Both the position numbers and the translations under genes were made by a program. Of a DNA stretch of 64,000 bases, positions 1 to 64,000 are shown one piece after another. The stretch lies in NCBI GenBank assembly GCA_965203905.1, contig CBDBDQ010000005.1, positions 7,104,001 through 7,168,000 on the forward strand. The letters are read 5' to 3'. The DNA is from Spirochaetia bacterium. Its GTDB lineage: Bacteria > Spirochaetota > Spirochaetia > SZUA-6 > Bin103. Numbering within the stretch: position 1 is the first letter of the stretch; every line of letters begins with the position of its first letter. The notes below the pieces were generated by a model that saw only the letters and a program-made list of their open reading frames with translations, searched no databases and was not told the origin of the DNA.

Positions 1-2
1 AG

Positions 3-452
3 TTCCTCGCCCAGACCTGGCTGGCCGACCCGCGGCTCGCCATCTGGTCGCTGGTGGTGGTCGGCATCTGGGCCGGCCTGGGTTTCAACCTGGTGGTCTA
101 CCTGGCGTCGCTGCAGGCGGCTGATCCAAGCCTGAAGGACGCCGCCCGCATCGACGGCGCCAGCCCCGGACAGGTGTTCCGCTTCATCACCTTCCCACTG
201 CTGCGCAACACCCACCTGGTGCTGATGATGCTGGGCATCATTGCCGCGGTGCAGACCTTCGAGGTGCCCTTCATCATGACCGAGGGCGGCCCCTACGGCG
301 CCACCACCACGCTGGCGATCGACGTCTACAAGAACGTGTTCAACTTCGGCGAGTTCGGCTACGGCGCCGCGATATCGCTGTTCACCATGGTGATCCTGGT
401 GCTGCTGATCCTGCTGCAGCGCCTGCTCCTGCGCGAGCAGAGGATCGACTGA
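3..452 (+). CDS. carbohydrate ABC transporter permease (5'-truncated by window edge)
   Basis: EAA-loop-like DAARIDGAS motif, hydrophobic helices, GYGAAI C-terminal motif; frame open to window start. Confidence 0.9.
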   Translation, partial: FLAQTWLADPRLAIWSLVVVGIWAGLGFNLVVYLASLQAADPSLKDAARIDGASPGQVFRFITFPLLRNTHLVLMMLGIIAAVQTFEVPFIMTEGGPYGATTTLAIDVYKNVFNFGEFGYGAAISLFTMVILVLLILLQRLLLREQRID

Positions 453-1261
453 TGCTGCGCCGCGAGGACCGGGTGCGCGCCCTCAACACCGTGCTGATGG
501 TCGTCGTCACCACGATTCTGATGTTGCCGGTCATCCACGCCTTCGGGCGTTCGATCGAGCCACCCGGCGGCCTGGGCAACTATCTGCGCGTGCTGACCGA
601 CGTCCGCCTGCCACGGTTCTATTTCAACAGCGTCGTGGTCAGCGCGGGCACCATCCTGCTCACCGTGGCGTGCGCGAGCCTGGCGGGGTTCGCGTTCTCC
701 AAGCTCCGGTTCCCGTTCAAGAACCTGTTGTTCATCATCCTGCTGATTACCCTGCTGGTGCCGTTCACGACCATGATCATCCCGCTCTTCGTGTTGATCC
801 GAGGGCTGGACCTCTACAACACCTACCTCGCCCTGATCCTGCCCCTGGCGGCGTTCGGAGTGCCGTTCCACACCGTGCTCACCGCCAACTACCTGAACAG
901 CCTGCCCAACGAACTGATCGACTCGGCGCGCATCGACGGCTGCTCCGACCTGGGCGTGTTCTGGCGCATCATGCTGCCGTTGAGCCTGCCAGTGCAGGCG
1001 GTGGTGATCGTGCTTACCTTCCTGGGGTCGTGGAACAACTACATCCTGCCGCTGATCATGCTCAAGGACCAGCAGATGCACACCGTGCCCCTTGCCGCGG
1101 TGAGTTGGGCTTACCAGGCGGGCGCGCTGTCCCAGTTCGGTGAGATATCGTACGACACCCTGTTCGCGGCGCTGTTCCTGCTGGCGGCGCCGACGCTGAT
1201 CATCTTCCTGCTGTTCCAACGCGTGTTCATCGGCAGCGTCACCTCCGGCGCGATCAAGTAG
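452..1261 (+). CDS. carbohydrate ABC transporter permease (MalG-type)
   Basis: DSARIDGCS EAA loop, WNNY motif, C-terminal GAIK; TGATG overlap with upstream permease. Confidence 0.92.
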   Translation: MLRREDRVRALNTVLMVVVTTILMLPVIHAFGRSIEPPGGLGNYLRVLTDVRLPRFYFNSVVVSAGTILLTVACASLAGFAFSKLRFPFKNLLFIILLITLLVPFTTMIIPLFVLIRGLDLYNTYLALILPLAAFGVPFHTVLTANYLNSLPNELIDSARIDGCSDLGVFWRIMLPLSLPVQAVVIVLTFLGSWNNYILPLIMLKDQQMHTVPLAAVSWAYQAGALSQFGEISYDTLFAALFLLAAPTLIIFLLFQRVFIGSVTSGAIK

Positions 1262-1271
1262 TGCGGCGCCG

Positions 1272-1449
1272 TCAGGCGCGGGCGGGGTGGATCGGATCGA
1301 CCCATTCCACCTTTTCCGGCTCCTCGGCCACGGGGATGTCCAGGTTCACCACCACCGGTTCCTGGTCTCGGCGCACCAGCACGCACTCCAACGCCTCCTC
1401 GCGGCTGGCGTTGATCGCCTGGTGCGGCACGTACGGCACGTAGATGAAG
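1272..1449 (-). repeat. diverged duplicate of the 3' end of the cupin gene (4087-4267)
   Basis: Translates FIYVP-YVPHQAINASREEALECVLVRRDQEPVVVNLDIPVAEEPEKVEWVDPIHPARA* versus FIYVPPYVPHQEINAS...HPARE*; 6 aa changes plus one codon deleted. Confidence 0.95.
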
Positions 1450-1450
1450 A

Positions 1451-1479
1451 TTGACAACCCGGACACGGAAGCGTACCGT
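1451..1479 (+). promoter_or_regulatory. sigma70-type promoter of the NYN cassette
   Basis: TTGACA (1451-1456), 17 nt spacer, TACCGT (1474-1479). Confidence 0.7.
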
Positions 1480-1484
1480 AGAAG

Positions 1485-1565
1485 AGCATCCCGTTGGGAT
1501 GGTTTGCGTGCGGCCCCGTTGGGGTCATGTTGATCTGGGCCCCACTTCGGGGCCCTTTTCTTTTC
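1485..1565 (+). ncRNA. putative small structured RNA upstream of NYN nuclease (candidate RNA antitoxin or leader)
   Basis: Two hairpins with identical CCC-GUU-GGG apex (1487-1501, 1512-1526) followed by an intrinsic terminator. Confidence 0.5.
1537..1565 (+). terminator. intrinsic terminator between promoter and NYN start codon
   Basis: GGGCCCC-ACTTC-GGGGCCC followed by TTTTCTTTTC. Confidence 0.8.
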
Positions 1566-1578
1566 TTGAGTCTGGGCT

Positions 1579-2250
1579 TTGACTGATTCGTATGCAGGGT
1601 TCATAGATGTCGGCTTCCTGCATGCCGAAGGTGCGAGGAAGATTCGCAAGAAGAGAAGCTCCGTCCGACTCCAGGCAGCGGAAGTCGTACGCTGGCTCCA
1701 AAGCCTCACCCGAACGCCGTTCGTCGACGGATCATTCCTGAGGGCCTATTGGTACGACGCGGCTTTTGGCCCTGAGCATCCGCGTTACCGCGACCAGCGA
1801 AAGTTCCTCGACGCGATCGCGCATACACCGGGAGTCCAACTGCGGCTCGGTCACCTCGCGGAGCATCCCTCCAGATTGGAGAAGCCGGTCAGGCAAGCCC
1901 TGGCCTCCACGGCCTATCGTCTTGGCATCGAGCCCGACCGTCTGACCGCCGAGTTCGATCGACATTGGACCTTTCGGCCGGAGCGCCGACAGAAGGGCGT
2001 CGATACGCTGATCGCGCTGGACATGGTTCGCCTCGCAGGCCGTTCGGTGTTCTCCACCGCCGTGTTGATTGCCGGCGACCGGGATCTGGCGGAGGTAGTA
2101 CGCACAACACAAGACTTCGGAGTACGAGCGCTTGTCGCAACCCCGGACGAGGACAGCGTCTCCAAAGAGTTGGCCCAGCTTGCCGACGAAGTGATAGTCA
2201 TGAACCAGGATGAGCTTGAGAAGATGATGGCCGACCGCCTCTCAGCGTAG
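1579..2250 (+). CDS. NYN domain (PIN-like, LabA/DUF88) ribonuclease
   Basis: FIDVGF N-terminus, YWYDA, QKGVDTLIALD, AGDRDL, LADE motifs typical of NYN; TTG start. Confidence 0.9.
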   Translation: MTDSYAGFIDVGFLHAEGARKIRKKRSSVRLQAAEVVRWLQSLTRTPFVDGSFLRAYWYDAAFGPEHPRYRDQRKFLDAIAHTPGVQLRLGHLAEHPSRLEKPVRQALASTAYRLGIEPDRLTAEFDRHWTFRPERRQKGVDTLIALDMVRLAGRSVFSTAVLIAGDRDLAEVVRTTQDFGVRALVATPDEDSVSKELAQLADEVIVMNQDELEKMMADRLSA

Positions 2251-2277
2251 CCTCGCGCCACCGGCCGGGCGTCGGCA

Positions 2278-2382
2278 ACCCTGTGCGCGGCACTGTTCCT
2301 GCTGGCGGCGCCGACGTTGATCATCTTCCTGCTGTTCCAGCGCGTGTTCATCGGCAGCGTCACCGCCGTCGCGATCAAGTGA
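2278..2382 (+). repeat. diverged duplicate of the 3' end of the permease gene (1157-1261)
   Basis: 97/105 nt identical by manual alignment, same frame, ends in a stop (TGA vs TAG). Confidence 0.95.
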
Positions 2383-2435
2383 TTCGCTCTGCCCATGGTG
2401 TAGTCAGTCCTCGCTTGAGATGCCCTCGGCGACCC

Positions 2436-4013
2436 TCACATGCCCCACACGTCGACCGGCACCGCGCCCTGGCCGCGCCGCTGATGCGCCGAGTGGCGCC
2501 GGAGATGGAATACCTTCTCCTCCCAGCTCCGGTTCTCCCGCCGGTCGATGACGACCAGGTGCCCCGCCTCGGCAGCGCAACGATCCACGTACCTTGCCGT
2601 CTGCTCCACGCCCTCGTCCATGACGCTCTCAAGCCCGTTGTACTCGCGGACCACCTTGCACTCCACCACGAACTCCTGCACCCGGCCTGCCAGCGGCCAC
2701 ACGATCAGCAGGTCGACCCGTCCGCTCCCCAGGGCGTACTCCCGCTCGATGCGGCCGCCGCCGTTCACGATCCGCTGCAGGTACGCCTGCAGGAGCAACT
2801 GCGGCCACGCCTCCTCGTACGCGAAGCGGGTCCTCCAATACTGCGAGTTACGGCGGAAGAAGCTCTGAAACTCCTCCATCAGCAAGTCTGCGTCCAAGCT
2901 GCCGTCCGCCCTCATGTACCGTGGCGGTGACAGGTCCAGCGTCTCCTGCGCCGCCCATGCGAGCTCGCGCGGCAGCACCTCGGCGTAGATCGGGTTCGCC
3001 ACCCGCAACGGCGCATCGGGGGCCACCAGCCCCAGGTCGCGTACGTACGAGATATCGCGGTCCGTAAGGGTGTGCCGGTCCGTGCCGCTCAGCATCGGCT
3101 CGATCACCCGTCGCACGCGATCCTCGCGCAGCTTGTCCGCCAGATAATCCAGGTGCGTCACCCGGTTCACGATCAGCTCCTCGCGGGCCGCGGCGATGTC
3201 GTCCGAGGTCACCGTTCGCGAACGGTCTTCGCACAATGCCTTGTTCTCGAAGCAGGCCACGTTCGCCAGCGCGTTCACCAGCCAGGGCTGGCCGCAGGTC
3301 AGCGTCCACACCGCTTCCAGCGCCTCCGGAGCGAACGCCTGGCCCGTGTCCTTGGTGTGCTGATGCAGCAGAGCCAGCGTCTCTTCGTGCGAGAAGTCGC
3401 CCATCCGCAACGACTTCGCTGCGATGTTGAACGGGCTGCCCGCGGCGCCCATCCGGTAATCGCGCGGGTCGCGCATGCCGCACAGGACCACGCTGTGGGG
3501 GAAGCGCGCCGGGCGGCCGGGGTAGCCGGCGCGAAGCTGTTGGAGCACCGAGAGCAGCGAATCACCCACCAGCGTATCGATCTCGTCGATCAGCAGCACC
3601 AGCGGCCGCGGCGACGCCTCGGCCCAATGCTCCAGTGCCACGCTCAACGCCAGGTCCGGCCCGAACTCGGCGAGGGTTGCCGCCCAGATGTCCCGAAGGA
3701 ACCGGTCGCCCAGAGCAGCACTCGCCGCGTTCGCCAGCGCGGCGAGCACCACGCGCATCGCCCGCTGCACGTCGTCACGGGCGGTGCGGGCGGTTTCTAC
3801 CGTAACGTACACGCACCCGTAGTCGCGCTCGTTCAGCAGTTCGGCCAGCGCCAGCAGCGCCGAGGTCTTCCCCGTCTGCCGTGGCGCGTGCAGCACGAAG
3901 TACTTCTTGTCGCGCACCAAGCCGAGCACCGCGCCCAGATCGATCCTCGACAGCGGCGCGATCAGGTAATGATCGATCGGGTTTACGGGGCCGGCGGTGT
4001 TGAACGAACGCAT
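2436..4013 (-). CDS. AAA-like ATPase with C-terminal PD-(D/E)xK-type nuclease domain
   Basis: FNTAGP start, Walker A APRQTGKTS, Walker B LLIDEID, C-terminal REYALGSGRVDL...VVECK. Confidence 0.88.
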   Translation of the reverse strand: MRSFNTAGPVNPIDHYLIAPLSRIDLGAVLGLVRDKKYFVLHAPRQTGKTSALLALAELLNERDYGCVYVTVETARTARDDVQRAMRVVLAALANAASAALGDRFLRDIWAATLAEFGPDLALSVALEHWAEASPRPLVLLIDEIDTLVGDSLLSVLQQLRAGYPGRPARFPHSVVLCGMRDPRDYRMGAAGSPFNIAAKSLRMGDFSHEETLALLHQHTKDTGQAFAPEALEAVWTLTCGQPWLVNALANVACFENKALCEDRSRTVTSDDIAAAREELIVNRVTHLDYLADKLREDRVRRVIEPMLSGTDRHTLTDRDISYVRDLGLVAPDAPLRVANPIYAEVLPRELAWAAQETLDLSPPRYMRADGSLDADLLMEEFQSFFRRNSQYWRTRFAYEEAWPQLLLQAYLQRIVNGGGRIEREYALGSGRVDLLIVWPLAGRVQEFVVECKVVREYNGLESVMDEGVEQTARYVDRCAAEAGHLVVIDRRENRSWEEKVFHLRRHSAHQRRGQGAVPVDVWGM

Positions 4014-4086
4014 TTTTTTTTGGTCCGGCTTCCTGCGAAGGGTATCACAGGCGCATTCCCGACCTGATGTGTCCCAGCCGGCGCGG

Positions 4087-4557
4087 CTACTCGCGGGCGG
4101 GGTGGATCGGATCCACCCAGTCCACCTCTTCCGGTTCCTCTGCCACGGGGATGTCCAGGTTCACCACCACCGGTTCCTGGTCGCTGCGCACCAAGACGCA
4201 CTGCAGCGCCTCCTCGCGGCTGGCGTTGATCTCCTGGTGCGGCACGTAGGGCGGCACGTAGATGAAGTCGCCGGGGCCCGCCTCCGCCACGTACTCCAGG
4301 CGCTCGCCCCAGCGCATGCGCGCCCGGCCGCGCACCACGTAGATCACGCTCTCCAGCGCTCCGTGGTGGTGGGCGCCGGTCTTGGCGTTGGGATGGATCT
4401 CGACCGTGCCCGCCCACAGCTTCTCGGCACCGGCGCTGGCGCGGTTGATCGCCGCCGCCCGCGTCATTCCCGGCGTCTGCGGCGTGTTGAAGTCCAGCCG
4501 CTCGCTCGTTACCACGCGCACGCCGTGCGTACGCCAATTGCGCTCCGCCTCTGCCAT
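4087..4557 (-). CDS. cupin domain protein
   Basis: GAHHHGALESVIY and PPYVPHQEIN cupin metal motifs; ATG at 4557. Confidence 0.88.
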   Translation of the reverse strand: MAEAERNWRTHGVRVVTSERLDFNTPQTPGMTRAAAINRASAGAEKLWAGTVEIHPNAKTGAHHHGALESVIYVVRGRARMRWGERLEYVAEAGPGDFIYVPPYVPHQEINASREEALQCVLVRSDQEPVVVNLDIPVAEEPEEVDWVDPIHPARE

Positions 4558-5588
4558 CCGCTGTCCCCGCGCCCATCCTACCCGCCGCGCGCTGCAAGTG
4601 GCGACACCCGCGCTCGGCCGAAGGAGCACGCCTCGGCGTATGGCTGGCGTGGCTGGCGGCGCCGACTTGCGTGGGCGCGGGCGCACGGCTACCATGACCC
4701 ATTGTCGGATCACGGTTCCAAGGAGGGCCCCTATATGCCACGCTCCGTTTCCGCAGTTTCGCTGATCGTCATTCCCCTGCTGATGGCGACCGTCCCGCTG
4801 CTGGCCAGCGGTACCGAGGAAGGCGGCGCAGCCGCCGGCGCCACGGGCGGCGCCAACATGGCCCTCGCCATGATCGACGAAGAGCCGTACATCGACCACA
4901 TCCACGCCAGCCCCGCGGCCTACACCGCCGCCACCGGCACGGCGCTCGACACCTTCTACGAGGCGCCCGTGCTGGCCGCCCTGGTGGCCGAGGGCAAGCT
5001 GCCGCCGGTGGAGGAACGGATCGGCCGTGATCCGCAGGTAATCCGCCCGGCGTTCGAGATCGGGCAGTACGGCGGCATCCTCAACGACGTCGGCAGCGAG
5101 GGAGACGCCGGACAGCTCGTCGAGGAAGGGCAGCAGCCGATGGCCAAGTGGAATCCGCCGGCCAACATCTTCTATCCCAACATCGCCCGCACCTGGGACA
5201 TTTCCGACGACGGGCTGGTGTTCACGCTCAACCTGCGCCACGGCATGAAGTGGTCCGACGGCGAGGATCTCGACGCCGACGACTTCGTGTTCTTCTACGA
5301 GGCGATCCTCGCCAACGAGGAGATCAACGCGGTGACCCCCGAGCCGCGCGGCCGCTACCGGCCCGGCGGCGAACTGATGCAAATACGGGTGCCGGACCGC
5401 TACACCGTCGAGTACACCTTCGCCGCGCCGTACCACAACGCCGCCGAGAGCGGCTGGGCGCGGGGCCGTTCCTTCGCCCCGGAGCACCACCTGAGCAAGT
5501 ACCACCTCGAATACAACGACGAGTAAACATTCGGTCTACCGGTGTGGGACCGCTGGACACATCCGGACCGGTGTGCTACGAATGAGGT

Positions 5589-7214
5589 GTGGGAGGGTTC
5601 TGGCGGAAAACGAGTGGCTGCACGGCGGCGTGCCAGAGCCAGATGGACGAGTTGCGGTGCGAGGTAGTAGAGCTGCGACGACAGGCGCGCTATTACCGCA
5701 GGATGCACGGCAAGGCGGTAGCGCGCGAGCAACGGCTGAAACAGAAACTGCAAGCGGCACGGGCCAAGCTCAAGGAACTGCGCCAGCGCCTGCGGGAACG
5801 CTGGGCACGGCGCCGCGGCAGCGAGAAGCGAACCAGGAGTGGCGGCGCTCCTGAGGCAACCGCCGCGCCACCGCGGCGCCGCGGTCAGCAACCCGGGGCG
5901 CCAAGCCATGGTCGGCGCCGGCACGCACACCTGCCGGTACAGGTTGAAGCACACGACGTTGCCCCGGACCGGCGCCGCTGCGCGGCCTGCGGCGCTGAGT
6001 ATCATTCGCACGGCAGCGAGGATTCCGAGCAGTTGGAAGTCGAGGTGCGCGCCTACCGGCGGGTGATCAAGCGGCGGCGCTACCGCCGCAGCTGCCAGTG
6101 CACGGCGGCCGCGGCGGTGCTCACGGCGCCAGCGCCGCCACGGCTGATCCCGAACGGCATCCTGGGGATCTCGATCTGGGTGACGGTGCTGCTCGACAAG
6201 TATCTGCTGTACCGGCCCACGCATCGGTTGCTCGCGGATCTACGCACGCATGGGCTGGATCTTGCCCAAGGCACCGTCACCGACGGTCTGCGGCGTCTGG
6301 CGCCGTTGTTCGCGCCACTGCGCGAGGCGCTGATCGAACGCAGCCGCACGAGCGAGCACTGGCATGCTGACGAGACCAGCTGGCAGGTGTTCGAGGCGGC
6401 CAGCGAGGACACCTGCCAGCGCTGGTGTCTGTGGCTGTTCTGGAGTGCCGAGGTGGTGGTATTCACGCTCGATCCAACCCGTTCGGCGCGGGTGCCGAAG
6501 CAGCATTTTGCGACCGTGACGGGGGGCGTGGTGAGCGTCGACCGCTTCTCCTCGTACAAGCGGCTGGCCAAGGATACCGAGCTGGAGTTGTCGTTCTGCT
6601 GGGTGCACATGCGCCGCGACTTCATCACGGTAGCCCATGAGCGGGACGATCAGCAGGAGTGGGCCGAGCAGTGGCTGGCTGACATCGCTACGCTGTATCG
6701 CCTGAACGACGAGCGTCTTGAGGTGCGTGGTGAGCCCGCGCAGTACGCGGCGGCCGATGCGGCGTTGCGGGCGGTGGTGCAGGCGATGGAAGAGCGACGA
6801 GAGCGCGAACTGGCGCAGCAGCCGAAGCTGGCGGCAGCGTGTGCGAAGGTGCTGCGCAGCATGCGCAACCACTGGCAGGGGCTGACGCGGTTCGTCGAGG
6901 ATCCCGACTTGCCGCTGGACAATAATCAAGCCGAGCGTGCGCTGCGCGGCCCGGTGGTGGGGCGCAAGAACTACTACGGCTCGGGGGCGCAGTGGAGCGG
7001 TGAGTTGAGCGCGGCGCTGTTCAGCCTGTTCCACACCCTCGAACGATGGCAGATCAACCCGCGTACTTGGCTGACCGAGTACCTGAGCGCCTGTGCGGTC
7101 GCCGGCGCTCGCGTGCCTGAAGACTACGAGCGGTTCCTGCCCTGGCACCGTCCCGAGGCGCGCTTGCTGCCCCGCGGCTCACCCGCCAAGCTGGTCGACG
7201 ACCGTGCCGCCTGA
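5589..7214 (+). CDS. tnpC: IS66 family transposase TnpC
   Basis: N-terminal coiled coil, CAAC..CQC zinc finger, HADETSW / SVDRF / CWVHMRR / DNNQAER DDE motifs. Confidence 0.93.
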   Translation: MGGFWRKTSGCTAACQSQMDELRCEVVELRRQARYYRRMHGKAVAREQRLKQKLQAARAKLKELRQRLRERWARRRGSEKRTRSGGAPEATAAPPRRRGQQPGAPSHGRRRHAHLPVQVEAHDVAPDRRRCAACGAEYHSHGSEDSEQLEVEVRAYRRVIKRRRYRRSCQCTAAAAVLTAPAPPRLIPNGILGISIWVTVLLDKYLLYRPTHRLLADLRTHGLDLAQGTVTDGLRRLAPLFAPLREALIERSRTSEHWHADETSWQVFEAASEDTCQRWCLWLFWSAEVVVFTLDPTRSARVPKQHFATVTGGVVSVDRFSSYKRLAKDTELELSFCWVHMRRDFITVAHERDDQQEWAEQWLADIATLYRLNDERLEVRGEPAQYAAADAALRAVVQAMEERRERELAQQPKLAAACAKVLRSMRNHWQGLTRFVEDPDLPLDNNQAERALRGPVVGRKNYYGSGAQWSGELSAALFSLFHTLERWQINPRTWLTEYLSACAVAGARVPEDYERFLPWHRPEARLLPRGSPAKLVDDRAA

Positions 7215-8100
7215 GGCGGTGCGCTACTGCGGCCGGCCCTTCAGCGAGCAGGAGCTGCAGTTGATCCGCGCGCTCATCGCTGAGGACCCTACCCGCCATC
7301 GGTTCGCCCTCTCGAAGGTGGTGTGCGAACGGCTGCACTGGCGGCGTGCCAACGGACAACTGAAGGACATGAGCTGTCGCGTCGCGATGCTGCGCATGCA
7401 CCGCGACGGGCTCATCCGGCTGCCGGCGCCGCGGCGGCGTCACTACAACGGCACGCTGCGCCGCCGTCGTACCGCGCAGGCGGAACCGGAGCTGCCGATC
7501 AGCGCCCGCGTCGATGAGCTGCCCGCGCTGCAGGTACGACCGCTGGCCGATCAGCGCGAAGCGCTCCTATGGCGCGAGTACGTGGACCGCTACCACTACC
7601 TTGGCTATACGCCGCTACCGGGTGCGCAGCAGCGCTACTTGGTCACCTGCCAGCGGCAGGTGCTGGCGGTGGTCGGCTTTGGCGCCAGCGCCTGGAAGGC
7701 GGCTCCTCGCGACCGCTTCATCGGCTGGAGCGTTGCCCAGCGCGAAGCGCGGCTGCACCTGGTGGTGAACAACGCCCGCTTCTTGATCCTGCCTTGGGTG
7801 CAGGTGTGCAATCTCGCTTCCACCGTGCTGGCGCGCATCAGCCGCCGGCTGCCCGCCGACTGGCAGGCGCGTTATGGGTACCGACCGCTGCTGCTGGAGA
7901 CCTTCGTGCAGTCCGACCGCTTCGCCGGTACCAGCTACCGCGCCGCCAACTGGACCCACGTCGGACAAACCCAAGGACGCGGCAAACTCGACGTACGTCG
8001 AATGCACACGCTGCCCACCAAAGACATCTGGCTCTACCCGCTCAGGCGCGACTTCCGCCGTCGACTGTGCGCTCCTCTTGATCCGCCCCCCAACCTGTAG
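7204..8100 (+). CDS. DUF4338 (DruA-like) domain protein
   Basis: YHYLGY, RDRFIGW, VVNNARFLILPWV, NLAS, LLETFV, GTSYRAANW, G-T-GRG motifs; GTG start overlapping the tnpC end is inferred. Confidence 0.88.
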   Translation: MPPEAVRYCGRPFSEQELQLIRALIAEDPTRHRFALSKVVCERLHWRRANGQLKDMSCRVAMLRMHRDGLIRLPAPRRRHYNGTLRRRRTAQAEPELPISARVDELPALQVRPLADQREALLWREYVDRYHYLGYTPLPGAQQRYLVTCQRQVLAVVGFGASAWKAAPRDRFIGWSVAQREARLHLVVNNARFLILPWVQVCNLASTVLARISRRLPADWQARYGYRPLLLETFVQSDRFAGTSYRAANWTHVGQTQGRGKLDVRRMHTLPTKDIWLYPLRRDFRRRLCAPLDPPPNL

Positions 8101-9415
8101 ACCGAATACTTACAACGACGATGCCGCAAGTGTCGCCAAGGAAGAAGGTTACGAGACCTGGATGGACGCGTTCGCGGCCCACCATTCCGACCGCGGACAC
8201 TCCGGCTCGCGGCCGGTGGCGCACCGCTTTCCCGAGCTGCCCACCACTGACACCTGGGTGCTGAAGGAGGCCAAGCCGGGAGTCCGCTTCTGGGGCCGCA
8301 ACCCCTTCTACTGGAAGGTGGACACGGCCGGCAATCAGCTCCCCTACGCCGACGGCGTGCAGGTGCTGGTCGTCGAGAACCCGGCCGACGTGGTGCCGGC
8401 CAAGGCGATGGCCGGCGAGCTCGACTGGCCCAAGAACGAGTTCATGGACATCGCCGACGCACCGGCCTACCGCCGCAACGAGGCCTCGGGAGGCTACCGC
8501 ACCCATCTCTGGCCCAGCTATGGCGGCGCCTTCGCCTTCGGCGTGGTGCTCAACTACACCAACAAGGATCCGGTCAAGCGCGAGCTGTTCAACGACCTGC
8601 GCTTCCGCCAGGCGCTGTCGCTGTCGATCAACCGCCAGGAGATCAGCGACAAGCTGTACTTCGGCGAGTCGGTCCCCTGGGTGGCCCCGGTCAGTCCCAC
8701 CTGGACCGGGTTCGAGGACTGGATGGCGACCCACTATGCCGAGTACGACGTGGACCGCGCCAACGCGCTGCTGGACGAGATCGGGCTGGCCTGGGACGCC
8801 GACCGCACCTGGCGCGTGCAGTCGGACGGCAAGCCGCTGGCCATCGACGGCAGCTACAGCAGCAACCTGCAGACCACCGCCGACGCCATGGAGCTGCTGT
8901 CCCGCTACTGGGCGGCGATCGGGGTGCGGATGGAACCGAAGTTCGTGCAGGGCGAGCTGTGGACGGAACGCGGCTTCGCCAACCTGTGGGACGCCGGCTT
9001 CGGCGGTCACGGGACTCCCGAGGCGGTGGCGCGTGCCGACTACCCGCTGAACCTGATCCCGCCGTGGCACTACTACCACTGCTGTCCCAAGTCCTCCTAC
9101 CCGTGGGGCACCTGGTACCACACGTTCGGCGAGCAGGGCGAGGTGCCGCCGCCGGAGATCCAGCGGCTGTTCGAGCTTGCCGATGAGTGGGCGAAGACGA
9201 AGCCGGGCACCCAGGAGTATCACGACACGGTCAATGAGCTGATCAGGTTGAACGTGGAGAACCTGTACGCGATCGGCACCGTGTCGACGCCGCCGACGCC
9301 GATGATCGTGAACAACCGGGTGGGCAACGTGCCGGGTGAGATCGGCTACCTGCTGATGAGCCAGGTGGAGACCTACAACATCGATACGATCTACATAAAG
9401 AGCTGATGATCCTTC

Positions 9416-9442
9416 GGGGACCTGACCACTGGTCGGGTCCCC
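9416..9442 (+). terminator. stem-loop after SBP gene (attenuator or mRNA-stabilising)
   Basis: GGGGACCTGACC-ACT-GGTCGGGTCCCC 12-bp stem. Confidence 0.55.
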
Positions 9443-9478
9443 CTTGCGATCCGAGTCGAATGGCCGACGGCTGAGGCG

Positions 9479-10471
9479 ATGTCCGGGTACCTGGTCCGGC
9501 GCCTGCTCTACATGCTGCTGCTGCTGTGGCTGGTGAGCGTGGTGGCGTTCACCATCATCCAGCTCCCGCAGGGCGACTTCGTCACCTCGCTCGCGGTGCG
9601 CCTCGGCGAGCAGGGCGAGACGGTCACCCAGGAACTGCTCGACGGCCTGCGCCGCCGCTACGGCCTGGACCAGCCGGCGCACGTGCAGTACCTGAAGTGG
9701 TTCGGCAACGTGCTGCGCGGCGACTTCGGTTTTTCGTTCTACACCAACCGGCCGGTGAGCGATGTCATTGGAGAACGCCTGGCGCTCACCGTGCTGATAT
9801 CGGTCTGCTCGCTGGCGTTCTCCTACGGCGTCGGGATCCCCGTCGGCATCTACTCGGCGACTCACCAGTACCGGTTCGGTGACTACCTGTTCATGGCCGT
9901 CGGCTTCATCGGCCTGGCCACGCCCAATTTTCTGCTGGCGCTGGTGCTGATGTTCGTCGCCCTGGAGCTGGAGATGAGCGTGGGCGGCCTGTTCTCCCCC
10001 GAGTACCTGCGCGCGGGGTGGAGCCTCGCCAAGTTCGTCGACCTGCTCAAGCACCTGCCGCTGCCGGTAGTGATCGTCGGCACCGCGGGCACGGCGGGGC
10101 TGATCCGCATCATGCGCGGCCAGCTCCTGGACGAGCTGGAGCGCCTGTACGTGATCACCGCCCGCTCCAAGGGAGTGAGCGAGGTCCGCCTGCTGTTCAA
10201 GTACCCGGTGCGGGTGGCGGTGAACCCGATGATCAGCACCATCGGCTGGCTGTTGCCGGAGATCGTTTCCGGCAGCACCATCACCTCGCTGGTGCTGGGC
10301 CTGCCCACGGTGGGACCGCTGCTGTTCGTCGCCCTCACCAGCCAGGACATGTTCCTGGCCTCGACCCTGGTCCTGTTCCTCAGCGCGCTCACCGTCCTCG
10401 GCACGTTCATCTCCGACATACTGCTGAGCGCCATGGACCCGCGCATCCGCATGAGCCGCCAGAACGCATGA
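9479..10471 (+). CDS. peptide ABC transporter permease (DppB/OppB type)
   Basis: YGLDQP..QY, GDFGFS, TARSKG, DPRIR motifs. Confidence 0.93.
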   Translation: MSGYLVRRLLYMLLLLWLVSVVAFTIIQLPQGDFVTSLAVRLGEQGETVTQELLDGLRRRYGLDQPAHVQYLKWFGNVLRGDFGFSFYTNRPVSDVIGERLALTVLISVCSLAFSYGVGIPVGIYSATHQYRFGDYLFMAVGFIGLATPNFLLALVLMFVALELEMSVGGLFSPEYLRAGWSLAKFVDLLKHLPLPVVIVGTAGTAGLIRIMRGQLLDELERLYVITARSKGVSEVRLLFKYPVRVAVNPMISTIGWLLPEIVSGSTITSLVLGLPTVGPLLFVALTSQDMFLASTLVLFLSALTVLGTFISDILLSAMDPRIRMSRQNA

Positions 10472-11580
10472 GTGAAAAAACTACGACGTCTCGCGCCAAA
10501 GAAGAGTCCTACTACCTCGCCTCCCAGTGGCAGCTCATGTGGCGCAAGTTCCGGCGCCACCACCTGGCCCTGGTCGGCGGCGTGATCCTCGGGCTGCTGT
10601 ACCTGGCGGCGCTGGGGGCCGACTTCATCGCGCCCTACGACCCCAACGAGCTGTACGAGCACATCCATCACCCGCCGTCGCGGATCCGCTTCCTGCACGA
10701 GGGACGGCTGGTGGGGCCGTTCGTGTACGGAGTCACCGAGACGTTCGACCGGGAAGCGTACCAGTCGGTGTATACCGTGGATCGCAGCGTCCGCTACCGG
10801 GTGCGGCTGTTCGTTCGCGGCGCCCCGTACCGGTTTGCCGGTCTGCTACCGTCGCGGCTCCACCTGCTCGGAGCGGAAGATCCCGGACGGGTGTTTCTGT
10901 TCGGTACCGATACGCTCGGCCGCGACCTCTTCTCGCGCACCGTCCACGCCTCCCGCATCTCGCTCTCCATCGGGCTGGTAGGCGTGGCGCTGAGCTTCGT
11001 GATCGGAACCGCGCTTGGTGGCCTGTCCGGCTACTACGGCGGCCGCGTCGACACCTTCGTCCAGCGCTGTATCGAGTTCCTCATCTCCCTGCCCACCATT
11101 CCGCTGTGGATGGCGCTGGCCGCCGCGCTGCCGGCGGAGTGGAACGTGCTCCAGATCTACTTCGGCATCGTCATCATCCTGTCGCTGGTAAGCTGGGGCG
11201 GGCTGGCGCGCGTGGTGCGCGGCAAGCTGCTGGAGCTGCGCGAGCACGACTTCGTGATGGCGGCCCAGATCGGCGGCATGCGGGAGCTGACCATCATCCG
11301 CCGCCACCTGCTGCCCTCGTTCGCCAGCTACCTGATCGTGCACCTCACCCTGGCGATCCCGCGCATGATCCTGGCCGAGACCGCGCTCAGCTTCCTCGGC
11401 CTGGGTTTGCGTTCGCCGGCGCTGAGCTGGGGCGTGCTGCTGCAACGGGCGCAGAACTTCCGCAGCGTGGCCATCTACCCCTGGCTGCTGATCCCCGCCG
11501 CCTTCGTGATCATCACCGTGATGGCCTTCAACTTCGTAGGCGACGGCCTGCGCGACGCCGCCGACCCCTACAAGCAGTAA
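10468..11580 (+). CDS. peptide ABC transporter permease (DppC/OppC type)
   Basis: WRKFRRH, FGTDTLGRD, ETALSFLGLG, GDGLRDAADP motifs; ATGA overlap. Confidence 0.93.
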   Translation: MSEKTTTSRAKEESYYLASQWQLMWRKFRRHHLALVGGVILGLLYLAALGADFIAPYDPNELYEHIHHPPSRIRFLHEGRLVGPFVYGVTETFDREAYQSVYTVDRSVRYRVRLFVRGAPYRFAGLLPSRLHLLGAEDPGRVFLFGTDTLGRDLFSRTVHASRISLSIGLVGVALSFVIGTALGGLSGYYGGRVDTFVQRCIEFLISLPTIPLWMALAAALPAEWNVLQIYFGIVIILSLVSWGGLARVVRGKLLELREHDFVMAAQIGGMRELTIIRRHLLPSFASYLIVHLTLAIPRMILAETALSFLGLGLRSPALSWGVLLQRAQNFRSVAIYPWLLIPAAFVIITVMAFNFVGDGLRDAADPYKQ

Positions 11581-11682
11581 TCTCCCGGCCGCGCTCCCGG
11601 CACCGAGCAGCGGTTCCGAGGGCTCCGAGTCACCTGATTCGCCCGCCCCGCGGTTGCGCGTATAATTCGGTTGGACCCTGCC

Positions 11683-12663
11683 ATGCCCACGCGCGCTCCC
11701 CGAAATCGTACCGTCTCATGCACCGAAGCGGATCGCGAGCGACTGGCACACCACGTCCTGCGGCTGGGTGGCTCCGTCTCCTGCCGCGATCTTGCCGGCC
11801 ATGTTGTCGCCGGCGACTTCTTTACCGTGGCGAAACACTTCCCCTCTGCCTTCGTCGACCTGCTCATCCTGGATCCGCCATACAATATTTCCAAGGACTT
11901 CAATGGCAGCGCCTTCCGGAAAAAACCGGCAGATGAATACCGCCGTTGGTTTCAGGATCTCATCGATCTTCTCATGCCGATGATGAAACCGAACGCGACG
12001 CTGTACGTGTGTTCGGACTGGAGCACATCGACACTGATCTTCCCCGTCCTGAACGCGGCATTTCAGGTCCGGAATCGAATCACCTGGGAACGGGACAAGG
12101 GTCGAGGCGCGAAGACGAACTGGAAGAACAACGCCGAGGACATCTGGTTCTGCACCAGGTCGGACGAGTATTACTTCAACGTGGAGGCGGTGAAGCTGAA
12201 GCGCAGGGTGCTCGCACCCTACCGCGCGCACGGGACGCCGAAGGACTGGTCCGAAGAGTCCAATGGCAAGTTCCGCCTGACCCATCCGTCGAACATCTGG
12301 ACCGACATCACCGTCCCGTTCTGGTCGATGTCGGAAAACACCGACCATCCGGCTCAGAAGCCGGAAAAACTGATCGCGAAGCTGACTCTGGCGAGCTCGA
12401 GACCGGGCGACTGGGTATTCGATCCTTTTCTCGGCAGCGGCACCACCGCGGTCGTTGCGGAAAAGCTCTCACGCCGTTGGTGCGGCGTCGAGATCGATGC
12501 CGAATACCAGTGTCTGGCACTCAAGCGGCTCGCCGCGGCCAGGACCGATCGGTCGATCCAGGGTTACGCTGACGGCGTGTTCTGGGAACGCAACGCTTTT
12601 TCCGGCCGCACGCGGAGGGCCGAACATGACAGCGCAAGCGGACAATCGGATCTGTTCGCATGA
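11683..12663 (+). CDS. N6-adenine/N4-cytosine DNA methyltransferase (beta class)
   Basis: DPPY before HPAQKP and DPFLGSGTT; TATAAT at 11661-11666 upstream. Confidence 0.92.
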   Translation: MPTRAPRNRTVSCTEADRERLAHHVLRLGGSVSCRDLAGHVVAGDFFTVAKHFPSAFVDLLILDPPYNISKDFNGSAFRKKPADEYRRWFQDLIDLLMPMMKPNATLYVCSDWSTSTLIFPVLNAAFQVRNRITWERDKGRGAKTNWKNNAEDIWFCTRSDEYYFNVEAVKLKRRVLAPYRAHGTPKDWSEESNGKFRLTHPSNIWTDITVPFWSMSENTDHPAQKPEKLIAKLTLASSRPGDWVFDPFLGSGTTAVVAEKLSRRWCGVEIDAEYQCLALKRLAAARTDRSIQGYADGVFWERNAFSGRTRRAEHDSASGQSDLFA

Positions 12664-13328
12664 AATCGCGGTTCTACTACGACGGTCACCATCAGGCCGT
12701 AGCCATCGGTATCAGAGATCACCTGAATTCGGTAGCCGACTTCCTCACACCGCAGACTGCCAACAGTCCCAGAGCTGTCGGTGACGCGCTGGAGTCGATC
12801 GTCGCCGAGCAGTTCGATGCTCTCCTCGGCGCGTGGTGCGCAGAATACTCAAGCGACTTCGCCCGTCGTGCTATGGCGGACCTCGCTTTCACCGATCGAG
12901 AGGGCATCTACTCAGTAGTGGACGTCAAGACCCACCGGGAAGACACTCGATTCAACATGCCCAACCTCACGTCGGTGGAGCGGCTTACCCGATTCTACGA
13001 ATCCGATGCCAACGTGTTTGCGCTATTGCTCATCAGGTACTCGATCCAGGACACGAGCTTTACGGCATCCGAAGTCATATTCGCGCCGATTGAGTTTCTG
13101 GATTGGGACTGTCTTACGATAGGGGCGTTGGGCTGGGGGCAGATCCAGATAGCCAACGCAAACGACGTCCGCGTCAGGGATCGATATTCGCGGAAGCGAT
13201 GGATGTTGGAACTCTGCGACACGATGATCGAGTTCTATCCGAGGGAGATCGACAAGATTCGTAGCAGGATGGACCGATTCGCTGACGTGCGGGCATACTG
13301 GGAATCGAAGCAGGACGTATGGGAATGA
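12660..13328 (+). CDS. putative type II restriction endonuclease (HpaI/HincII-like PD-(D/E)xK)
   Basis: ADL...VDVKT..MPNLTS and ALGWGQIQI motifs; ATGA-coupled to the MTase. Confidence 0.75.
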   Translation: MKSRFYYDGHHQAVAIGIRDHLNSVADFLTPQTANSPRAVGDALESIVAEQFDALLGAWCAEYSSDFARRAMADLAFTDREGIYSVVDVKTHREDTRFNMPNLTSVERLTRFYESDANVFALLLIRYSIQDTSFTASEVIFAPIEFLDWDCLTIGALGWGQIQIANANDVRVRDRYSRKRWMLELCDTMIEFYPREIDKIRSRMDRFADVRAYWESKQDVWE

Positions 13329-13350
13329 AGGAAGGCGGCTACGAAGAGTC

Positions 13351-13525
13351 ATTCACCCGGACCATAAGATTCTCGGAGTAGCGACGGTCTTCGTGGGGAC
13401 TCTCGTCCCCGTACAGTGGTTGATCGACTACCTGGAGGCGGACCGATCGCTGGCCGAGTTTCTGGACGACTTCCCCAGTGTTACCGGCAGCCAAGCTATC
13501 GCAGTGCTGGAACAGGCGAAGTACG
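13351..13525 (+). pseudogene. degenerate DUF433 (antitoxin-like) gene
   Basis: HKILGVATVFVGTLVPVQWLIDYLEA..FLDDFPSVT..QAIAVLE; the nearby ATG (13325) is out of frame. Confidence 0.7.
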
Positions 13526-13723
13526 ACATCGACTCACTCATGCCGCCGATGCCTGCCGTCCGCGACGCGTTCCGCGACGTGGAGCCTGCGCGGATCATAG
13601 AGCTTGTCGAACAGCGCTGCCAGACGCAGTGCAATGTCGCCGGGGTCGCGCATCGAGCCGACGACGTCTTCGGGCCTCGGGTGCGATCAATGTACGCATG
13701 TGCGCTCCTTGGCATGAAAATGA

Positions 13724-14509
13724 TCACGTGAGCTGCATGCCGGATGAGCCTCTAATTGTGGCTGTAATCTTTGCACGCCGGGGCGAAATGACCTCATCAA
13801 AGATCTCCTGAACGAAAGGCGCAACCCAATATTGAGAATCAGGTGCCGGCTGTACTCCACATTCGAGGGCATCGGTATAGTCACTAGACATCATATAGTG
13901 ATCCTTCAAGAAAAAGACGTACCCAAGGTGCATAACAAGGAGATCTTGTGCATCGGCTCTGAACGTGTCTATCCACGGCATTCGAGTCGGAAGACTAACT
14001 TCGTTGTCATTAACCAATACATGGTGATAGAATTTGTAGTGTGTATGGGCATTGCAGCGATCTCGTATAGATCTGTACCGATTTTCAGATAGTAGAATGG
14101 TTATCGGTTTGGCCATCTGTGCATTGGTGATGTACTTGCGCATTGTTTCATATTGTGGCAACTGTGCTTTGCCGGCCAACCATTTTTGAATTTTTTTTAC
14201 GATGAAGTTCTGAGTGCTGAAATGCTCGGCCAGGTAGAGCTTGGTGTAAATGTCGATAACAGCCGAATCGTAGTATTTTCTAAGTAGACAATATGCATCG
14301 TTGATCCGTCCCGACAGAAGAATAGCTTGGATAGATTCAAGTGTGCCATGCATGGAGCTGTACGTGTAGCTATCAATATTCTCTATTGATTTGACTCCCA
14401 TAGTTGGGAAGCGAAATACGGACATTGTCAGACTTTTGTAGAAGGAGATATTTCGCGCGAGGTCTGCGAATACGCTATGGGACTGGTATGCCTCGCTATT
14501 TACTTGCAT
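13724..14509 (-). CDS. hypothetical protein, possibly HEPN-fold
   Basis: AT-rich 261-aa ORF with AYCLLRKYYD and RDRCNAHTH (R-x5-H). Confidence 0.6.
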   Translation of the reverse strand: MQVNSEAYQSHSVFADLARNISFYKSLTMSVFRFPTMGVKSIENIDSYTYSSMHGTLESIQAILLSGRINDAYCLLRKYYDSAVIDIYTKLYLAEHFSTQNFIVKKIQKWLAGKAQLPQYETMRKYITNAQMAKPITILLSENRYRSIRDRCNAHTHYKFYHHVLVNDNEVSLPTRMPWIDTFRADAQDLLVMHLGYVFFLKDHYMMSSDYTDALECGVQPAPDSQYWVAPFVQEIFDEVISPRRAKITATIRGSSGMQLT

Positions 14510-14871
14510 CAGACATTACTCGTTAAATATTAATTGGAAATGGGGAGTAACAGTCGGTCTCGCTTCTTGATTCTTTCGCGGGGAGGTGGCCCCGATTCGG
14601 TTACACAGTATAAGGGGTAGTCTATAGTGTATTCCGTTGGTTGTCAACAAGGTGTGACAGCGGCTGGGCGTTTCCCAGTGGGCCTGATTTTCGCGCTCGT
14701 ACTTGCAATAGGGATAGGGTAAAGGACCAGGGACCAGCGGGCGTTCGCACCTCGACGATAAACGTACGGACGTTCTCTGTTGGTTCCTGCCGGTACAGTA
14801 ACAGCGCGTCGCAGAACTTGGGGTGACGATGAACGCTGGCAGCCCCTCGCTGGCCAATCCTCTCTGCCGAT

Positions 14872-16137
14872 TCAGAGGACTGACGCGGTGGGGAGTTCCG
14901 AGAGCAGGGTTTCCGGGAAGCGGAGGTAGGTTACCTGCTGCCAGCGGTGGGGGATGAACAGGTGCACCGTCCCGCGGTCGATGAACAGGTCCATGTAGGA
15001 GCACTGGTGGTTGCGGAACGGGGTGTCGAACGAGGGCTCCAGCGCGTTGGCCAGCAGGAAGCGCGGCTCGGACCAGGAACGGCCGCGGTCCGAGGAGAGG
15101 GCGACCCATAGTTCCGAGCGGTCGGCCATCAGCTCCGGCTTGCTGCCGCTGAGCCCGGTGTAGTCGAGGTCATGGTGCCGGTTGTGGTGGAAGGCGGCCA
15201 GGGTGGCGCCGTCCGAGAGCCGGAACAGCATCGGCGGGGCGTCCGGGTGGACCAGCGGCGTCGGCTCGGGATAGCTCCAGCTCCTGCCGTCGTCCATGCT
15301 GCGCGCCTGCCACAGGTGCCCTTCCGGCGACCGCGCCATGAGCAGTATCTCGCCGGCGCCGAGATCGATCGGCCGGCCTTCGTCCATCCTCCCGAAGCAA
15401 CGCGCGAACCAGCCGCCGTGCCGGACCTCGGGCAGCAGTTGCCAGCTCGCACCCTGGTCCTCGCTGCGCAACAGGTACTGGCGGGTCAACAGCGGCTTGT
15501 AGCTCCAGTCCGCTTCGTGGGAACCGATCAGCCAGGTTCCCGCCTCGGTCTCGCACATGCGCATCACCGACATGCCCGTGAAGCGGGGGTCGTTGTCCGG
15601 CTCGATCAGGCGCACGTCGCTCCAGGTGTGCCCGTCATCGTCCGACCACCGGTAGCCGATCGGGGCGTTCTCCTGCAGCCCGCGTTCGCGGGTACGGCGG
15701 CCCCAGATCGGCTGCGTGCCGAAGGAGTAGATGCGACTGCCGCCACGCGGGATCAGCGGCACGAACCCGTGCTGGTTGTAGTCGATGGCGAAGGAGATCG
15801 TGGGGCCGTGCCAGGTGTCACCGCCATCCGCGGATCGGAACGCCACCAGGTCGTTGATCTTGCGCGCGGCGCGGCCGTAGTGGCAGCCGCCCTCGGCCGG
15901 GTCGTGATCGGCGCTGTCGGTGGGGAACATCAGCAGGTAGTCGCCACCGGGGGTGACCGTGGCGCGGGTCTCGAACAGCGTTCCCGGCGCGCGGTAGATC
16001 ACCTGCCCCTGCACTCCCGGCACCGAGAGCAGCCCGACCTGTTCCAGCGCCACCAGGCCGTCGGGCGGGGAGCCCACGCTGATGGGCGCTCCATGAACGG
16101 TGGTGCGGTCGGCCAGCGGCAGCGGTTGGTACGTCAT
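14872..16137 (-). CDS. BNR/Asp-box sialidase-family protein
   Basis: Repeated SxDxGxTW Asp boxes (SADGGDTW, SDDDGHTW, SEDQGASW, SMDDGRSW, SSDRGRSW). Confidence 0.88.
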   Translation of the reverse strand: MTYQPLPLADRTTVHGAPISVGSPPDGLVALEQVGLLSVPGVQGQVIYRAPGTLFETRATVTPGGDYLLMFPTDSADHDPAEGGCHYGRAARKINDLVAFRSADGGDTWHGPTISFAIDYNQHGFVPLIPRGGSRIYSFGTQPIWGRRTRERGLQENAPIGYRWSDDDGHTWSDVRLIEPDNDPRFTGMSVMRMCETEAGTWLIGSHEADWSYKPLLTRQYLLRSEDQGASWQLLPEVRHGGWFARCFGRMDEGRPIDLGAGEILLMARSPEGHLWQARSMDDGRSWSYPEPTPLVHPDAPPMLFRLSDGATLAAFHHNRHHDLDYTGLSGSKPELMADRSELWVALSSDRGRSWSEPRFLLANALEPSFDTPFRNHQCSYMDLFIDRGTVHLFIPHRWQQVTYLRFPETLLSELPTASVL

Positions 16138-16259
16138 CGCGAGGAGCCGACCTTACCACCGGCATCGTGGCCGCTCAAGCGCAGACAGGCGCACAGGCGC
16201 ACGTCACGCGAGCGCACGCCGGGCGGCGCGCGTCCGCGGAGTATGGTAGGCTGCGCGCG

Positions 16260-17579
16260 ATGGGCATCACACAGCGGCAGCGGGAGCTGCTGGCGCACAC
16301 CTGGGTCGACTTCATGCCGATGCAGCGCTTCGCCGAGGCGCCGCTGATCGTGGAGCGGGCCGACGGCGTCTACTACTGGGACGTGGCGGGCAAGCGCTAC
16401 CTGGACGCCATCGGCGGCGTCTTCGTGGCCAGCCTCGGCCACCGCCACCCACGCCTGCTGGAGGCCGTGCGCACGCAGCTGGAGCGGCTCACCCTGGCGC
16501 CGCCGATGCACGGGGTAGCCGACGTGACCCTGGAGCTGGTAGAGCGCCTCGGCGCGGTCACGCCCGGCGACCTCGACTTCATCAAGACCTTCAGCGGCGG
16601 CTCGGAAGCCAACGAAGCCGCCATCAAGCTCGCGCGCCAGTACTGGAAGCAGAGCGGCCATCCCGGCAAGTACAAGGTGATCAGCCGCTACTTCGGCTAC
16701 CACGGCAGCACCTTCGGCGCCATGGCCGCCAGCGGCACCGGACCGCGCAAGAGCAAGTTCGAGCCGCAGATGGGGGGCTTCGTGAAGGTGTTTCCCCCCA
16801 CCCACTACCGCGACCGCTTCGCCACCTGGGAGGAGTGCAACCGCTTCGCCGCCGCCAGCGTGGAGGACGTGATCGTGGCCGAGGACCCGGAGACGGTGGC
16901 CGCCGTGATGCTGGAGCCGATCGGCAATACCGGCGGCATCATCACCCCCACCGGGGAATACCTCGCACTGTTGCGCGAGATCTGCGACCGTCACTCCGTG
17001 CTGCTGATCTTCGACGAGGTGATCACCGGGTTCGGCAAGACCGGCAGCATGTTCGCAGCCCAGACCTTCGGCGTGACCCCCGACGTCATCTGCTGCGGCA
17101 AGGGCATGTCCTCGGGGGTGGTGCCGATCGGCGCCATCGCCGCGCGCCGCGGCATCGGGACAAGCTTCTGGGGCGACGAGCGGGACAACGTCCACTTCGC
17201 CCACGGCAACACCTACGCCGGCAATCCCCTGGCCGCCGCCGCCGCCATCGCCGTGCTCGACGTCATCGAAGACGACGACCTGTGCGCACGCGCCCGCGAC
17301 CACGGCGCCTGGCTGCGCACGCGGCTGGAGGCTCTGCACGACACCGGCGTGGTGCGCGAGGTACGGGGGCGCGGGGTGTGGCTCGGGGTCGAGCTGACAG
17401 ACCCGCGCGTGGGGACGGCCCTGGCACGCCGTGCGGTCGGCGACGGGCTCATCCTGCGGGTCGATCCCGGCTGGTTCGCCATCGCCCCGGCGCTCACCGC
17501 CAGCCGCGCCGAGCTCGAAGCGATCTGCGACCGGATCGAGGCCAGCCTCAGCGCCGCCATCTCCGACGCCGGCTTGTAG
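16260..17579 (+). CDS. class III PLP aminotransferase
   Basis: GKRYLDA, GSEANEAAIK, DEVITGFGKTG, PDVICCGKG, HGNTY. Confidence 0.92.
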   Translation: MGITQRQRELLAHTWVDFMPMQRFAEAPLIVERADGVYYWDVAGKRYLDAIGGVFVASLGHRHPRLLEAVRTQLERLTLAPPMHGVADVTLELVERLGAVTPGDLDFIKTFSGGSEANEAAIKLARQYWKQSGHPGKYKVISRYFGYHGSTFGAMAASGTGPRKSKFEPQMGGFVKVFPPTHYRDRFATWEECNRFAAASVEDVIVAEDPETVAAVMLEPIGNTGGIITPTGEYLALLREICDRHSVLLIFDEVITGFGKTGSMFAAQTFGVTPDVICCGKGMSSGVVPIGAIAARRGIGTSFWGDERDNVHFAHGNTYAGNPLAAAAAIAVLDVIEDDDLCARARDHGAWLRTRLEALHDTGVVREVRGRGVWLGVELTDPRVGTALARRAVGDGLILRVDPGWFAIAPALTASRAELEAICDRIEASLSAAISDAGL

Positions 17580-17588
17580 CGACGCGGG

Positions 17589-18575
17589 TCAGTCGAGCTC
17601 GGCGTCGATAACCTGGAGCTGGGTGCGCAGGTCCTCTACCTCCTGGGCCCAGAACGCCGCCCCACCCCACTGTGGAAACGACTCGCGGAAGCGCAGGTCG
17701 TGGCGCTGCAGCGCCGACCAGGCCAGGTAGTAGATCATCCGCATCACCCGCAGCGGCTCGATCAGCCGCTGCTCGCGCCGATCGAACGGCCGGAACTGCT
17801 CGTAGCCCTCCAGCAGCAACGCCAGCTCGCGGCGGCTGTCGGCCATCCGGCCCGGCAGCAGCAGCCACAGGTCCTGCACCGCCGGCCCGAGCATCAGGTC
17901 GTCGAAGTCGATCAACAGCAGGCCCTCGGCGGCGCGATCCAGGATGTTGCCGCGGTGGCAGTCGCCGTGCACCGGCTGCAGCGACACGCCTTCGAACCGC
18001 GGCCCGAACCGCTCCACCGCGCCGCGCGCCAGCTCGAAGAACTCCGCCGCGGCAGCGGGTGCCACCACGCTCGCCTGCTCCAGCTCGTCGATGAACCGTG
18101 CCGTCGCCCGCCGCGGGGTGCAGCTCAGCCGGTGCTCGACGCTGCCACCAGCCAGTGCGACGTGCAGGCGCCCCACCAGCGCGCCGATACGCAGCCAGTC
18201 CTCGTCGCGGTCGGCGTCGAAGTTGCGTCCGCTGCGCTTGGGGTAGACCGCGTAGTAGAACTCCTGCTCGGCGGTCGCGCCGGCCGCGGTCACGGCGTGC
18301 AGCGTCTCGCCGCCGGCGTCGGCCAGCGGCGCCACCACCGGAAGCTCCGCGGCGGCGCACCTGGCCACCAGGCGGTGCTCCTCCGCGATCGCCTCCCACG
18401 ACCAGCGCCGCGGCCGGTAGAACTTGGCGACGAACTGGCGACCGTCCTCGTCGCCGAACCCGTACACGCGGTTGACGTAGCTGGGGTAGCCGGTAAGCGC
18501 TCCGTCGACCGGAGTCGCGATTACCGATTCGATGGCCTGCACGGCCACGTAGGGGGTAAGCAGAGCGAAGCTCAT
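17589..18575 (-). CDS. srkA: stress response serine/threonine kinase SrkA/RdoA
   Basis: SYVNRVY, VAKFYRPRRW, HGDCHRGNIL, IDFDD, GPAVQDLW, FRESFPQW. Confidence 0.88.
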   Translation of the reverse strand: MSFALLTPYVAVQAIESVIATPVDGALTGYPSYVNRVYGFGDEDGRQFVAKFYRPRRWSWEAIAEEHRLVARCAAAELPVVAPLADAGGETLHAVTAAGATAEQEFYYAVYPKRSGRNFDADRDEDWLRIGALVGRLHVALAGGSVEHRLSCTPRRATARFIDELEQASVVAPAAAAEFFELARGAVERFGPRFEGVSLQPVHGDCHRGNILDRAAEGLLLIDFDDLMLGPAVQDLWLLLPGRMADSRRELALLLEGYEQFRPFDRREQRLIEPLRVMRMIYYLAWSALQRHDLRFRESFPQWGGAAFWAQEVEDLRTQLQVIDAELD

Positions 18576-18621
18576 GACAGGGCAAGTGCGGGCGGTGCGA
18601 CCACATGCACCGCGCGCGAAC

Positions 18622-20043
18622 CTACGGCGCCTCGCCGCTCGCTGCGCCGCGTGCCGGCTGCGCGCCGAATGCCTGGCGCCCGATCGTTTCCAGAGGCGCC
18701 GGCGCGCCCGGCTCCGGCGGCGTGCTGGCCGCGGCACCGTAGGCGAAGACGACCACGCCGCCGACTCGTTCGCGGCGCGCGAAGTCGATCTGCCGCAGCG
18801 TGGTGTCGACCGGGTTGAGGTAGGCCCCGATCCCCGCCCACAGGCGCTCGCGCTTCCCCGCCGTGATACGCGCGGAGGCGATCCAGTTGTGAAACAGCTC
18901 GGTGTCGGCGGTGTAGGCCATCGGCACCGCCACGTCGATGATTCCGTCGGCCAGCCACGCGGTCCACGCCTGGTAACGTTGTTCGCGCGCCTTGCGCTGG
19001 TCGGCAAGGACGGCCGCCGAGATCAGGAGTTCGGGCCGTAGCGCCTTTACCGCCTCGTAGACGCCCCGCACCAGGTCGGTCACGCTGTCGCGCCGGAATA
19101 CGTCCCAATGCTCGGGCAGAGCGTCCACCATGGCGTAGGGGTCCTGCTCCGCCGCCGCGGCCAGCTCCCGGAAGCGAGCGGCAGGCAGGCGCGGCTCGAC
19201 CCAGACGCGGAAACGCTCCAGGGCGCCGCGCGAGTAGTCGAAGTCAGGCGACGGGAACCGTACGTAGTCGAAGTGGATGCCGTCTACATCGTAGTTGCCG
19301 GCCAGGTCCAGCCACACCTGTTGCAGGCGGCGCTGCACGGCGGGATGCGAAGGGCTGGTGAACAGGCCCTCCAGCTTGGGTACGTTGGCCGCCGCATGGT
19401 CGATGAGCCGGGCTACGTAGTCGACCGTGTGCGGATCCTGGTCGTAGAGTTCGCGACCCAGGATGCGAGGCACCGCCAGCCAGTCGGGATGGGCGTTCAC
19501 CAGGTGCACGGGGCTGCGCGGCGGGTCGACCGGGCCCCACACGAGATGGGTGTTGACCCACGCGTGCACCGCCATGCCGCGAGCGTGCGCTTCCTCGAGT
19601 GCCACCTGCAACGGGTCGAATGCGGGGTCGTCGGGGAGGCTCTCGGCGCGCGGCTCGTGGGCCGATGCATACAGCGCATCACCGCGGCCGCGGACCTGCA
19701 CCAACACGGTGTTGAAGCCACTGGCGTCGGCCTCCGCCACCAGCGCACGCACCTGCTCCGCGCTGCCGAGCGCGGTGCGGACCACCCACAGGGCGCGCAC
19801 CTCGGCGTAACGCCGGAGGGGACGGGTCGGCGCGGCGGCACCCGGACGCGCAGCCGCGGCCGCCACCGAGGCCGGATAGGGGGCCGCTGCCTCGGTCTCG
19901 GCGTGCGCGGGCGAAGGACTGCCCGCCCACAGGGCCGCCAGCAGGGCAGCCGCCAGCAGCTTGGTGAAAGCGGCGGCCGGCGACCGGTGCGACGACTGGC
20001 GAGCAGGCGCGGTCACTCGGTGACGCCGAAGTGGCCACTCCAT
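18622..20043 (-). CDS. glycoside hydrolase-like family 10 (GHL10/DUF187) secreted protein
   Basis: EVRALWV, NTVLVQVRGRGDA, FDPL, AHARGMAVHAW, YDVDGIHFDYVRFP, PMAY; signal peptide; start uncertain. Confidence 0.85.
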   Translation of the reverse strand: MEWPLRRHRVTAPARQSSHRSPAAAFTKLLAAALLAALWAGSPSPAHAETEAAAPYPASVAAAAARPGAAAPTRPLRRYAEVRALWVVRTALGSAEQVRALVAEADASGFNTVLVQVRGRGDALYASAHEPRAESLPDDPAFDPLQVALEEAHARGMAVHAWVNTHLVWGPVDPPRSPVHLVNAHPDWLAVPRILGRELYDQDPHTVDYVARLIDHAAANVPKLEGLFTSPSHPAVQRRLQQVWLDLAGNYDVDGIHFDYVRFPSPDFDYSRGALERFRVWVEPRLPAARFRELAAAAEQDPYAMVDALPEHWDVFRRDSVTDLVRGVYEAVKALRPELLISAAVLADQRKAREQRYQAWTAWLADGIIDVAVPMAYTADTELFHNWIASARITAGKRERLWAGIGAYLNPVDTTLRQIDFARRERVGGVVVFAYGAAASTPPEPGAPAPLETIGRQAFGAQPARGAASGEAP

Positions 20044-20101
20044 GGCGCCGGAAACCATGGTAAACGGGTGCACCTGGTTCATCTGCTGGACATGGTTCGG
20101 A

Positions 20102-21061
20102 CTAGGCAGGTTGTAGCGCGTGGCTGCCGGCAACCTGGCCATGGATGTCGGTGCCCACCACCTCGCTCCAGCGCTCCAGCACGCGCCGCCACACCGGTCC
20201 GGGCCTGCCGTCGCCGATCGGCACCCCGTTGAAGCGCGCCACCGGAGCCAGGCAGTAGGGGGTGGTCGGCAGCCACGCCTCCTCCGCGTTGAGCACGTCG
20301 TAGGTCTGCAGGTCCTCCTCCACGAAGCCGATACCGAGATCCTCAAGCAGCTCGGTCAGCACCGTCAGGCTCACCCCCCACAGGATATTGTGCCGGCGCG
20401 GAGAAATCACCCTGCCGTCGCGAAAGATGACGAAGTTGGAGCCGCTGGTCTCGGTGATATTGCCGTCCAGGTCCAGGTAGACGGCAACGGCGTCCGGATC
20501 CACGAGGTGCGCCTGGTGGTCGCCGATCCACATGTGCAGCCGGTTGCGGTTCTTGATCTTCGACGACAGCGACGCGGGAGGCCAGTGACGCGGCGCCGGT
20601 GTAACACAGTGCGCACCGCGGGTGAACAGCGGCGCCCACAGGTGGAACGGGAGCGGAAAGGTGTGCTGCACATAGGTTGCCCGCCGTTCACCGGTCAACC
20701 CGGCGGCGCCGGCGTAGACCGGGTTCTCACCCGCGGTGACGTAGTAGACCAGCCCCAGCTCGGCGCCGCCGGCCGCGGCGCGATTGTTGGCGATCAGCCG
20801 GCGCGTCACCTGCATCGACTCGCCGGCATCGATGGGCGGATCGATGTGTGCGTACTTGCAGGAGCGGTACAGCCGCTGCACGTGGTCCTCCAGCCGGTAC
20901 GGCTCGCCGCCGAAGGTGCGCAGGAAGTCGGTAACTGCCGCGCCGAGGATGATGCCGAGATCGTAAATCGGCAGCTTGCACTCCGCCGCCGTGACGAATT
21001 CGCCGTTCAGGAAGGCAAGGGTTTCGCGCCCACCAGCGCCGTCCAGGTGTCCAGGTGTCAT
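20102..21061 (-). CDS. class IV PLP aminotransferase (IlvE/Dat-like)
   Basis: AFLNGEFV, RLEDHVQRL, KIKNRNR, ITETSGSN, ILWGVS. Confidence 0.88.
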   Translation of the reverse strand: MTPGHLDGAGGRETLAFLNGEFVTAAECKLPIYDLGIILGAAVTDFLRTFGGEPYRLEDHVQRLYRSCKYAHIDPPIDAGESMQVTRRLIANNRAAAGGAELGLVYYVTAGENPVYAGAAGLTGERRATYVQHTFPLPFHLWAPLFTRGAHCVTPAPRHWPPASLSSKIKNRNRLHMWIGDHQAHLVDPDAVAVYLDLDGNITETSGSNFVIFRDGRVISPRRHNILWGVSLTVLTELLEDLGIGFVEEDLQTYDVLNAEEAWLPTTPYCLAPVARFNGVPIGDGRPGPVWRRVLERWSEVVGTDIHGQVAGSHALQPA

Positions 21062-21138
21062 GGCCGGATCATGCCCGGAACGGCGCCGATGAGGAAGCGC
21101 ATCCCCAACGCGTGCCGGCTACCGCCCCGAGAGCGTCG

Positions 21139-22437
21139 CTACCGCCACTCGCCGTCGAGCCAGAGGTAGGCGCGCCCGCTGTTGCCAAGCGGGCGGAACG
21201 GTCGCCGCGGCTGCTCCAGCCCTCCCGGCCCCTGCCAGCCGAACAGGGTGAGGCAGCGCGCCACCTCGCTGCCGTCGGCGCGCTCCACCGGCTTGGGGTT
21301 GTTGTACAGCAGGCCATCTTCCGGCACCAGGCGCGCGTCGCGCTGCCAGGTCTCCCCTTCATCGCGCGAGCGCCACCGCTCTATCTCGCCGCCGCCGTAG
21401 CGCAGCCCGGCCCCGTCCACCGTGCCCACGGTCAGGTAGGCGACGATCGAACGATCTGCGTCGCGGCTCACGTGGGAGCCGGACCAGATGTCGTTGGTGC
21501 GCACGATCGGGTGGCGTTCCCACGCGCCATTCCGGTGGCGGACGAAGTAGTACACCACGTCGTTGCGCGTGCTGTCGGATACCGGCACCACGAATGCCGC
21601 GTCCCCCTGCCCCGCTCCCGTGGGTGCGTCCGCCGGAAGAATCGCCGGGTTGAGCGAGTAGCGGTACCCGGTGTCCCACAGCTTGCACGCCTCGCCGCCG
21701 GCCCGCGTCAGCGGCCGCTGCAGCCGGCTTCCGTCGGGTGCGTGCAGCTCGCCCGTAGCCAGCTCCAGGCACACGTAGTAGAGGTGATGGCGCTTGCCGG
21801 TACGCTCGTCCATGTAGTTGAAGCCGATGTGCAGCCACTCGCGGTCCGCGCTCAGGCGGGCGCTGTGGTAGGTGCAGGCCCAGGTGTCGAGGTTGGTCTG
21901 CGGGTTCTGGTCGAAGTCGACCAGCGGCAGGTCCGGGCGGGTCCAGGAGTAGCCGCCGTCGTCGGAGATCTGGTACCCCCAGTTGCCCATGTGCCCGAAG
22001 GTGCGGAAGTAGAGCAGCAGGCGGCCGTCGCCGAGCGGGAACGCTCGGGGATAGGAGATCGAGGGTGCGATCTCCGGACCTGGGCGCCAGGAGGCGATGG
22101 AGTCGGGCTGCTCCGACACCAGGTGCACCCCGCCGTCGGCGCCGTGACAGTGGTAGAGCAAGTGCAGATGGGCCCCGGAGTCGCGCCAGATGATCGGCGC
22201 GAAGTGGTGGTCGTAGCCGCGCACGTGGCCTAGCCTGACCGGCTCCGACCAGCGCCGGCCGCTCACCTCGTAGGCGATGGCGTACGGATGGCCGCGCAGC
22301 GCGGCGTTTTCGCCGCCGGTGGAGTGGTAGACGATGTGGATCGTGTCCTCGTGCCACAGCGCCTGTGGGCCCATGCGCAGGTCGTAGACCATCTTCTCGG
22401 TGCCGTGGCGGGCGAACGGCCGTGCCGCGGAAGTCAT
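21139..22437 (-). CDS. BNR-4 repeat-containing protein
   Basis: DHHFAP..HLHL..HCHG, ISYP, SDDGGYSW, SRDEGETW. Confidence 0.8.
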   Translation of the reverse strand: MTSAARPFARHGTEKMVYDLRMGPQALWHEDTIHIVYHSTGGENAALRGHPYAIAYEVSGRRWSEPVRLGHVRGYDHHFAPIIWRDSGAHLHLLYHCHGADGGVHLVSEQPDSIASWRPGPEIAPSISYPRAFPLGDGRLLLYFRTFGHMGNWGYQISDDGGYSWTRPDLPLVDFDQNPQTNLDTWACTYHSARLSADREWLHIGFNYMDERTGKRHHLYYVCLELATGELHAPDGSRLQRPLTRAGGEACKLWDTGYRYSLNPAILPADAPTGAGQGDAAFVVPVSDSTRNDVVYYFVRHRNGAWERHPIVRTNDIWSGSHVSRDADRSIVAYLTVGTVDGAGLRYGGGEIERWRSRDEGETWQRDARLVPEDGLLYNNPKPVERADGSEVARCLTLFGWQGPGGLEQPRRPFRPLGNSGRAYLWLDGEWR

Positions 22438-22500
22438 CGGCCGGATCCTATACCAATTAGCCCGGCGCCGCGGTGCGCGGCGCCGGGGTATGATCGGGGT

Positions 22501-23457
22501 GTGGCAATTCTGATCACCGGTGGTGCCGGGTTCATCGGCAGGACGCTGGCGCGTCACTTCGTCGCCGCGGGACGGGAGGTGCTGGCCTTCGACATGGCGC
22601 CGCCCGAGGCGGCCGCAAGCGCCGACTGGCCGGCAGGAGTGGGCTATGTCAGCGGCGACATTCGCGATCCCGCGACGGTGCGGGCGGCGGTGGAGCGCAG
22701 CGGCGAGCAGGATCCCATCGTCCACCTGGCGGGCATGCTGACCGCCGGCTGCGACCGCGACCCGGCGGCGGGCATGGCGGTGAATGTCGGCGGCAGCTTC
22801 CACGTGCTGGATGCGGCGCGTGCATGCGGTGGACGGCGGGTGGTGCTGGCCAGCACCATCGGCGTGTACGGTCGCGACCTGCCGCAGCCGATTGACGAGA
22901 CCATGGCCACCGAGCCGGACGGCTGGTACGGGTACACCAAGCGCTGCGCCGAGGAGATGGGGCTGCTGCACGTGCGCCGCCACGGCATGGACGTGCGCGC
23001 CGTCCGCATGGCGGCGGTGACCGGCCCGTTCCGGCAGGCGGCCGGATCGGCGAGCCTGTTCACCTCCCTGATCCCCGAGAAGGCGGCGCGCGGTGAGCCC
23101 TACGCCGTCGAGGTGAGCGAGGACACCGCCTATCCCGTGGTCTACGTGGACGACGCGGTCAGCGCCCTGGCCCGCCTGGCCACCGCAAGGGAGGCTCCGC
23201 AGCGCATCTACAACGTCGCCTCCGGCCGGGTGGTGGTGCGCGATATGATCGCCCACGTCCGGCGGATCCTGCCGCAGGCACAGTTCACGTTCGCTCCGGA
23301 TCCGGTGATCATGCAGGTGGTGAGCGGCTACCGCGAGTGGCACATCGACTGCCGGCGCATCGCCGCCGAGCTGGGCTGGGTGCCGCGCTTCGGCGTCCGC
23401 GAAATGGTGGACGACATCATCCGCCGCGTGCGCGACAGCCAGCGGGAGCGCCCGTAG
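22501..23457 (+). CDS. NAD-dependent epimerase/dehydratase
   Basis: TGGAGFIG, HLAG, YGYTK (YxxxK). Confidence 0.9.
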   Translation: MAILITGGAGFIGRTLARHFVAAGREVLAFDMAPPEAAASADWPAGVGYVSGDIRDPATVRAAVERSGEQDPIVHLAGMLTAGCDRDPAAGMAVNVGGSFHVLDAARACGGRRVVLASTIGVYGRDLPQPIDETMATEPDGWYGYTKRCAEEMGLLHVRRHGMDVRAVRMAAVTGPFRQAAGSASLFTSLIPEKAARGEPYAVEVSEDTAYPVVYVDDAVSALARLATAREAPQRIYNVASGRVVVRDMIAHVRRILPQAQFTFAPDPVIMQVVSGYREWHIDCRRIAAELGWVPRFGVREMVDDIIRRVRDSQRERP

Positions 23458-23476
23458 CGCCGCCGGCGCCGCCGCC

Positions 23477-24934
23477 TTACCAGATCGAGGCCATCTCCCA
23501 GGCATCGAGCGAGACCACGGTTGCGCTGCCGGATACGGCGAATGCCGCCACCGCGAGGTCCTCCTCGGGCGGGTAGTCTACGCGGGTGACGGCGGCCGCC
23601 CCGTCCTGGACAAACAGCTCCATCACCGAGTGGTCCAGGAACAGGTGCAGCCGGAGCGTCTCGCCGGCGCGGAGCCGCAGCGGCAGGCGGGTGCCGGCCA
23701 CGTCCAGCGTACCGGCGACATAGTTGATCGCCAGGCCGCCGGAGCCGTCTTCCCGGCAGCGCACCCTCAGCCCGCAGCTCGCCGCATCCCGCGGGGCCAG
23801 CTCGGCGACGATCTCCAGCGCCTTGCCGCGTGCTTCCGGGATGAGTCGCACGCCGTCCTCGAGCGCCAGGCGCTCGACGCGGGTATGCCGCCGACGCAGG
23901 CGGCTCAGCTCCGGCAGCGGCGTCTGGATCAGGCGGCCGCCCTCGAGGCCCAGCACTCGCGGCAACGACATGCAGCCACGCCAGCCGCGTCCCTCCGCGA
24001 AGCCGCTCACCCAGCCCACCAGAACGGTGCGCCCGCCGGGGCCACCCGCCGGGTCGACGAAGGCCGAGGTGCCGTAGAGGCCGCGCGAGTAGCGGTCCGG
24101 TTGCACGTCGCCGCCATAGCCGTGGTCGAGGATGCGTGGCGGGCCGGCCGCGGCGAACGTCACCGCATCCGGATCGAAGCGGCCCAGCAGGTAGCTGATC
24201 GGATAGGTGGAGCGGATCAGCACGTAGCGCCCCTGCAGGGTGAACACGTTGGGGCACTCGCCGGCCACCCCCTCCTCGGCCGCCGCGATCGAGCCGGTGC
24301 CGCCCAGGTGGCCCAGCGCCCGCCACGCGGTCAGCTCCTGGTTCTGCGCCTCGCATACCAGCCCGTGGCTCTGCTTGAAGGTGGCGAACACGCGGTCACC
24401 GTGGTCGAACAGGTAGATGTCGGCCCAGATGGCGGGGATGTCGGCGGGCACCCCGCTGGTGCCGGGGGTCAGCCCCAGGTCGACCGTCCGCCAGGTGATC
24501 AGGTCGTCGTCGACCGGCAGGGCGCCGCGCGGCTCGCGCTTGTGCTCCGGGAAGTCGAGCGGCGTATGGGTGTAGAACAGCATCGGCACGCCGTCGGTGC
24601 GGATCCACGAGCTGCCGGACGCGAACGCCCGCGCGCCGTCCTCCGGCCGCGGCAGCAGCGCCGGCGGCAGGAACTCCCAGTGCACCAGGTCACGGCTGCG
24701 TGCGTGGCCCCACCCCATGCCCACCTTCACCGCCGCGATGTCATCCGACCAGGGCAGGAACTGAAAGAAGACGTGGTACCAGCCGCGGTGGTGGAACGCG
24801 CCGTGCACGTCGTTCATCCACTGCGCCGGCGGCAGGAAGTGGTAAACCGGGCGCGCCGGATCGGCGGCTGCACGCGGCGCGGCCTCCGCCACCGCCGCCA
24901 GCGCACGCCGCCGCAGCTCGTCGAGTTCCACCAT
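23477..24934 (-). CDS. glycoside hydrolase family 32 protein
   Basis: RPVYHF..WMND, WGHARSRDLVHW, ECP, MSLPR, FLDHSVMELF. Confidence 0.9.
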   Translation of the reverse strand: MVELDELRRRALAAVAEAAPRAAADPARPVYHFLPPAQWMNDVHGAFHHRGWYHVFFQFLPWSDDIAAVKVGMGWGHARSRDLVHWEFLPPALLPRPEDGARAFASGSSWIRTDGVPMLFYTHTPLDFPEHKREPRGALPVDDDLITWRTVDLGLTPGTSGVPADIPAIWADIYLFDHGDRVFATFKQSHGLVCEAQNQELTAWRALGHLGGTGSIAAAEEGVAGECPNVFTLQGRYVLIRSTYPISYLLGRFDPDAVTFAAAGPPRILDHGYGGDVQPDRYSRGLYGTSAFVDPAGGPGGRTVLVGWVSGFAEGRGWRGCMSLPRVLGLEGGRLIQTPLPELSRLRRRHTRVERLALEDGVRLIPEARGKALEIVAELAPRDAASCGLRVRCREDGSGGLAINYVAGTLDVAGTRLPLRLRAGETLRLHLFLDHSVMELFVQDGAAAVTRVDYPPEEDLAVAAFAVSGSATVVSLDAWEMASIW

Positions 24935-25019
24935 GGCGCGAGTCCGCAAATCATGCCCAGCACGCGAACCAAGTGCACCGGTTTTCATGGTTTCTGACGT
25001 CACGGGGTGGCCTTGCGCA

Positions 25020-26213
25020 CTACTCTGCCACCCGTTGCCGCGATTCGGCAACCTCACCCAGTCCCAGTTCCTGCAAGGCCTCGCGCCAGTGCAGGCACAG
25101 CACGCCACCAATCTGCATCCGCCCCGGATCCCTGCTGATGCACAGGGCCAGCGGGCGGCCGAAGTCACCCGCGAACCGCCTCAAGCCGCGCGTGTCGCGC
25201 TCGTCGATGCGGTCGGACGACTTGATCTCGATCAGCACTACCGGCATAGCGGGCCGCTCGATCACCAGGTCGATCTCCACCCCGGCTCCGGTCTGCAGGT
25301 AGAACAGCCTCCAGTCAGGGTATCGGTACCTCGACAGGTGCAGAATCTGGGTGATGACGAAGTGTTCGAATGCCTTGCCGAATTCGTAGGTCCCGGCGCG
25401 AAGCGGCACCTCCAGCGTCCGCTCCAGCGACCGTTTGACGCCGATGTCGAAGTAGTAGAACTTCGGATTCGTGCGCTGCTGCTTCCTGATCGAGCGGTGG
25501 TAGGCGGGCAGGTGAAAGCCCACCAGCGTGTCTTCCAGGATGCTGAAATAGGAAATGATGGTCTTGGGATCCGCTCCCACGTCGCGTGCGATGTTGGCAT
25601 AGTTGATGATGGTGCCGTTCGACTGCGCCGCGACCTCGAGAAACTCGCGAAACGGATCGAGCCGTCTGATAATCTGCTCGGCGACGATCTCTTCCTTCAG
25701 GTAGGTAAGGGCGTACGCGCGAAGGTAGGCCCGCTTTTCCTCTCCGCCCGCCAAAGAGTAGATCTTCGGCAGCGTGCCCCAGTGCAGGGCGTCGTCGAGA
25801 ACGAACGCGTCCTGCAACTCCGGAACGGTAAACGGGTAGAGGTTGTACACGAACGCTCGTCCCGCCAGCAGATTGGAGGCCCCCCTTCTGAACTTCCTGC
25901 CGCTCGATCCGGTGAGCACGAACCGCTTTCTGGTGCTCTCGATCAGCCGATGAGCCACGTCCAGCAGTCGAGGCGCGCGCTGCACCTCGTCGATCAGGAT
26001 CCACTCGACCGATGCGGGCAGCGCTCTGACCTCACCCTCCAGCCGGCCGGGGCTCCTCCGGTAGCGATCCTCCACCTCCGGGTCCAGCAGATCCACGTAC
26101 CACGACGCGTCCGGATCGAACGCTTTACCGATGTAGGTGGTCTTGCCGGTGCCGCGTGCACCGAACAGAAAGAACGAATTGCGGCGGCTGACCCGCAGAA
26201 GCCGGCGAAACAC
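25020..26213 (-). CDS. ATP-binding protein (AAA_14 + DUF4143)
   Basis: GARGTGKTT, IDEVQR, LTGSS, LAGR, KFYYFDIG, EIDL, IEIKS. Confidence 0.9.
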   Translation of the reverse strand: MFRRLLRVSRRNSFFLFGARGTGKTTYIGKAFDPDASWYVDLLDPEVEDRYRRSPGRLEGEVRALPASVEWILIDEVQRAPRLLDVAHRLIESTRKRFVLTGSSGRKFRRGASNLLAGRAFVYNLYPFTVPELQDAFVLDDALHWGTLPKIYSLAGGEEKRAYLRAYALTYLKEEIVAEQIIRRLDPFREFLEVAAQSNGTIINYANIARDVGADPKTIISYFSILEDTLVGFHLPAYHRSIRKQQRTNPKFYYFDIGVKRSLERTLEVPLRAGTYEFGKAFEHFVITQILHLSRYRYPDWRLFYLQTGAGVEIDLVIERPAMPVVLIEIKSSDRIDERDTRGLRRFAGDFGRPLALCISRDPGRMQIGGVLCLHWREALQELGLGEVAESRQRVAE

Positions 26214-26217
26214 CGGA

Positions 26218-26277
26218 ATATCCTATTCGAAAAAAGGATCATGGTCCGTATATCCGTTAGAAAAACGGAGTATGGTC
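26218..26277. repeat. imperfect ~32-bp tandem repeat upstream of the AAA_14 gene
   Basis: ATATCCTATTCGAAAAAAGGATCATGGTC and ATATCCGTTAGAAAAACGGAGTATGGTC, each internally palindromic. Confidence 0.6.
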
Positions 26278-26386
26278 TGCATATCGCCCGCCGCATGGAG
26301 CCCTTCCCTGCCGGTTGGCGGCGCGCCGTCGGCGTGGTCGACACCATCGCGGCCAACATCACGCCTCGGTGCGGCCGGCGGACTGG

Positions 26387-27223
26387 TCAGGGCCTGCCGT
26401 TGCGCTCTACGAGAGCTTTCAGGGGGACGTCGGCTTCCTTGGGCAGGTAGTAGCTCAGCGGGTCGCTCACCGCGCCAAGCAGTTGCCGCTGGATCGGGTT
26501 GCTGCGGGCAAGCAGCTCCTCCGGCATCACGACGTAGTCCATCGGCTTCACCCAGCGGTAGGCGTAACCGATGAAGATCGTCTTGCGTGCGGTGCCCGAC
26601 CAGTTGCGTCCGATGCCGTGCCAGGTGCGCTGCTCGAAGATGAAGGCATCTCCGGCCTCGACGTTCATGCTCACGGCGCCGCGCGGCCAACCCGTCTCCG
26701 GATCGACCGCCGGGCGGCCCGAGAGCCGGTTGCTGCCGGGCACCAGGACGGTGGCCCCCGAGGCGGGGTCGGACTGATCGCTGATCGCGTACGCGATCTT
26801 CAGCAGGATGCGCGGGTGCGGCTCCTGCATCTCGGCATACGAGGTGCCTCCGTCGCGATGCAGCCCGACGTGGCCCTTCTCGTCCGGAGCCGGCTCGGGG
26901 CCGGAGGGCAGCACGATCAGGTGCGAAGTGTTGAGCTGAATGTTCCAATTGAGGATGCCCCACGCGAGCGGAGCGGTGGCCGGCCAGTCGAGCAACCGGA
27001 AGAACGCCTCGTGGTGCACGATGCAGTTGCGCAACTCGAACTTGCCGTCGTCGTGCAGTTTCCCCTCGGCCGGCCCGCGGGCACGGACTTCTTCGACGGC
27101 GGCATCGATTTCGTCGACCGCCTCCAGCGGCAGAGCGCCCTTGATCACCAAGTAGCCATTGTCTTCGAAGAAGGTGCGCTGCTCGGCGCTGAGCTCGACA
27201 TAGCCGGGGGAAGGAGCGTTCAT
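26387..27223 (-). CDS. phytanoyl-CoA dioxygenase (PhyH) family Fe(II)/2OG enzyme
   Basis: FEDNGYL, LHRD (HxD), PGSN, AGDA..F, WHG, R. Confidence 0.9.
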   Translation of the reverse strand: MNAPSPGYVELSAEQRTFFEDNGYLVIKGALPLEAVDEIDAAVEEVRARGPAEGKLHDDGKFELRNCIVHHEAFFRLLDWPATAPLAWGILNWNIQLNTSHLIVLPSGPEPAPDEKGHVGLHRDGGTSYAEMQEPHPRILLKIAYAISDQSDPASGATVLVPGSNRLSGRPAVDPETGWPRGAVSMNVEAGDAFIFEQRTWHGIGRNWSGTARKTIFIGYAYRWVKPMDYVVMPEELLARSNPIQRQLLGAVSDPLSYYLPKEADVPLKALVERNGRP

Positions 27224-27329
27224 GGCAAGTTACCGGTTTACGTTGACCTACGTGCCACCTCGCGTCAACCGAGCGCGCTACCTACGCTACCTGCCCCGCC
27301 CGATTGTACGTAGCTCCTAGCGCCCCGAA

Positions 27330-27770
27330 ACCGCCGCCTGCCGGGGACGCCGGGGAATCCGGCCGCCACCTCGATGCCGCGCGCCGCCAACATCGCCCGC
27401 GCGATACCGCGCGCCCTTCCGCCCGGCTCCGGCGGCGCTGCGAGCCCAGTAGGAGATCGTTGTCCGGCCCGGTGCCTTCCCGCTCCCCGAGCACCGTTCC
27501 CACCCGCTCCAGCACCGCGCTGGTCCGTGCCGAGAGCGTCTCCTCGTTCAACGCGGCGTGGACCTCCGCCCCCGTCCAGCCGGAAACGCCCGGCTCCGCG
27601 CCGGCTCCCGACATGCCCCATCCTCCAGCAAGTAGATGGTCAGCCCCGACCGCCGGCTCCGCGAACGGCCCATCGTGCGCGCCTCCGGCACCTCCACCCA
27701 CACCTCCGGGAACCCCCACGCGCATACTGCACCAGCTTGCGCCGACGCACGTCGGTGGTATGGTCCACTG
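27330..27770 (-). pseudogene. Uma2-like endonuclease remnant (C-terminal half, frameshifted)
   Basis: VDHTTDVRRRKL / WGFPEVWVEVP / GWTGAEVHAALNE / REGTGPD segments spread over three frames; truncated where AT-rich DNA begins. Confidence 0.6.
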
Positions 27771-28298
27771 TTAACCACTAGGTCGTAGGTTCCAGTCCTG
27801 TCGGCGGAGCTTAATTCTTTTTGTGCTAATTAATTATAGTCTCTATCATTCCACTAGCGGTTTTTTTCTGCAGAATTCCTTGACAATAACCAGAATGTAT
27901 GATAGCCGTGCATGTATGGGTCTGAGGTATGATCGTTTCGATAGACCTAATCAGATCATCAGTCTTTTTTTAGTCGCGGAGATAATCTATATGGCGCGAC
28001 CGTCGAAGTACCTCGGCGCTTTTACAATGTCAACGTCTAAAATTGTCAGAGTTGAATCCCACCACACTTTGCATGCGTTGAATCTTATTGATTCAATCGT
28101 TACAAAATGTAGCGGAACGGCAGGTTATTTGGAACTACTCGGCAATTGTGGAGTTCTCACACCGTTCGTAAGTAAATACAAGGAGGCAAACCCAAACAAT
28201 ATTAAACTGGTACGCAATAGGTCCTTTCGAAGATTGCTGGCCTGATTGCAGGCATTGGCAATTCAATAACGTCAGACTCTGAAAAGCTAAGGGCGAAG

Positions 28299-29621
28299 GT
28301 GATGAAGCAAAACATTAGGTTACTTGGCGCGATGTTATGTGTTTTTTTTGTCGGAGCAATTCCGCTGTTTGCCAGCGCCGCTCAAGAAGGTGGACAAAGC
28401 TCAACAGCGGAAAAGATGAAAATTGTGATGTGGGATTGGCATACACCTCGCATGGACGGATTAAGACCGATGGCCGAAGAGTATCAAAAATTGAATCCTC
28501 ATATCGAGTTTGAAACGATGGTTATGCCGAGTGACGAATACTGGAAGAAAGTACTGGCCAGCTCGGTATCGAGAGATTTTGCCGTTGATATTTTTCAAAT
28601 CGCAAACAATCGGATTGCGGAGTTATCGAATTATATCACCCCGTATCCAGAGGATATGTTCCCCATGGCACAACTGAAAGAGGAGTATCCTGCCATAGAT
28701 ATCCTTCTCTACAACGACAAGCTGTATATGTGGCCCTTGGGTATCATGTCGTCGGCGATTTACTACAATGCTGACATGTGGGATGACGCCGGACTGGGAG
28801 CTAGACCCAAAACATGGGACGAGTTGAGAGAAGCAGCAGTGCAACTCACCCAGTATGATGGAGACAATGTAAGTGTTGCGGGATTTGGATTCACCGGTGA
28901 CGGCTACATGCAGTTCATTTGGGGAGATATGCTCTATCAAAAGGGCGGTTGGTACTACAATGAAGATGGTGCTAAAGTCGATGATTCCTGGATTCAGTCT
29001 CCTGGCGTAGAGGCGCTGGAATACCTCAAGGATATGGTTTTCGAGGATCGTGTTACCGAACCAGGATTCTTGGGATTTCTCGAAGCTTTCGGAACCGATC
29101 GAGCCGCCATGGTCTACGCATGGACCTGGTTTACTGGATTCCTGAATACTACTCATCCTGACAAGAACTACTATGTGTCTGCCTTGCCTACATTTACCGG
29201 GAGCCCATTACCTGCGGTTGCTCGTAATGATCCATCGAGTCTATCTTCTGTAATCTCCTCAGACGAGGATAAGATTCCCGAAATCTTCAAGTTTCTGAAA
29301 TGGATGTTTGACGATGATGACTATCTGATCAACATGAATATCACGCAGTCGGTAATACCGTTGAAGAAGGAATTATTGAAAGACCCAAGAATCGCGGATG
29401 ATCCAGTCATCAGTGAGCTTATCAAGGTGTCTTCCTATACGGTCTATCCGGGCGAATACTCAGTGTGTCTTGGACCTTCGATGTCGAATATTGAAGCGAG
29501 GATCTTCCAGGGTATGTCAGCGCAGGAAACAATGGAAGTCGTGAAGGCCGAGATAGATGTGTGTTTGGAAGACACTCCAACGACATGGGTCGTGGAACGG
29601 AGATATCAACCGGGCCTCTAG
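28299..29621 (+). CDS. carbohydrate ABC substrate-binding protein
   Basis: Signal peptide ending PLFA-SAAQEG; IYYNADMW..AGL..PKTWDEL motif. Confidence 0.9.
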   Translation: MMKQNIRLLGAMLCVFFVGAIPLFASAAQEGGQSSTAEKMKIVMWDWHTPRMDGLRPMAEEYQKLNPHIEFETMVMPSDEYWKKVLASSVSRDFAVDIFQIANNRIAELSNYITPYPEDMFPMAQLKEEYPAIDILLYNDKLYMWPLGIMSSAIYYNADMWDDAGLGARPKTWDELREAAVQLTQYDGDNVSVAGFGFTGDGYMQFIWGDMLYQKGGWYYNEDGAKVDDSWIQSPGVEALEYLKDMVFEDRVTEPGFLGFLEAFGTDRAAMVYAWTWFTGFLNTTHPDKNYYVSALPTFTGSPLPAVARNDPSSLSSVISSDEDKIPEIFKFLKWMFDDDDYLINMNITQSVIPLKKELLKDPRIADDPVISELIKVSSYTVYPGEYSVCLGPSMSNIEARIFQGMSAQETMEVVKAEIDVCLEDTPTTWVVERRYQPGL

Positions 29622-29646
29622 TCCACAACTAGGAAGTATTCACTTG

Positions 29647-29684
29647 AAAAGGGGCTTTCCACTTCACGGAGCGCCCCTTTTTTT
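29647..29684 (+). terminator. intrinsic terminator/attenuator after SBP gene
   Basis: AAAAGGGGC...GCCCCTTTTTTT. Confidence 0.65.
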
Positions 29685-29756
29685 GAAGTTCTCCTCACAG
29701 GTGGAGCTCAACCTGAGGAGAGCCTCATACTTGATTTTGGTACAAGGAAATTTCAC

Positions 29757-30680
29757 ATGTCTGTTGCTGAAAAAATCAAGAGCAACTTGAATCCGGGAAA
29801 GCTGATAATTCTGGTAGCCATTGTACCGTGCATGATCTACTACCTAATCTTCTATCACGGCGCAATGTTCTATGCGTTTTATCTTAGCTTCACGAACTGG
29901 CAATTAGGAGTGGACACCAAATTCATAAAACTCGATAACTTCGTAAGAATCTTTACTGCCGACAATCTGTTCTTCAAATCCCTGGTCAACACATTGTACT
30001 ATACAGTCTTCACCGTCCCGGTTGGAACGGTTCTCGCCATTTTTGTGGCTTCTCTCATCAACGGTCAAGGGAGAAAGCTGGCAAGTGCATTTAGAATCAT
30101 ATACTTCATTCCGGTTGTTACTTCGTTGGTTGCTGTCGCCGTCGTGTGGAAATGGCTGTATCAGCCAAGCTTCGGCCTTATAAACCAAGTTCTCGGTATA
30201 TTCGGCTTTCGCAAGGTTATGTGGTTATCATCGCCATCCGTTGCGATGTTAAGCGTAATGATAATGAGCATATGGCGTGATCTCGGATTCAAGGCAGTTA
30301 TCATCATGGCTGCGCTTCAGGGGATTCCCAGGACGTATTTTGAGGCCGCCATGATTGATGGAGCTCAAAAGGTACAAATATTCCTGAAAATAACCATCCC
30401 CCTGATATTTCCGGCCATTACTTTCATCGCGGTCACTGGGATGATTAGTGCCATGCAGGTGTTCACTGAGATGCATGTCATGATGAGTTCGAATCACATG
30501 AGTATAGGCGCATCAGGGCCCCTGGATTCAACAAGAACTGTCGTCGTGCACTTGTATGAACGAGCCTTTTCTCGATACAGAATGGGCTACGCCTCTGCTA
30601 CGGCGATACTCCTCTTTATAATCATATTAGCCATGTCACTCATTCAACTTCGTATAATGGAAAAGAGAACGAGAATTTAG
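29757..30680 (+). CDS. carbohydrate ABC permease (MalF/UgpA type)
   Basis: EAAMIDGA, ITIPL, MGYASA. Confidence 0.92.
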   Translation: MSVAEKIKSNLNPGKLIILVAIVPCMIYYLIFYHGAMFYAFYLSFTNWQLGVDTKFIKLDNFVRIFTADNLFFKSLVNTLYYTVFTVPVGTVLAIFVASLINGQGRKLASAFRIIYFIPVVTSLVAVAVVWKWLYQPSFGLINQVLGIFGFRKVMWLSSPSVAMLSVMIMSIWRDLGFKAVIIMAALQGIPRTYFEAAMIDGAQKVQIFLKITIPLIFPAITFIAVTGMISAMQVFTEMHVMMSSNHMSIGASGPLDSTRTVVVHLYERAFSRYRMGYASATAILLFIIILAMSLIQLRIMEKRTRI

Positions 30681-30691
30681 CGTGAGGCCAA

Positions 30692-31525
30692 GTGATGATA
30701 CGTATGGCACAAGATAGATCAAGTTTCATAGCTACTGTTATCCTTGTGTTGGGCTCCGTAATTATGGTGTTCCCATTAATCTGGATGATAAGTACTGCGT
30801 TCAAGATTCCTTCTCAGATAATCAGCTATCCGCCAAATATTTTACCTAAACCGCCTACGCTCCAGCACTTCGACCGTTTACTCGAAGTGCCATACTTCGG
30901 AAGCAGTTTCTTGAACAGCGCATATATAGCATCTCTGGTAGCTGCAATCAGCGTATTTACCAGTACCTTGGTGGGTTATGTATTCGCAAAGTTCAGGTTC
31001 TTTGGTCGAGATGTCATATTCATCATGATTCTGTCTACCATGATGATACCCTTTCCGGTCATAATGATTCCGCTATTTCTGGTGGTCTCCACACTAGGTT
31101 TTGGTAATAGTCATGCGGCCTTGGTCGTGCCTTTTTTATACAGCACATTTGGTATTTTTCTTATGAGGCAGTTCATGTCGACGGTACCAAACGAACTCAG
31201 AGAGGCAGCGATCATTGAAGGTTGTACCGAGTTCCGGGCTTTTAGGAGTATCATTTTACCACAGTGCATGCCCGCTATTTCTGCGTTATCAATATTTCAA
31301 TTTATGTGGCATTGGGAGAGCTTCGTGTGGCCTCTGATAGTGATTCAAAGTACTGCGAAATTCACGTTGCCGGTTTTTCTCGCGACATTTTCGAATGAGT
31401 GGTGGACAGATTACGGATTGGTAATGGCCGGAGCCACGATAACAATACTCCCAATACTCATCGTGTTTTTCTTTTTTCAGAAGCAAATTATCCGAGGCAT
31501 GGCTCTCACGGGACTAAAGCTGTAA
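30692..31525 (+). CDS. carbohydrate ABC permease (MalG/UgpE type)
   Basis: EAAIIEG, WPLIV, TLPV, GLK end. Confidence 0.92.
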   Translation: MMIRMAQDRSSFIATVILVLGSVIMVFPLIWMISTAFKIPSQIISYPPNILPKPPTLQHFDRLLEVPYFGSSFLNSAYIASLVAAISVFTSTLVGYVFAKFRFFGRDVIFIMILSTMMIPFPVIMIPLFLVVSTLGFGNSHAALVVPFLYSTFGIFLMRQFMSTVPNELREAAIIEGCTEFRAFRSIILPQCMPAISALSIFQFMWHWESFVWPLIVIQSTAKFTLPVFLATFSNEWWTDYGLVMAGATITILPILIVFFFFQKQIIRGMALTGLKL

Positions 31526-31640
31526 ATCTAACAGAAAGTCGCTTGGCCGAAGGAGAGTTGCATAAGACAATTGTGAGGCTATCCGAGGACTGTCAGTGAA
31601 TTAGGGTAGGCGACTTCCTTCGTAAGGCCGCCTCCGGTGC

Positions 31641-33044
31641 TCAAAGCCTTTCGTTGCTAGTGTGCCGAAATGCTGACACTCCAGAGAGATCACCCTGGCC
31701 GGTGGACATCATCCACGAAAGCCGCTTTTCCGGAATAGCCGAATGTGCGATGAAGGCTCGGTTGTGAACCTGTCGCAATTCCCACCGTATATGTTTGGAA
31801 AACACGTAAAATACCAGGTAGGCATTGGGCCATTCGGCGAACGCCGGGCTTTGCAAATGCGTTCCTCCATCGCCGCGCATCATTTCGGTCCAGTGACCGT
31901 TTCCATTGATGAAGAGAAACGAATCCGGGTGTGCAAGCGCTTCCTCCTCATCCTTCTGACGGCTCCCCCAATCCAGCAGACGGAAACCTGCGGAGGAGAC
32001 GCCGCCGCGATTCCTCAGGGCATAATGTCGCAGGATGATCAGGGGCTTTCCGTTTTCCTCCGGTCTCGGCGGCGAATCCCCAAATCCGGGTTTCTCGGAG
32101 TCCAATACCCAGAACCGCAGCCCCAGCATCTCGAAGACATACGACGAGTTGCCATTGGGAAAAACCCCCTGGAGGCTTCCAGCTAACGCATCGCATGTGA
32201 AGGAAGCGGTGTAGAGATCATGATTGCCCAAACAGCCGCGGATAGGTATGTCGACTGAATCGCAACATTCACCCGCTAGATGAAACTCCTCCGGGGTTCC
32301 TCTATCCGTGATGTCACCGCCGTGTAGCACAAGCTTGATTTCCTCGGCTTTGAGGGAAGAGAGCGTAGACAGAAAGATCGGTGTCGTGTGAAAGCCCATT
32401 TTCAAGTTCATCCACTCACAGCTATCATCATGGGTCAGATGGGTATCGCCGATCAACGCAAAAGACCATCGAGGGTTTTGGTCCATTTCTGTCGCCCGTA
32501 GCTCGATCCAGTCGATTTCACCGGTGTCCCGGTCATGGGGAGCGAAAAACCATAGAAAGTGAGTACCCGAGGGAATGAATGTTTCAGCGAGGCCTACGGA
32601 ATCAGACGGCGGATGCCCTTCGATTCGCGGCGCGGGTCCGGTCAAGGCGTTACCCTCGCTTTCCCATGGTGAGGCGGTGATCATAGGAGCACCCATTACA
32701 CGGTCATCCACGAGTATACAGAATCGGAGTCCCGGCTGAAGATCCGCGCCCTGGCGGGCTCTGACCTCTCCGGACAACAGGCTTGGGTGCTTGGTCCGGA
32801 AAGAGAAGCAAAGCGCCGAGTTGCGCGGCAAAGCCTTGGTATCACCACGACTTTCTACCGCACCGCCGTTTTCATCGCCAATCCCGCGCCATAGGATACC
32901 CTCTCGGGGCTCGAATCGGATACCCGTCGAGCCCGGCTCTATGAGAGTTGGATTCTCAAAGGCTCGGTTTTCCACGCTCTTCCGTATCTCGTCAGACGCT
33001 GCGAATGCTTCACGAACTTTCAATAGTTTCTCCTTGCTGTTCAT
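31641..33044 (-). CDS. metallophosphoesterase with N-terminal beta-rich extension
   Basis: DTH, GGDITD, GNHD, HY, GH motifs of calcineurin-like phosphoesterases. Confidence 0.82.
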   Translation of the reverse strand: MNSKEKLLKVREAFAASDEIRKSVENRAFENPTLIEPGSTGIRFEPREGILWRGIGDENGGAVESRGDTKALPRNSALCFSFRTKHPSLLSGEVRARQGADLQPGLRFCILVDDRVMGAPMITASPWESEGNALTGPAPRIEGHPPSDSVGLAETFIPSGTHFLWFFAPHDRDTGEIDWIELRATEMDQNPRWSFALIGDTHLTHDDSCEWMNLKMGFHTTPIFLSTLSSLKAEEIKLVLHGGDITDRGTPEEFHLAGECCDSVDIPIRGCLGNHDLYTASFTCDALAGSLQGVFPNGNSSYVFEMLGLRFWVLDSEKPGFGDSPPRPEENGKPLIILRHYALRNRGGVSSAGFRLLDWGSRQKDEEEALAHPDSFLFINGNGHWTEMMRGDGGTHLQSPAFAEWPNAYLVFYVFSKHIRWELRQVHNRAFIAHSAIPEKRLSWMMSTGQGDLSGVSAFRHTSNERL

Positions 33045-33327
33045 GCACTTGTCATGCTGAAAAACAGCAACATAACGGTAGGTGTTTAGTGAACCACATA
33101 CCGCGTTTATCCGTTAGATAACCACGATGTGCAAGAAGTCCTTCGGAGCCTACCTGATCGAGGGTAGAATTATAACCCTCTCAGAAAGAGTCTGAATCAG
33201 CTTTCTTTAACAAAAATAGTAGACTTGACGGGGATAATCAAGATGAGAACGCAGCGACAATCAAGCTTCCGACCGGCCGGGGGCCGGCGTAGTCATGGAA
33301 GAAACACGGGCGCCAACGGTAGCGTAA

Positions 33328-34627
33328 GAGATAGAGTTTCGAGTGGGACGCGAAGTAGGCCGGCGCGGCACTGGTGTGACCGCCCGCAGGGGCGAACCCG
33401 TAATCAAGCTTGGTCCCGAGGCCCGTGGCGAAGGCATTGGTGAGGCCAACACCTGCTGCTGAGGCCATCCCGTTCAGGAGAATGCTGTTTGCTCACGCCT
33501 CGGCCGCCTCACTCGATTGATAGTGGGGGTATCCATGGCTCGACGCAAGCACCGGCGCACTGGCAGACGCACGGCGCAACCGCAGGTCGTACATCCCGAG
33601 GCAGCAGGCGACGAGGTGTGTGCGCTACGCACGCTGCTGCGGCATCGCGACACGCTGGTAAAGGCGGCAGCGCGCAGCGTGCTGCATATGCAGAAGTCCT
33701 ACGATCAGATGAACATCCATGTGCACCATGCGATCTCCGATCTGACCGGGGTAACCGGCATGGCCATAACCGACGCCATCCTGGACGGGGAACGGGACCC
33801 GGCGCGCTTGGTCGCGCTGGCTGATCGCAGGATCAAAGCCAGCCGCGACACCTTGATCAAGGCACTGCAGGGTGACTGGCGCCCCGAACATCTGTTCACC
33901 CTGCAGCAAGCGCGGCAGACCTATGCGCACTACCAGCAGCTCATCGACACCTGTGATCGGCAGATCCAGGGCGCGATCCGCGCATTGCGGAGGCCACCGG
34001 AGGCACCCGCCGACGCTCCCTCGGCCAGCGCCGGTGGGGCCGGCGCGGCAGCCGGCGAAGGTGAGCCGCCCAGCTCCCCGAGCACGCCTGAACCTGAACC
34101 GTTCGTCCTGAGCGTGCACCTTACGCGGCTGTTTGGCACCGACCTGACCCTGATTCCCGGCATCGGTGAGAGCACTGCGCTCACCTTGTTCGCCGAAATC
34201 GGGGCCGATATGTCACGCTTTCCCGATGCCGCGCACTTTGCATCGTGGTTGAATCTCTGCCCGCAGAACAAGATCACCGGCGGCCGGGTGATCAGTTCGA
34301 AGACCGGACCGGCCAGCAATCGCGCCGCGCAGGCGCTCCGCATGGCAACCCAGTCGCTGTATCGGAGCCAGACCTCGCTCGGAGAATACTTTCGGCGCAA
34401 GCGTGCGCGCCTCGGCACTCCGCAGGCGATCACCGCCAGCGCCCACAAGATGGCGCGTATCATCTACCACCTCGTCACGCACCATGCCCTATACGACGAC
34501 GACGTGCTGTCCCGACAGCAACACCGCGACCACAAACGCCGTGAACGCACAATCTGCGCCACCAAGCCCGTGCTCTCGGTTTCGATCTGGTCCCACAGGC
34601 AGCCTGATTATGTGTTTCTCAGGAGAT
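33328..34627 (+). mobile_element. IS110-family element with internally deleted recombinase
   Basis: GAGAT at both ends; ~200-nt 5' non-coding end; ORF 33535-34629 has IPGIG, AEIG, FASWLNLCP..ITGG, AHKMAR but lacks the DEDD/RuvC segment after HPEAAG; C-terminus looks frameshifted. Confidence 0.85.
33333..33520 (+). ncRNA. putative IS110 bridge RNA region
   Basis: Structured 5' non-coding end; contains TCAGGAGA (33474-33481) identical to the element's right end (34619-34626). Confidence 0.5.
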
Positions 34628-34806
34628 GAGAATGCCGAGGCGGCCGGCAGCCCTCTGACCGGGGGGCGGTGGGTCGCCGCTGACGGAGGGAGGGCGTAGC
34701 CCGACCGTAGTCAGCGGCGCGGCGGCGCCGGTGGGCGCCGCCGCCGGTGATCGTGGCCGACCCGGTGTGAGTACGGTGTTCCTGAGTACCAACGAAAGAG
34801 CACCTG

Positions 34807-36910
<2,104 letters not shown>

Positions 36911-36911
36911 C

Positions 36912-37865
36912 TTGATCAGGACGAGTGCGCTTATCAAGAAGTATGGAGAGGTAATCGCTGTTGACGGCATCGATTTAAACATACCGCAGGGCGAAATTTA
37001 CGGATTTTTGGGACCTAATGGTGCCGGCAAAACATCGACAATTATGATGCTCCTCGGCGTCTCATCGCCGACCAGTGGAGAGATCTACCTGTTTAATGAA
37101 CGATACACGCCAGATCGCCTTGACCTGAGGAGGAGGATCGGGGTCGTACCTGAGAAGCACCCGCGCGGAATGTGGACCTGGATGACCGGTGTCGAGTACC
37201 TCGAGTTGTTCGCAGATCTGTTTAGAGTGAGGAACGCCGGACGTCGAATAGTTTGTCTGCTGCAACAGGTAGGTTTGACCGAAGCGGCAGACAGGAAGAT
37301 CGTAGGTTATTCGCGCGGTATGCTGCAGAAGCTCAGCATAGTGCGGGCGCTGCTCCCGGATCCCGATATGCTCTTTCTGGACGAGCCTATTTCCGGACTT
37401 GATCCAATTGGGATAAGGCAGATTCGCGACCTTGTGATTGCTGAAAACAGGGAGGGACGGACGATTTTCATTTCCTCGCACCTATTGTCAGAGATGGAAA
37501 AGGTTTGCCACCGGATTGCCGTTATCCACAGAGGCAGGCTAATGGCAGAGGATACGACGGACAAGCTCCTGCTTAAGCTTTCATCCGCCAAAGACATAGA
37601 GCTAGACTTCGAGAACGTGCCAGAGAAGCTCATAGGCGATATAGGAGCTCTTGAATTCGTCATTGACTGCAGCATTCAAGATGGCACGGTCATGGTAAAG
37701 GTGCCAACTGAAGGTGATTACAGAAAGCCTCTATCTGAGTTTCTCATAAAGCAGGGACTCATTCCCTTACGGCTGGCGGAAAAGCGCCTCTCCCTTGAAG
37801 AGGCGTTCGTGACAATTACCAACGAAAACATTAGCCAGCTGACCGGTGTCGGGAGCACCTCATGA
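36912..37865 (+). CDS. ABC transporter ATP-binding protein (exporter type)
   Basis: GPNGAGKT, YSRGM, LDEP, SSH; AGGAGG SD. Confidence 0.93.
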   Translation: MIRTSALIKKYGEVIAVDGIDLNIPQGEIYGFLGPNGAGKTSTIMMLLGVSSPTSGEIYLFNERYTPDRLDLRRRIGVVPEKHPRGMWTWMTGVEYLELFADLFRVRNAGRRIVCLLQQVGLTEAADRKIVGYSRGMLQKLSIVRALLPDPDMLFLDEPISGLDPIGIRQIRDLVIAENREGRTIFISSHLLSEMEKVCHRIAVIHRGRLMAEDTTDKLLLKLSSAKDIELDFENVPEKLIGDIGALEFVIDCSIQDGTVMVKVPTEGDYRKPLSEFLIKQGLIPLRLAEKRLSLEEAFVTITNENISQLTGVGSTS

Positions 37866-38731
37866 ATTATCGTCTGCACGCGACAGCGACGTTCAGCCGA
37901 AGACGCATCTACGAGACGTTTATAAGCCCCAGCTTCTATGTCGCGATGAGCGTTGGGCTGTTGCTGGGTTATTTTCTGGTGTCGGGATTCGTCGGAGCCG
38001 TGGATTCGAGCGGTTTGAATTTTGGGCTTAATCCTGTTTATGAGCTCCTGACCAGGGCGCTCTCAGGGGCTTTCGGTGATACCTTTATACTGCAGCTGTT
38101 CGTCGAAGGTCCTTTCCTGGTTGCGCTCCACGCAGCTTCCCTGCCGTTCCTCTTGTACCTTTCCGTGAGCGCGGTTTACCGGTTCGGTTTCGAGAGCAGC
38201 ATTGGAGCCGTGGAGCTTCTAACCTATGGTCCGGCTGATGGAACCTCATGTTTTCTTTCTCTACTGATCCGTAACATCCTATTTTCACTTCTCTATCTGG
38301 TCGTTCAGCTCGTTTTCTTTCTTATACTGTCACTCCTGAATAATCTCGCCCTTGGACCGCATTTCTTCTATTCACTGTTGCTGTTTTTTTTTCTTACCAT
38401 ATCAGTTTTTTCTTACAGTACCTTTGCTTCCGTGGTGGTCGGCAACTCGTCCGGCGGAGTCGCGTTCTTCGTCGGCCTCATGGTTTTGTTCGGATTACTC
38501 CAGATGGGTTCTTTCACGATCATTAGCGGCTATGTGAAGAACCTTTCGTCCGTGTTCGCGGGTTTGATACAGTGGATATCGCCTCTGTACTACTGGGCAC
38601 AAGGATTGACGGCGGCTGATCATGGAAATACCACCGGATTGCTGCTGAGTCTTTTCCTAAGTATAGCGTTGTCGGCTATCCTCCTGTTAGCGAGTCATTT
38701 CACCATAAGAGCCAGAGGTATACGAGCTTGA
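37862..38731 (+). CDS. ABC-2-type permease-like membrane protein
   Basis: About 6 TM helices, GAVELL loop, ISPLYY; overlaps neighbours. Confidence 0.75.
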   Translation: MNYRLHATATFSRRRIYETFISPSFYVAMSVGLLLGYFLVSGFVGAVDSSGLNFGLNPVYELLTRALSGAFGDTFILQLFVEGPFLVALHAASLPFLLYLSVSAVYRFGFESSIGAVELLTYGPADGTSCFLSLLIRNILFSLLYLVVQLVFFLILSLLNNLALGPHFFYSLLLFFFLTISVFSYSTFASVVVGNSSGGVAFFVGLMVLFGLLQMGSFTIISGYVKNLSSVFAGLIQWISPLYYWAQGLTAADHGNTTGLLLSLFLSIALSAILLLASHFTIRARGIRA

Positions 38732-40320
38732 CTGACAAAATACGATATAGGGGTGCCCTCTCCTCTGGCATTGGCGTGATCTGGGCTGCTCTGTTCGCGA
38801 TTCTGTTCGTCAGCGGATTATCGGTATTGGGAGCGCAGGCACCCGAGATAAAGGAAAGCCTGATCTATTCTATCGTTGCCTTCGATGGTAAAGACTACAG
38901 CGGTACGTTCTGCCGGGAAGATGCTGACACAATCTATTTGATCGGCGATGTCGACAACTTCGTGAATGTTAAGAAGGCGCTTGTCTACTACTGGGAAATT
39001 ACCCAGGAGTGGAAGGTAGATTTCGAGCATCTGAACTATACATTTGAAGGCCAAATCGAGCTTACGGACAAATCCGACAATGTTGAGATTCTGGAATCGG
39101 TCAAGTTCACATATTACAATGCTCCCGGAGAATACGAAGTCAACTGGCGCGTGTTCACGGGTGATGCAGCCGATAGGGAATACGCGGCTTATGATAAGTT
39201 GATGGATGAATACTTAGAAGAGATCGAAGTCTACCAAAACAGGCAAATGGAACTGCAGGTTCGTTTCGAGGAAATGATTCAGCAACTGAGCTTGCTTCGC
39301 GAGGAGGAGGAAGAGGTTATAAAACGCCTGCAAGAAGCCCCCGAAAAAAAGCGCCTCGACGAAATTAAAGACGAAATCGAACAGGCCCGAAGGGAGCACA
39401 CCAATACATCACAGCTTGAGCAGGAAAAGGCAGCGCTCGAACGTGACTTGTCGCCGCTGATCGAAGCCGCAGCACGCAGCCGGCTGGAAATACTTGCTTT
39501 TGCCGAATTGGCGCAACGCCTGGGCGAAGGGCTACCTGCTCCGGAACATCCGGGATACTTCGTGCGTGAGCCGGACAATGCGTTTCTCTTCAACCTCGAA
39601 CCGGGCGAATACAGCATACGATTCATTATGCCGAACGGTACAACATTGGAAGGTTCCGAAAAGCGCGTTCTCGTGCACGAAAAGCGGCGTGAAAACAGTA
39701 TCGGCTACGACGTCATCCCGGCCGACAAGTGGACTAGACCGGTACTATCCCAAACTCCCGCCTCAGTGCTCTACGTCGACGGGACCACGGATCTATATCT
39801 GCTTCCCTATTTTCAGGACAAGTTTAACGACCTCTACTACAACAAAACGGTCAGGAACGACGCTCGAGGTAATCCCAATATTATGCGTTGGGTTAAGATT
39901 CAACAGGTACCGAAACCGCTCATTGAAGTCAATTATCCTGGGAACAGGACCGAGAGTTTCCTCGAACAGCCCTTTTATGTGGAACAGCTACCGGGCAGCT
40001 CATTCGGCTACAAGATCGTGCCCTTCGACACCGCGGGCGAGCACAAGGACCGTGCTCCAAACCTGATCGCCTTCCACATCCCCCTTGAGCCCACAGACGA
40101 AGTGATACGGTTCAAACTCTGGAGTAAAGATGGCGAACAATTAGCCGGCGGCCAAAGACAGATTAGGATTGTGAGTAAGACTAGCCTACAAGTGATTGGA
40201 TTGCTGCTGGCGCTGCTGCCACTGGTCCTGATGGTTATGGTGCTGGTTGCTCGAGTCAAAGGCAGCCGGCGGTTCGCCAAGCTGGAAAGGTCGGCAAACA
40301 GCGCCGTATCCAAATCTTAG
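38728..40320 (+). CDS. hypothetical secreted protein with coiled coil and C-terminal TM anchor
   Basis: Signal-like N-terminus, E/K-rich helix in the middle, hydrophobic C-terminus followed by basic residues. Confidence 0.78.
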   Translation: MTDKIRYRGALSSGIGVIWAALFAILFVSGLSVLGAQAPEIKESLIYSIVAFDGKDYSGTFCREDADTIYLIGDVDNFVNVKKALVYYWEITQEWKVDFEHLNYTFEGQIELTDKSDNVEILESVKFTYYNAPGEYEVNWRVFTGDAADREYAAYDKLMDEYLEEIEVYQNRQMELQVRFEEMIQQLSLLREEEEEVIKRLQEAPEKKRLDEIKDEIEQARREHTNTSQLEQEKAALERDLSPLIEAAARSRLEILAFAELAQRLGEGLPAPEHPGYFVREPDNAFLFNLEPGEYSIRFIMPNGTTLEGSEKRVLVHEKRRENSIGYDVIPADKWTRPVLSQTPASVLYVDGTTDLYLLPYFQDKFNDLYYNKTVRNDARGNPNIMRWVKIQQVPKPLIEVNYPGNRTESFLEQPFYVEQLPGSSFGYKIVPFDTAGEHKDRAPNLIAFHIPLEPTDEVIRFKLWSKDGEQLAGGQRQIRIVSKTSLQVIGLLLALLPLVLMVMVLVARVKGSRRFAKLERSANSAVSKS

Positions 40321-40544
40321 GTTACCGACACGCAACTTAGATCATATGTGACAGCAGTTGCTAAGTTCCTAATTCTTCAGTGCACCTCTCATGGCGCCTT
40401 TACGGAATATATTCCTGAAGGAACGGATACACCATGATTAGTGCCTGGCCGAAAACCGCATAATTCTCAGTTCCAGTGCCATGCGCACCAGAGTTCGCGT
40501 AGAAAATACTGCTCCGGTCTTTTTCACTAACTCGATCGTGGCTC

Positions 40545-40700
40545 TCGCCTTTCTACATATCGCTGCGCTTCCTCGGTATACTCCCGATGCGCTTTCTTGA
40601 TCCGCCGTTTCTCTTCCGCTACCCGCTCAGCCGTTCTCGCTTTTGAACGTTTCAGCTGTTGTGTTCCACGATACAGGCGTTTCAGCTTTTTCATAGTCCG
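40545..40700 (-). pseudogene. transposase fragment (ISNCY/IS5-like)
   Basis: KKLKRLYRGTQQLKRSKA..IKKAHREY resembles the helical region of ISNCY transposases. Confidence 0.5.
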
Positions 40701-40857
40701 GTATCGGCAACTCGTAGGGATGGAGCGACAGAGGGAAGCGCATCCCCAAGAGCTGATTGACGAGCGCCATGTCGGGGTCGATTTCGAAGAACGGTATCTC
40801 CTCGGTCTCGACATGGTTCACGGCATCGAGAAAGCGCCTTCTGTCCGGAATCCTCAT
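40693..40857 (-). pseudogene. N-terminal remnant of uroporphyrinogen decarboxylase-like gene
   Basis: GAGGTGAG SD, MRIPDRRRFLDAVNHVETEEIPFFE, then runs into the transposase fragment. Confidence 0.5.
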
Positions 40858-41027
40858 ACTCTCACCTCGTTCCTCTCTGCTCCGGTGCTGTTGACAACGG
40901 CTCCTTGCCCTCATCTTGCCTCGCGAGCATTCGCGCGCGCACCCGATCTCTCTCGACCTTCCCGAGCGAGCCCGGTCGGAGCAGCCAGAGGCGCGATCGT
41001 CGGTGGCTCGCCTCGCGCGGCCGCCGC

Positions 41028-42674
41028 TCAGACCACCTCGAAGGAATGGTAACGGTCTACCCGGAATCCACCAACGGTGTGAACCCGGTGGTATCGGGTC
41101 GGTTGCTTCGGTGGCGTGATATCCCTCGGCTCGGCCAAGCCGATGTCCCCGATGTCCTTGATGATCAAAGCGCCGTCCCATATGCAATAGCCGTCGGCGC
41201 CACGCGCCAGATACGAGTACACGAGCTGTCGCCAGGCCACGGGGTCGCGGCGGTACAGACCCCACGCGTACAGGGCTGCGAAGAGCCGGATCTTCTCCCG
41301 GCCGGGAAGCCCGTGGAAGTACTCGAGGTGGATCCCTTCCGGCCCGTCGATGTGGGCATCGCTACTGGTGAAGCGCTGGCCCATCGGGTACAGATCCTCC
41401 AGCAGTCCCTCCCTCACCCAAGCCGCTACGTCGAGTCCCCAACGGTCAAGGTCGAACTTGTTGCCCGGTACGATCGCGGACAGCCTCATCCCCGGCTTGA
41501 GCCGTCCTTTGACAGCCCGGATGAAGGGGGTGATCACCTCCGCCTGGTAGCTCATCCAGCGCGGATCGAACTCATCCAGCCCTCGCGGATCGATTCCGTG
41601 CTTCTTCTTGAAACCCTGGACCATGATCGGCTCGTAGAGCACCAACGGCAGACCCCGGATGAAAACCAGCGTGACCCCATCCGGCTCATAGGCTACCAGC
41701 TCGTCCACGATGCCGAGCATGCGTTCCTGCACCTGCGGGTAGGCATAGCTCATCCGTACCACCCGCTGGCCTTGGGCATCAAAGCAGTTCCATTCCGGGT
41801 GCTGGTGGAAGAACTTGGAATGGAAAGACTCGTCCCAGGGATACGAGTGGGCAAAGGCCCCCAGCCGAATGGAGGTGTGGAACTCCCAGCCCCGCCGACG
41901 GCAGTAGTCGCGCGGCAGCTTGATGCTGTCCCAGCCTTTCTCGCGCCAGAGATCGACGTTCCGCTTCGCCATGTGATCCCAGAAACGGTCAAAGTCCCGG
42001 CTGACTCCCGTTCCTACCTGCCCGATCTTGCTGGGATAGGTTGTCGTGTCTCCATCCGCTGCGCCCCAGAGCATGATCCTGAGCGCCGTGCCCTCGGGAA
42101 TCTGCTCGTACAGCTCGAGGATGTCCTCAGGCCGTCGGTGAGGCAGCATTCTGGCAAAAATGCCAAAGCCGTCCTCCGTCATGGCCATCGGATGGGTCAC
42201 CGCCGGCTGCGGCGGCGCGGGCAGAGACTCGACGGGTTCGAGACGAATCCAAGCCAGAGAACCCCGTCTGGGATTGGGATCGAAGGCGCTTTCCAGGATC
42301 AGGTCCTGGTCCGTGAGGTTGGCATCTTTCCAGTGAACCTCCGCGATCATCCCTCCCTGGGAGATGACGTTCTCCCACGTGGCCGTGGTCGTCAGAGGCG
42401 TACAGCACAGATCGCCGCTCAATCGCACGCGGACCTGGTGCGAGCCGGCGATCAGCACGGGGACTCCGAGCCGGATGCGGTAGTTGCCTTCCGCGGCGAG
42501 GCGGATGATGACAGGCTTCGGTGCCGTCATCTCGCCACAGCCGAGCAGGACGCCTTCGATGCTTCCGCTTCGATAAGCAACAGCGCGCCATACCCCCGGC
42601 GCCCCTTCCTCCTGGACGACTCCTTCCTTGACGTTTGCCGGCAGATTGCTGATCAGTATCTCTTCTCTCGACAT
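41028..42674 (-). CDS. GHL10-like TIM-barrel glycoside hydrolase / hypothetical
   Basis: FFHQHPEW, MSYAYPQVQ, YEPDGV.L.F.R, GLDVAAWVREGL, GADG..IWD; AGGAGG SD. Confidence 0.72.
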   Translation of the reverse strand: MSREEILISNLPANVKEGVVQEEGAPGVWRAVAYRSGSIEGVLLGCGEMTAPKPVIIRLAAEGNYRIRLGVPVLIAGSHQVRVRLSGDLCCTPLTTTATWENVISQGGMIAEVHWKDANLTDQDLILESAFDPNPRRGSLAWIRLEPVESLPAPPQPAVTHPMAMTEDGFGIFARMLPHRRPEDILELYEQIPEGTALRIMLWGAADGDTTTYPSKIGQVGTGVSRDFDRFWDHMAKRNVDLWREKGWDSIKLPRDYCRRRGWEFHTSIRLGAFAHSYPWDESFHSKFFHQHPEWNCFDAQGQRVVRMSYAYPQVQERMLGIVDELVAYEPDGVTLVFIRGLPLVLYEPIMVQGFKKKHGIDPRGLDEFDPRWMSYQAEVITPFIRAVKGRLKPGMRLSAIVPGNKFDLDRWGLDVAAWVREGLLEDLYPMGQRFTSSDAHIDGPEGIHLEYFHGLPGREKIRLFAALYAWGLYRRDPVAWRQLVYSYLARGADGYCIWDGALIIKDIGDIGLAEPRDITPPKQPTRYHRVHTVGGFRVDRYHSFEVV

Positions 42675-42759
42675 GGTGTTCCTCCTTACAGCGCAACACT
42701 TCTGGATGGTTGGATCTCGCTAGTCGCCACAGACGATCTCGGTGCGGGCGGGCACGATC

Positions 42760-45264
42760 TCACACTTGGCGAAGCGGGTTCGAAGCCGCCTCGCCTGGCT
42801 GCGCCGAGGTCGGCGCTTGACCCCAGGTCGGTGTCGATAATCTGGATCCCTTAGTCACCGTCGTCGTCGTGTCTCTGAAATGCTTCTCCCGATACGCGCC
42901 CGGAGTACTGCCGTATTCTTTCTTGAATGCCCGGTTGATGCACTGCTTGTTTGCGAAACCGCTGCGTTGGGCAATGACGTGGACCGGCATACCCGTTGAC
43001 TCCAGAAGGCCTCGGGCGCTTTTGAGTCGCAGACTCAGAAGGTAGTGCGAGAAGCTGACACCGGTCTGCTGCTTAAAGATCGTGGACAGGTAGGTCGGTG
43101 AGATGCCGACGCTGTCGCTGACGATCTGCACCGAGATAGGCTGACGGTACCGCTCGTGAAGATAGTGGATCGCCGCCTGCACGTGACGGGAATGATACTG
43201 CTCCTGCCGGTGAACATAGTACTCTTCCTTACGGGAGATGATTGATCCCTGCGCGATCTGCCGCTTTTCTGTGGCTGCCGCGATCGCGCCTACAATCCTC
43301 TCGGAGCGGTAGTACTCGATGCTGTCGCCAGCCCCACGTTCGTTACGGAGCGCACCTGTCCCCGGGTAGAGACGGCTATACTCGAGAAGCCGTTCAGCGC
43401 TTCTGTGCGAGAGGTAGATCTCAGTGCAGCTCTCCACGGAAACTCCAACGGCGATGCGAAAACCATGCTGGAAACATCGCACGAGGTACGAGTGAAGACG
43501 GTTGGCAAGATCCACGAAGGAGTCATCCGATGCGCCCTGAAGGCAGATTATCACATACTCGGTATCTAAGAGCTGTGCGAAAGACGCGTTCTTTGCGCCG
43601 GACCGTTGTTCGACGAACTGCCGAGCTTCGTCGGAGAAGTCCGTCTTGAGGTTGTGCCTTTCGAGCAGCGCCGGCGGATACTGAACCAGAAGAACGGCGA
43701 ACCGAGGACCGCCCACATCGATGCCGTAGCCAGATAGATTCTGGAGAATGGCGCCATCGTCGGCGCGTCCGGTGAGAAGGTCCCAAAGAAACTTTTCCTT
43801 GAGCAACTCTGCATTCTTCAGGTATCGCTCCTGGGGCAGAGGGCGCGCGAAGGTGGCCTGGGTGGGCAGCTCGAAGACCTCCCAGACGGCGCTCATGCGG
43901 GCGATGGTCTCAGCCGAAGCGCACAGTCGCAGACCCATCACGCAGTTGTTGCGGTTCATCCGTCCGGCAACATGCACCAGCAGCAGGCGGTACTTCTTGA
44001 ATCTGGCCGTACGTTCTTCGGCGCTGAAGCACAAACCCTTGATCGCACTGGCTATGTTGTAGCTCATCAGCGACAGCTTCAACCACGCCGCGTTCACCCC
44101 AGAACGTTGACTGGGCATATGGCCAGCAGCCAGGCCATTCTTCAGCTCATCATGCACGTGCTCGACGGTGCCGGCCTGCAGCCTGTGCCAGTGCAGTAGC
44201 TGCCCTCCATCCCAATCCAGATTGGTCACCACCGCATGATGCTGCCGATCCGATCCACCGCTGAACAGCGAACCTTGCTCCCTCAGCAGCCGCAGCCCCA
44301 CATAGCGCAAGGGACGGCTGCTCTTGTGTTCGTAGCGCTCGGAGGGTACGAAGTCCACCTCCGCCCACTGCCGTCGCGTTCCATCCTTCTCCTTGTCGAC
44401 GGTCTTCCACTCTCGCTCATCCACCGCTTGCACCGCCGCAGCTAACTGCGGGCTCATCATCGCACTGACGGCAAACCCAATCCGCCCCCCCGGCTCTCCC
44501 TGCCGATCCTTACAGCTCAGCCACTGCAACAACTCAGTCTCATAGCAGGCGCTGTCGCCCCGGAAGTACCGCTCGGTCACCCCCTCCGGTAGCCCTTCAA
44601 AGGCCATCCGACAGCAACTCAACGGCTCCTGGTGGGCCGGTACATTCCCATCGCGAAACTCGTCGGCCATTATCAGATCGGCTTCCGCCCACACCGCCAC
44701 CATCGGTTGATATCCCCGACCACCCTGATAGTGCGCATGGGCTGCCCTCTTGTGGCTCTTGATGATCGTCGCACCCTGGTCGATCGTCGCAATCCGTTGT
44801 CTCTGCCCCTGCTCTTCATACAACCCCGCGATGCGCTCCACACCAGCCGCCTGCACCTGCTGCAACGCCTCCACACCACTACTACTGGGAAAGATGAAAC
44901 TGCGCTGGCTCTCCCGTGGCGGCCGCAGTCCCTCCAGCTGCTCGTCGTGGAACAACTCCAAGAACTCCCGCAGTGCCGTTGCCCTCGGCGGTCGGTACCC
45001 CAGCCCTCGCTCCAGACACCCATCGCCGGCAAGCAGCCCTATGTCCTCCGGACAATCCCCGCCGATGGTCTGTAGCAGGACAATCGTCTCGATCATCTGA
45101 GCCTCGGTGAAACCCCGCTGATGCATGCCCAGCCTGAGGTAGCCGCCGATGAGATCGGGGAATCCCAGACAACGGAAGGCGCGTGAGGTGGCGAGCACCC
45201 CCGCATGGGCGCTGGAGGCTTCCTCCAAGGGGCGCGTATCCAGCACGAAGGGCGTCTTGGCCAT
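42760..45264 (-). CDS. in-frame chimera: IS1380 transposase fused to YesN-like AraC regulator C-terminus
   Basis: N-part GYQP, EFRDGN, RGDSA, GTVEHVHDELKN; C-part YLSTIFKQQTG..LRLKSA..GF..RAFKKEYGSTP. Confidence 0.85.
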   Translation of the reverse strand: MAKTPFVLDTRPLEEASSAHAGVLATSRAFRCLGFPDLIGGYLRLGMHQRGFTEAQMIETIVLLQTIGGDCPEDIGLLAGDGCLERGLGYRPPRATALREFLELFHDEQLEGLRPPRESQRSFIFPSSSGVEALQQVQAAGVERIAGLYEEQGQRQRIATIDQGATIIKSHKRAAHAHYQGGRGYQPMVAVWAEADLIMADEFRDGNVPAHQEPLSCCRMAFEGLPEGVTERYFRGDSACYETELLQWLSCKDRQGEPGGRIGFAVSAMMSPQLAAAVQAVDEREWKTVDKEKDGTRRQWAEVDFVPSERYEHKSSRPLRYVGLRLLREQGSLFSGGSDRQHHAVVTNLDWDGGQLLHWHRLQAGTVEHVHDELKNGLAAGHMPSQRSGVNAAWLKLSLMSYNIASAIKGLCFSAEERTARFKKYRLLLVHVAGRMNRNNCVMGLRLCASAETIARMSAVWEVFELPTQATFARPLPQERYLKNAELLKEKFLWDLLTGRADDGAILQNLSGYGIDVGGPRFAVLLVQYPPALLERHNLKTDFSDEARQFVEQRSGAKNASFAQLLDTEYVIICLQGASDDSFVDLANRLHSYLVRCFQHGFRIAVGVSVESCTEIYLSHRSAERLLEYSRLYPGTGALRNERGAGDSIEYYRSERIVGAIAAATEKRQIAQGSIISRKEEYYVHRQEQYHSRHVQAAIHYLHERYRQPISVQIVSDSVGISPTYLSTIFKQQTGVSFSHYLLSLRLKSARGLLESTGMPVHVIAQRSGFANKQCINRAFKKEYGSTPGAYREKHFRDTTTTVTKGSRLSTPTWGQAPTSAQPGEAASNPLRQV

Positions 45265-45370
45265 AACTGGCAGTCGAGGTGGCATGCCTATCATATAGAA
45301 CATCGATAGAACTAGTGCAACCCCAAATGCCTATTCTTGAACCAGATCTGTGCATCATGGGGCATCTAGG
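43825..45370 (-). mobile_element. IS1380-family element, right end missing
   Basis: Left end CCTAGATGCC.. at 45370 (ISEcp1-like CCTAGA); no stop or IRR after the transposase. Confidence 0.75.
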
Positions 45371-45523
45371 CGAGGATCGGGGTGACCGACCAGGTCGACG
45401 AGCCGACTCACAGCTCAAGCGGCCGCCGTACGGGACCACGTTGGCATCTTACCAATCAATTCGGTGTTGACGAACTGACTCCGCCGATCTGAGCAAAACA
45501 AACCGTTTCTAACGAGCTGATCC

Positions 45524-46522
45524 TTGTCGGAACGCAAGCAGCGTGTTAAACCCGTTGAGAGAGACGGGCCCATTATGTTGCAGGACGGCACTGCGAAGGT
45601 TGAACCGTTAAGCAAGTCAGGCAGCCGACGGTTGCGTCTGCGATACACTTTAGAGCCATATCTGTTCGTTTTGCCGGCGCTGGCGATCCTTGTCATCTTC
45701 AACTACATCCCGATGGTTGGGATCCAGATCGCGTTTCGGGACTATATTCCGTCCCTTGGCTTTTTCGGCAGCCGCTGGGTCGGCTTAGATTACTTCACGC
45801 GATTCTTCGAGAGCCCGATGTTTGGTCGGGTAGTCGGCAACACGATTCGGCTGACGTTCCTGTCGCTTCTGTTTAGCTTCCCGTGGCCGATCATGCTCGC
45901 ACTCGGACTCAACGAGCTTGACTTCACGAGCCTCAAGCGCATCTACCAGACCCTAACCTGGGCGCCGCACTTCATATCAGTCGTTGTCGTCGTCGGTATG
46001 ATCTTCCTCTTCACGTCGCCTTCCGCCGGCTTGGTTAACCACGGACTGAGGTCGCTCGGCGGCGAGACAGTTCACTTCATGGTTGAGCCCGGCTGGTTCC
46101 TCCCCCTGTACATCATCTCCGGCATCTGGCAGAGCATGGGTTTCGCCAGCATCATATACCTGGCAACGCTCAGCACGGTGAGTCCCGAGCTCCACGAAGC
46201 TGCGATAGTCGACGGTGCGACCAGGTTCCAGCGCGTTGTCAGGATCAACCTTCCGGCCCTGATGCCGATCATCGTGATCCAGCTGATACTTCATAGCGGC
46301 CAATTGCTGCGAGTTGGGTTTGAGAAGGTCTTTCTGATGCAGACTCCACTGAACTCGAGAGTGTCGGAGGTGCTGTCGACGTACACCTACCGTGTGGGGC
46401 TTCTGCAGGGAGAGTTCTCCTATGCCACTGCGATAGGGGTGTTTCAATCGGTGGTCTGCCTGGTGATGATCTTGACCGTGAACTGGATCGCCCGGAAGGC
46501 TGGTGAGACATCACTATGGTAG
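45524..46522 (+). CDS. ABC permease (LplB/YteP type)
   Basis: NYIPMVGIQIAF, PHFISVVV, EAAIVDGATR, GFEKVFL. Confidence 0.92.
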   Translation: MSERKQRVKPVERDGPIMLQDGTAKVEPLSKSGSRRLRLRYTLEPYLFVLPALAILVIFNYIPMVGIQIAFRDYIPSLGFFGSRWVGLDYFTRFFESPMFGRVVGNTIRLTFLSLLFSFPWPIMLALGLNELDFTSLKRIYQTLTWAPHFISVVVVVGMIFLFTSPSAGLVNHGLRSLGGETVHFMVEPGWFLPLYIISGIWQSMGFASIIYLATLSTVSPELHEAAIVDGATRFQRVVRINLPALMPIIVIQLILHSGQLLRVGFEKVFLMQTPLNSRVSEVLSTYTYRVGLLQGEFSYATAIGVFQSVVCLVMILTVNWIARKAGETSLW

Positions 46523-47424
46523 TGGGCAAGAGCCGCCGTGACAGGGCGTTCGACGTCCTGAATTTCATCTTCCTCACGGTGCTGACTGCGGGTGTAGTGT
46601 ATCCGCTTGCTTTCGTAGTTTTCGCATCTATGAGCTCGCCGTTCTACGTCGGCTCCGGGAAGGTGTCTCTCTGGCCGAGAGGATTCACCCTAGGCGCATA
46701 CGACATGGTGGTTCGCGAACCGCGAGTGTGGCGAGGCTATCTGAATACGGTGTTCTATGTCGCTGTCGACATTGGCATCGGACTTGCGGTGATCCTGCCG
46801 GTGTCGTATGCGCTGTCTCGGCCAAACCGCCTAAAAGGGGCCGGCGCTATCACTTTCTTGATCGCGTTCACTATGCTTTTCAGCGGTGGCCTGATACCTC
46901 TCTACCTCGTCGTTCGCGGACTCGGTATGCTCAACACGGTGTGGGCCGTAACCATCCCGGGGACAGTCTCCGCGTTCCTGATCATCATCACCCGAACCTT
47001 CCTCAAGACTACCCTGCCGCAAGAGATGTACGATGCAGCGGAAATCGACGGAGCGAACTTTGCGCAGACATTCTTTCGGGTGGTCCTGCCGCTCTCCGCT
47101 GCCATCATAGCCGTCCTTGCGCTCTTTGTGGGGATTGGTCAGTGGAACGCATTCTTTCCACCGCTGCTGTACCTCACGGATCGTGACAAGTACCCGCTGC
47201 AACTGGTTCTTCGAAACATTCTGCTGGCCGATGAGGCGCTCGGTAGTATGGTTGATCCTTCGGCGGACCTTGAAGCAGTGGAGGCTATGGCTCGGCGACA
47301 GGAGCGGGCGACGACGATGAAGTACGCTCTGATCGTCGTCTCCTCAGCGCCGGTGTTGGTGTTATATCCCTTCTTGCAGAGACATCTCATGAAAGGAGTC
47401 ATGCTTGGCTCTATCAAGGGGTGA
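46516..47424 (+). CDS. ABC permease (LplC/YtcP type)
   Basis: FSGGLIP, AAEIDGA, WNAF, YPFLQRH..KGVMLGSIKG. Confidence 0.92.
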   Translation: MVVGKSRRDRAFDVLNFIFLTVLTAGVVYPLAFVVFASMSSPFYVGSGKVSLWPRGFTLGAYDMVVREPRVWRGYLNTVFYVAVDIGIGLAVILPVSYALSRPNRLKGAGAITFLIAFTMLFSGGLIPLYLVVRGLGMLNTVWAVTIPGTVSAFLIIITRTFLKTTLPQEMYDAAEIDGANFAQTFFRVVLPLSAAIIAVLALFVGIGQWNAFFPPLLYLTDRDKYPLQLVLRNILLADEALGSMVDPSADLEAVEAMARRQERATTMKYALIVVSSAPVLVLYPFLQRHLMKGVMLGSIKG

Positions 47425-47460
47425 TTCTAGAGACAATACCCTTACACAGGAGGTAAAGGT

Positions 47461-49047
47461 ATGAGACGATTACTGGCGGTTTGTGTCGTGGCGATCGGTT
47501 CCGCGGCGCTTGTGTTCGCGGAAGGGGTGAGAGAAGAAACGACAGCACCCGATGCTCCGGTTCAACTCACGGTCGCACATGTGTATGGCCCGGTACAGGA
47601 GGACGCCGATTTTGACAACTTGTACATCACGAAACACCTCGAGGACACATTCAACGTCGACCTGCGATTCATTCTGCACCCCGCTGCGATCGGCGCAGAG
47701 AGAATGAGGCTTGCGTTCGCCTCGGGTGACCTTCCGGACTGGTTGTGGGGTAGTAACGCTGTCGACCCCGTCCACCAAGATGCGATCAAGACGGGGGCGT
47801 TCGTGCAGTTGGATGACCTTATTGCCGGAGGCACGGGATGGGTGAATAATCCGAGCTGGGACAAGATGCGATTGTCAGTTACGGAGTACGACGGTCACAT
47901 CTACACGTTGCCACGCGGCTTTGAACCCCAATATGGCGGAGAACGCTTCTTCTGGAACCTGACGTGGATGGAGGACCTAGGGATTGAGATACCCAGAACA
48001 GTCGAGGAAGTGGAAGCAGCGCTCCGCGAGTTAAGCCGGGCGCGTCCCGACGCGATCATGATAAGCGGCATGTACAGCCACGGTTATCGTACACATTCGC
48101 TATTCATGAACGCCTTCGGCATGATGTCCGCGAACCAAAGCGAGAGTCTTGGAAATCACATCAACATCATCGACGGCAAGGTGGTCTTCTCCTACGCTCA
48201 TCCGAACTACCGGCCGTTCCTCGAATACATGAATCGACTCTTCACGCAAGGCTTCGTGGATCCTGAATACTTCACGCAGCCCAACGCCCAGTTTGTCGCC
48301 AGGAGCAGAGACCCAGGAGTCTTTCTGTTCTCCGCGGCCGATACTACCCTCGTCGTCGGTAGCGAGAAGGCTTTGCAGTGGATGCCACCCTATCCGCTTA
48401 CAAGCGACTACAACCCCGATCCCTGGTGGCCGGAGATCCAGGGCTTTAGGGCCGGCAGAGCGGCAATCCTGGCGGACAGTCCTAACGTGGAAAAGGCTTG
48501 GGAGATCCTGGATTGGTTCGGAACGAAGGAGGGGGAACTCATGACCCACGGGAGGGTCTGGCCCGAGTTCTTCAGGGAAGAGTATGTGCCCGAAGGTCTG
48601 TCCAGAGAGAACGTGGTGTCGACGAATGATCCCGAGGTTTTGATGAAACCGGTGGGAGAACTGACAGCATGGGAACACATGAATACCTACCTTGCACCTT
48701 ATGGGGGCGGCGGCTCATTTGGGAATGTGGGGCAATTCATCATCCGTAAAGACCCTTATGGGACCTTAGCCTGGGACCGTTATCGTAGGATGAAAGCCCA
48801 CGCTCCGTATCTCGAGTATCGGGTCACCGACCGAGACCTCAGGTTCTCGCCGGAGGAGACTGAGATTCTTACCCGGTACGAACAGGAGTTGGCGATGTTC
48901 ATGGACGAGATGCTGGCAAAGTTCGTGATAGGCGTTGAGCCGATCACCGGCTACGACGACTACGTGCGAGAGCTCCAACGTTTCGGCCTCGCGGAAGTTA
49001 CCGCAGTCTATCAGGCCGCGTATGACCGTTGGGAAGCTGCGCGGTAG
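47461..49047 (+). CDS. extracellular solute-binding protein (LplA type)
   Basis: GGAGG SD, signal peptide, ASGDLPD, DGHIYTLP, QAAYDRW. Confidence 0.9.
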   Translation: MRRLLAVCVVAIGSAALVFAEGVREETTAPDAPVQLTVAHVYGPVQEDADFDNLYITKHLEDTFNVDLRFILHPAAIGAERMRLAFASGDLPDWLWGSNAVDPVHQDAIKTGAFVQLDDLIAGGTGWVNNPSWDKMRLSVTEYDGHIYTLPRGFEPQYGGERFFWNLTWMEDLGIEIPRTVEEVEAALRELSRARPDAIMISGMYSHGYRTHSLFMNAFGMMSANQSESLGNHINIIDGKVVFSYAHPNYRPFLEYMNRLFTQGFVDPEYFTQPNAQFVARSRDPGVFLFSAADTTLVVGSEKALQWMPPYPLTSDYNPDPWWPEIQGFRAGRAAILADSPNVEKAWEILDWFGTKEGELMTHGRVWPEFFREEYVPEGLSRENVVSTNDPEVLMKPVGELTAWEHMNTYLAPYGGGGSFGNVGQFIIRKDPYGTLAWDRYRRMKAHAPYLEYRVTDRDLRFSPEETEILTRYEQELAMFMDEMLAKFVIGVEPITGYDDYVRELQRFGLAEVTAVYQAAYDRWEAAR

Positions 49048-49166
49048 CAATAACGGCAACCGCCCGCCCATCTCTTGCACTACTCGCTTGGGATGGGCGG
49101 CATCCCACCCAAGCGCGATCGAGGTCATGTAAATGGAGCGTTGGCGCTCCCTGGGAGTGTAAAGAT

Positions 49167-50141
49167 ATGAATGAGACTCTGTTTACCTTCGCTCACGTCA
49201 CCGATGCGCACCTGCTGTATGTGCCTGACATGAGGAAAGAGTGGGGCCAGTGCGTGGATGCTGTGAGTCCGCTGGTCGAATCATTGAACGCAGAAAGATA
49301 CCATCCTCTGCCGGATTTCGTGGTCTTCGGGGGCGACAACGTGAACGGAGGGTGGAACGCCCCTTTCGATCACGGAGTTGTGTGCGAAAAGGAAACCCGC
49401 TGGCTCAAGAGCATCCTAGATGATCTGAAGGTTCCCTACTACCTCATTATCCACGGGCACGACACGTGGGGCGAGCACGAAGACGGCATGTTGATGCTCT
49501 ACGGTCGGATCGACGCGATTCCGCCGGGACACGACCAGGAGGGACTCGCCCTGGGCAATGCCGCGAGGAAGTACTTCGGGGACAAATGCCTCCTCCACAC
49601 GGAGCAGCTTCCGGGCGGGTTCGTGGGCATATTCATGAGCGAAGTCTATATGGAACAAGGGGAGTTCGTGACCATCGGGCGCCGCCTCGGGTGGCTTGAG
49701 GAACAGCTGGAAAAAGCGCAAGGAAAGCACGTGCTCTTCTTCTATCACGTGCCGCTTGTTTGGCCGCGTCGGCCAGAACCACACATGCAGTTCCCCAAGG
49801 GCGACGAGCCATGGAATTTCAGTGCCGCGCATCCAGACATCCGCGCTCTCCTAGGGCGCCACGGGAACGTGATAGCGCAGTACGCTGGACACTTGCACAT
49901 CAACGGTCTTCGGGTGGTCGACGGCATCCACTATGTCACCACGTCAGGGCTCACTACATACCCGGGGGAGTACCGTTTGGTGACAGTTAAGCGAGATACC
50001 ATTGAGCACCGATGCGTGCGGCTTCCCACCGGGCTGGCGGAAAAGCGGAGAGACGCCACCGACATCGAGCATCCCACGGTAGACGTATTCAACGAGGGAT
50101 TGCCGGCCGAGCGAGACTTCGTGATTCACTACCGTCGATGA
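49167..50141 (+). CDS. metallophosphoesterase
   Basis: TDAH, GGDN, HGHD, YHVP, GHLH. Confidence 0.85.
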   Translation: MNETLFTFAHVTDAHLLYVPDMRKEWGQCVDAVSPLVESLNAERYHPLPDFVVFGGDNVNGGWNAPFDHGVVCEKETRWLKSILDDLKVPYYLIIHGHDTWGEHEDGMLMLYGRIDAIPPGHDQEGLALGNAARKYFGDKCLLHTEQLPGGFVGIFMSEVYMEQGEFVTIGRRLGWLEEQLEKAQGKHVLFFYHVPLVWPRRPEPHMQFPKGDEPWNFSAAHPDIRALLGRHGNVIAQYAGHLHINGLRVVDGIHYVTTSGLTTYPGEYRLVTVKRDTIEHRCVRLPTGLAEKRRDATDIEHPTVDVFNEGLPAERDFVIHYRR

Positions 50142-50301
50142 GTCCCGCGGAGGTCGAGGGGCGGCCCGCTCCCAAAAAACGGCCAAGGCGCGATACTCTG
50201 TCTCGACCGGGCATAGGGAGTTGATACTCGATCGGTGTTTCTCAACATAGCTGTCGCCCTCCGATCTCGCCGTTCAGGCGCTCTTCTCTGAAGGCTCCCG
50301 T

Positions 50302-51462
50302 CTATGTTTCTCGGAAGAAGACCCCCTCCACGTCGTGAGCCTGTCTCTCATACGGCCATCCCGAGAGGACCGGTGTGTCGACCCCGCCCTCCGGTTTGAC
50401 AGTCCACGACATCCAATAGGCACATAGGATTCGATCGGAGTCCACGTATGAGAAGGTTGGGTAGCCGCAGATGCTTGACTTATATGCTCCGATGTGGCCG
50501 TATGTCGAACCAAGCCAGATGTGGTGCGGAAAGCTCCATTCGATATTATTCACGGAGTCATCCCACTTCCCATAGCTGAAGCTCACTCCACACAAGCCCG
50601 TGTCGAGATCACCCACGTAGCGGTACGCACAGAGGAGGTGTCCCTTCTTCGTGAGGAAAAGGCTCGGGGAGTGCCCGAACATGTTCCATGCGGGACGGGG
50701 CTGGCTCCACCTTTCCCCGTCTTCCGAATAGCACCAGTACAGGGGAGCTGTACCGTGTCCCTCGTGAGACCAAGGCCTCATCACTGCAAGCAGCTTCCCA
50801 CCGGGAAGCCTGATGTAGTCGGTCTCGTTTCCTATTTCATCCGCGACCGGGACGAATCTGTCCCACGTCTTGCCTAGATCTGGCGAGCTGAAGTAGCCCG
50901 TCACACTCTGGCCGTCTGCTGTGCCATTGGTCCATGCAGGCAGCAACAGTTTGCCATCCGACAGCTCCCGTATCTTGCCGTAGGCACAGCTATCCCTGAG
51001 TCCGGAATCCGGAGCCATGCCAGCGGGGTGGACCCTCACGGGTTTCTCCCAGGTTTGGCCGTTATCCTCCGACCGGATTATCCACGTAGCCCGGGGTGCC
51101 GAACTCCCGCCTGTACTGGAGGGGCTCGCGCTGAAGGGAAGTAGTATCGTGCCGTCCGAGAGCTGAGTCAGCCCTAGATGGCAGGTCACACCTTCGTAGC
51201 TGGGCGGACCTGCGACCACAAGCGGTTCGCTCCAGGTCGTACCTCCGTCGCGTGATCGTGTGACCTTCACAGCCCGTCCCATGCCTCCTTCGACGGGCGT
51301 CCACGCATACAGCGAAGACAGAAGGTCCCCATTCTGGAGTCTCTCCAGCGATGGACAGATGGACTTCACCGCGATGACGACTCTCCCGATGCGCTCCAGG
51401 GCTGGGTTCCATTGATACGCTCTGGGAGCGACGTACCCTGTCGGTCCTCCGAGTTTCCCCAT
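50302..51462 (-). CDS. BNR/Asp-box sialidase-family protein
   Basis: SRDGGTTW, SEDNGQTW, SPDLGKTW, SEDGERW; GYP near C-terminus. Confidence 0.87.
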   Translation of the reverse strand: MGKLGGPTGYVAPRAYQWNPALERIGRVVIAVKSICPSLERLQNGDLLSSLYAWTPVEGGMGRAVKVTRSRDGGTTWSEPLVVAGPPSYEGVTCHLGLTQLSDGTILLPFSASPSSTGGSSAPRATWIIRSEDNGQTWEKPVRVHPAGMAPDSGLRDSCAYGKIRELSDGKLLLPAWTNGTADGQSVTGYFSSPDLGKTWDRFVPVADEIGNETDYIRLPGGKLLAVMRPWSHEGHGTAPLYWCYSEDGERWSQPRPAWNMFGHSPSLFLTKKGHLLCAYRYVGDLDTGLCGVSFSYGKWDDSVNNIEWSFPHHIWLGSTYGHIGAYKSSICGYPTFSYVDSDRILCAYWMSWTVKPEGGVDTPVLSGWPYERQAHDVEGVFFRET

Positions 51463-51779
51463 CTGATCACTCCTTTCCTCTTACGGTGTTATCCGGCACG
51501 CGACCTGACCCGGGGTCCGGCAACGAACTGACCTTACCCCTGCCGTCATTATTGATGATCGTTTATGTGTTCTTCTGTGTCAATAGCCCCTTTGGGCAAA
51601 ATCTGGGTGTATCCGGGTACCACCTTAGTCTAGTCTGGGAAACGCCGTGACGGCGATCCTCAGAGCAGTTTTGAGAAGGCAATGTAGGCACTTGTGGCCT
51701 GATGTGAGAAAGCGTCACTGTGAGCGTTTTTGCGGATTTTCTCATCGTACGCGCCGGCGTAAAACGGGTTCTGCAACAC

Positions 51780-52165
51780 GTTTTCTCGAGCGCCTGCACC
51801 ACACGTCGGTTCGGGACTCTTGACCACCGCGCCGCTGCGCTCGAGAACGTAGCCCGGCGGCAGGAGGTTGAAGAACTCACCTCGACGTGCCTTCTCGGCC
51901 ATCCCGGCCTGCAACCGCAGTTTCAGCGTCGAGAGCTCCACTACGCTCAGCGTGGTTGATACCGAGCACCAGCTGATCGTCGATGAGATTCAGGTCGTAG
52001 ATCTTTCGGCATCGGCGATGAGCGTCCCGAACAGCTGACACACCTCCATTAGCCGCGCCCAGTCCTTATCGGTCCGCGAGAGTCGCGAGACCTCGCGGCT
52101 CAAGATCATCCCGACCTCTCCCACGGCCACACTCGCAACAAGCTGGTTGAACCCCGCCCGGGCCG
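51780..52165 (-). pseudogene. large serine recombinase remnant
   Basis: RAGFNQLV..GEVG..REVSRLSR, ELSTLKLRL..KARRGE..PPGY. Confidence 0.8.
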
Positions 52166-52287
52166 AATGATAGTAAAATCTATAGGACGATGTCGGGAAC
52201 GGCAAGGCGGCAGGAGCCGGAATGAGCGCGCTGAAGCGACCAAAGAAGGATGGATCAGGAGCCGTTACGTAACGGTGCGCAGTGGTC

Positions 52288-52575
52288 ATGGCGTTGACTA
52301 ACGTGCAACGACAACGGCGCTATCGAGCGCGGCGCAAGGCTCAGCAGCCGCGAGCGCAGTACCGCAGGCCGCACGATCGGCGCTCCCGACCGCAGCGCTG
52401 GCAGGATGCGGTGCGCACCCTGCTCGATCTCCAGGGTGAGTATCAAGCGTGGCTCGACACCCTGCCCGACGCGCTCCAGGAGACCGCGCTCGCCGACAAG
52501 CTGGAGGCGATTTGCGCGCTTGATCTTGGCGAACTGGAGAGCGTCGAGCCGCCGCGCGGGTATGGGCGCGACTGA
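52288..52575 (+). CDS. small hypothetical protein of a kind found with IS21-like elements
   Basis: ALTNVQRQRRYR..RWQDAV..LQGEYQAW..PPRGYGRD; palindrome CCGTTACGTAACGG upstream; family recognised from memory. Confidence 0.6.
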   Translation: MALTNVQRQRRYRARRKAQQPRAQYRRPHDRRSRPQRWQDAVRTLLDLQGEYQAWLDTLPDALQETALADKLEAICALDLGELESVEPPRGYGRD

Positions 52576-53044
52576 GGCAACGTGCTGCCGACCCGTTGCG
52601 ACGACTGCACAATTTCCAAGCGGCGCACCGCTCGCGGTCCCGTGCCCACACGGGCGCCCGGACCGGCTCGACCGCGCCGCACCCGCGGCGGCAGCGCCAC
52701 CGCGGGCCGACATCTTGCCGGTGCCGCGCGGAACTGGCGCTCTCAGCGGCCCTGCAAGGCCCGCCACGCGAGCAGGTGGTCTCCGGATACCCTGCTGAAC
52801 CCCGAATCGTCCCTCAGGCGCTCCGTTCCGACTCCCGCCACCCGCTGTGCATGCCGCCAGCACTGACCACCGCCCTGCGATCGCCTGACCGCGCACACCG
52901 GCGCCGATCACGGCCATCCACACCGCCGGCACCACCCGCAGCCTGATGCGGACTTATCCACTTATCCACAGGCAAATCTCACCCCTTCCCCGGACCCCCT
53001 CCCCCTTTACCGCCTCCTCTTGGTATTCTCCTTCTGTACTGCCC

Positions 53045-53098
53045 GGGTGGGTCAAAAACCGACCGGCGTTTTGGCTCACTTTCCGACCGGCGCACGCA
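53045..53098 (+). repeat. IS21-type terminal repeat (orphan right end)
   Basis: Tandem GGTCA/GCTCA..CCGACCGGCG units ending in CA. Confidence 0.6.
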
Positions 53099-53099
53099 C

Positions 53100-53520
53100 G
53101 CGTGCTTCGCCAATTCGTCAATCGCGCTCGGGTAGAGCCCGATCTCGAGGTATCCAGCGTTCCCCTCGACTGGATTATAGACCGTCCCCTCCTCCAGGTA
53201 GATACCGGAAAACCGACCATGACCGCGTAGACTCGGTCAAAATAGCGGGCCGCCGCGGGCTCGTTGGTGATGCTGTTCTGGGCGCAAAAAAACGGGAATC
53301 TGGGTTGAATCGGGTCCGGAGGAATTCAGTGCCCTGAGCGCCCCCTCGTTATCCTGCGACTTCATACAGAGCATGACGACGTCGTCTGGAGACCACTCGA
53401 CCTCCTTCGGTGAGGTTACCGCGGGTATCTTGAGGTTGTAGTTGCCGTGTGGTGTGTTGAGCGTCAGACCGGAGCGATTGATCGCGTTCACGTGTCCTGG
53501 TCGTCCGATCAGGTGATTCC
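53100..53520 (-). pseudogene. ketopantoate reductase-like fragment
   Basis: LIGRPGHVNAINRSGL, LCMKSQD, frameshifted AQNS..NE; both ends missing. Confidence 0.65.
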
Positions 53521-53670
53521 GATGCAATCCTGGGAGGTCTTCCTCTGTGGGGCTCATCCCGGCTATACTAGCTACGAGCAGTTTCTGCGCAAGCAGCTTC
53601 GGTTGCAGCAGAACTGTACCCGAGCCGAGGGAGAAGCCGGAGCGGTGCGTGCCGGTGCGGCGCAGCGCCC
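53520..53670 (+). pseudogene. serine recombinase internal fragment
   Basis: WEVF..AHPGY.SYEQF..Q..L..N..GAVR.G.A. Confidence 0.55.
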
Positions 53671-53703
53671 CGTCCAGAGATAGAGCCCTAAAGGAATCCG
53701 ACC

Positions 53704-54513
53704 ATGAAAATCGGCGCCTCCACCATCCTCCACCGCGACCGCCCTCTTGACCGGGATCTGTTCTGTGAGTTTCAGGAAGCGGGCATCGAGTCATTGGAGC
53801 TCACAGACTATCACCCCGACTTTAACTACGACGATCTCGGGGCTTTTGCAGATCTGCGAAGTGCAATCATGGACTTGTCGTTGCATCTCAACTCGCTCCA
53901 CATCCATCTCGAAATCTTCAATGACTATGACCTGGCGACGCTCGATGATGAACAGCGGGAAAAGACTCTGACCGCCTACCGTCAGGCGGTCGATGTGATG
54001 GACGCACTGGGTGGCGGAATCCTCGTGACACATCACATACAGATTCCGGAGCCGGACGACGCCCAGCACACCGAGAAACGGGCCGCTTACATTCGTAATC
54101 TGGGTGCGGTCGCACGGTATGCGGCGCCGAAGACGGTCAGTTTCGCAGTCGAAAATACCTCCCGAGGGTATACCCGGGATCCCTCTCGGCTTGTCGAACT
54201 GATCGCGGATCTGAATGAATCGAACGTGGGCGTTGTGATCGACACTGGACACCGCAATATCCTCGGCGATCCGGTCGAAGCCCTGCGGCTAGCCGGACAC
54301 CACCTCATGACCCTGCATCTGCACGACAACCATGGCGAAGAAGATGAACATCTGCTGCCGGGACGTGCTGACATCGACTGGGACGGCGTGGTCGGAGCGT
54401 TGGATGAAATCGGTTACTCCGGCGTCTTCATGTACGAGCTCAACAGATCCGAGGATCTGACGGAAATCCGTTCGAACGCTGAACAGCTCTTGGGATCCTT
54501 CACGGACTGTTGA
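53704..54513 (+). CDS. sugar phosphate isomerase/epimerase (AP-endonuclease-2 TIM barrel)
   Basis: VEN, DTGH, HLHDN, HLLPG..IDW, IGYSG..E. Confidence 0.9.
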   Translation: MKIGASTILHRDRPLDRDLFCEFQEAGIESLELTDYHPDFNYDDLGAFADLRSAIMDLSLHLNSLHIHLEIFNDYDLATLDDEQREKTLTAYRQAVDVMDALGGGILVTHHIQIPEPDDAQHTEKRAAYIRNLGAVARYAAPKTVSFAVENTSRGYTRDPSRLVELIADLNESNVGVVIDTGHRNILGDPVEALRLAGHHLMTLHLHDNHGEEDEHLLPGRADIDWDGVVGALDEIGYSGVFMYELNRSEDLTEIRSNAEQLLGSFTDC

Positions 54514-54578
54514 GGCAGCTCGACGGAGCCCCTGGCATCCGAGGGATTGTCAGGCAATTGAACAAAGGGAGATTGATC

Positions 54579-55525
54579 GTGGCCGAAGGAAGACTGAATG
54601 GGAAGGCGGCCATCGTCACGGGAGGCGCGACCGGTGTTGGCGGGGGCATTGCAGACAAGCTGGCTGCGGAAGGAGCCGCCGTTCTCATCGTGGACATCGA
54701 CGAAGCTGAGGCCAATGCGCGATCAGCGACGATCCGTGATGGGGAGGCCTGGCATCCGCGGTGGAAGGTGACGTCTCAAGGGAAGACGTAGCCAAGGCCA
54801 TGGTGGATCGGGCGGTCGACGAATACGGCCGTCTGGATATCCTGGTGCAGAACGCCTACGGCGTGATGGGTCTCCAGGATGGAAGTGCTCTCGAAACCAC
54901 CGTCGAGCGCTGGCACAAGGGTATGAACCTGCTGGTGATGGCGCATTTCCTGGGTGCCAAGTACGGTGTTCCGGCGATGCAGGTGGCGGGACCGCCCGAT
55001 GGCTACGACCCCGGTCCGTGGCAGGGTCGCGGAATCCGCCACGGCGACCCTCCACCGATGGAGATCGGACGGATCATCAACATCTCATCCGTGTACGGAC
55101 TCCTCCAGTCGGCCAATACAATGGTCTACGAGACCGGCAAAGCCGCCGTCAACGGCCTGACTCGCCAGATGGCCATCGACCTCGGTCCGCTCGGCATCAC
55201 GGTAAACGCCATCGCCCCCGGCCATATGGTGACCGAAAACCTCGAGAAGCTGTGGTCCGAAGTCGGGAACGAGGCCGGCTTCCATCTCGCGGAGTTGCAG
55301 TACCCCGTCCGACGCACAGGCACGCCTGAGGATGTTGGAAACGCCGTCGCCTTCCTTTGTTCTGAGGAAGCGGCGTTCATCACGGGCGTCGTTTTGCCCG
55401 TCGATGGCGGTCTTAGCATTCAGCTGCAGGAGAACATCGTCTTCGAACTGAAGAACTACATCCAGGAGAATTCCGGGCTGAAGACGTTCTTTGATGGCGG
55501 GTTCGGGTCGGGGGATCAGCGGTGA
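54579..55525 (+). pseudogene. SDR oxidoreductase with frameshift near 54750
   Basis: GKAAIVTGGATGVG in one frame; NISS, YETGK, VNAIAPG, VDGG in another. Confidence 0.8.
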
Positions 55526-55539
55526 CGATCCATCGCGGC

Positions 55540-56690
55540 CTGGCAATCCATCAAAGAAAGCCTGGGTTGACGTTCGGCAGTTTCGTGAGCTGCTCTCGGT
55601 GTGCAAGACTCACGGCCACGGGGCCGCGGAGGTATACCAGCAGTGCCACACGCCTCTTACGCAGGTTGTAGCGCTGTATCGAGACGAGTTCTTGAGCGGC
55701 TTCATCTTAAAGGACAGTGTGAGATTCGACGAGTGGGAGCTCATGGAAGCGGAGAATCTCAGGCGGGAGTACGCACCGGCGCTCCAGAATCTTGTCAGGT
55801 TCCTGAGCGAGTTGGGTGAGTTTGAACCGGCAATTGCCTTCGTGCGGGACTGGTTGGCGCTGGATCGGTTGCATGAGACGGCCCACCGCTCGTTGATGCA
55901 GCTCTCTATACGTGGGCGGGAGATCGAACGCAGGCGCTGAGGCAGTATCAGGAGTGCGCTCGGGTGCTGAAGGCGGAGATCGATGCGGAGCCTCTTGAGG
56001 AAACCACCCGACTCTTTGAAGCGATAAAAGCGGGAACTATTCCTTCCCGCCCTTCAAGCGGAGCACCAACCCCCACCGTCGAAGAAGAAAAAAGGATCGT
56101 TCCCCTTCCAAATGAGCGCACCAAGGCCAACGGAGCGGCACCGACGAGGAACGGTTGGCGCGGGCACCGGCATAATCTTCCGGCGCAAGTGACCCCCTTT
56201 ATCGGTCGTGAGAAAGAAGTAGGGCAAATCGCAGAGCTGCTGTTGCGGCCCGAAGTGCGTTTGGTGACTCTCATCGGATCCGCCGGCACGGGAAAGACCA
56301 GACTTGGATTGCAGGTTGCCGCTGAGATGGTTGGCGAGTTTGCGGCCGGTGTTTGCATCATATCCCTTGAATCCATTTAGATGCCGATCTGGTCGCCGGA
56401 GCCATCGGCCAGGAGCTCGGACTGCAGGAAGGGCGAGATCAGACGATGGGGGAGATGTTGAAGGACTACCTTCACCACCCGGCAACAGACGTTAAGAATT
56501 GCCATCGCCTGGAGCTTCGATCTGCTGGATGAGGAAGACCGGGTGTTGTTTCGACGGCTTGCGGTGTTCGCGGGAGGATTTACCCTTGAGGCCGCTGAAG
56601 AGGTATGCGGCACGGTTGACAATGTAGCCTGCGATGTCCTGGATGGGATGGTGTCCCTCGAGGAGCAGAGTCTGATTGTCATAGATACTG
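55540..56690 (+). pseudogene. BTAD/SARP + NTPase transcriptional regulator remnant
   Basis: WVDV..F, LYRDEFL.GF, LHETAHR.LM, HNLPAQVTPFIGRE, GSAGTGKTRL, FRRLAVFAGGFTLEAAE in separate frames. Confidence 0.85.
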
Positions 56691-56810
56691 CTTTACGAGC
56701 ATCCGGCCCTCGAGCCGTGACGTCTGGCATGCGGAGCCAGCAACCCTTGGTGCGCGAGGCGTACAGGCAATAGCGCCTGATGAGCTGGACCCGCTTGAGG
56801 AGCACTCGGT
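56690..56810 (-). pseudogene. IS91-like transposase C-terminal fragment
   Basis: KRVQLIRRYCLYASRTKG resembles the Y2 motif IRxYGLY. Confidence 0.55.
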
Positions 56811-57023
56811 ATCGCCACTCAATCTTCGACTGCTTGGGGTCACCCGCCACAAGCCTGTGTGGCCACTGGTAACGACAACGCGGCTGTCCCACGCTTCGGG
56901 CTACGTTCGTGGCTCCGCGTTGTGCCTAACCTGGCACCGTTCTCCGCCGAGCGTGATATACTTGTCGAACACCCTGCATACGATGTGGCCAATGCCTGCG
57001 CGATCAGGGCAACGGGCCCTGAG

Positions 57024-57636
57024 ATGAAATACATGCGGATCGTCGAGGTGATCCGTGAGCGAATTGCCTCCGGTGAGTATGACGGCAGGACACCTTCGGA
57101 GGGACATCTCTACTCTTTGCCAGGGAAGGGATCTACAGCTTCCGCAATAAGAACGGCGCAGAGATCAGAGGTTCAGTAGGATTCTCCGACCAGATGAAAC
57201 GACTGAACGCGACGGTCACAAGTCGTGTGATTGAAGCCAGAGTGATCCCGGCTTCCACGGCGATTGCAGGCCTCTTGGGCAAGTGAACGATCGTGTATAC
57301 CGAATTGAGCGAGTGCGACTGGTTGACGGTGAACCTGTTGCCATACAACGGTCGTCAATCCGTCACAAACTATGTCCTGGGATCCTCGAGCACGATCTGG
57401 AGAAATGTTCCCTGTTTGAGTTGTTCAGAACCGAGTACCACCTCCTCATCACTCGTGGGCGTGGCTCGGTTGAGGCGCGCCTCGCGGAGCAGGAGGAGCT
57501 GCCGCTGCTGGAACTGAAACCGCCTCAGTCGGTACTCGTCACGGAACGGATCACTATGCAGGCCGACGGCGAACCGCTGGAGTTCGTAGAGTCAGTGTAT
57601 CGAGGCGACAGGTATCGACTCGACCTCAATGAGTGA
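57024..57636 (+). pseudogene. GntR/HutC family regulator with UTRA domain, disrupted
   Basis: KYMRI..IRERIASGEY..PSE, G.GS; UTRA motifs R.RLVDGEP, EFVESVYRGDRY. Confidence 0.8.
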
Positions 57637-57679
57637 CCCTTTCAGGCGACGACTGAACACCGGCTCAACGGCCAAGGCC

Positions 57680-57800
57680 GCATACCTTGGCGTGGACATC
57701 GGGGGCTCAAATGTCAGGGTCTTGGTGCCGCCCCGCCTGACGTCCAGTCTTCTCCGTGATAAAGCTGGGTTACTCGGTGCCGTGCGGTGTGCTATGGACA
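57680..57800 (+). pseudogene. ROK family kinase remnant (internal deletion)
   Basis: YLGVDIGGS joined almost directly to AGLLGA. Confidence 0.6.
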
Positions 57801-57920
57801 TAGCTCCTGGCGCGCGCACCGGGCACCGATGAATCCGCTGCACAACCCGCACTTTCGGTTGACAGGAAAGATATGCAGGTGTATTCCTATAACTCACATG
57901 GCAATGGTCGAGGGTATAGA

Positions 57921-58673
57921 ATGCCAGTAAAGCTCGTCGTCTTTGACAGCCACGAAAACATGAGTGAAGCCGCAGGGGGGGTCATTCTGAGTGAGCTGCT
58001 GTGGAACCCGCGGCTTATTGCGACTTTGGCTGCCGGAGAGACCCCGGTTGGTGCGTACGCTGAAGTTGCGCGGCTTCGCCGGCGCTACGGGCTGCCTTTC
58101 CCCCATGCCCGCGTCTTGAAACTTGATGAATGGCTGGGCGTGCCCATGGACGAGGCGGGCAGTTGTGAGCACTTCGTTCGCGAGCATGTTCTCGTTCCGT
58201 GGGGCATTGCGCAGGACAACTACATCGGGTTTCGGGGGGACCTCGCGGAGCCGGACCTGGCGTGCAGTTCCGTGCGGGAGTGGTTGGATCGAGAGGGACC
58301 GATCGATCTGGCCGTGCTCGGATTGGGTGTCAACGGGCACCTAGGGTTCAATGAGCCGGGGGCGTCGCTTCTTCTCCGCCCACATGCCGCCACGCTCTCC
58401 GAGGCGTCCCGGGATCACGGTATGGTCAGCCACCGTCGTTCGAGCATCATCCGCGGCATCACCCTCGGCGTCGGTGACCTCATGGCCGCGCGGCGTATTC
58501 TGCTGCTGGTTAGTGGCGAACGCAAGGCCGACCAGCTAGCTCAGCTATTCGCCGGATCCGTTACGACTCAGGTGCCGGCCACTCTTCTGAACGTTCATTC
58601 CAACGTAGCGTGCTACTGCGACAAGGCTGCAGCGATGCGGTTGCCGGCGGAAGTGACGTCGCGGGCTGGTTGA
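57921..58673 (+). CDS. nagB: glucosamine/galactosamine-6-phosphate deaminase
   Basis: AGETP, LDEW, DLAVLGLGVNGHLGFNEP, ITLG, PAT.L..H. Confidence 0.82.
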   Translation: MPVKLVVFDSHENMSEAAGGVILSELLWNPRLIATLAAGETPVGAYAEVARLRRRYGLPFPHARVLKLDEWLGVPMDEAGSCEHFVREHVLVPWGIAQDNYIGFRGDLAEPDLACSSVREWLDREGPIDLAVLGLGVNGHLGFNEPGASLLLRPHAATLSEASRDHGMVSHRRSSIIRGITLGVGDLMAARRILLLVSGERKADQLAQLFAGSVTTQVPATLLNVHSNVACYCDKAAAMRLPAEVTSRAG

Positions 58674-58869
58674 GCATCGCTGTTCGATATACCTAGAGGG
58701 ATTCCGCATATGACCACAATGATCGATACTGACGATTTCGAGGTCGAGAGGGCGTGGAAAGCTCGCCTGATGCGAAACAAGGAGATTGTATTAAGGTCGT
58801 TATCATTGGTGCCGGAAACGTATTCGCACCGGGATCTTTGGTTGATCTGTTGGAAATTGCGAATAGGAT

Positions 58870-59391
58870 TGCGAGCTGGTGTTGGTAGACCTAGATGGTG
58901 AAGCTGCCAGACGCATGGCGGAGATCGCCAGGATCATGGCGAGGAAGAACCCAGAGACATACCGTGCTGAGTTAGCGGGATCACTCAACCTATCGAGCTG
59001 CTTATCCAAGGCAGGATGTCTTAAGCACGCACTCGATGCGATCGAAGAGGGCGTATGGCTATCGCGACTTGGCTGCCGCAAGACCCGACGCATTTCGGTA
59101 TCGTCAAAGACGGCAGCCAAGCGCTGATCCGTTGGTTGAAGCGGCGTTGCAGCCGAAGGACCAAAGAAGCTGTTGACACCCTCGCCGCTTACCCAAGCGC
59201 CGGCGGCGAAGAAAGTGCTTGAACGAACTCTGGAGATGGACCTGCAGGAATCGCCTGCCCTTGCAGACGAACTCCGTACGTTACTCGGCCAGAGATCTAC
59301 AGTCTATGGAAGGCAGACGGCGATCGCGACAGGCGGGAGTACGATCACCCAGATCCAGGGCAACGACAATCGATCAGGACCAACCGAGTAG
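58870..59391 (+). pseudogene. fragments of TPR-like and small helical proteins
   Basis: RKNPETYRAELAGSLN and LQESPALADELRTLL..TITQIQGNDN segments, broken by stops. Confidence 0.35.
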
Positions 59392-59471
59392 CAGGGATCG
59401 GGTGAAGACGGACGTGGTTTTGCGTAGTCCCCGACATCCTACGCGCATCCCCGGCGCGTACCTGAGATAGC

Positions 59472-59966
59472 GTGGTCTCGATAGAACCGATCAATCGCCG
59501 GAACGCGCTCGCGTTCAAGGTCGCGCGGTTGCGCGCCCTGCAAGACGCTCCCACTGCGTTCGGTTCCACGTATGCAGCCGAGTCCCGGTGGACCGACCAG
59601 GATTGGCTGCAACGCGCCGACCGGTGGAACAGAGACCGCTCGGTGGCGTTCCTGGCATTGGACTCCAAGCTGCCGTGCGGGATCGTTGGCTCGTTCCTCG
59701 ATCGCGAGGAGCCGTCGCACGCCGTTCTGGTTTCGATGTGGGTGGCACCTTCGCATCGCCGCAGCGGCGTCGGGCGCGCACTGGTCTGTGCGGTCGTGGA
59801 TTGGGCTCGGACCAAGGATGCTCGGGTGATCCACCTGACGGTAACGTGCAACAACGACACCGCCATCACGTTCTACCGGAGCCTGGGCTTCTCGTTCACC
59901 GGCGCTACCGAGCCCTATCCCAACGACGCGGAACTGTTCGAGCAGGAGATGCGCAGAGCAATCTGA
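59472..59966 (+). CDS. GNAT family N-acetyltransferase
   Basis: RLRALQDAPTAFGST, MWVAPSHRRSGVG, N..AI.FY..LGF. Confidence 0.9.
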   Translation: MVSIEPINRRNALAFKVARLRALQDAPTAFGSTYAAESRWTDQDWLQRADRWNRDRSVAFLALDSKLPCGIVGSFLDREEPSHAVLVSMWVAPSHRRSGVGRALVCAVVDWARTKDARVIHLTVTCNNDTAITFYRSLGFSFTGATEPYPNDAELFEQEMRRAI

Positions 59967-60010
59967 ACCTGGATTTCGATCCGAGCCAGCCGGGCGGGAG
60001 GCAGGCTGTT

Positions 60011-60871
60011 TCAGCGGCCGAGGCGGTACTCCAGGCCCAGGCGGTCGAGCAGGCGCAGGATCGGCTCGGCATGGACCCCGACGCCGACGTTGAGGAACTG
60101 GTGCGGCTGCGGCTTGAAATCCAGCGGATAGTGGCGGGTGTGTGACTGCAGTGCCCAGATGGTCCCGTTGACGTCGACGATCGGGCCGCCGCTCTGGCCG
60201 CGCAGGCCCGGAGTCGAGGTCTCGATGAAGGTGCCCAGCTCGCCGTTCTCGGCGGTGGGGGAGGGACAGCGCAACATCCGCACCAGCATCCCCTCGAACG
60301 GGAACAGCGGCAGCGGCACCGAGTCGGCCGGCAGCAGGAACGCCTGGCGCGACTCGTCGTAGGTGGGGACGATGTCGTGGAACGAGAAGCCGAGCCGGCA
60401 CAGGCTGCGGCCGGGGCGATAGTCCGCATCGGGGCGCTTGAACACCGGGTAGTAGGAAATCTGCTGCGGATCGAAGGGCTGCAGGCGGCCCACCGCCAGG
60501 TCGTTTGCCGCATCCAGCGTCACCTCATGCAGCGTGGCACCGTCGGTGCCCCACCACACCGAGTGGTCGCGCACGACGTCGGGGGCCGGGGTCTCCTCCT
60601 CGGCGGAACGCCTGCGGCGGCGGCGCCGCGCCAGCCAGCTCTCTTTCGGAGCGGTGTCGGGAACGGCGGCCGGACGGGAGCGGAACGCTTGCACGGCCTC
60701 CTGCTGGCTGCGGATCAGCGCCAGCACGTGCGCTGCCGTCAGCACCCAGCCTTCCGGATTCACCACCACCCCGGCGCCGATCTCGCAGCGGCACTTGCCC
60801 GCTACCGTGCGGCTGGAGATGACCACCGGAATCGTGAACTTGCCGGCGCGTGCGATCGCCTCAGTGAACAT
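60011..60871 (-). CDS. trypsin-like serine protease
   Basis: LTAAHV, DLA, GQSGGP triad motifs. Confidence 0.85.
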   Translation of the reverse strand: MFTEAIARAGKFTIPVVISSRTVAGKCRCEIGAGVVVNPEGWVLTAAHVLALIRSQQEAVQAFRSRPAAVPDTAPKESWLARRRRRRRSAEEETPAPDVVRDHSVWWGTDGATLHEVTLDAANDLAVGRLQPFDPQQISYYPVFKRPDADYRPGRSLCRLGFSFHDIVPTYDESRQAFLLPADSVPLPLFPFEGMLVRMLRCPSPTAENGELGTFIETSTPGLRGQSGGPIVDVNGTIWALQSHTRHYPLDFKPQPHQFLNVGVGVHAEPILRLLDRLGLEYRLGR

Positions 60872-60877
60872 GGAGGT

Positions 60878-62083
60878 TCATGCCGTCTCCGGTAGGCGGC
60901 GTGCCGCCACCTGGGCCGCCTGGTACACGGCCTGCAGCGGCGTGCCGGTGGCCTCGGCGGCGCGCCGGCAATCGTCGTATTCGGGCGCCCAGCGTGGCTC
61001 CAGGCCGGCGCCGCGTACCACCTTGACGCGAATCTCGCCATGCGGAGTGGCTACCCGGCGGGTCTCCCGCGCCAGCGCGTACCGTTGCACCGGGTGCTCC
61101 CGCACGCCGATGGTAGTGGTCTCGCGGAACAGCAGCCGTCGCACCGCGGCGCGCTGCGACGGGCGGCACAGCACGCTCAGCAGGGTGGCGGGGCGGTTCT
61201 TCTTCATCGCCGCCGGCTGGGTGAACACCTCCAGGGCACCGGCCGCGAACAGGCGCGCACTGACGTAGTCGTACAGCTCGGGGTTCATGTCGTCGATGTT
61301 GGTCTCGACCACGAACAGCCGCTCGGGCGCGGGCTCGGCGCTGGGCCCGTCCCCTTCGCCGCCGGCGTCGGAGGCCTCCCCTACCAGCAGCCGCACCACG
61401 TTGGGGATGGCGCGCTCGGCGCGGCCCGCGCCGTACCCGACCGCGCGCACCTGCATGGCGGGCAGCGCCCCGAATTCCGCCGCCAGCGCGGTGACCAGGG
61501 CCGCACCGGTAGGCGTCACCAGCTCACCCTCCACCTCGGCCCCGGTCACCGGAACCCCTGCCAGCAGCGCCACGGTGGCCGGCGCCGGCAGCGGCAGCCG
61601 GCCGTGGGCGGCATCGACGAAGCCGCGCGCCAGCGGCAGCGGTGAGCACACGACGCGCTCCACTCCGAGCAGCTCGAAGCCGGTGAGCACGCCTACCACG
61701 TCGACGATGGTATCGATGCCGCCCAGCTCGTGCAGGTGGACGCGCTCCGGTGCGGTGCCGTGGATCGCGGCCTCTACCTCGCCCAGGCGGCGGAAGATGG
61801 CCGCGGCGCGGCTCTTGATGGCGGGAGGGACGCCGCTCGCCTCCACCAGGGCGATGATCTCCGGCACGTGGCGCTCGGTGGCGTGATCGGTCACCCGCAC
61901 CTCGACCTGCAGCGCGCCGACACCGGCCTTCTGCACCCGCCGCACCGCCAGCTCGAAGCCGGGCAGGCGCAACGCGGCCAGACGGCTGCGCAACTCCGCC
62001 TCGGGGACGCCGGCGTCGAGCAGCGCGCCGAGCAGCATGTCGCCGCTGGCGCCGGCGATGCAGTCGAGGTAGGCGACGGTCAC
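60878..62083 (-). CDS. larC: nickel pincer cofactor biosynthesis protein LarC
   Basis: YLDC.AGASGDM, HLHE.G, P.PAPAT, TPTGAA, ETNIDD, MKKNRP, PEYDD. Confidence 0.95.
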   Translation of the reverse strand: MTVAYLDCIAGASGDMLLGALLDAGVPEAELRSRLAALRLPGFELAVRRVQKAGVGALQVEVRVTDHATERHVPEIIALVEASGVPPAIKSRAAAIFRRLGEVEAAIHGTAPERVHLHELGGIDTIVDVVGVLTGFELLGVERVVCSPLPLARGFVDAAHGRLPLPAPATVALLAGVPVTGAEVEGELVTPTGAALVTALAAEFGALPAMQVRAVGYGAGRAERAIPNVVRLLVGEASDAGGEGDGPSAEPAPERLFVVETNIDDMNPELYDYVSARLFAAGALEVFTQPAAMKKNRPATLLSVLCRPSQRAAVRRLLFRETTTIGVREHPVQRYALARETRRVATPHGEIRVKVVRGAGLEPRWAPEYDDCRRAAEATGTPLQAVYQAAQVAARRLPETA

Positions 62084-62874
62084 CGGCCACCGTCCGGCGG
62101 CGCCGCGGCACCCGCGGCAGCACCGATCTGGCGCACGATCGCGTGCGCCATCAGCGCGGCACCGAAGCCGTTGTCGATGTTCACCACGGACACCCCCGCG
62201 GCACACGAGTTGAGCATCGCCAGCAGCGCCGCCGCGCCGCCCAGGTTGGCGCCGTAGCCGACGCTGGTGGGCACGCCGATCACCGGTGCCGCCAGCAGCC
62301 CGGCCACCACGCTGGTGAGCGCTCCCTCCATGCCGGCCACGCTGATCACCACCGCGGCACGTTCCAGTTGCGGCCGCACCGCGAGCAGGCGATGCAGCCC
62401 GGCCACCCCGACGTCGTAGCAGCGCTGCACGCTGGCGCCGAGAAACTCCAGGGTCTGCGCCGCCTCCTCGGCGACCGGCAGGTCGGCGCTGCCAGCGCTG
62501 ATCACCGCGACCGGCGCAGTGCCTTGCGCGGCTACCGCGGCCCCCAGGGTGAGCAGCCGCGACACCGGATCGTAGGCCACCTCCGACACCTGTTCCAGCA
62601 CCCGCTGTGCCTGCTCCGGTGTCGCCCGCGTGCCCAGGGCGCGGCCGTGGTGGACGTGCAGGCGCCGTAGAATCTGCGCCACCTGATCCGCGCTCTTGCC
62701 GGCGCAGAACACCACCTCGGCCACTCCGGTGCGCAGCGCCCGCTGGGTGTCCACCCGCGCGCCGGCCACCGTGTCGTCTACCGGGAAGCCGCGCAGCCGA
62801 TCCAGTGCCGCGTCCACTTCCAGACGGCCCGCCCGCACCTCGGCCAACAGGACGGCGAGCTGCTCCTCGGTCAC
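62080..62874 (-). CDS. larB: nickel pincer cofactor biosynthesis protein LarB
   Basis: DLPVAEEA, DVGVAGLHR, AGMEGAL, VPTSVGYG, NIDNGFGA. Confidence 0.95.
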   Translation of the reverse strand: MTEEQLAVLLAEVRAGRLEVDAALDRLRGFPVDDTVAGARVDTQRALRTGVAEVVFCAGKSADQVAQILRRLHVHHGRALGTRATPEQAQRVLEQVSEVAYDPVSRLLTLGAAVAAQGTAPVAVISAGSADLPVAEEAAQTLEFLGASVQRCYDVGVAGLHRLLAVRPQLERAAVVISVAGMEGALTSVVAGLLAAPVIGVPTSVGYGANLGGAAALLAMLNSCAAGVSVVNIDNGFGAALMAHAIVRQIGAAAGAAAPPDGGR

Positions 62875-63665
62875 CGCAGCACTTCGTTCATGCTGCCGGA
62901 ACGAAATCCCTCCAGGTCCAGCGTCACGTACACGAACCCCAGGTCCTTCAACCCCTGCACGATCCGCTCCCGGTGCTCCAGCACCAGCGGCAGTTCCGGC
63001 GGCTCCACCTCCAGGCGGGCGACCTTGTCGTGGTGCCGCACGCGAAGCTGGCCCAGCCCCAGCTCGCCCAGCAGCGCCTCCGCCGCCTCCACCTGGCTCA
63101 GCTTCCCGTGCGTCACCGCCGCGCCGTAGGGGATGCGCGACGCCAGGCAGGCCGCCGCCGGCTTGTCCCAGATCGGCAGGCCCAGCTCGCGCGCCATGGC
63201 CCGCACCTCGGCCTTGCTGACCGCCGCCTCCTGCAGCGGGCTGCGCACCCCGCGTTCCACCGCCGCGCGCCGGCCGGGGCGGTGGTCGCCCACGTCGTCG
63301 GCGTTGGTGCCGTCCACCACGTAGCGGTAGCCTTCGCCCTCGGCGTAGTCGATCAGCACCTCGTAGACGTTGGTCTTGCAGAAGTAGCAGCGGTCCGGGG
63401 CGTTGGCCTGATAGCGCGGGTCCTCAGTCTCGTGGCTGTCCAGGAACACGTGGCGAATGCCGATGCGCTGCACCAGGTCCGCTACCGCCTGCCGCTCCTG
63501 GGCCGCCAGGCTCGGCGACACCGCGGTCAGCGCCAGCGCCGAATCACCCAGGCGGTCGCGGGCCACCTTGGCCAGCAGACCACTGTCCACGCCCCCGGAC
63601 AGCGCCACCGCGACGCTGCCCATGCCCTCCAGAATGCCTTCCAGCCGGCGTAGTTTCTGCTCCAT
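62871..63665 (-). CDS. larE: ATP-dependent sacrificial sulfur transferase LarE
   Basis: SGGVDS, RCYFCK, DGTN.DD..D.RPG, CLASRIPYG, RVRHH, GFRSGS. Confidence 0.95.
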   Translation of the reverse strand: MEQKLRRLEGILEGMGSVAVALSGGVDSGLLAKVARDRLGDSALALTAVSPSLAAQERQAVADLVQRIGIRHVFLDSHETEDPRYQANAPDRCYFCKTNVYEVLIDYAEGEGYRYVVDGTNADDVGDHRPGRRAAVERGVRSPLQEAAVSKAEVRAMARELGLPIWDKPAAACLASRIPYGAAVTHGKLSQVEAAEALLGELGLGQLRVRHHDKVARLEVEPPELPLVLEHRERIVQGLKDLGFVYVTLDLEGFRSGSMNEVLR

Positions 63666-63808
63666 TCCTGCCACGTTATACCACGTAGCAGCGAGTCGCG
63701 CCCGCCGCGCGCCTCCAACTCCTCCAACTTGACGCGATGTCCACTGACCCGCCATCGTGCGCACGGTGTCCGGCGGTGCGAGCTCGCCGCCGGCCTCGCA
63801 GGAGACGG

Positions 63809-64000
63809 ATGGCAGTATTCTGGCTCACCGGCATGCCCTGTTCCGGCAAGACCACCATCGGCCATGCGCTGGTGGAACGGCTGGGCGCGCTCGGCCGGGT
63901 GGCGTGTCTGATCGACGGCGACGTGGTGCGGCGCGGCGAGTTGAGCCGCGGGCTCGGCTTTTCCGCCGCCGATCGGCGCGAAAACGTGCGCCGCGTCGCG
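63809..64000 (+). CDS. cysC: adenylyl-sulfate kinase (3'-truncated by window edge)
   Basis: MAVFWLTGMPCSGKTT..DGDVVR..LGFS..DR.ENVRRVA read directly from sequence; GGAG SD. Confidence 0.85.
   Translation, partial: MAVFWLTGMPCSGKTTIGHALVERLGALGRVACLIDGDVVRRGELSRGLGFSAADRRENVRRVA

Follow-up and report, generated by a model that had tools for sequence, protein, structure and literature searches.

How do the 3′ ends of two convergent host genes come to stand twice at one locus, interleaved with two cassettes that belong to neither gene? The case lies in a window of 64,000 nt, meaning the whole stretch of DNA analysed, from a spirochaete; the host is a sponge-associated bacterium with a genome of 7.99 Mb. 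From left to right, an ABC transporter permease gene (perm) is followed by a 10-nt gap, a 178-nt copy of a cupin gene's tail, an 813-nt NYN module, a 105-nt copy of the perm tail, the AAA cassette and the cupin gene itself. Repeats and open reading frames agree with this order, which had first been read from the letters alone. The features are:

452–1261, plus strand: complete ABC transporter permease gene (BPD_transp_1, E 2e-18), whose last 105 nt (1157–1261) are the functional repeat copy.
1262–1271, no strand: 10-nt gap separating two stop codons, the ‘empty’ convergent junction, with the sequence TGCGGCGCCG.
1272–1449, minus strand: truncated cupin copy (last 59 codons), a passenger or displaced end, 90.9% identical to 4079–4267.
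1450–2262, plus strand: NYN module, with TTGACA at 1451–1456, a leader at ~1487–1565 and the NYN ORF at 1579–2250.
2263–2277, no strand: 15-nt stretch, unique in the genome, that joins the NYN module to the perm tail copy; a non-homologous joint.
2278–2382, plus strand: truncated perm copy (last 34 codons and stop), a displaced end with 8 differences from 1157–1261.
2383–4077, minus strand: AAA cassette, comprising the ORF 2436–4013 together with ~64 nt of upstream sequence of its own that contains a T10 run (4014–4023).
4078–4086, no strand: remnant of the ancestral gap adjoining the cupin stop codon, CCGGCGCGG, which recurs in relative G003 and metagenome contig L057.
4087–4557, minus strand: complete cupin gene (Cupin_2, E 5e-11), whose last 181 nt are the functional repeat copy.
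5589–7214: IS66-family transposase gene (Pfam), outside the bracketed segment and ~1 kb past the start of the cupin gene.

Both repeats are direct. A repeat search of the window pairs 1157–1259 with 2278–2380 in perm (103 nt, 94%) and 1264–1437 with 4079–4252 in cupin (174 nt, 90%). With its stop codons the perm repeat comes to 105 nt, and the cupin repeat extends past a 3-nt indel to 1449/4267. Each is present in exactly two copies in the whole genome, and the two pairs are not a product of chance.

One explanation would be that a metagenome assembler had placed two strain haplotypes in series: the genome is metagenome-derived, with 7.9% estimated contamination, and strain variants of the locus do occur in public sequencing runs. 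We compared short-read k-mer contigs of four public runs with the window. The perm/gap/cupin tail junction appears in X16 record 9 (900–1356, 0 differences); the cupin tail/NYN junction in X16 record 10 (1338–1515) and X18 record 18 (1338–1535); the NYN/perm tail junction in X16 record 14 (2192–2465), X18 record 19 (1605–2392) and X19 record 25 (to 2315); the perm tail/AAA junction in X1 record 4 and X19 record 26; and the AAA/cupin junction in X18 record 23. All five thus stand in contigs (contigs, not long reads), three of them in more than one study. X16 and X18 form one study, which may be the source sample, so the cupin tail/NYN joint is seen in one study only. Moreover, stacking two alleles could not create the cupin tail/NYN or the NYN/perm tail joint. 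The artefact is extremely improbable, and the arrangement is not an assembly chimera. Contigs of the four runs, which drop rare forms, contain no joint that skips the ~1121 nt of the NYN block or the AAA cassette, and for that reason no excised, ancestral, empty or AAA-only allele was seen.

The segment carries none of the usual marks of a mobile element. The only domains that Pfam gives for the insert are NYN and AAA; it shows no recombinase or integrase gene there, and no transposase within 1157–4270, where a repeat search finds no terminal inverted repeats. The claim that none of these is adjacent holds for the segment but fails just outside it, since the IS66 transposase gene lies ~1 kb beyond the cupin gene; it looks unrelated to the cassette arrangement. 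The duplicated segment, ~290 nt, is unlike the short, fixed-length target-site duplication of transposons. No dif-like 28-bp imperfect palindrome occurs at the three boundary regions (1420–1500, 2240–2445 and 4005–4095), and the sole short-range inverted repeat at 2240–2445 is an 11-nt palindrome within the perm copy.

The gap shows what the junction was like when empty. The left gap TGCGGCGCCG is homologous both to T plus CCGGCGCGG, which border the AAA cassette (2383 and 4078–4086), and to TCCGGCGCGG behind the perm stop in L057, whose perm product is 98% identical in amino acids. The left copy is therefore a true empty allele, as the sequence-only reading had proposed when it described one junction copy as empty, with a 10-bp gap, and the other as filled by the AAA gene. 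CCGGCGCGG itself occurs again in G003, beside the cupin stop, and in L057, beside the perm stop. At least three states of the junction exist: empty, AAA-filled and, in L057, occupied by the remnant of a DUF1703-type gene (30 aa). A DNA search of 24 relatives gave no perm orthologue. Contig L058 does have one (81% aa identity), and a second perm-like gene there, after a GH42 beta-galactosidase, was judged an operon paralogue and not a cassette scar.

Which filling is older can be read from G003, where contig C374 matches window 2436–4800 at 86%. In both genomes no more than ~15 nt separate the end of the AAA cassette from the cupin stop, so the AAA-filled copy is the older, resident state. This disfavours the alternative first offered for the locus, in which a long target duplication came first and the AAA gene was inserted afterwards. 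A repeat search found no direct repeats around the AAA gene that could excise it precisely. Other copies of the cassette, 83–89% identical, stand at four further places in the genome and at dozens in relatives, often in tandem, and have the upstream motif GTATCA(T/C)A in common.

The differences between the copies had been taken as a sign of functional alleles, several being synonymous. Among the coding differences of the perm copy, three of six are synonymous and three nonsynonymous. Each perm copy differs from L057 at 7 of 105 positions (a hand count on the alignment), which gives no polarity by itself. Site by site, all three derived changes of the perm tail copy are nonsynonymous (F>C, S>A, G>V), at positions conserved in L057 and L058. 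For cupin, orthologues with 81–93% aa identity are present in 11 of 11 relatives' loci compared. The cupin tail copy, 86.6% identical to the G003 orthologue, has a codon deletion found nowhere else (PPYVPH to PYVPH) and four nonsynonymous events, two at sites invariant in all 11 orthologues and two where the fragment's base is absent from every orthologue; the gene has four derived changes inside the repeat, all synonymous. Polarised against orthologues, the truncated copies of both genes together carry 7 nonsynonymous changes, 1 codon deletion and 1 synonymous change, and the functional copies 0 nonsynonymous and 5 synonymous changes. The argument from synonymous changes fails as stated, because the truncated copies now decay (7:1 versus 0:5). 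On this pattern the spare 105-nt and 178-nt tails would appear to serve no function, with both host genes intact.

The stop codons retain part of the argument. For perm the stop is TAG in the functional left copy versus TGA in the right copy, L057 and L058, so that the truncated tail has kept the ancestral TGA; for cupin it is TGA in the left copy versus TAG in the right copy and G003. Each pair is two bases apart, and all are still stops. Differences across stop, gap and stop number 6/16 versus 20/277 in the coding parts (Fisher P 0.0012), a signal that rests on the two stop codons (4/6), the gap alone (2/10) not being significant. Swapped stops that were nevertheless kept favour a once-working allele: the left block looks like a diverged allele of this kind, and the swaps and the 6/16 junction differences favour a donor from a related but distinct lineage.

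A different account would dispense with a donor. The ~290 bp of perm tail, gap and cupin tail may have been duplicated in tandem where they stood, by replication slippage or template switching, the NYN module being captured at the new joint and the AAA gene later entering the right gap or being lost from the left one. In both repeats the two copies are more alike than either is to any other genome, and the two cupin copies, being nearest relatives (90.9%), fit an old duplication in place; fragment decay looks neutral; the genome holds many local duplications (172 pairs); and such an event leaves both genes intact and would therefore be tolerated. The timing of the AAA gene is harder to accommodate. 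If it inserted later, it did so after the species split at a spot already occupied in G003; if it was lost, it was deleted precisely from the left copy with no flanking repeats, and neither course is likely. A non-functional cupin fragment must also have passed from TAG to TGA by chance, through two substitutions, while staying a stop, and the duplications that end flush with stop codons at other loci (described below) find no explanation. We consider duplication in place unlikely.

The reading that we favour, by a modest balance, is that the perm/cupin junction is an insertion hot spot and that the locus bears the scar of two or more insertions anchored by homology. The ancestral junction would have been perm stop, 10 nt and cupin stop, and in the resident chromosome the AAA cassette would have come to lie within those 10 nt. 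In a diverged relative whose gap was empty, the NYN module would have been joined to cupin 178 nt ahead of its stop, which would leave a spare cupin tail beside NYN. DNA of the order perm tail, gap, cupin tail and NYN would then have recombined from that lineage into the resident chromosome, through one homologous exchange in the perm end and one non-homologous joint at 2277/2278, probably by the host's own recombination enzymes. The older AAA–cupin adjacency, the lack of AAA-flanking repeats and the swapped but retained stops are points for a diverged empty allele that arrived with NYN. The mirror image, with NYN resident and a segment of cupin end, AAA and perm tail incoming, would be equally possible. 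No collection searched holds the donor arrangement (perm, gap, cupin tail, NYN, whole cupin).

The NYN module bears on the joints. Over 1449–2262 it is 94% identical to a copy in another genomic context (contig C78 of relative G008); that similarity stops at 2262, and similarity to perm begins at 2278. With just 1 nt of microhomology, the joint 1449/1450 looks illegitimate. The module's boundaries are not the same in the window genome and G008, the two G008 copies of the NYN leader having a further ~30 nt of upstream sequence in common that the window genome does not share; no direct repeats of at least 30 nt flank the G008 copy on its contig of only 11.9 kb.

The import could have taken one of two routes: a circle integrated in the Campbell manner, or a linear fragment taken in by homology-facilitated illegitimate recombination. 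Campbell-type integration by a single crossover leaves a direct duplication of the homologous segment on either side of the insert. The order at the locus fits, 1157–1261 and 2278–2382 flanking gap, cupin tail and NYN, although no circle, replicon or origin is evident. The abrupt beginning of similarity at 2278 and its abrupt end at 1449 are likewise what the second route would leave. The two are indistinguishable, because the linear route, by way of one homologous anchor and one illegitimate joint, ends in the same product; the small circle with a single crossover in the perm end that had been proposed fits the geometry but is not needed. Nor can reads reveal a circle, since its expected junction is the chromosomal NYN/perm tail joint. 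Identical runs shared by the perm copies are now only 22–24 nt, short for RecA-type exchange. Import through one homologous flank is partly supported, and the duplicated gene ends around the cassettes are confirmed.

At least three other loci in the genome show a single-gene cassette flush with the stop codon of a host gene, followed by a copy of 88–167 nt of that gene's tail:

Locus a: MR_MLE gene, DUF1703-type cassette, 88-nt tail copy; empty site in G003.
Locus b: FTHFS gene, 2.2-kb insert, 167-nt tail copy; empty sites in G004, G008, G009 and G010.
Locus i: SDR gene, AAA_14–DUF4143 cassette, 142-nt tail copy.

Gene-end duplications therefore do flank other cassettes. The further suggestion that they mark convergent gene ends holds for the window's own site and locus a only, whereas loci b and i follow co-directional genes. 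Among local repeat pairs in the genome, 18 of 172 have an end within 12 nt of the stop of a long ORF, compared with a mean of 3.2 in shifted controls, a count that is rough because a simple gene caller picks shadow ORFs in a high-GC genome. Candidate e (7235490/7238617) was not a scar, just the common ends of two PDDEXK_9 paralogues. Candidates d and k and 14 further annotated regions include several arrays of paralogues or larger segmental duplications.

In all three loci (a, b and i) the duplication runs precisely to the host stop, and it is the copy beside the cassette that the functional gene uses. Restoration of the target gene by its own 3′ copy is a hallmark of elements that integrate at gene ends, and a recombinase supplied in trans, or the cassette's own ATPase-nuclease, might insert such elements site-specifically, each with a surrogate 3′ end of its target; the cassette families are also massively multicopy. 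However, neither an integrase nor an Xer-type site or terminal inverted repeat is present in or at 1157–4270, the NYN module has different boundaries in the window genome and G008, repeat lengths vary widely (88, 105, 142, 167 and 178 nt) with no common core visible, and PADLOC and PDB give no match for the AAA protein, whose nuclease domain falls under the Pfam threshold. Site-specific integration is accordingly quite unlikely. Plain homology anchoring, for its part, accounts for the flush ends at the three loci only on condition that the donor's cassette already lay at that very position.

Phages and islands that integrate at the ends of tRNA or protein genes can bring along a substitute 3′ end for the gene they target. 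Our loci resemble them in the diverged direct repeat of a gene end, in a functional gene that ends in the insert-side copy, in the intact perm and cupin genes, and in repeats that halt at the stop codon (loci a, b and i), but differ in having no integrase, no common core site and inserts of single genes of 0.8–2.2 kb. Double-crossover exchange at a fixed junction of conserved genes likewise gives accessory contents that vary by strain without a recognisable mobile element, but leaves no duplication, whereas the window locus has a one-sided scar. A further likeness is found in Rhs, CDI and T6SS effector-immunity arrays, for which excerpts of PMC5361080 describe C-terminal displacement by homology-facilitated illegitimate recombination. 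There too, according to the same excerpts, the homology anchor lies in a conserved gene on one side and the opposite joint is non-homologous, incoming DNA displaces the resident 3′ part downstream, where it remains an orphan, and repeated events stack modules. Here, in contrast, the displaced pieces are the last 88–178 nt of metabolic and transport genes instead of toxin tips, the cargo is a compact promoter-plus-ORF module, and the scars of two opposite-strand genes interlock. Homology-anchored displacement is thus known already, and the arrangement described here is a new variant of it.

Many hot spots for accessory and defence genes have no recognisable mobile element (PMC5635113), and the ways in which single genes enter and leave them are understood only in part. 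The entry scar, a spare tail of the neighbouring gene, is preserved here and at three or more other loci of the genome. Genomes could be screened for such scars in order to count one-sided insertions anchored by homology, date them by tail decay and identify the cassettes that move. The scars also mark the large AAA/PD-(D/E)XK and DUF4143 families of symbionts as the cargo of such insertions, or perhaps as their agents. A bolder reading, to which we give little credence, is that the symbiont lineage has a class of minimal mobile cassettes, a promoter and one ORF with no recombinase of their own. AAA/PD-(D/E)XK genes, AAA_14–DUF4143 genes and the NYN module with its leader RNA may be members, and may spread between strains with the last 90–300 nt of the adjoining host gene as homology arm; every hop may leave a gene tail flush with the stop, hops at neighbouring genes interlocking. 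Alternatively, the ATPase-nuclease proteins themselves may make the break that starts the insertion.

As to the cassettes, the AAA protein matches AAA_22 and AAA_35 (Pfam), so the label ‘AAA-nuclease’ given earlier is right in its first half; the nuclease half is weak, the PDDEXK_9 match (E 0.0039) scoring 17.6 bits, under the cut-off of 25.5. ‘Defence’ proved to be a label only: the AAA protein, like the DruA-like and DUF1703 proteins, has no PADLOC match, and the NYN protein has a weak match only (HEC-09, E 5e-10). A PDB sequence search with the AAA protein gave no match. According to excerpts of PMC6387759, symbiont genomes each contain tens of diverged DUF1703 genes (AAA-ATPase_like plus PDDEXK_9), and the copies recombine with one another. 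The window's AAA gene resembles them as a multicopy ATPase-nuclease gene, but its AAA family (AAA_22/AAA_35) is another one; those excerpts describe neither insertion sites nor duplicated ends of host genes (PMC6387759).

The NYN ORF matches PF01936 (Pfam, E 1.4e-11). Its putative promoter has a perfect −35 TTGACA and, in the window copy, a poor −10; a strict sigma-70 scan of 1100–4700 called no promoter, and an Rfam scan of window 1–10000 (E up to 1) gave no match. The module's order of TTGACA, structured RNA, terminator-like site and NYN gene recalls type III toxin-antitoxin systems, a likeness of architecture only, the protein having a NYN domain and not being of the ToxN/AbiQ type. The structured leader closes with a terminator-like hairpin (1537–1555) and a T run. 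It forms three hairpins, each with a CCCGTTGGG-like core, and the first shows covariation at two pairs among six homologues.

The duplicated ends of the permease and cupin genes, and the gene order around them, which the sequence-only reading had described, were borne out by ORF calls, domain matches and a repeat finder. The features run as follows:

452-1261, + strand: ABC transporter permease (perm) gene
between the perm stop and the cupin tail copy: 10-nt gap
1272-1449, - strand: cupin tail copy, last 59 codons
1450-2262: NYN module of 813 nt, consisting of a TTGACA box, a structured leader and an NYN-domain ORF (1579-2250)
between the NYN module end (2262) and the perm tail copy (2278): 15-nt stretch
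2278-2382: perm tail copy, last 34 codons and stop
2436-4013, - strand: AAA-ATPase gene
4087-4557, - strand: complete cupin gene

The repeat finder pairs 1157-1259 with 2278-2380 for perm (103 nt, 94%) and 1264-1437 with 4079-4252 for the cupin (174 nt, 90%), the latter extending to 1449/4267 over a 3-nt indel. Within the 7.99-Mb genome there are just two copies of each repeat, and the bracketed arrangement is real and beyond chance. Beyond it, an SBP_bac_5 solute-binding gene is apparently split (window 4737-5526, 5589-7214, 7093-8100 and 7874-9406), with an IS66-family transposase gene and a DruA-like (PF14236) ORF overlapping the transposase end between its pieces.

The window is part of a 7.8-Mb contig in a genome assembly of 5 contigs. 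Public runs with matching DNA are mostly labelled as sponge, coral or marine metagenomes, and the contigs of four such runs (X1, X16, X18 and X19, from three studies), aligned to window 900-4600, cover all five junctions:

perm, gap and cupin tail: X16 record 9, 0 differences
cupin tail/NYN joint: X16 record 10, X18 record 18
NYN/perm tail joint: X16 record 14, X18 record 19, X19 record 25
perm tail/AAA joint: X1 record 4, X19 record 26
AAA/cupin joint: X18 record 23

X16 and X18 come from a single study and possibly represent the source sample, so the cupin tail/NYN joint is without independent support; the other joints are present in two or three studies. That stacked strain haplotypes produced the order as an assembly artefact is very improbable, because stacking cannot generate either of the two joints to NYN. 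One X19 contig is an NYN deletion variant from another sample: 204 nt are missing within the NYN ORF (window 1903-2108), with the perm-tail joint retained. Immediately before the AAA start codon, a run of ten T at 4014-4023 (A10 on the sense strand) is 3 or 4 bases shorter in contigs of two other runs, and its length thus differs among strains.

The sequence-only reading suggested that the copies had been functional alleles, partly on the strength of their synonymous differences. A plain Nei-Gojobori count between the copies of each tail gives 3 synonymous differences over 29.3 sites and 3 nonsynonymous over 72.7 for perm, and 8.5 over 40.3 and 8.5 over 136.7 for the cupin. The combined pN/pS of approximately 0.33 resembles constraint, but the picture alters once the changes are polarised, using 11 orthologues for the cupin, and for perm the metagenome contig L057 and the perm orthologue locus L058. 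The truncated left cupin copy then carries one synonymous change and four nonsynonymous events, two of them at sites invariant in all 11 orthologues and two with a base found in no orthologue, and a codon is missing from its conserved PPYVPH motif, whereas all 4 derived changes in the functional right copy are synonymous. Likewise, all 3 derived changes in the truncated right perm copy are nonsynonymous, against one synonymous change and an altered stop codon in the functional left copy. Pooled, the ratio of nonsynonymous to synonymous changes is 7:1 in the fragments and 0:5 in the functional copies (Fisher P 0.0047; positions 1171, 1196, 1320 and 1388 and the last cupin codon were excluded as ambiguous). 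The synonymous excess stems from the working genes, and the fragments are decaying; at synonymous sites the functional-allele argument therefore fails.

The same argument does hold for the swapped stop codons. The perm stop is TAG in the left copy but TGA in the right copy, in L057 and in both L058 genes, while the cupin stop is TGA in the left copy but TAG both in the right copy and in G003, the species representative; in each pair two bases differ and both codons are still stops. The left cupin tail is without function at the locus, and a two-step change from stop to stop is hard to obtain by drift in such a tail, but is easily explained if the left cupin allele arose in another lineage, as part of a working gene. 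The stop-gap-stop segment has differences at 6 of 16 positions and the coding sequence at 20 of 277 (P 0.0012), a signal that sits in the stops (4 of the 6), the gap by itself (2 of 10) not being significant.

The states of the junction bear on how the two copies arose. A DNA search of 24 relatives found no perm orthologue, and the cupin orthologues of 11 relatives have no such permease alongside. L057, with 93.5% identity across the operon, does have the permease followed by the cupin end; in its spacer of approximately 113 nt are 30 residues left over from the N-terminus of a DUF1703-type ATPase (3283-3372; 63% identity), so that a third kind of cassette once occupied the junction. There are thus at least three states: empty (left copy), AAA-filled, and carrying the remnant of another cassette (L057). 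The junction sequence is AAG TAG TGCGGCGCCG TCA in the left copy and AAG TGA T ... CCGGCGCGG CTA across the two flanks of the AAA cassette, and L057 continues after perm as AAG TGA TCCGGCGCGG. On this comparison the left 10-nt gap is an uninterrupted homologue of both AAA flanks and a genuine empty allele, and the AAA insertion is clean, immediately after TGAT. No direct repeats around AAA able to delete it precisely were seen at the locus.

In G003 an AAA copy also adjoins the cupin orthologue (86% match to window 2436-4800). The AAA ORF and the cupin gene can be aligned, whereas the sequence downstream of AAA is unrelated; the stretches upstream of AAA (64 nt in the window, 81 nt in G003) align partially around a common GTATCA(T/C)AGGCGC motif, and in both species the cassette ends within approximately 15 nt of the cupin stop, beside a conserved CGGCGC(C/G)G. 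We take the AAA-cupin adjacency to be older than the split of the two species. This weighs against an alternative, an in-place tandem duplication of approximately 290 bp with capture of NYN at the joint, which would require either a later entry of AAA at the very spot occupied in G003 or its precise loss from the left copy, and which leaves the stop swap in a dead cupin tail to chance. We regard such a duplication as unlikely.

The best-supported explanation, which we hold with only slightly more belief than doubt, is a homology-anchored import of diverged DNA carrying an empty junction. The donor would be a diverged relative. Its DNA (perm tail, gap, cupin tail and NYN) would have recombined homologously within the perm end on one side and been joined without homology at 2277/2278 on the other, and the spare cupin tail would be a passenger left from a previous such event at the cupin end. 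The mirror order, in which NYN was resident and [cupin end, AAA, perm tail] came in, would be just as possible. The joint at 1449/1450 looks illegitimate, since the similarity between the two leader copies of the relative G008 reaches approximately 30 nt further upstream of the -35 box than their similarity to the source genome, and the microhomology there is one base only. Import explains all features of the perm/cupin locus. The circle of permease end, cupin end and NYN integrating by a single crossover, as first suggested, survives as one of two equivalent forms of this import; it cannot be told apart from a linear fragment entering by homology-facilitated illegitimate recombination, which gives an identical product. 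Because the expected circle joint is the same as the chromosomal joint, searches for circle-junction reads are uninformative.

The scar recurs elsewhere in the genome. Self-comparison (at least 84% identity, at least 70 nt, copies 0.3-12 kb apart) gives 172 local direct-repeat pairs, 78 of them two-copy. Seven candidate regions and 14 more, several of the latter being paralogue arrays, were annotated, and four regions were aligned in detail:

locus a: MR_MLE-type enolase gene; DUF1703-type gene (AAA-ATPase_like and PDDEXK_9, 584 aa) on the opposite strand; tail copy of 88 nt (92%), then a NUDIX gene
locus b: formate-tetrahydrofolate ligase gene; 2.2-kb insert with a 315-aa ORF of no family; tail copy of 167 nt (95%), then an ankyrin gene
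locus i: short-chain dehydrogenase gene; AAA_14-DUF4143 gene (PADLOC PDC-S01); tail copy of 142 nt (94%), then a second AAA_14-DUF4143-family gene
locus c: pyridine-nucleotide-disulphide oxidoreductase gene; 765 nt without a called gene; tail copy of 108 nt (96%)

Other cassettes with gene-end duplications do therefore exist, and the absence of such cassettes, named in the sequence-only reading as a refutation, is not borne out. For loci a and b, the two whose sites were looked up in relatives, empty sites are seen: for locus a in G003, where the enolase gene leads straight into the NUDIX region, and for locus b in G004, G008, G009 and G010, where the ligase adjoins the ankyrin gene. The spare copies of loci b and i contain 1-nt indels. 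By a rough automatic rule, 18 of the 172 pairs have a copy ending no more than 12 nt from the stop of a long ORF, compared with a mean of 3.2 (range 0-6) in 20 shifted controls; the ORF choice is crude, and paralogues with common ends, such as candidate e, are also counted. Within the locus b insert (L090), a 78-nt stretch (3304-3381) lies at unrelated places in 4 relatives (91-94% identity) and the 315-aa ORF (2316-3270) is present in 2 relatives (92-93%), both units being more alike across relatives than the flanking orthologue (88%). Two further regions of the source genome, L122 (C5:5590000-5600500) and L096 (7705000-7715000), contain several truncated fragments of ABC-permease and other genes, among which lie DUF1703-type or AAA cassettes as well as toxin-antitoxin genes, and in L096 one AAA copy is broken into two ORFs; both regions have the look of several such events piled one on another.

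At loci a, b and i the duplicated segment stops flush with the stop codon or runs one base past it; at locus c it falls approximately 10 nt short. No supportable model accounts for the exact flush-with-stop boundaries at the first three. They still demand an explanation, which keeps in view an integrating agent, either a recombinase supplied from elsewhere or the ATPase-nuclease proteins. Against this, the segment and its edges show no integrase, no terminal inverted repeat and no dif-like site (the search for dif-like sites covering the perm/cupin locus), and we consider it unlikely, slightly more so than duplication in place.

Anchoring by homology on one side, with an illegitimate joint on the other and the displaced 3' parts left lined up, has been proposed for T6SS effector-immunity arrays and for Rhs and CDI loci (PMC5361080). 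Turnover of hot spots without mobile elements has been ascribed to double recombination in flanking core genes (PMC5635113), and DUF1703 gene expansions are described in symbionts, insertion scars going unmentioned in the sections consulted (PMC6387759). A narrow literature search found no account of compact cassettes bracketed by short tails of housekeeping genes, though one may be in print. The event is of a known kind in a new form; its moderate interest lies in the recurrence of the gene-tail scar within the genome and in the prospect that this scar could serve as a searchable marker.

The window AAA gene belongs to a very large multicopy family, with 4 other copies at 83-85% identity and weaker ones in the source genome, dozens in relatives, many of them head to tail, and at least 8000 homologues by protein search. 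Tandem pairs and triplets are seen in G018, G014, G010, G012 and G009, and start-to-stop tandem joints with a 20-nt spacer (window 2436 and 4013) occur in 3 runs. The protein matches AAA_22 and AAA_35 in Pfam, with a PD-(D/E)XK match under the Pfam threshold, and has no match in PADLOC and none in PDB by sequence; the term defence cassette used in the sequence-only reading is accordingly a plausible label but not a finding.

The NYN module is also found in G008 at 94% identity, beside another AAA copy in otherwise different surroundings, and homologues at 66-72% identity are present in G009 (beside cas genes), G001 (beside a YefM/YoeB pair) and G007. Leader-only remnants lacking the NYN ORF occur in G008 (L056, on C267), G021 (L052) and G006 (L053); L056 and L052 have unrelated downstream sequence in common, and the G006 remnant occupies the position of the whole module in G007, after a molybdopterin-enzyme gene. 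The leader (window 1451-1578) contains three hairpins that all have a CCCGTTGGG-like core; a terminator-like hairpin and T run (1537-1565) mark its end. It has no Rfam match. Across 6 homologues, pairing in hairpin 1 is maintained by double changes at 2 pairs. The promoter-like box and three-hairpin leader are conserved ahead of the NYN gene in 5 genomes (leader regions of L048, L049, L050, L051 and L053), and hairpins 2 and 3 are able to pair alternatively, as in an attenuator. The layout is like that of a type III toxin-antitoxin locus, although the toxin there is of ToxN type and the protein here has an NYN domain; by this analogy the module may at most function in a similar manner. Near the G008 module, at the end of contig C78 (L026 8800-8890), lie 2-3 copies of a 22-24-nt motif (GATGCCGAAAGGCGTTGAGCAC) at approximately 60-nt spacing, possibly the edge of a CRISPR array.

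Follow-up and report, generated by a model that had tools for sequence, protein, structure and literature searches.

A hairpin-array RNA upstream of stand-alone NYN nuclease genes in unrelated bacteria: a candidate RNA–nuclease cassette

Comparison of related loci gives good support to the view that the leader of a stand-alone bacterial NYN nuclease gene contains a new structured RNA motif for which Rfam 15 has no match. The recurrence of this RNA with the nuclease gene suggests an RNA-controlled nuclease system that has so far gone unrecognised. The locus lies in the window, the 64,000-nucleotide stretch of DNA from a Spirochaetia bacterium that was analysed, where a promoter-like site and two CCC-GUU-GGG hairpins, followed by a strong intrinsic terminator and the NYN gene, occupy positions 1451-2250. 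The features are as follows.

1451-1479, plus strand: promoter-like site, TTGACA at 1451-1456, a 17-nt spacer and TACCGT at 1474-1479, read from the sequence.
1487-1501, plus strand: hairpin 1, CAUCCC-GUU-GGGAUG (in DNA CATCCC-GTT-GGGATG), predicted from sequence, fold and homologous hairpins with covarying stems.
1502-1511, plus strand: linker 1, GUUUGCGUGC.
1512-1526, plus strand: hairpin 2, GGCCCC-GUU-GGGGUC (in DNA GGCCCC-GTT-GGGGTC), helix 1 of covariance model R1.
1527-1536, plus strand: linker 2, AUGUUGAUCU, with UUGA inside at 1530-1533.
1537-1567, plus strand: intrinsic terminator, GGGCCCC-ACUUC-GGGGCCC at 1537-1555 and a U-rich run at 1556-1567, from the terminator scan and as helix 2 of R1.
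1579-2250, plus strand: stand-alone NYN (PIN-like) nuclease gene, 223 aa, TTG start at 1579, from the ORF list and Pfam.
1450-2277, no strand assigned: the whole cassette as a transfer unit, from the promoter to just beyond the stop codon, delimited by contig ends and flanking repeats.

The twin hairpins, terminator and TTG start named by an earlier, sequence-only reading of this DNA were all found in place. That reading had also called the promoter near-consensus, which is right for the -35 box; the -10 box, TACCGT, shares only 3 of 6 positions with TATAAT, and for this reason the promoter scan, which gave 0 sites by its own rule, misses 1451-1479. The transcript would start near 1486, and hairpin 1 probably stands at its 5' end. 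The predicted terminator consists of 7 GC pairs, a 5-nt loop and then TTTTCTTTTC, and the NYN start lies 24 nt past the terminator hairpin and 11 nt past the U-run. No second gene was found inside the cassette when the ORFs were compared with the bounds given by the contigs, in agreement with the claim that a protein antitoxin is lacking.

The ORF at 1579-2250 matched Pfam NYN (PF01936) at E 1.4e-11 with 45.5 bits against a curated cut-off of 24.2; this was its only match in Pfam, and NCBIfam gave none. Full-length relatives begin at the residue of the TTG start. Among 21 sequences D60, D142, D148, D167 and D169 were invariant and D10 was conserved in at least 90%. The AlphaFold2 model (pLDDT 91.3) showed a PIN-like alpha/beta fold, with 2qip (E 7.6e-9) and the NYN domains of MARF1 (1.4e-5) as the best Foldseek matches. 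The conserved acidic residues and the modelled fold thus point to a predicted nuclease of the NYN fold. By Pfam, NCBIfam, PADLOC and fold search the protein belonged to no ToxN, CptN or TenpN family. Its sole PADLOC match was the HEC-09 profile (E 5.3e-10), over residues 135-215 only, and the neighbouring ATPase was not matched by PADLOC. In distant actinomycete relatives that have no hairpins a conserved small protein adjoins the NYN gene in 3 of 3 cases, which fits a nuclease needing a partner.

Examined by itself, the region of the window does not exceed chance. The terminator scan returned 2 terminator-like sites in 2 kb, where 1.0 ± 1.2 were expected, one of them being 1537-1555 with its T-run to 1567. 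The 101-nt leader folded with z = -1.59, and 13 of 200 shuffles folded as well; in the minimum-energy fold of the window sequence hairpin 2 pairs with the terminator arms. Comparison across relatives, in contrast, places the leader beyond chance.

The sequence-only reading had looked to homologous NYN genes for covarying hairpins plus a terminator, and these were found: arrays of 1-4 hairpins, spaced with a modal period of 25 nt and followed by a terminator, lie upstream of the relatives' genes in Spirochaetia, Dehalococcoidia, Gammaproteobacteria, Vicinamibacterales, Solirubrobacterales, Dormibacterota and others. With the covariance model R1, 50 of 81 sources, from at least six phylum-level groups, gave matches at E <= 1.4e-5 (50 matches, 41 being training rows and 9 new), all on the gene strand just before the NYN start, where 4 further, weaker matches also lay. 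Elsewhere in the flanks (575 kb, both strands, E <= 1) there was a single other match, at E 0.98. When R1 was run on six whole genomes the top match was always the NYN-leader site, and the remaining matches were extra repeats of the same arrays, other NYN leaders and one weak match. We considered whether the leader might be a dispersed repeat and set this aside, the 161-nt leader being single-copy in the 8-Mb genome. The other 27 sources had no R1 match, and 13 of these had a gene for an MrfA-like helicase downstream instead; the NYN nuclease family can therefore exist without the array RNA.

Changes on both sides of the stem were seen at 10 of the 13 stem pairs of R1, amounting to 80 such cells against 34.6 in shuffles, with 0 of 500 shuffles as high, in a model-fitted alignment that leans towards structure. 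RNAalifold recovered only 4 pairs (-3.55 kcal/mol) from an unfitted MAFFT alignment, because MAFFT mis-registers the 3-5-nt loops. While the stems covary, the loops (CC-GUU-GG apex) stay constant. The count of two equivalent loops given by the sequence-only reading stands for the window's hairpins and is too low for the family, since arrays carry 1-4 hairpins and the terminator loop of most relatives is GUU as in the other hairpins; that of the window is ACUUC. Nearly all arrays have a GC-rich terminator with a U-run. TTG occurred in 42 of 90 linkers across arrays (about 15% expected from composition), and a TTGnnn-16..19-TAnnnT pair ending 2-13 nt before the first hairpin preceded 28 of 46 arrays, as compared with 0.3% of random positions. 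The succession of promoter, repeated hairpin RNA, terminator and RNase gene proposed for this locus is thus conserved far beyond the window. Strict hairpins were enriched 71-fold in a census, by a rule written post hoc, after the data had been seen. With Rfam 15 the window region 1200-2500 gave only chance-level matches of 16-19 bits at E <= 10, and 20 homologous loci searched at the gathering score gave only tRNAs and one ALIL element, all of them outside the leader. The papers searched on NYN proteins with RNA antitoxins, RNA motifs or anti-phage or toxin roles had nothing relevant.

One metatranscriptome run contained about a fifth of the sampled words. Its contig spans 1449-1701 unbroken across the terminator; contigs cannot show starts, ends or levels, and this one also carries 328 nt of unrelated sequence upstream of the promoter, and DNA carry-over is possible.

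The cassette is accessory and patchy, and it occurs in varied contexts. The promoter-like site is its left edge. Contigs from other samples match the window only from 1449/1450 rightwards, and their divergence at 1449 bears out the claim that the promoter begins where a cupin duplicate ends; loose contig ends were found at 1449 (before and behind), 2252 and 2278. The cupin-fragment repeat at 1264-1437 has a second copy at 4079-4252, and another flanking repeat is formed by 1157-1259 and 2278-2380. An IS66 element lies near the cassette, and the site is rearranged, with duplicated flanks. One relative of 95% identity (L014) has a different left flank. The cassette was present in 5 of 24 genomes of the taxonomic family, in differing places and at 67-95% identity, and cross-phylum identity was 61-64%. 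No conserved neighbour gene was found across hairpin-bearing loci. The nuclease ORF was broken in 4 of 80 loci, and the RNA was kept in all 4. Plasmids rarely carried the NYN family (5 records at 27-39% identity); viral contigs gave 1 distant match to the family and phage records 1 partial match. Phage-borne copies were pursued and rejected: a twin-hairpin DNA pattern occurred in 9 viral contigs, but R1 scored them at only 10-17 bits and they had no terminator. Record titles suggest that the cassette is common to unrelated bacteria of marine-host and soil metagenomes.

The genome of the window has other NYN genes. By the strict rule 4 of its 6 NYN genes have a hairpin-terminator leader of their own (a fifth was recognised by eye), as compared with 86 of 12,667 ORFs genome-wide, and the leaders of these other genes differ from the CC-GUU-GG array. 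An extension of this pattern to all NYN genes was tried and dropped: in 13 of 13 relatives the conserved LabA/OST-HTH-type NYN gene lacked a terminator upstream of it, the same was true of 4 of 4 top-scoring genes of other families, and only 2 of 7 other paralogs passed the strict rule. Long-stem hairpins with the CCGTTGG apex were not enriched in the genome (42/1387, against 47/1341 and 34/1387 for control cores). There was no sign of many host targets; there may be a few.

These findings are consistent with an RNA–nuclease pair that works like a type III toxin–antitoxin system, a tentative reading to which we give somewhat less than an even chance. The ribosome-binding site and the NYN gene follow the terminator within ~10-30 nt, and a second promoter would not fit. 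Since the gene lies directly behind the terminator, the nuclease would be made only from read-through transcripts. Most transcripts would end at the terminator and yield a stable ~78-nt RNA, which the placing of a terminator before the gene would keep in excess of the protein. The hairpins would be the nuclease's own ligand, and the surplus RNA would occupy the nuclease and hold it down in trans, possibly after the nuclease had first cut it in the single-stranded linkers. Should the supply of RNA drop, as when transcription is shut off in phage infection, free nuclease would degrade RNA and growth would stop. The conservation of the RNA across phyla and the modular units, whose copy number varies as in type III arrays, favour this proposal, as do the acidic residues with the NYN fold, the mobile accessory behaviour, the RNA kept beside broken ORFs, the small protein beside the hairpin-less actinomycete relatives and the separate leaders of other NYN genes. 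Against it stand the near absence of the NYN family from viral contigs and its rarity on plasmids, the 27 of 81 sources with no R1 match, the low RNAalifold yield of 4 pairs, and the plain stem-loops, which differ from the pseudoknotted antitoxins of type III systems. HEC-09, the closest match in the defence library, also speaks against it, being partial and having given no protection against the phages tested.

A cis-acting leader would be expected to show the whole anatomy just as well. Under such autoregulation, which we consider a serious candidate and nearly as probable as the type III-like reading, the hairpins would be recognition sites of the nuclease in its own mRNA; binding or cutting of the read-through leader would remove the protective 5' hairpins and lower synthesis, the terminator would only keep the basal level low, and the RNA would have no role in trans and the nuclease would not be a restrained toxin. 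Self-regulation agrees with the near-exclusive position of the motif before NYN genes, at a single site per genome in the six genomes (one weak match aside), with the separate leaders of other NYN paralogs (4/6 by the strict rule) and with the lack of enrichment of CCGTTGG-apex hairpins elsewhere in the genome. It also has precedents in the self-regulating leaders of rnc, rne and pnp and in Regnase-1. However, cleavage feedback has no need of a strong terminator before the ribosome-binding site, and yet this terminator is kept in nearly all arrays; a hairpin count that varies from 1 to 4 is unusual where the geometry of a leader matters; and the patchy cross-phylum spread of so simple a gene and the sharp cassette edges are left unexplained.

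It is improbable that the array and terminator are instead an attenuator with its read-through governed by another factor or condition (an antiterminator protein, a modification of RNA polymerase, nucleotide pools or temperature), with the nuclease made on signal and the hairpins not its ligand. Attenuators and phage late-promoter units do share the order promoter, short RNA, terminator and gene, and neighbouring hairpins could pair out of register because all of them have CCCC/GGGG arms. The alternative fold still ends in a GC stem and a U-run, however, and hence is still a terminator, and no conserved antiterminator was seen in the window fold or the aligned arrays. Moreover, the cassette crosses phyla with no partner gene, so any such factor would have to be universal, and the conservation of apex and linker across phyla points to one specific co-travelling reader, for which the nuclease is the sole candidate. 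A DNA-level origin of the palindromes, as remnants of mobile repeats (REP- or MITE-like), recombination sites or chance with no RNA function, would suit the rearranged spot with its duplicated flanks and nearby IS66 and the non-significant folding energy of the leader, but it is very improbable given that the leader is single-copy here and in five other genomes, unlike a dispersed repeat, that 50 sources show the same orientation, promoter distance and U-run with respect to the gene, and that the stems covary around constant loops, which argues for selection on a folded single strand read in the gene direction.

Returning to the type III-like reading, a wider version of it would make stand-alone bacterial NYN nucleases a broad and so far unrecognised class of RNA-gated toxins, each subfamily having its own promoter-proximal hairpin-terminator RNA in excess and a nuclease that is inactive until transcription fails, as it might in infection. 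Such a class would be a fourth type III-like or abortive-infection group, with a PIN-like fold and the CC-GUU-GG arrays as its clearest member; we regard this generalisation as doubtful. If the RNA does gate the nuclease, type III biology would gain a toxin of a new fold and, in the 25-nt hairpin unit, a very simple RNA, and, if true, this would give a first function to many unstudied stand-alone bacterial NYN genes. More modestly read, the result is a new RNA motif with an obvious protein partner, which makes binding, cleavage and structure work straightforward. A cassette common to unrelated bacteria would also be a marker of gene exchange in marine-host and soil communities.

Several known systems share part of this design. 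HEC-09, a candidate defence gene with an NYN domain that sits within Hma systems, protected against none of the phages tested; it has an extra N-terminal domain, and the available part of the source describes no RNA partner for it (bioRxiv 10.1101/2024.01.29.577857). Both are bacterial NYN proteins, HEC-09 lying inside defence loci and the window protein matching its profile over 135-215 only. In VapBC and other PIN-domain type II pairs a protein antitoxin, encoded upstream and co-transcribed, keeps a PIN-like nuclease in check. The distant actinomycete NYN relatives, with their conserved small protein neighbour, resemble these pairs, whereas the hairpin-bearing cassettes have no second ORF.

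The E. coli ribonuclease genes rnc, rne and pnp are self-regulated through leader hairpins. As in the cassette, a ribonuclease gene is preceded by conserved hairpins that the enzyme is thought to recognise, but those leaders are not known to have a terminator ahead of the start codon or a tandem array of varying length, and the genes behind them are housekeeping genes at set positions, whereas here the cassette is mobile. Regnase-1 (ZC3H12A), of a related fold, recognises stem-loops with three-base loops and cuts one in its own mRNA. Regnase-1 and MARF1 have the same catalytic fold as the window protein, with the NYN domains of MARF1 near the top of its structural matches; however, both are eukaryotic multi-domain proteins with targets in 3' untranslated regions and no terminator logic, and sequence identity is 10-12%.

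The antitoxin RNAs of type III systems are pseudoknotted. Their repeats of 34-45 nt form these pseudoknots, whereas the units here are plain hairpins of ~25 nt. Type III systems are sorted by toxin family, of which there were still three in October 2026 according to the available part of PMC13682666, and the NYN/PIN-like fold lies outside them. The same part of that source describes the typical type III operon as a single promoter followed by RNA repeats in tandem, a Rho-independent terminator and an endoribonuclease gene expressed only by read-through, with a variable number of repeats, which for TenpI may be non-identical (PMC13682666). The layout that the sequence-only reading had likened to type III systems matches this typical operon as described there, and it is in this layout, found in 50 of 81 sources, that the cassette resembles toxIN, cptIN and tenpIN.

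The sequence-only reading had described promoter boxes, two hairpins, a terminator and a TTG start at 1451-2250, and each of these elements was present there, forming a cassette with the following parts:

1451-1456, + strand: -35-like box TTGACA (sequence reading)
1474-1479, + strand: -10-like box TACCGT, 17 nt after TTGACA (sequence reading)
1487-1501, + strand: hairpin 1, CATCCC-GTT-GGGATG (sequence reading)
1512-1526, + strand: hairpin 2, GGCCCC-GTT-GGGGTC (sequence reading)
1537-1555, + strand: terminator GGGCCCC-ACTTC-GGGGCCC, T-run to 1567 (sequence reading and terminator scan)
1579-2250, + strand: NYN ORF with TTG start, 223 aa (ORF call; PF01936)

The ORF encodes an NYN domain protein (PF01936: 45.5 bits, cut-off 24.2). 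Taken alone, the RNA part of the window was unremarkable. The promoter scan passed over the site at 1451-1479 because TACCGT is a poor -10 box, and the two terminator-like sites per 2 kb found by the terminator scan were within expectation. The leader, that is the hairpin-plus-terminator region ahead of the NYN start, folded with z = -1.59 (13 of 200 shuffles folded equally well), and an Rfam search of this region of the window gave no real match.

A large protein set contained 468 relatives of the NYN protein, most of them 219-230 aa long, 55-70% identical and starting at the same residue. One annotated relative carried an N-terminal extension with a translation similar to the window leader read as protein, which gave the first hint of leader conservation. 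We took 80 loci from one-genome-per-species contigs and compared the 140 nt upstream of the NYN genes of the relatives. The lineages, named as in the sequence records, were Spirochaetia, Dehalococcoidia, Gammaproteobacteria, Longimicrobiales, Vicinamibacterales, Acidimicrobiia, Solirubrobacterales, Dormibacterota and others. The recurrent upstream order was a -10-like box followed by YCCC-GTT-GGGR hairpins, with stems that varied among relatives (GTCCC/GGGAC, GCTCC/GGAGC, CCTCC/GGAGG) and loops that stayed constant (GTT, GTTA, TTT or ATT). One to four hairpins preceded the terminator in each array (automatic chains of five contained some spurious first members), with linkers of ∼10 nt and a start-to-start period mostly of 22-27 nt (mode 25). 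The terminator hairpin usually had the same apex (GGGCCCC-GTT-GGGGCCC) and was followed by a T-run and, within ∼10-30 nt, by a ribosome-binding site and start codon. TTG was present in 42 of 90 linkers, compared with ∼15% expected from composition. In 28 of 46 arrays a TTGnnn-16..19-TAnnnT pair lay ahead of the first hairpin, its end 2-13 nt away, compared with 0.3% of randomly chosen positions in these loci, a proximity which suggests that the transcript probably starts with the hairpins.

The NYN nuclease gene lacks a separate promoter, and a conserved, folded RNA array with a terminator is fixed between it and the upstream promoter. A strict hairpin rule, drawn up after the data were seen, counted 100 hairpins within the 20.25 kb upstream of the genes and 69 in 997 kb elsewhere, both strands counted (∼71-fold). 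A covariance model of the last hairpin and terminator (R1), built from 41 sequences, was searched against both strands of the window and the 80 loci (575 kb). It gave 50 matches with E-values of 1.4e-5 or lower, each in a different source and all on the strand of the gene and directly upstream of the NYN start; 41 were training rows and nine were new (loci L015, L034, L057, L075, L077, L083, L085, L086 and L092). Four weaker matches (L071, L058, L029 and L027) had the same position, one in L036 was an extra repeat of the same array, and the sole match elsewhere in the 575 kb had an E-value of 0.98. No R1 match was obtained in 27 of the 81 sources. In the model-fitted alignment, which is biased towards structure, both-sided changes were found in 10 of 13 pairs, and 80 cells showed such changes compared with 34.6 in shuffles (0 of 500 as high); sliding the pairing partners reduced every measure. 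RNAalifold with an unfitted MAFFT alignment detected only four pairs, three with compensatory changes, because loop-length differences shift rows out of register.

The leader was single-copy in the 8-Mb genome of the window, where the window itself was the top R1 match. The second (E 0.0015) and fourth matches lay directly upstream of two further, distantly related NYN genes of 267 and 282 aa (PF01936 in both cases); ahead of each were a promoter of TTGAC type, one or two hairpins of a different kind and a terminator. The best match in each of five other genomes was the NYN site; the remaining ones were additional repeat units of these arrays, the leader conserved before the ortholog of the paralog, and one weak, unchecked match. 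Six PF01936 genes were found in the genome of the window, and under a strict terminator rule four of them had, 18-77 nt ahead of the start, a hairpin resembling a terminator; the background given by this rule, 86 in 12,667 ORFs of >= 200 aa, is rough, many of those ORFs not being genes. A fifth showed a long interrupted hairpin and T-run by eye only. Four further NYN genes of this genome (G000:C5) had their own promoter-like site and hairpin(s):

C5:2228831-2229385 (L095): hairpin(s), passes the strict terminator rule
C5:3318301-3318908 (L097): hairpin(s), passes the strict terminator rule
C5:6751676-6752191: hairpin(s), passes the strict terminator rule
C5:5197486-5197773: hairpin, by eye only (the fifth gene)

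Two of these four have the terminator stem GGGGCCTC-TTCG-GAGGCCC in common. The LabA/OST-HTH-type NYN gene of the same genome, retained across the genus, had no upstream terminator-like hairpin under the strict rule. Related genomes had no upstream terminator at the conserved NYN type (13 of 13) or at four other top-scoring NYN genes, and of seven other NYN paralogs two passed the strict rule and another two qualified by eye. Not every NYN gene shows the hairpin-terminator pattern.

The cassette is located in a rearranged patch. Direct repeats 1157-1259/2278-2380 (94% identity) and 1264-1437/4079-4252 (90% identity) correspond, respectively, to the end of an ABC-transporter permease gene and to that of a cupin gene encoded on the opposite strand; the two pairs around the cassette duplicate the 3' ends of these genes. 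Further along are:

2436-4013, - strand: AAA-type ATPase/PD-(D/E)XK gene, 525 aa, between the second repeat copies
5589-7214, + strand: IS66-family transposase gene, after the ATPase gene

The 525-aa protein matched AAA-type ATPases and, weakly at its C-terminus, PD-(D/E)XK (PDDEXK_9); PADLOC and NCBIfam gave no match. A 26-nt inverted repeat (arms 5523-5548 and 8088-8113, 81% complementary) brackets ∼2.6 kb around the transposase gene, and its arms may be the ends of the IS66 element. Contigs of four public runs, compared with window 1300-2400, departed from it at 1449, 2252 and 2278; therefore the unit common to different contexts has its left edge at the -35 box and its right edge shortly after the stop codon. 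The permease end was joined straight to the cupin end in some contigs from other samples, and the left flank of L014, a 95% relative, was different again. The permease/cupin spot looks like a variable insertion site between two convergent genes.

Of 24 genomes from the taxonomic family, 5 carried the window-type gene; all 5 were among the 11 of the genus, and none of the 13 from the sister genus had it. The copies, at 67-95% identity, occupied different chromosomal places. Relatives from other phyla showed 61-64% identity; that same-genus copies are barely closer than these points to horizontal transfer. Neighbour genes varied from group to group. The nuclease ORF was broken in four of the 80 loci, three by a frameshift or stop, for which assembly error is a possible cause, and the RNA motif was kept in all four. 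In the fourth (L092, 1487-3447) an IS630-like transposase (1931-3060, two ORFs on the opposite strand) splits the NYN gene after its first ∼115 codons, and the RNA motif ahead of the gene is intact. Viral contigs and phage records contained almost no members of the NYN family. A few viral contigs (L152 3241-3281, L153 9358-9458) had GCCCCGTTGGGGC-type hairpins in tandem, which lacked terminators and scored only 12-17 bits with R1.

Thirteen loci lacking the motif, mostly Acidimicrobiia, had a MrfA-like DEAD-box helicase gene directly downstream of NYN (MrfA Zn-binding domain; PF00270, PF00271, PF09369), and the two genes may form a unit. By eye, the hairpins were present in degenerate form at several motif-less Gammaproteobacteria loci. 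Three distant actinomycete loci (38-39% identity) had no hairpin array, and in each a homologous small protein of 100-159 aa, with no Pfam family above cut-off, adjoined NYN:

L050, L054, L059-L062, L064-L067, L069, L070, L072, about 3700-6100 in each: helicase after NYN
L091 1534-2013, - strand: small protein beside actinomycete NYN
L093 2513-2935, - strand: small protein beside actinomycete NYN
L111 2202-2504, + strand: small protein beside actinomycete NYN

On a Kitasatospora plasmid the stop of the small-protein gene overlaps the NYN start. This protein may be a partner replacing the RNA. On the Sinorhizobium plasmid NZ_CP023065 (L112) an NYN gene of 28% identity adjoins a RES-Xre toxin-antitoxin pair, with a long hairpin and terminator-like GGGCTCCC-GC-GGGAGCCC upstream at 2340-2480.

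The AlphaFold2 model of the NYN protein was confident (pLDDT 91.3), and its best structural matches were the NYN-type protein 2qip (E 7.6e-9) and MARF1 NYN domains. Among 21 sequences D60, D142, D148, D167 and D169 were invariant and D10 nearly so; these conserved acidic residues make an active nuclease likely. Two helices at about residues 101-129 contain invariant residues and are missing from the two paralogs. PADLOC gave a partial match to HEC-09, which one preprint describes as a candidate NYN gene located within Hma defence loci, with protection against none of the phages tested (bioRxiv 10.1101/2024.01.29.577857).

Most transcripts would end as short hairpin RNA. The hairpins are probably what the nuclease recognises. 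The nuclease alone accompanies the RNA across phyla, and every NYN subfamily carries a leader of its own. We tentatively favour a type III-like arrangement in which excess RNA would hold the nuclease down in trans, since it accounts best for a strong terminator kept immediately ahead of the ribosome-binding site, for a modular unit that varies in copy number, for the cassette behaving as a mobile accessory element and for the neighbouring protein in relatives that lack hairpins. A credible second possibility is that the nuclease binds or cuts its own leader; such autoregulation accounts for the one-per-gene distribution and for the absence of similar hairpins elsewhere, and requires no toxicity. 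The computation here separates neither of these two readings from the other. That the leader is a factor-dependent read-through switch appears improbable, and a DNA-level or chance origin of the array is hardly credible.

Rfam 15 had no family like the hairpin-array leader for the window and 20 loci; in the 20 loci only tRNAs and one ALIL element reached the gathering score. The main articles searched in full text on NYN with type III toxin-antitoxin, RNA antitoxin, RNA motif, anti-phage and toxin, or covariation contained nothing relevant. In an October 2026 paper the type III families, toxin-antitoxin systems with an RNA antitoxin, still number three (PMC13682666). The layout of the cassette is that given for type III operons in that paper (PMC13682666). 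By toxin family the NYN nuclease falls outside type III. The architecture is type III-like, but the nuclease fold differs and the RNA is far simpler.
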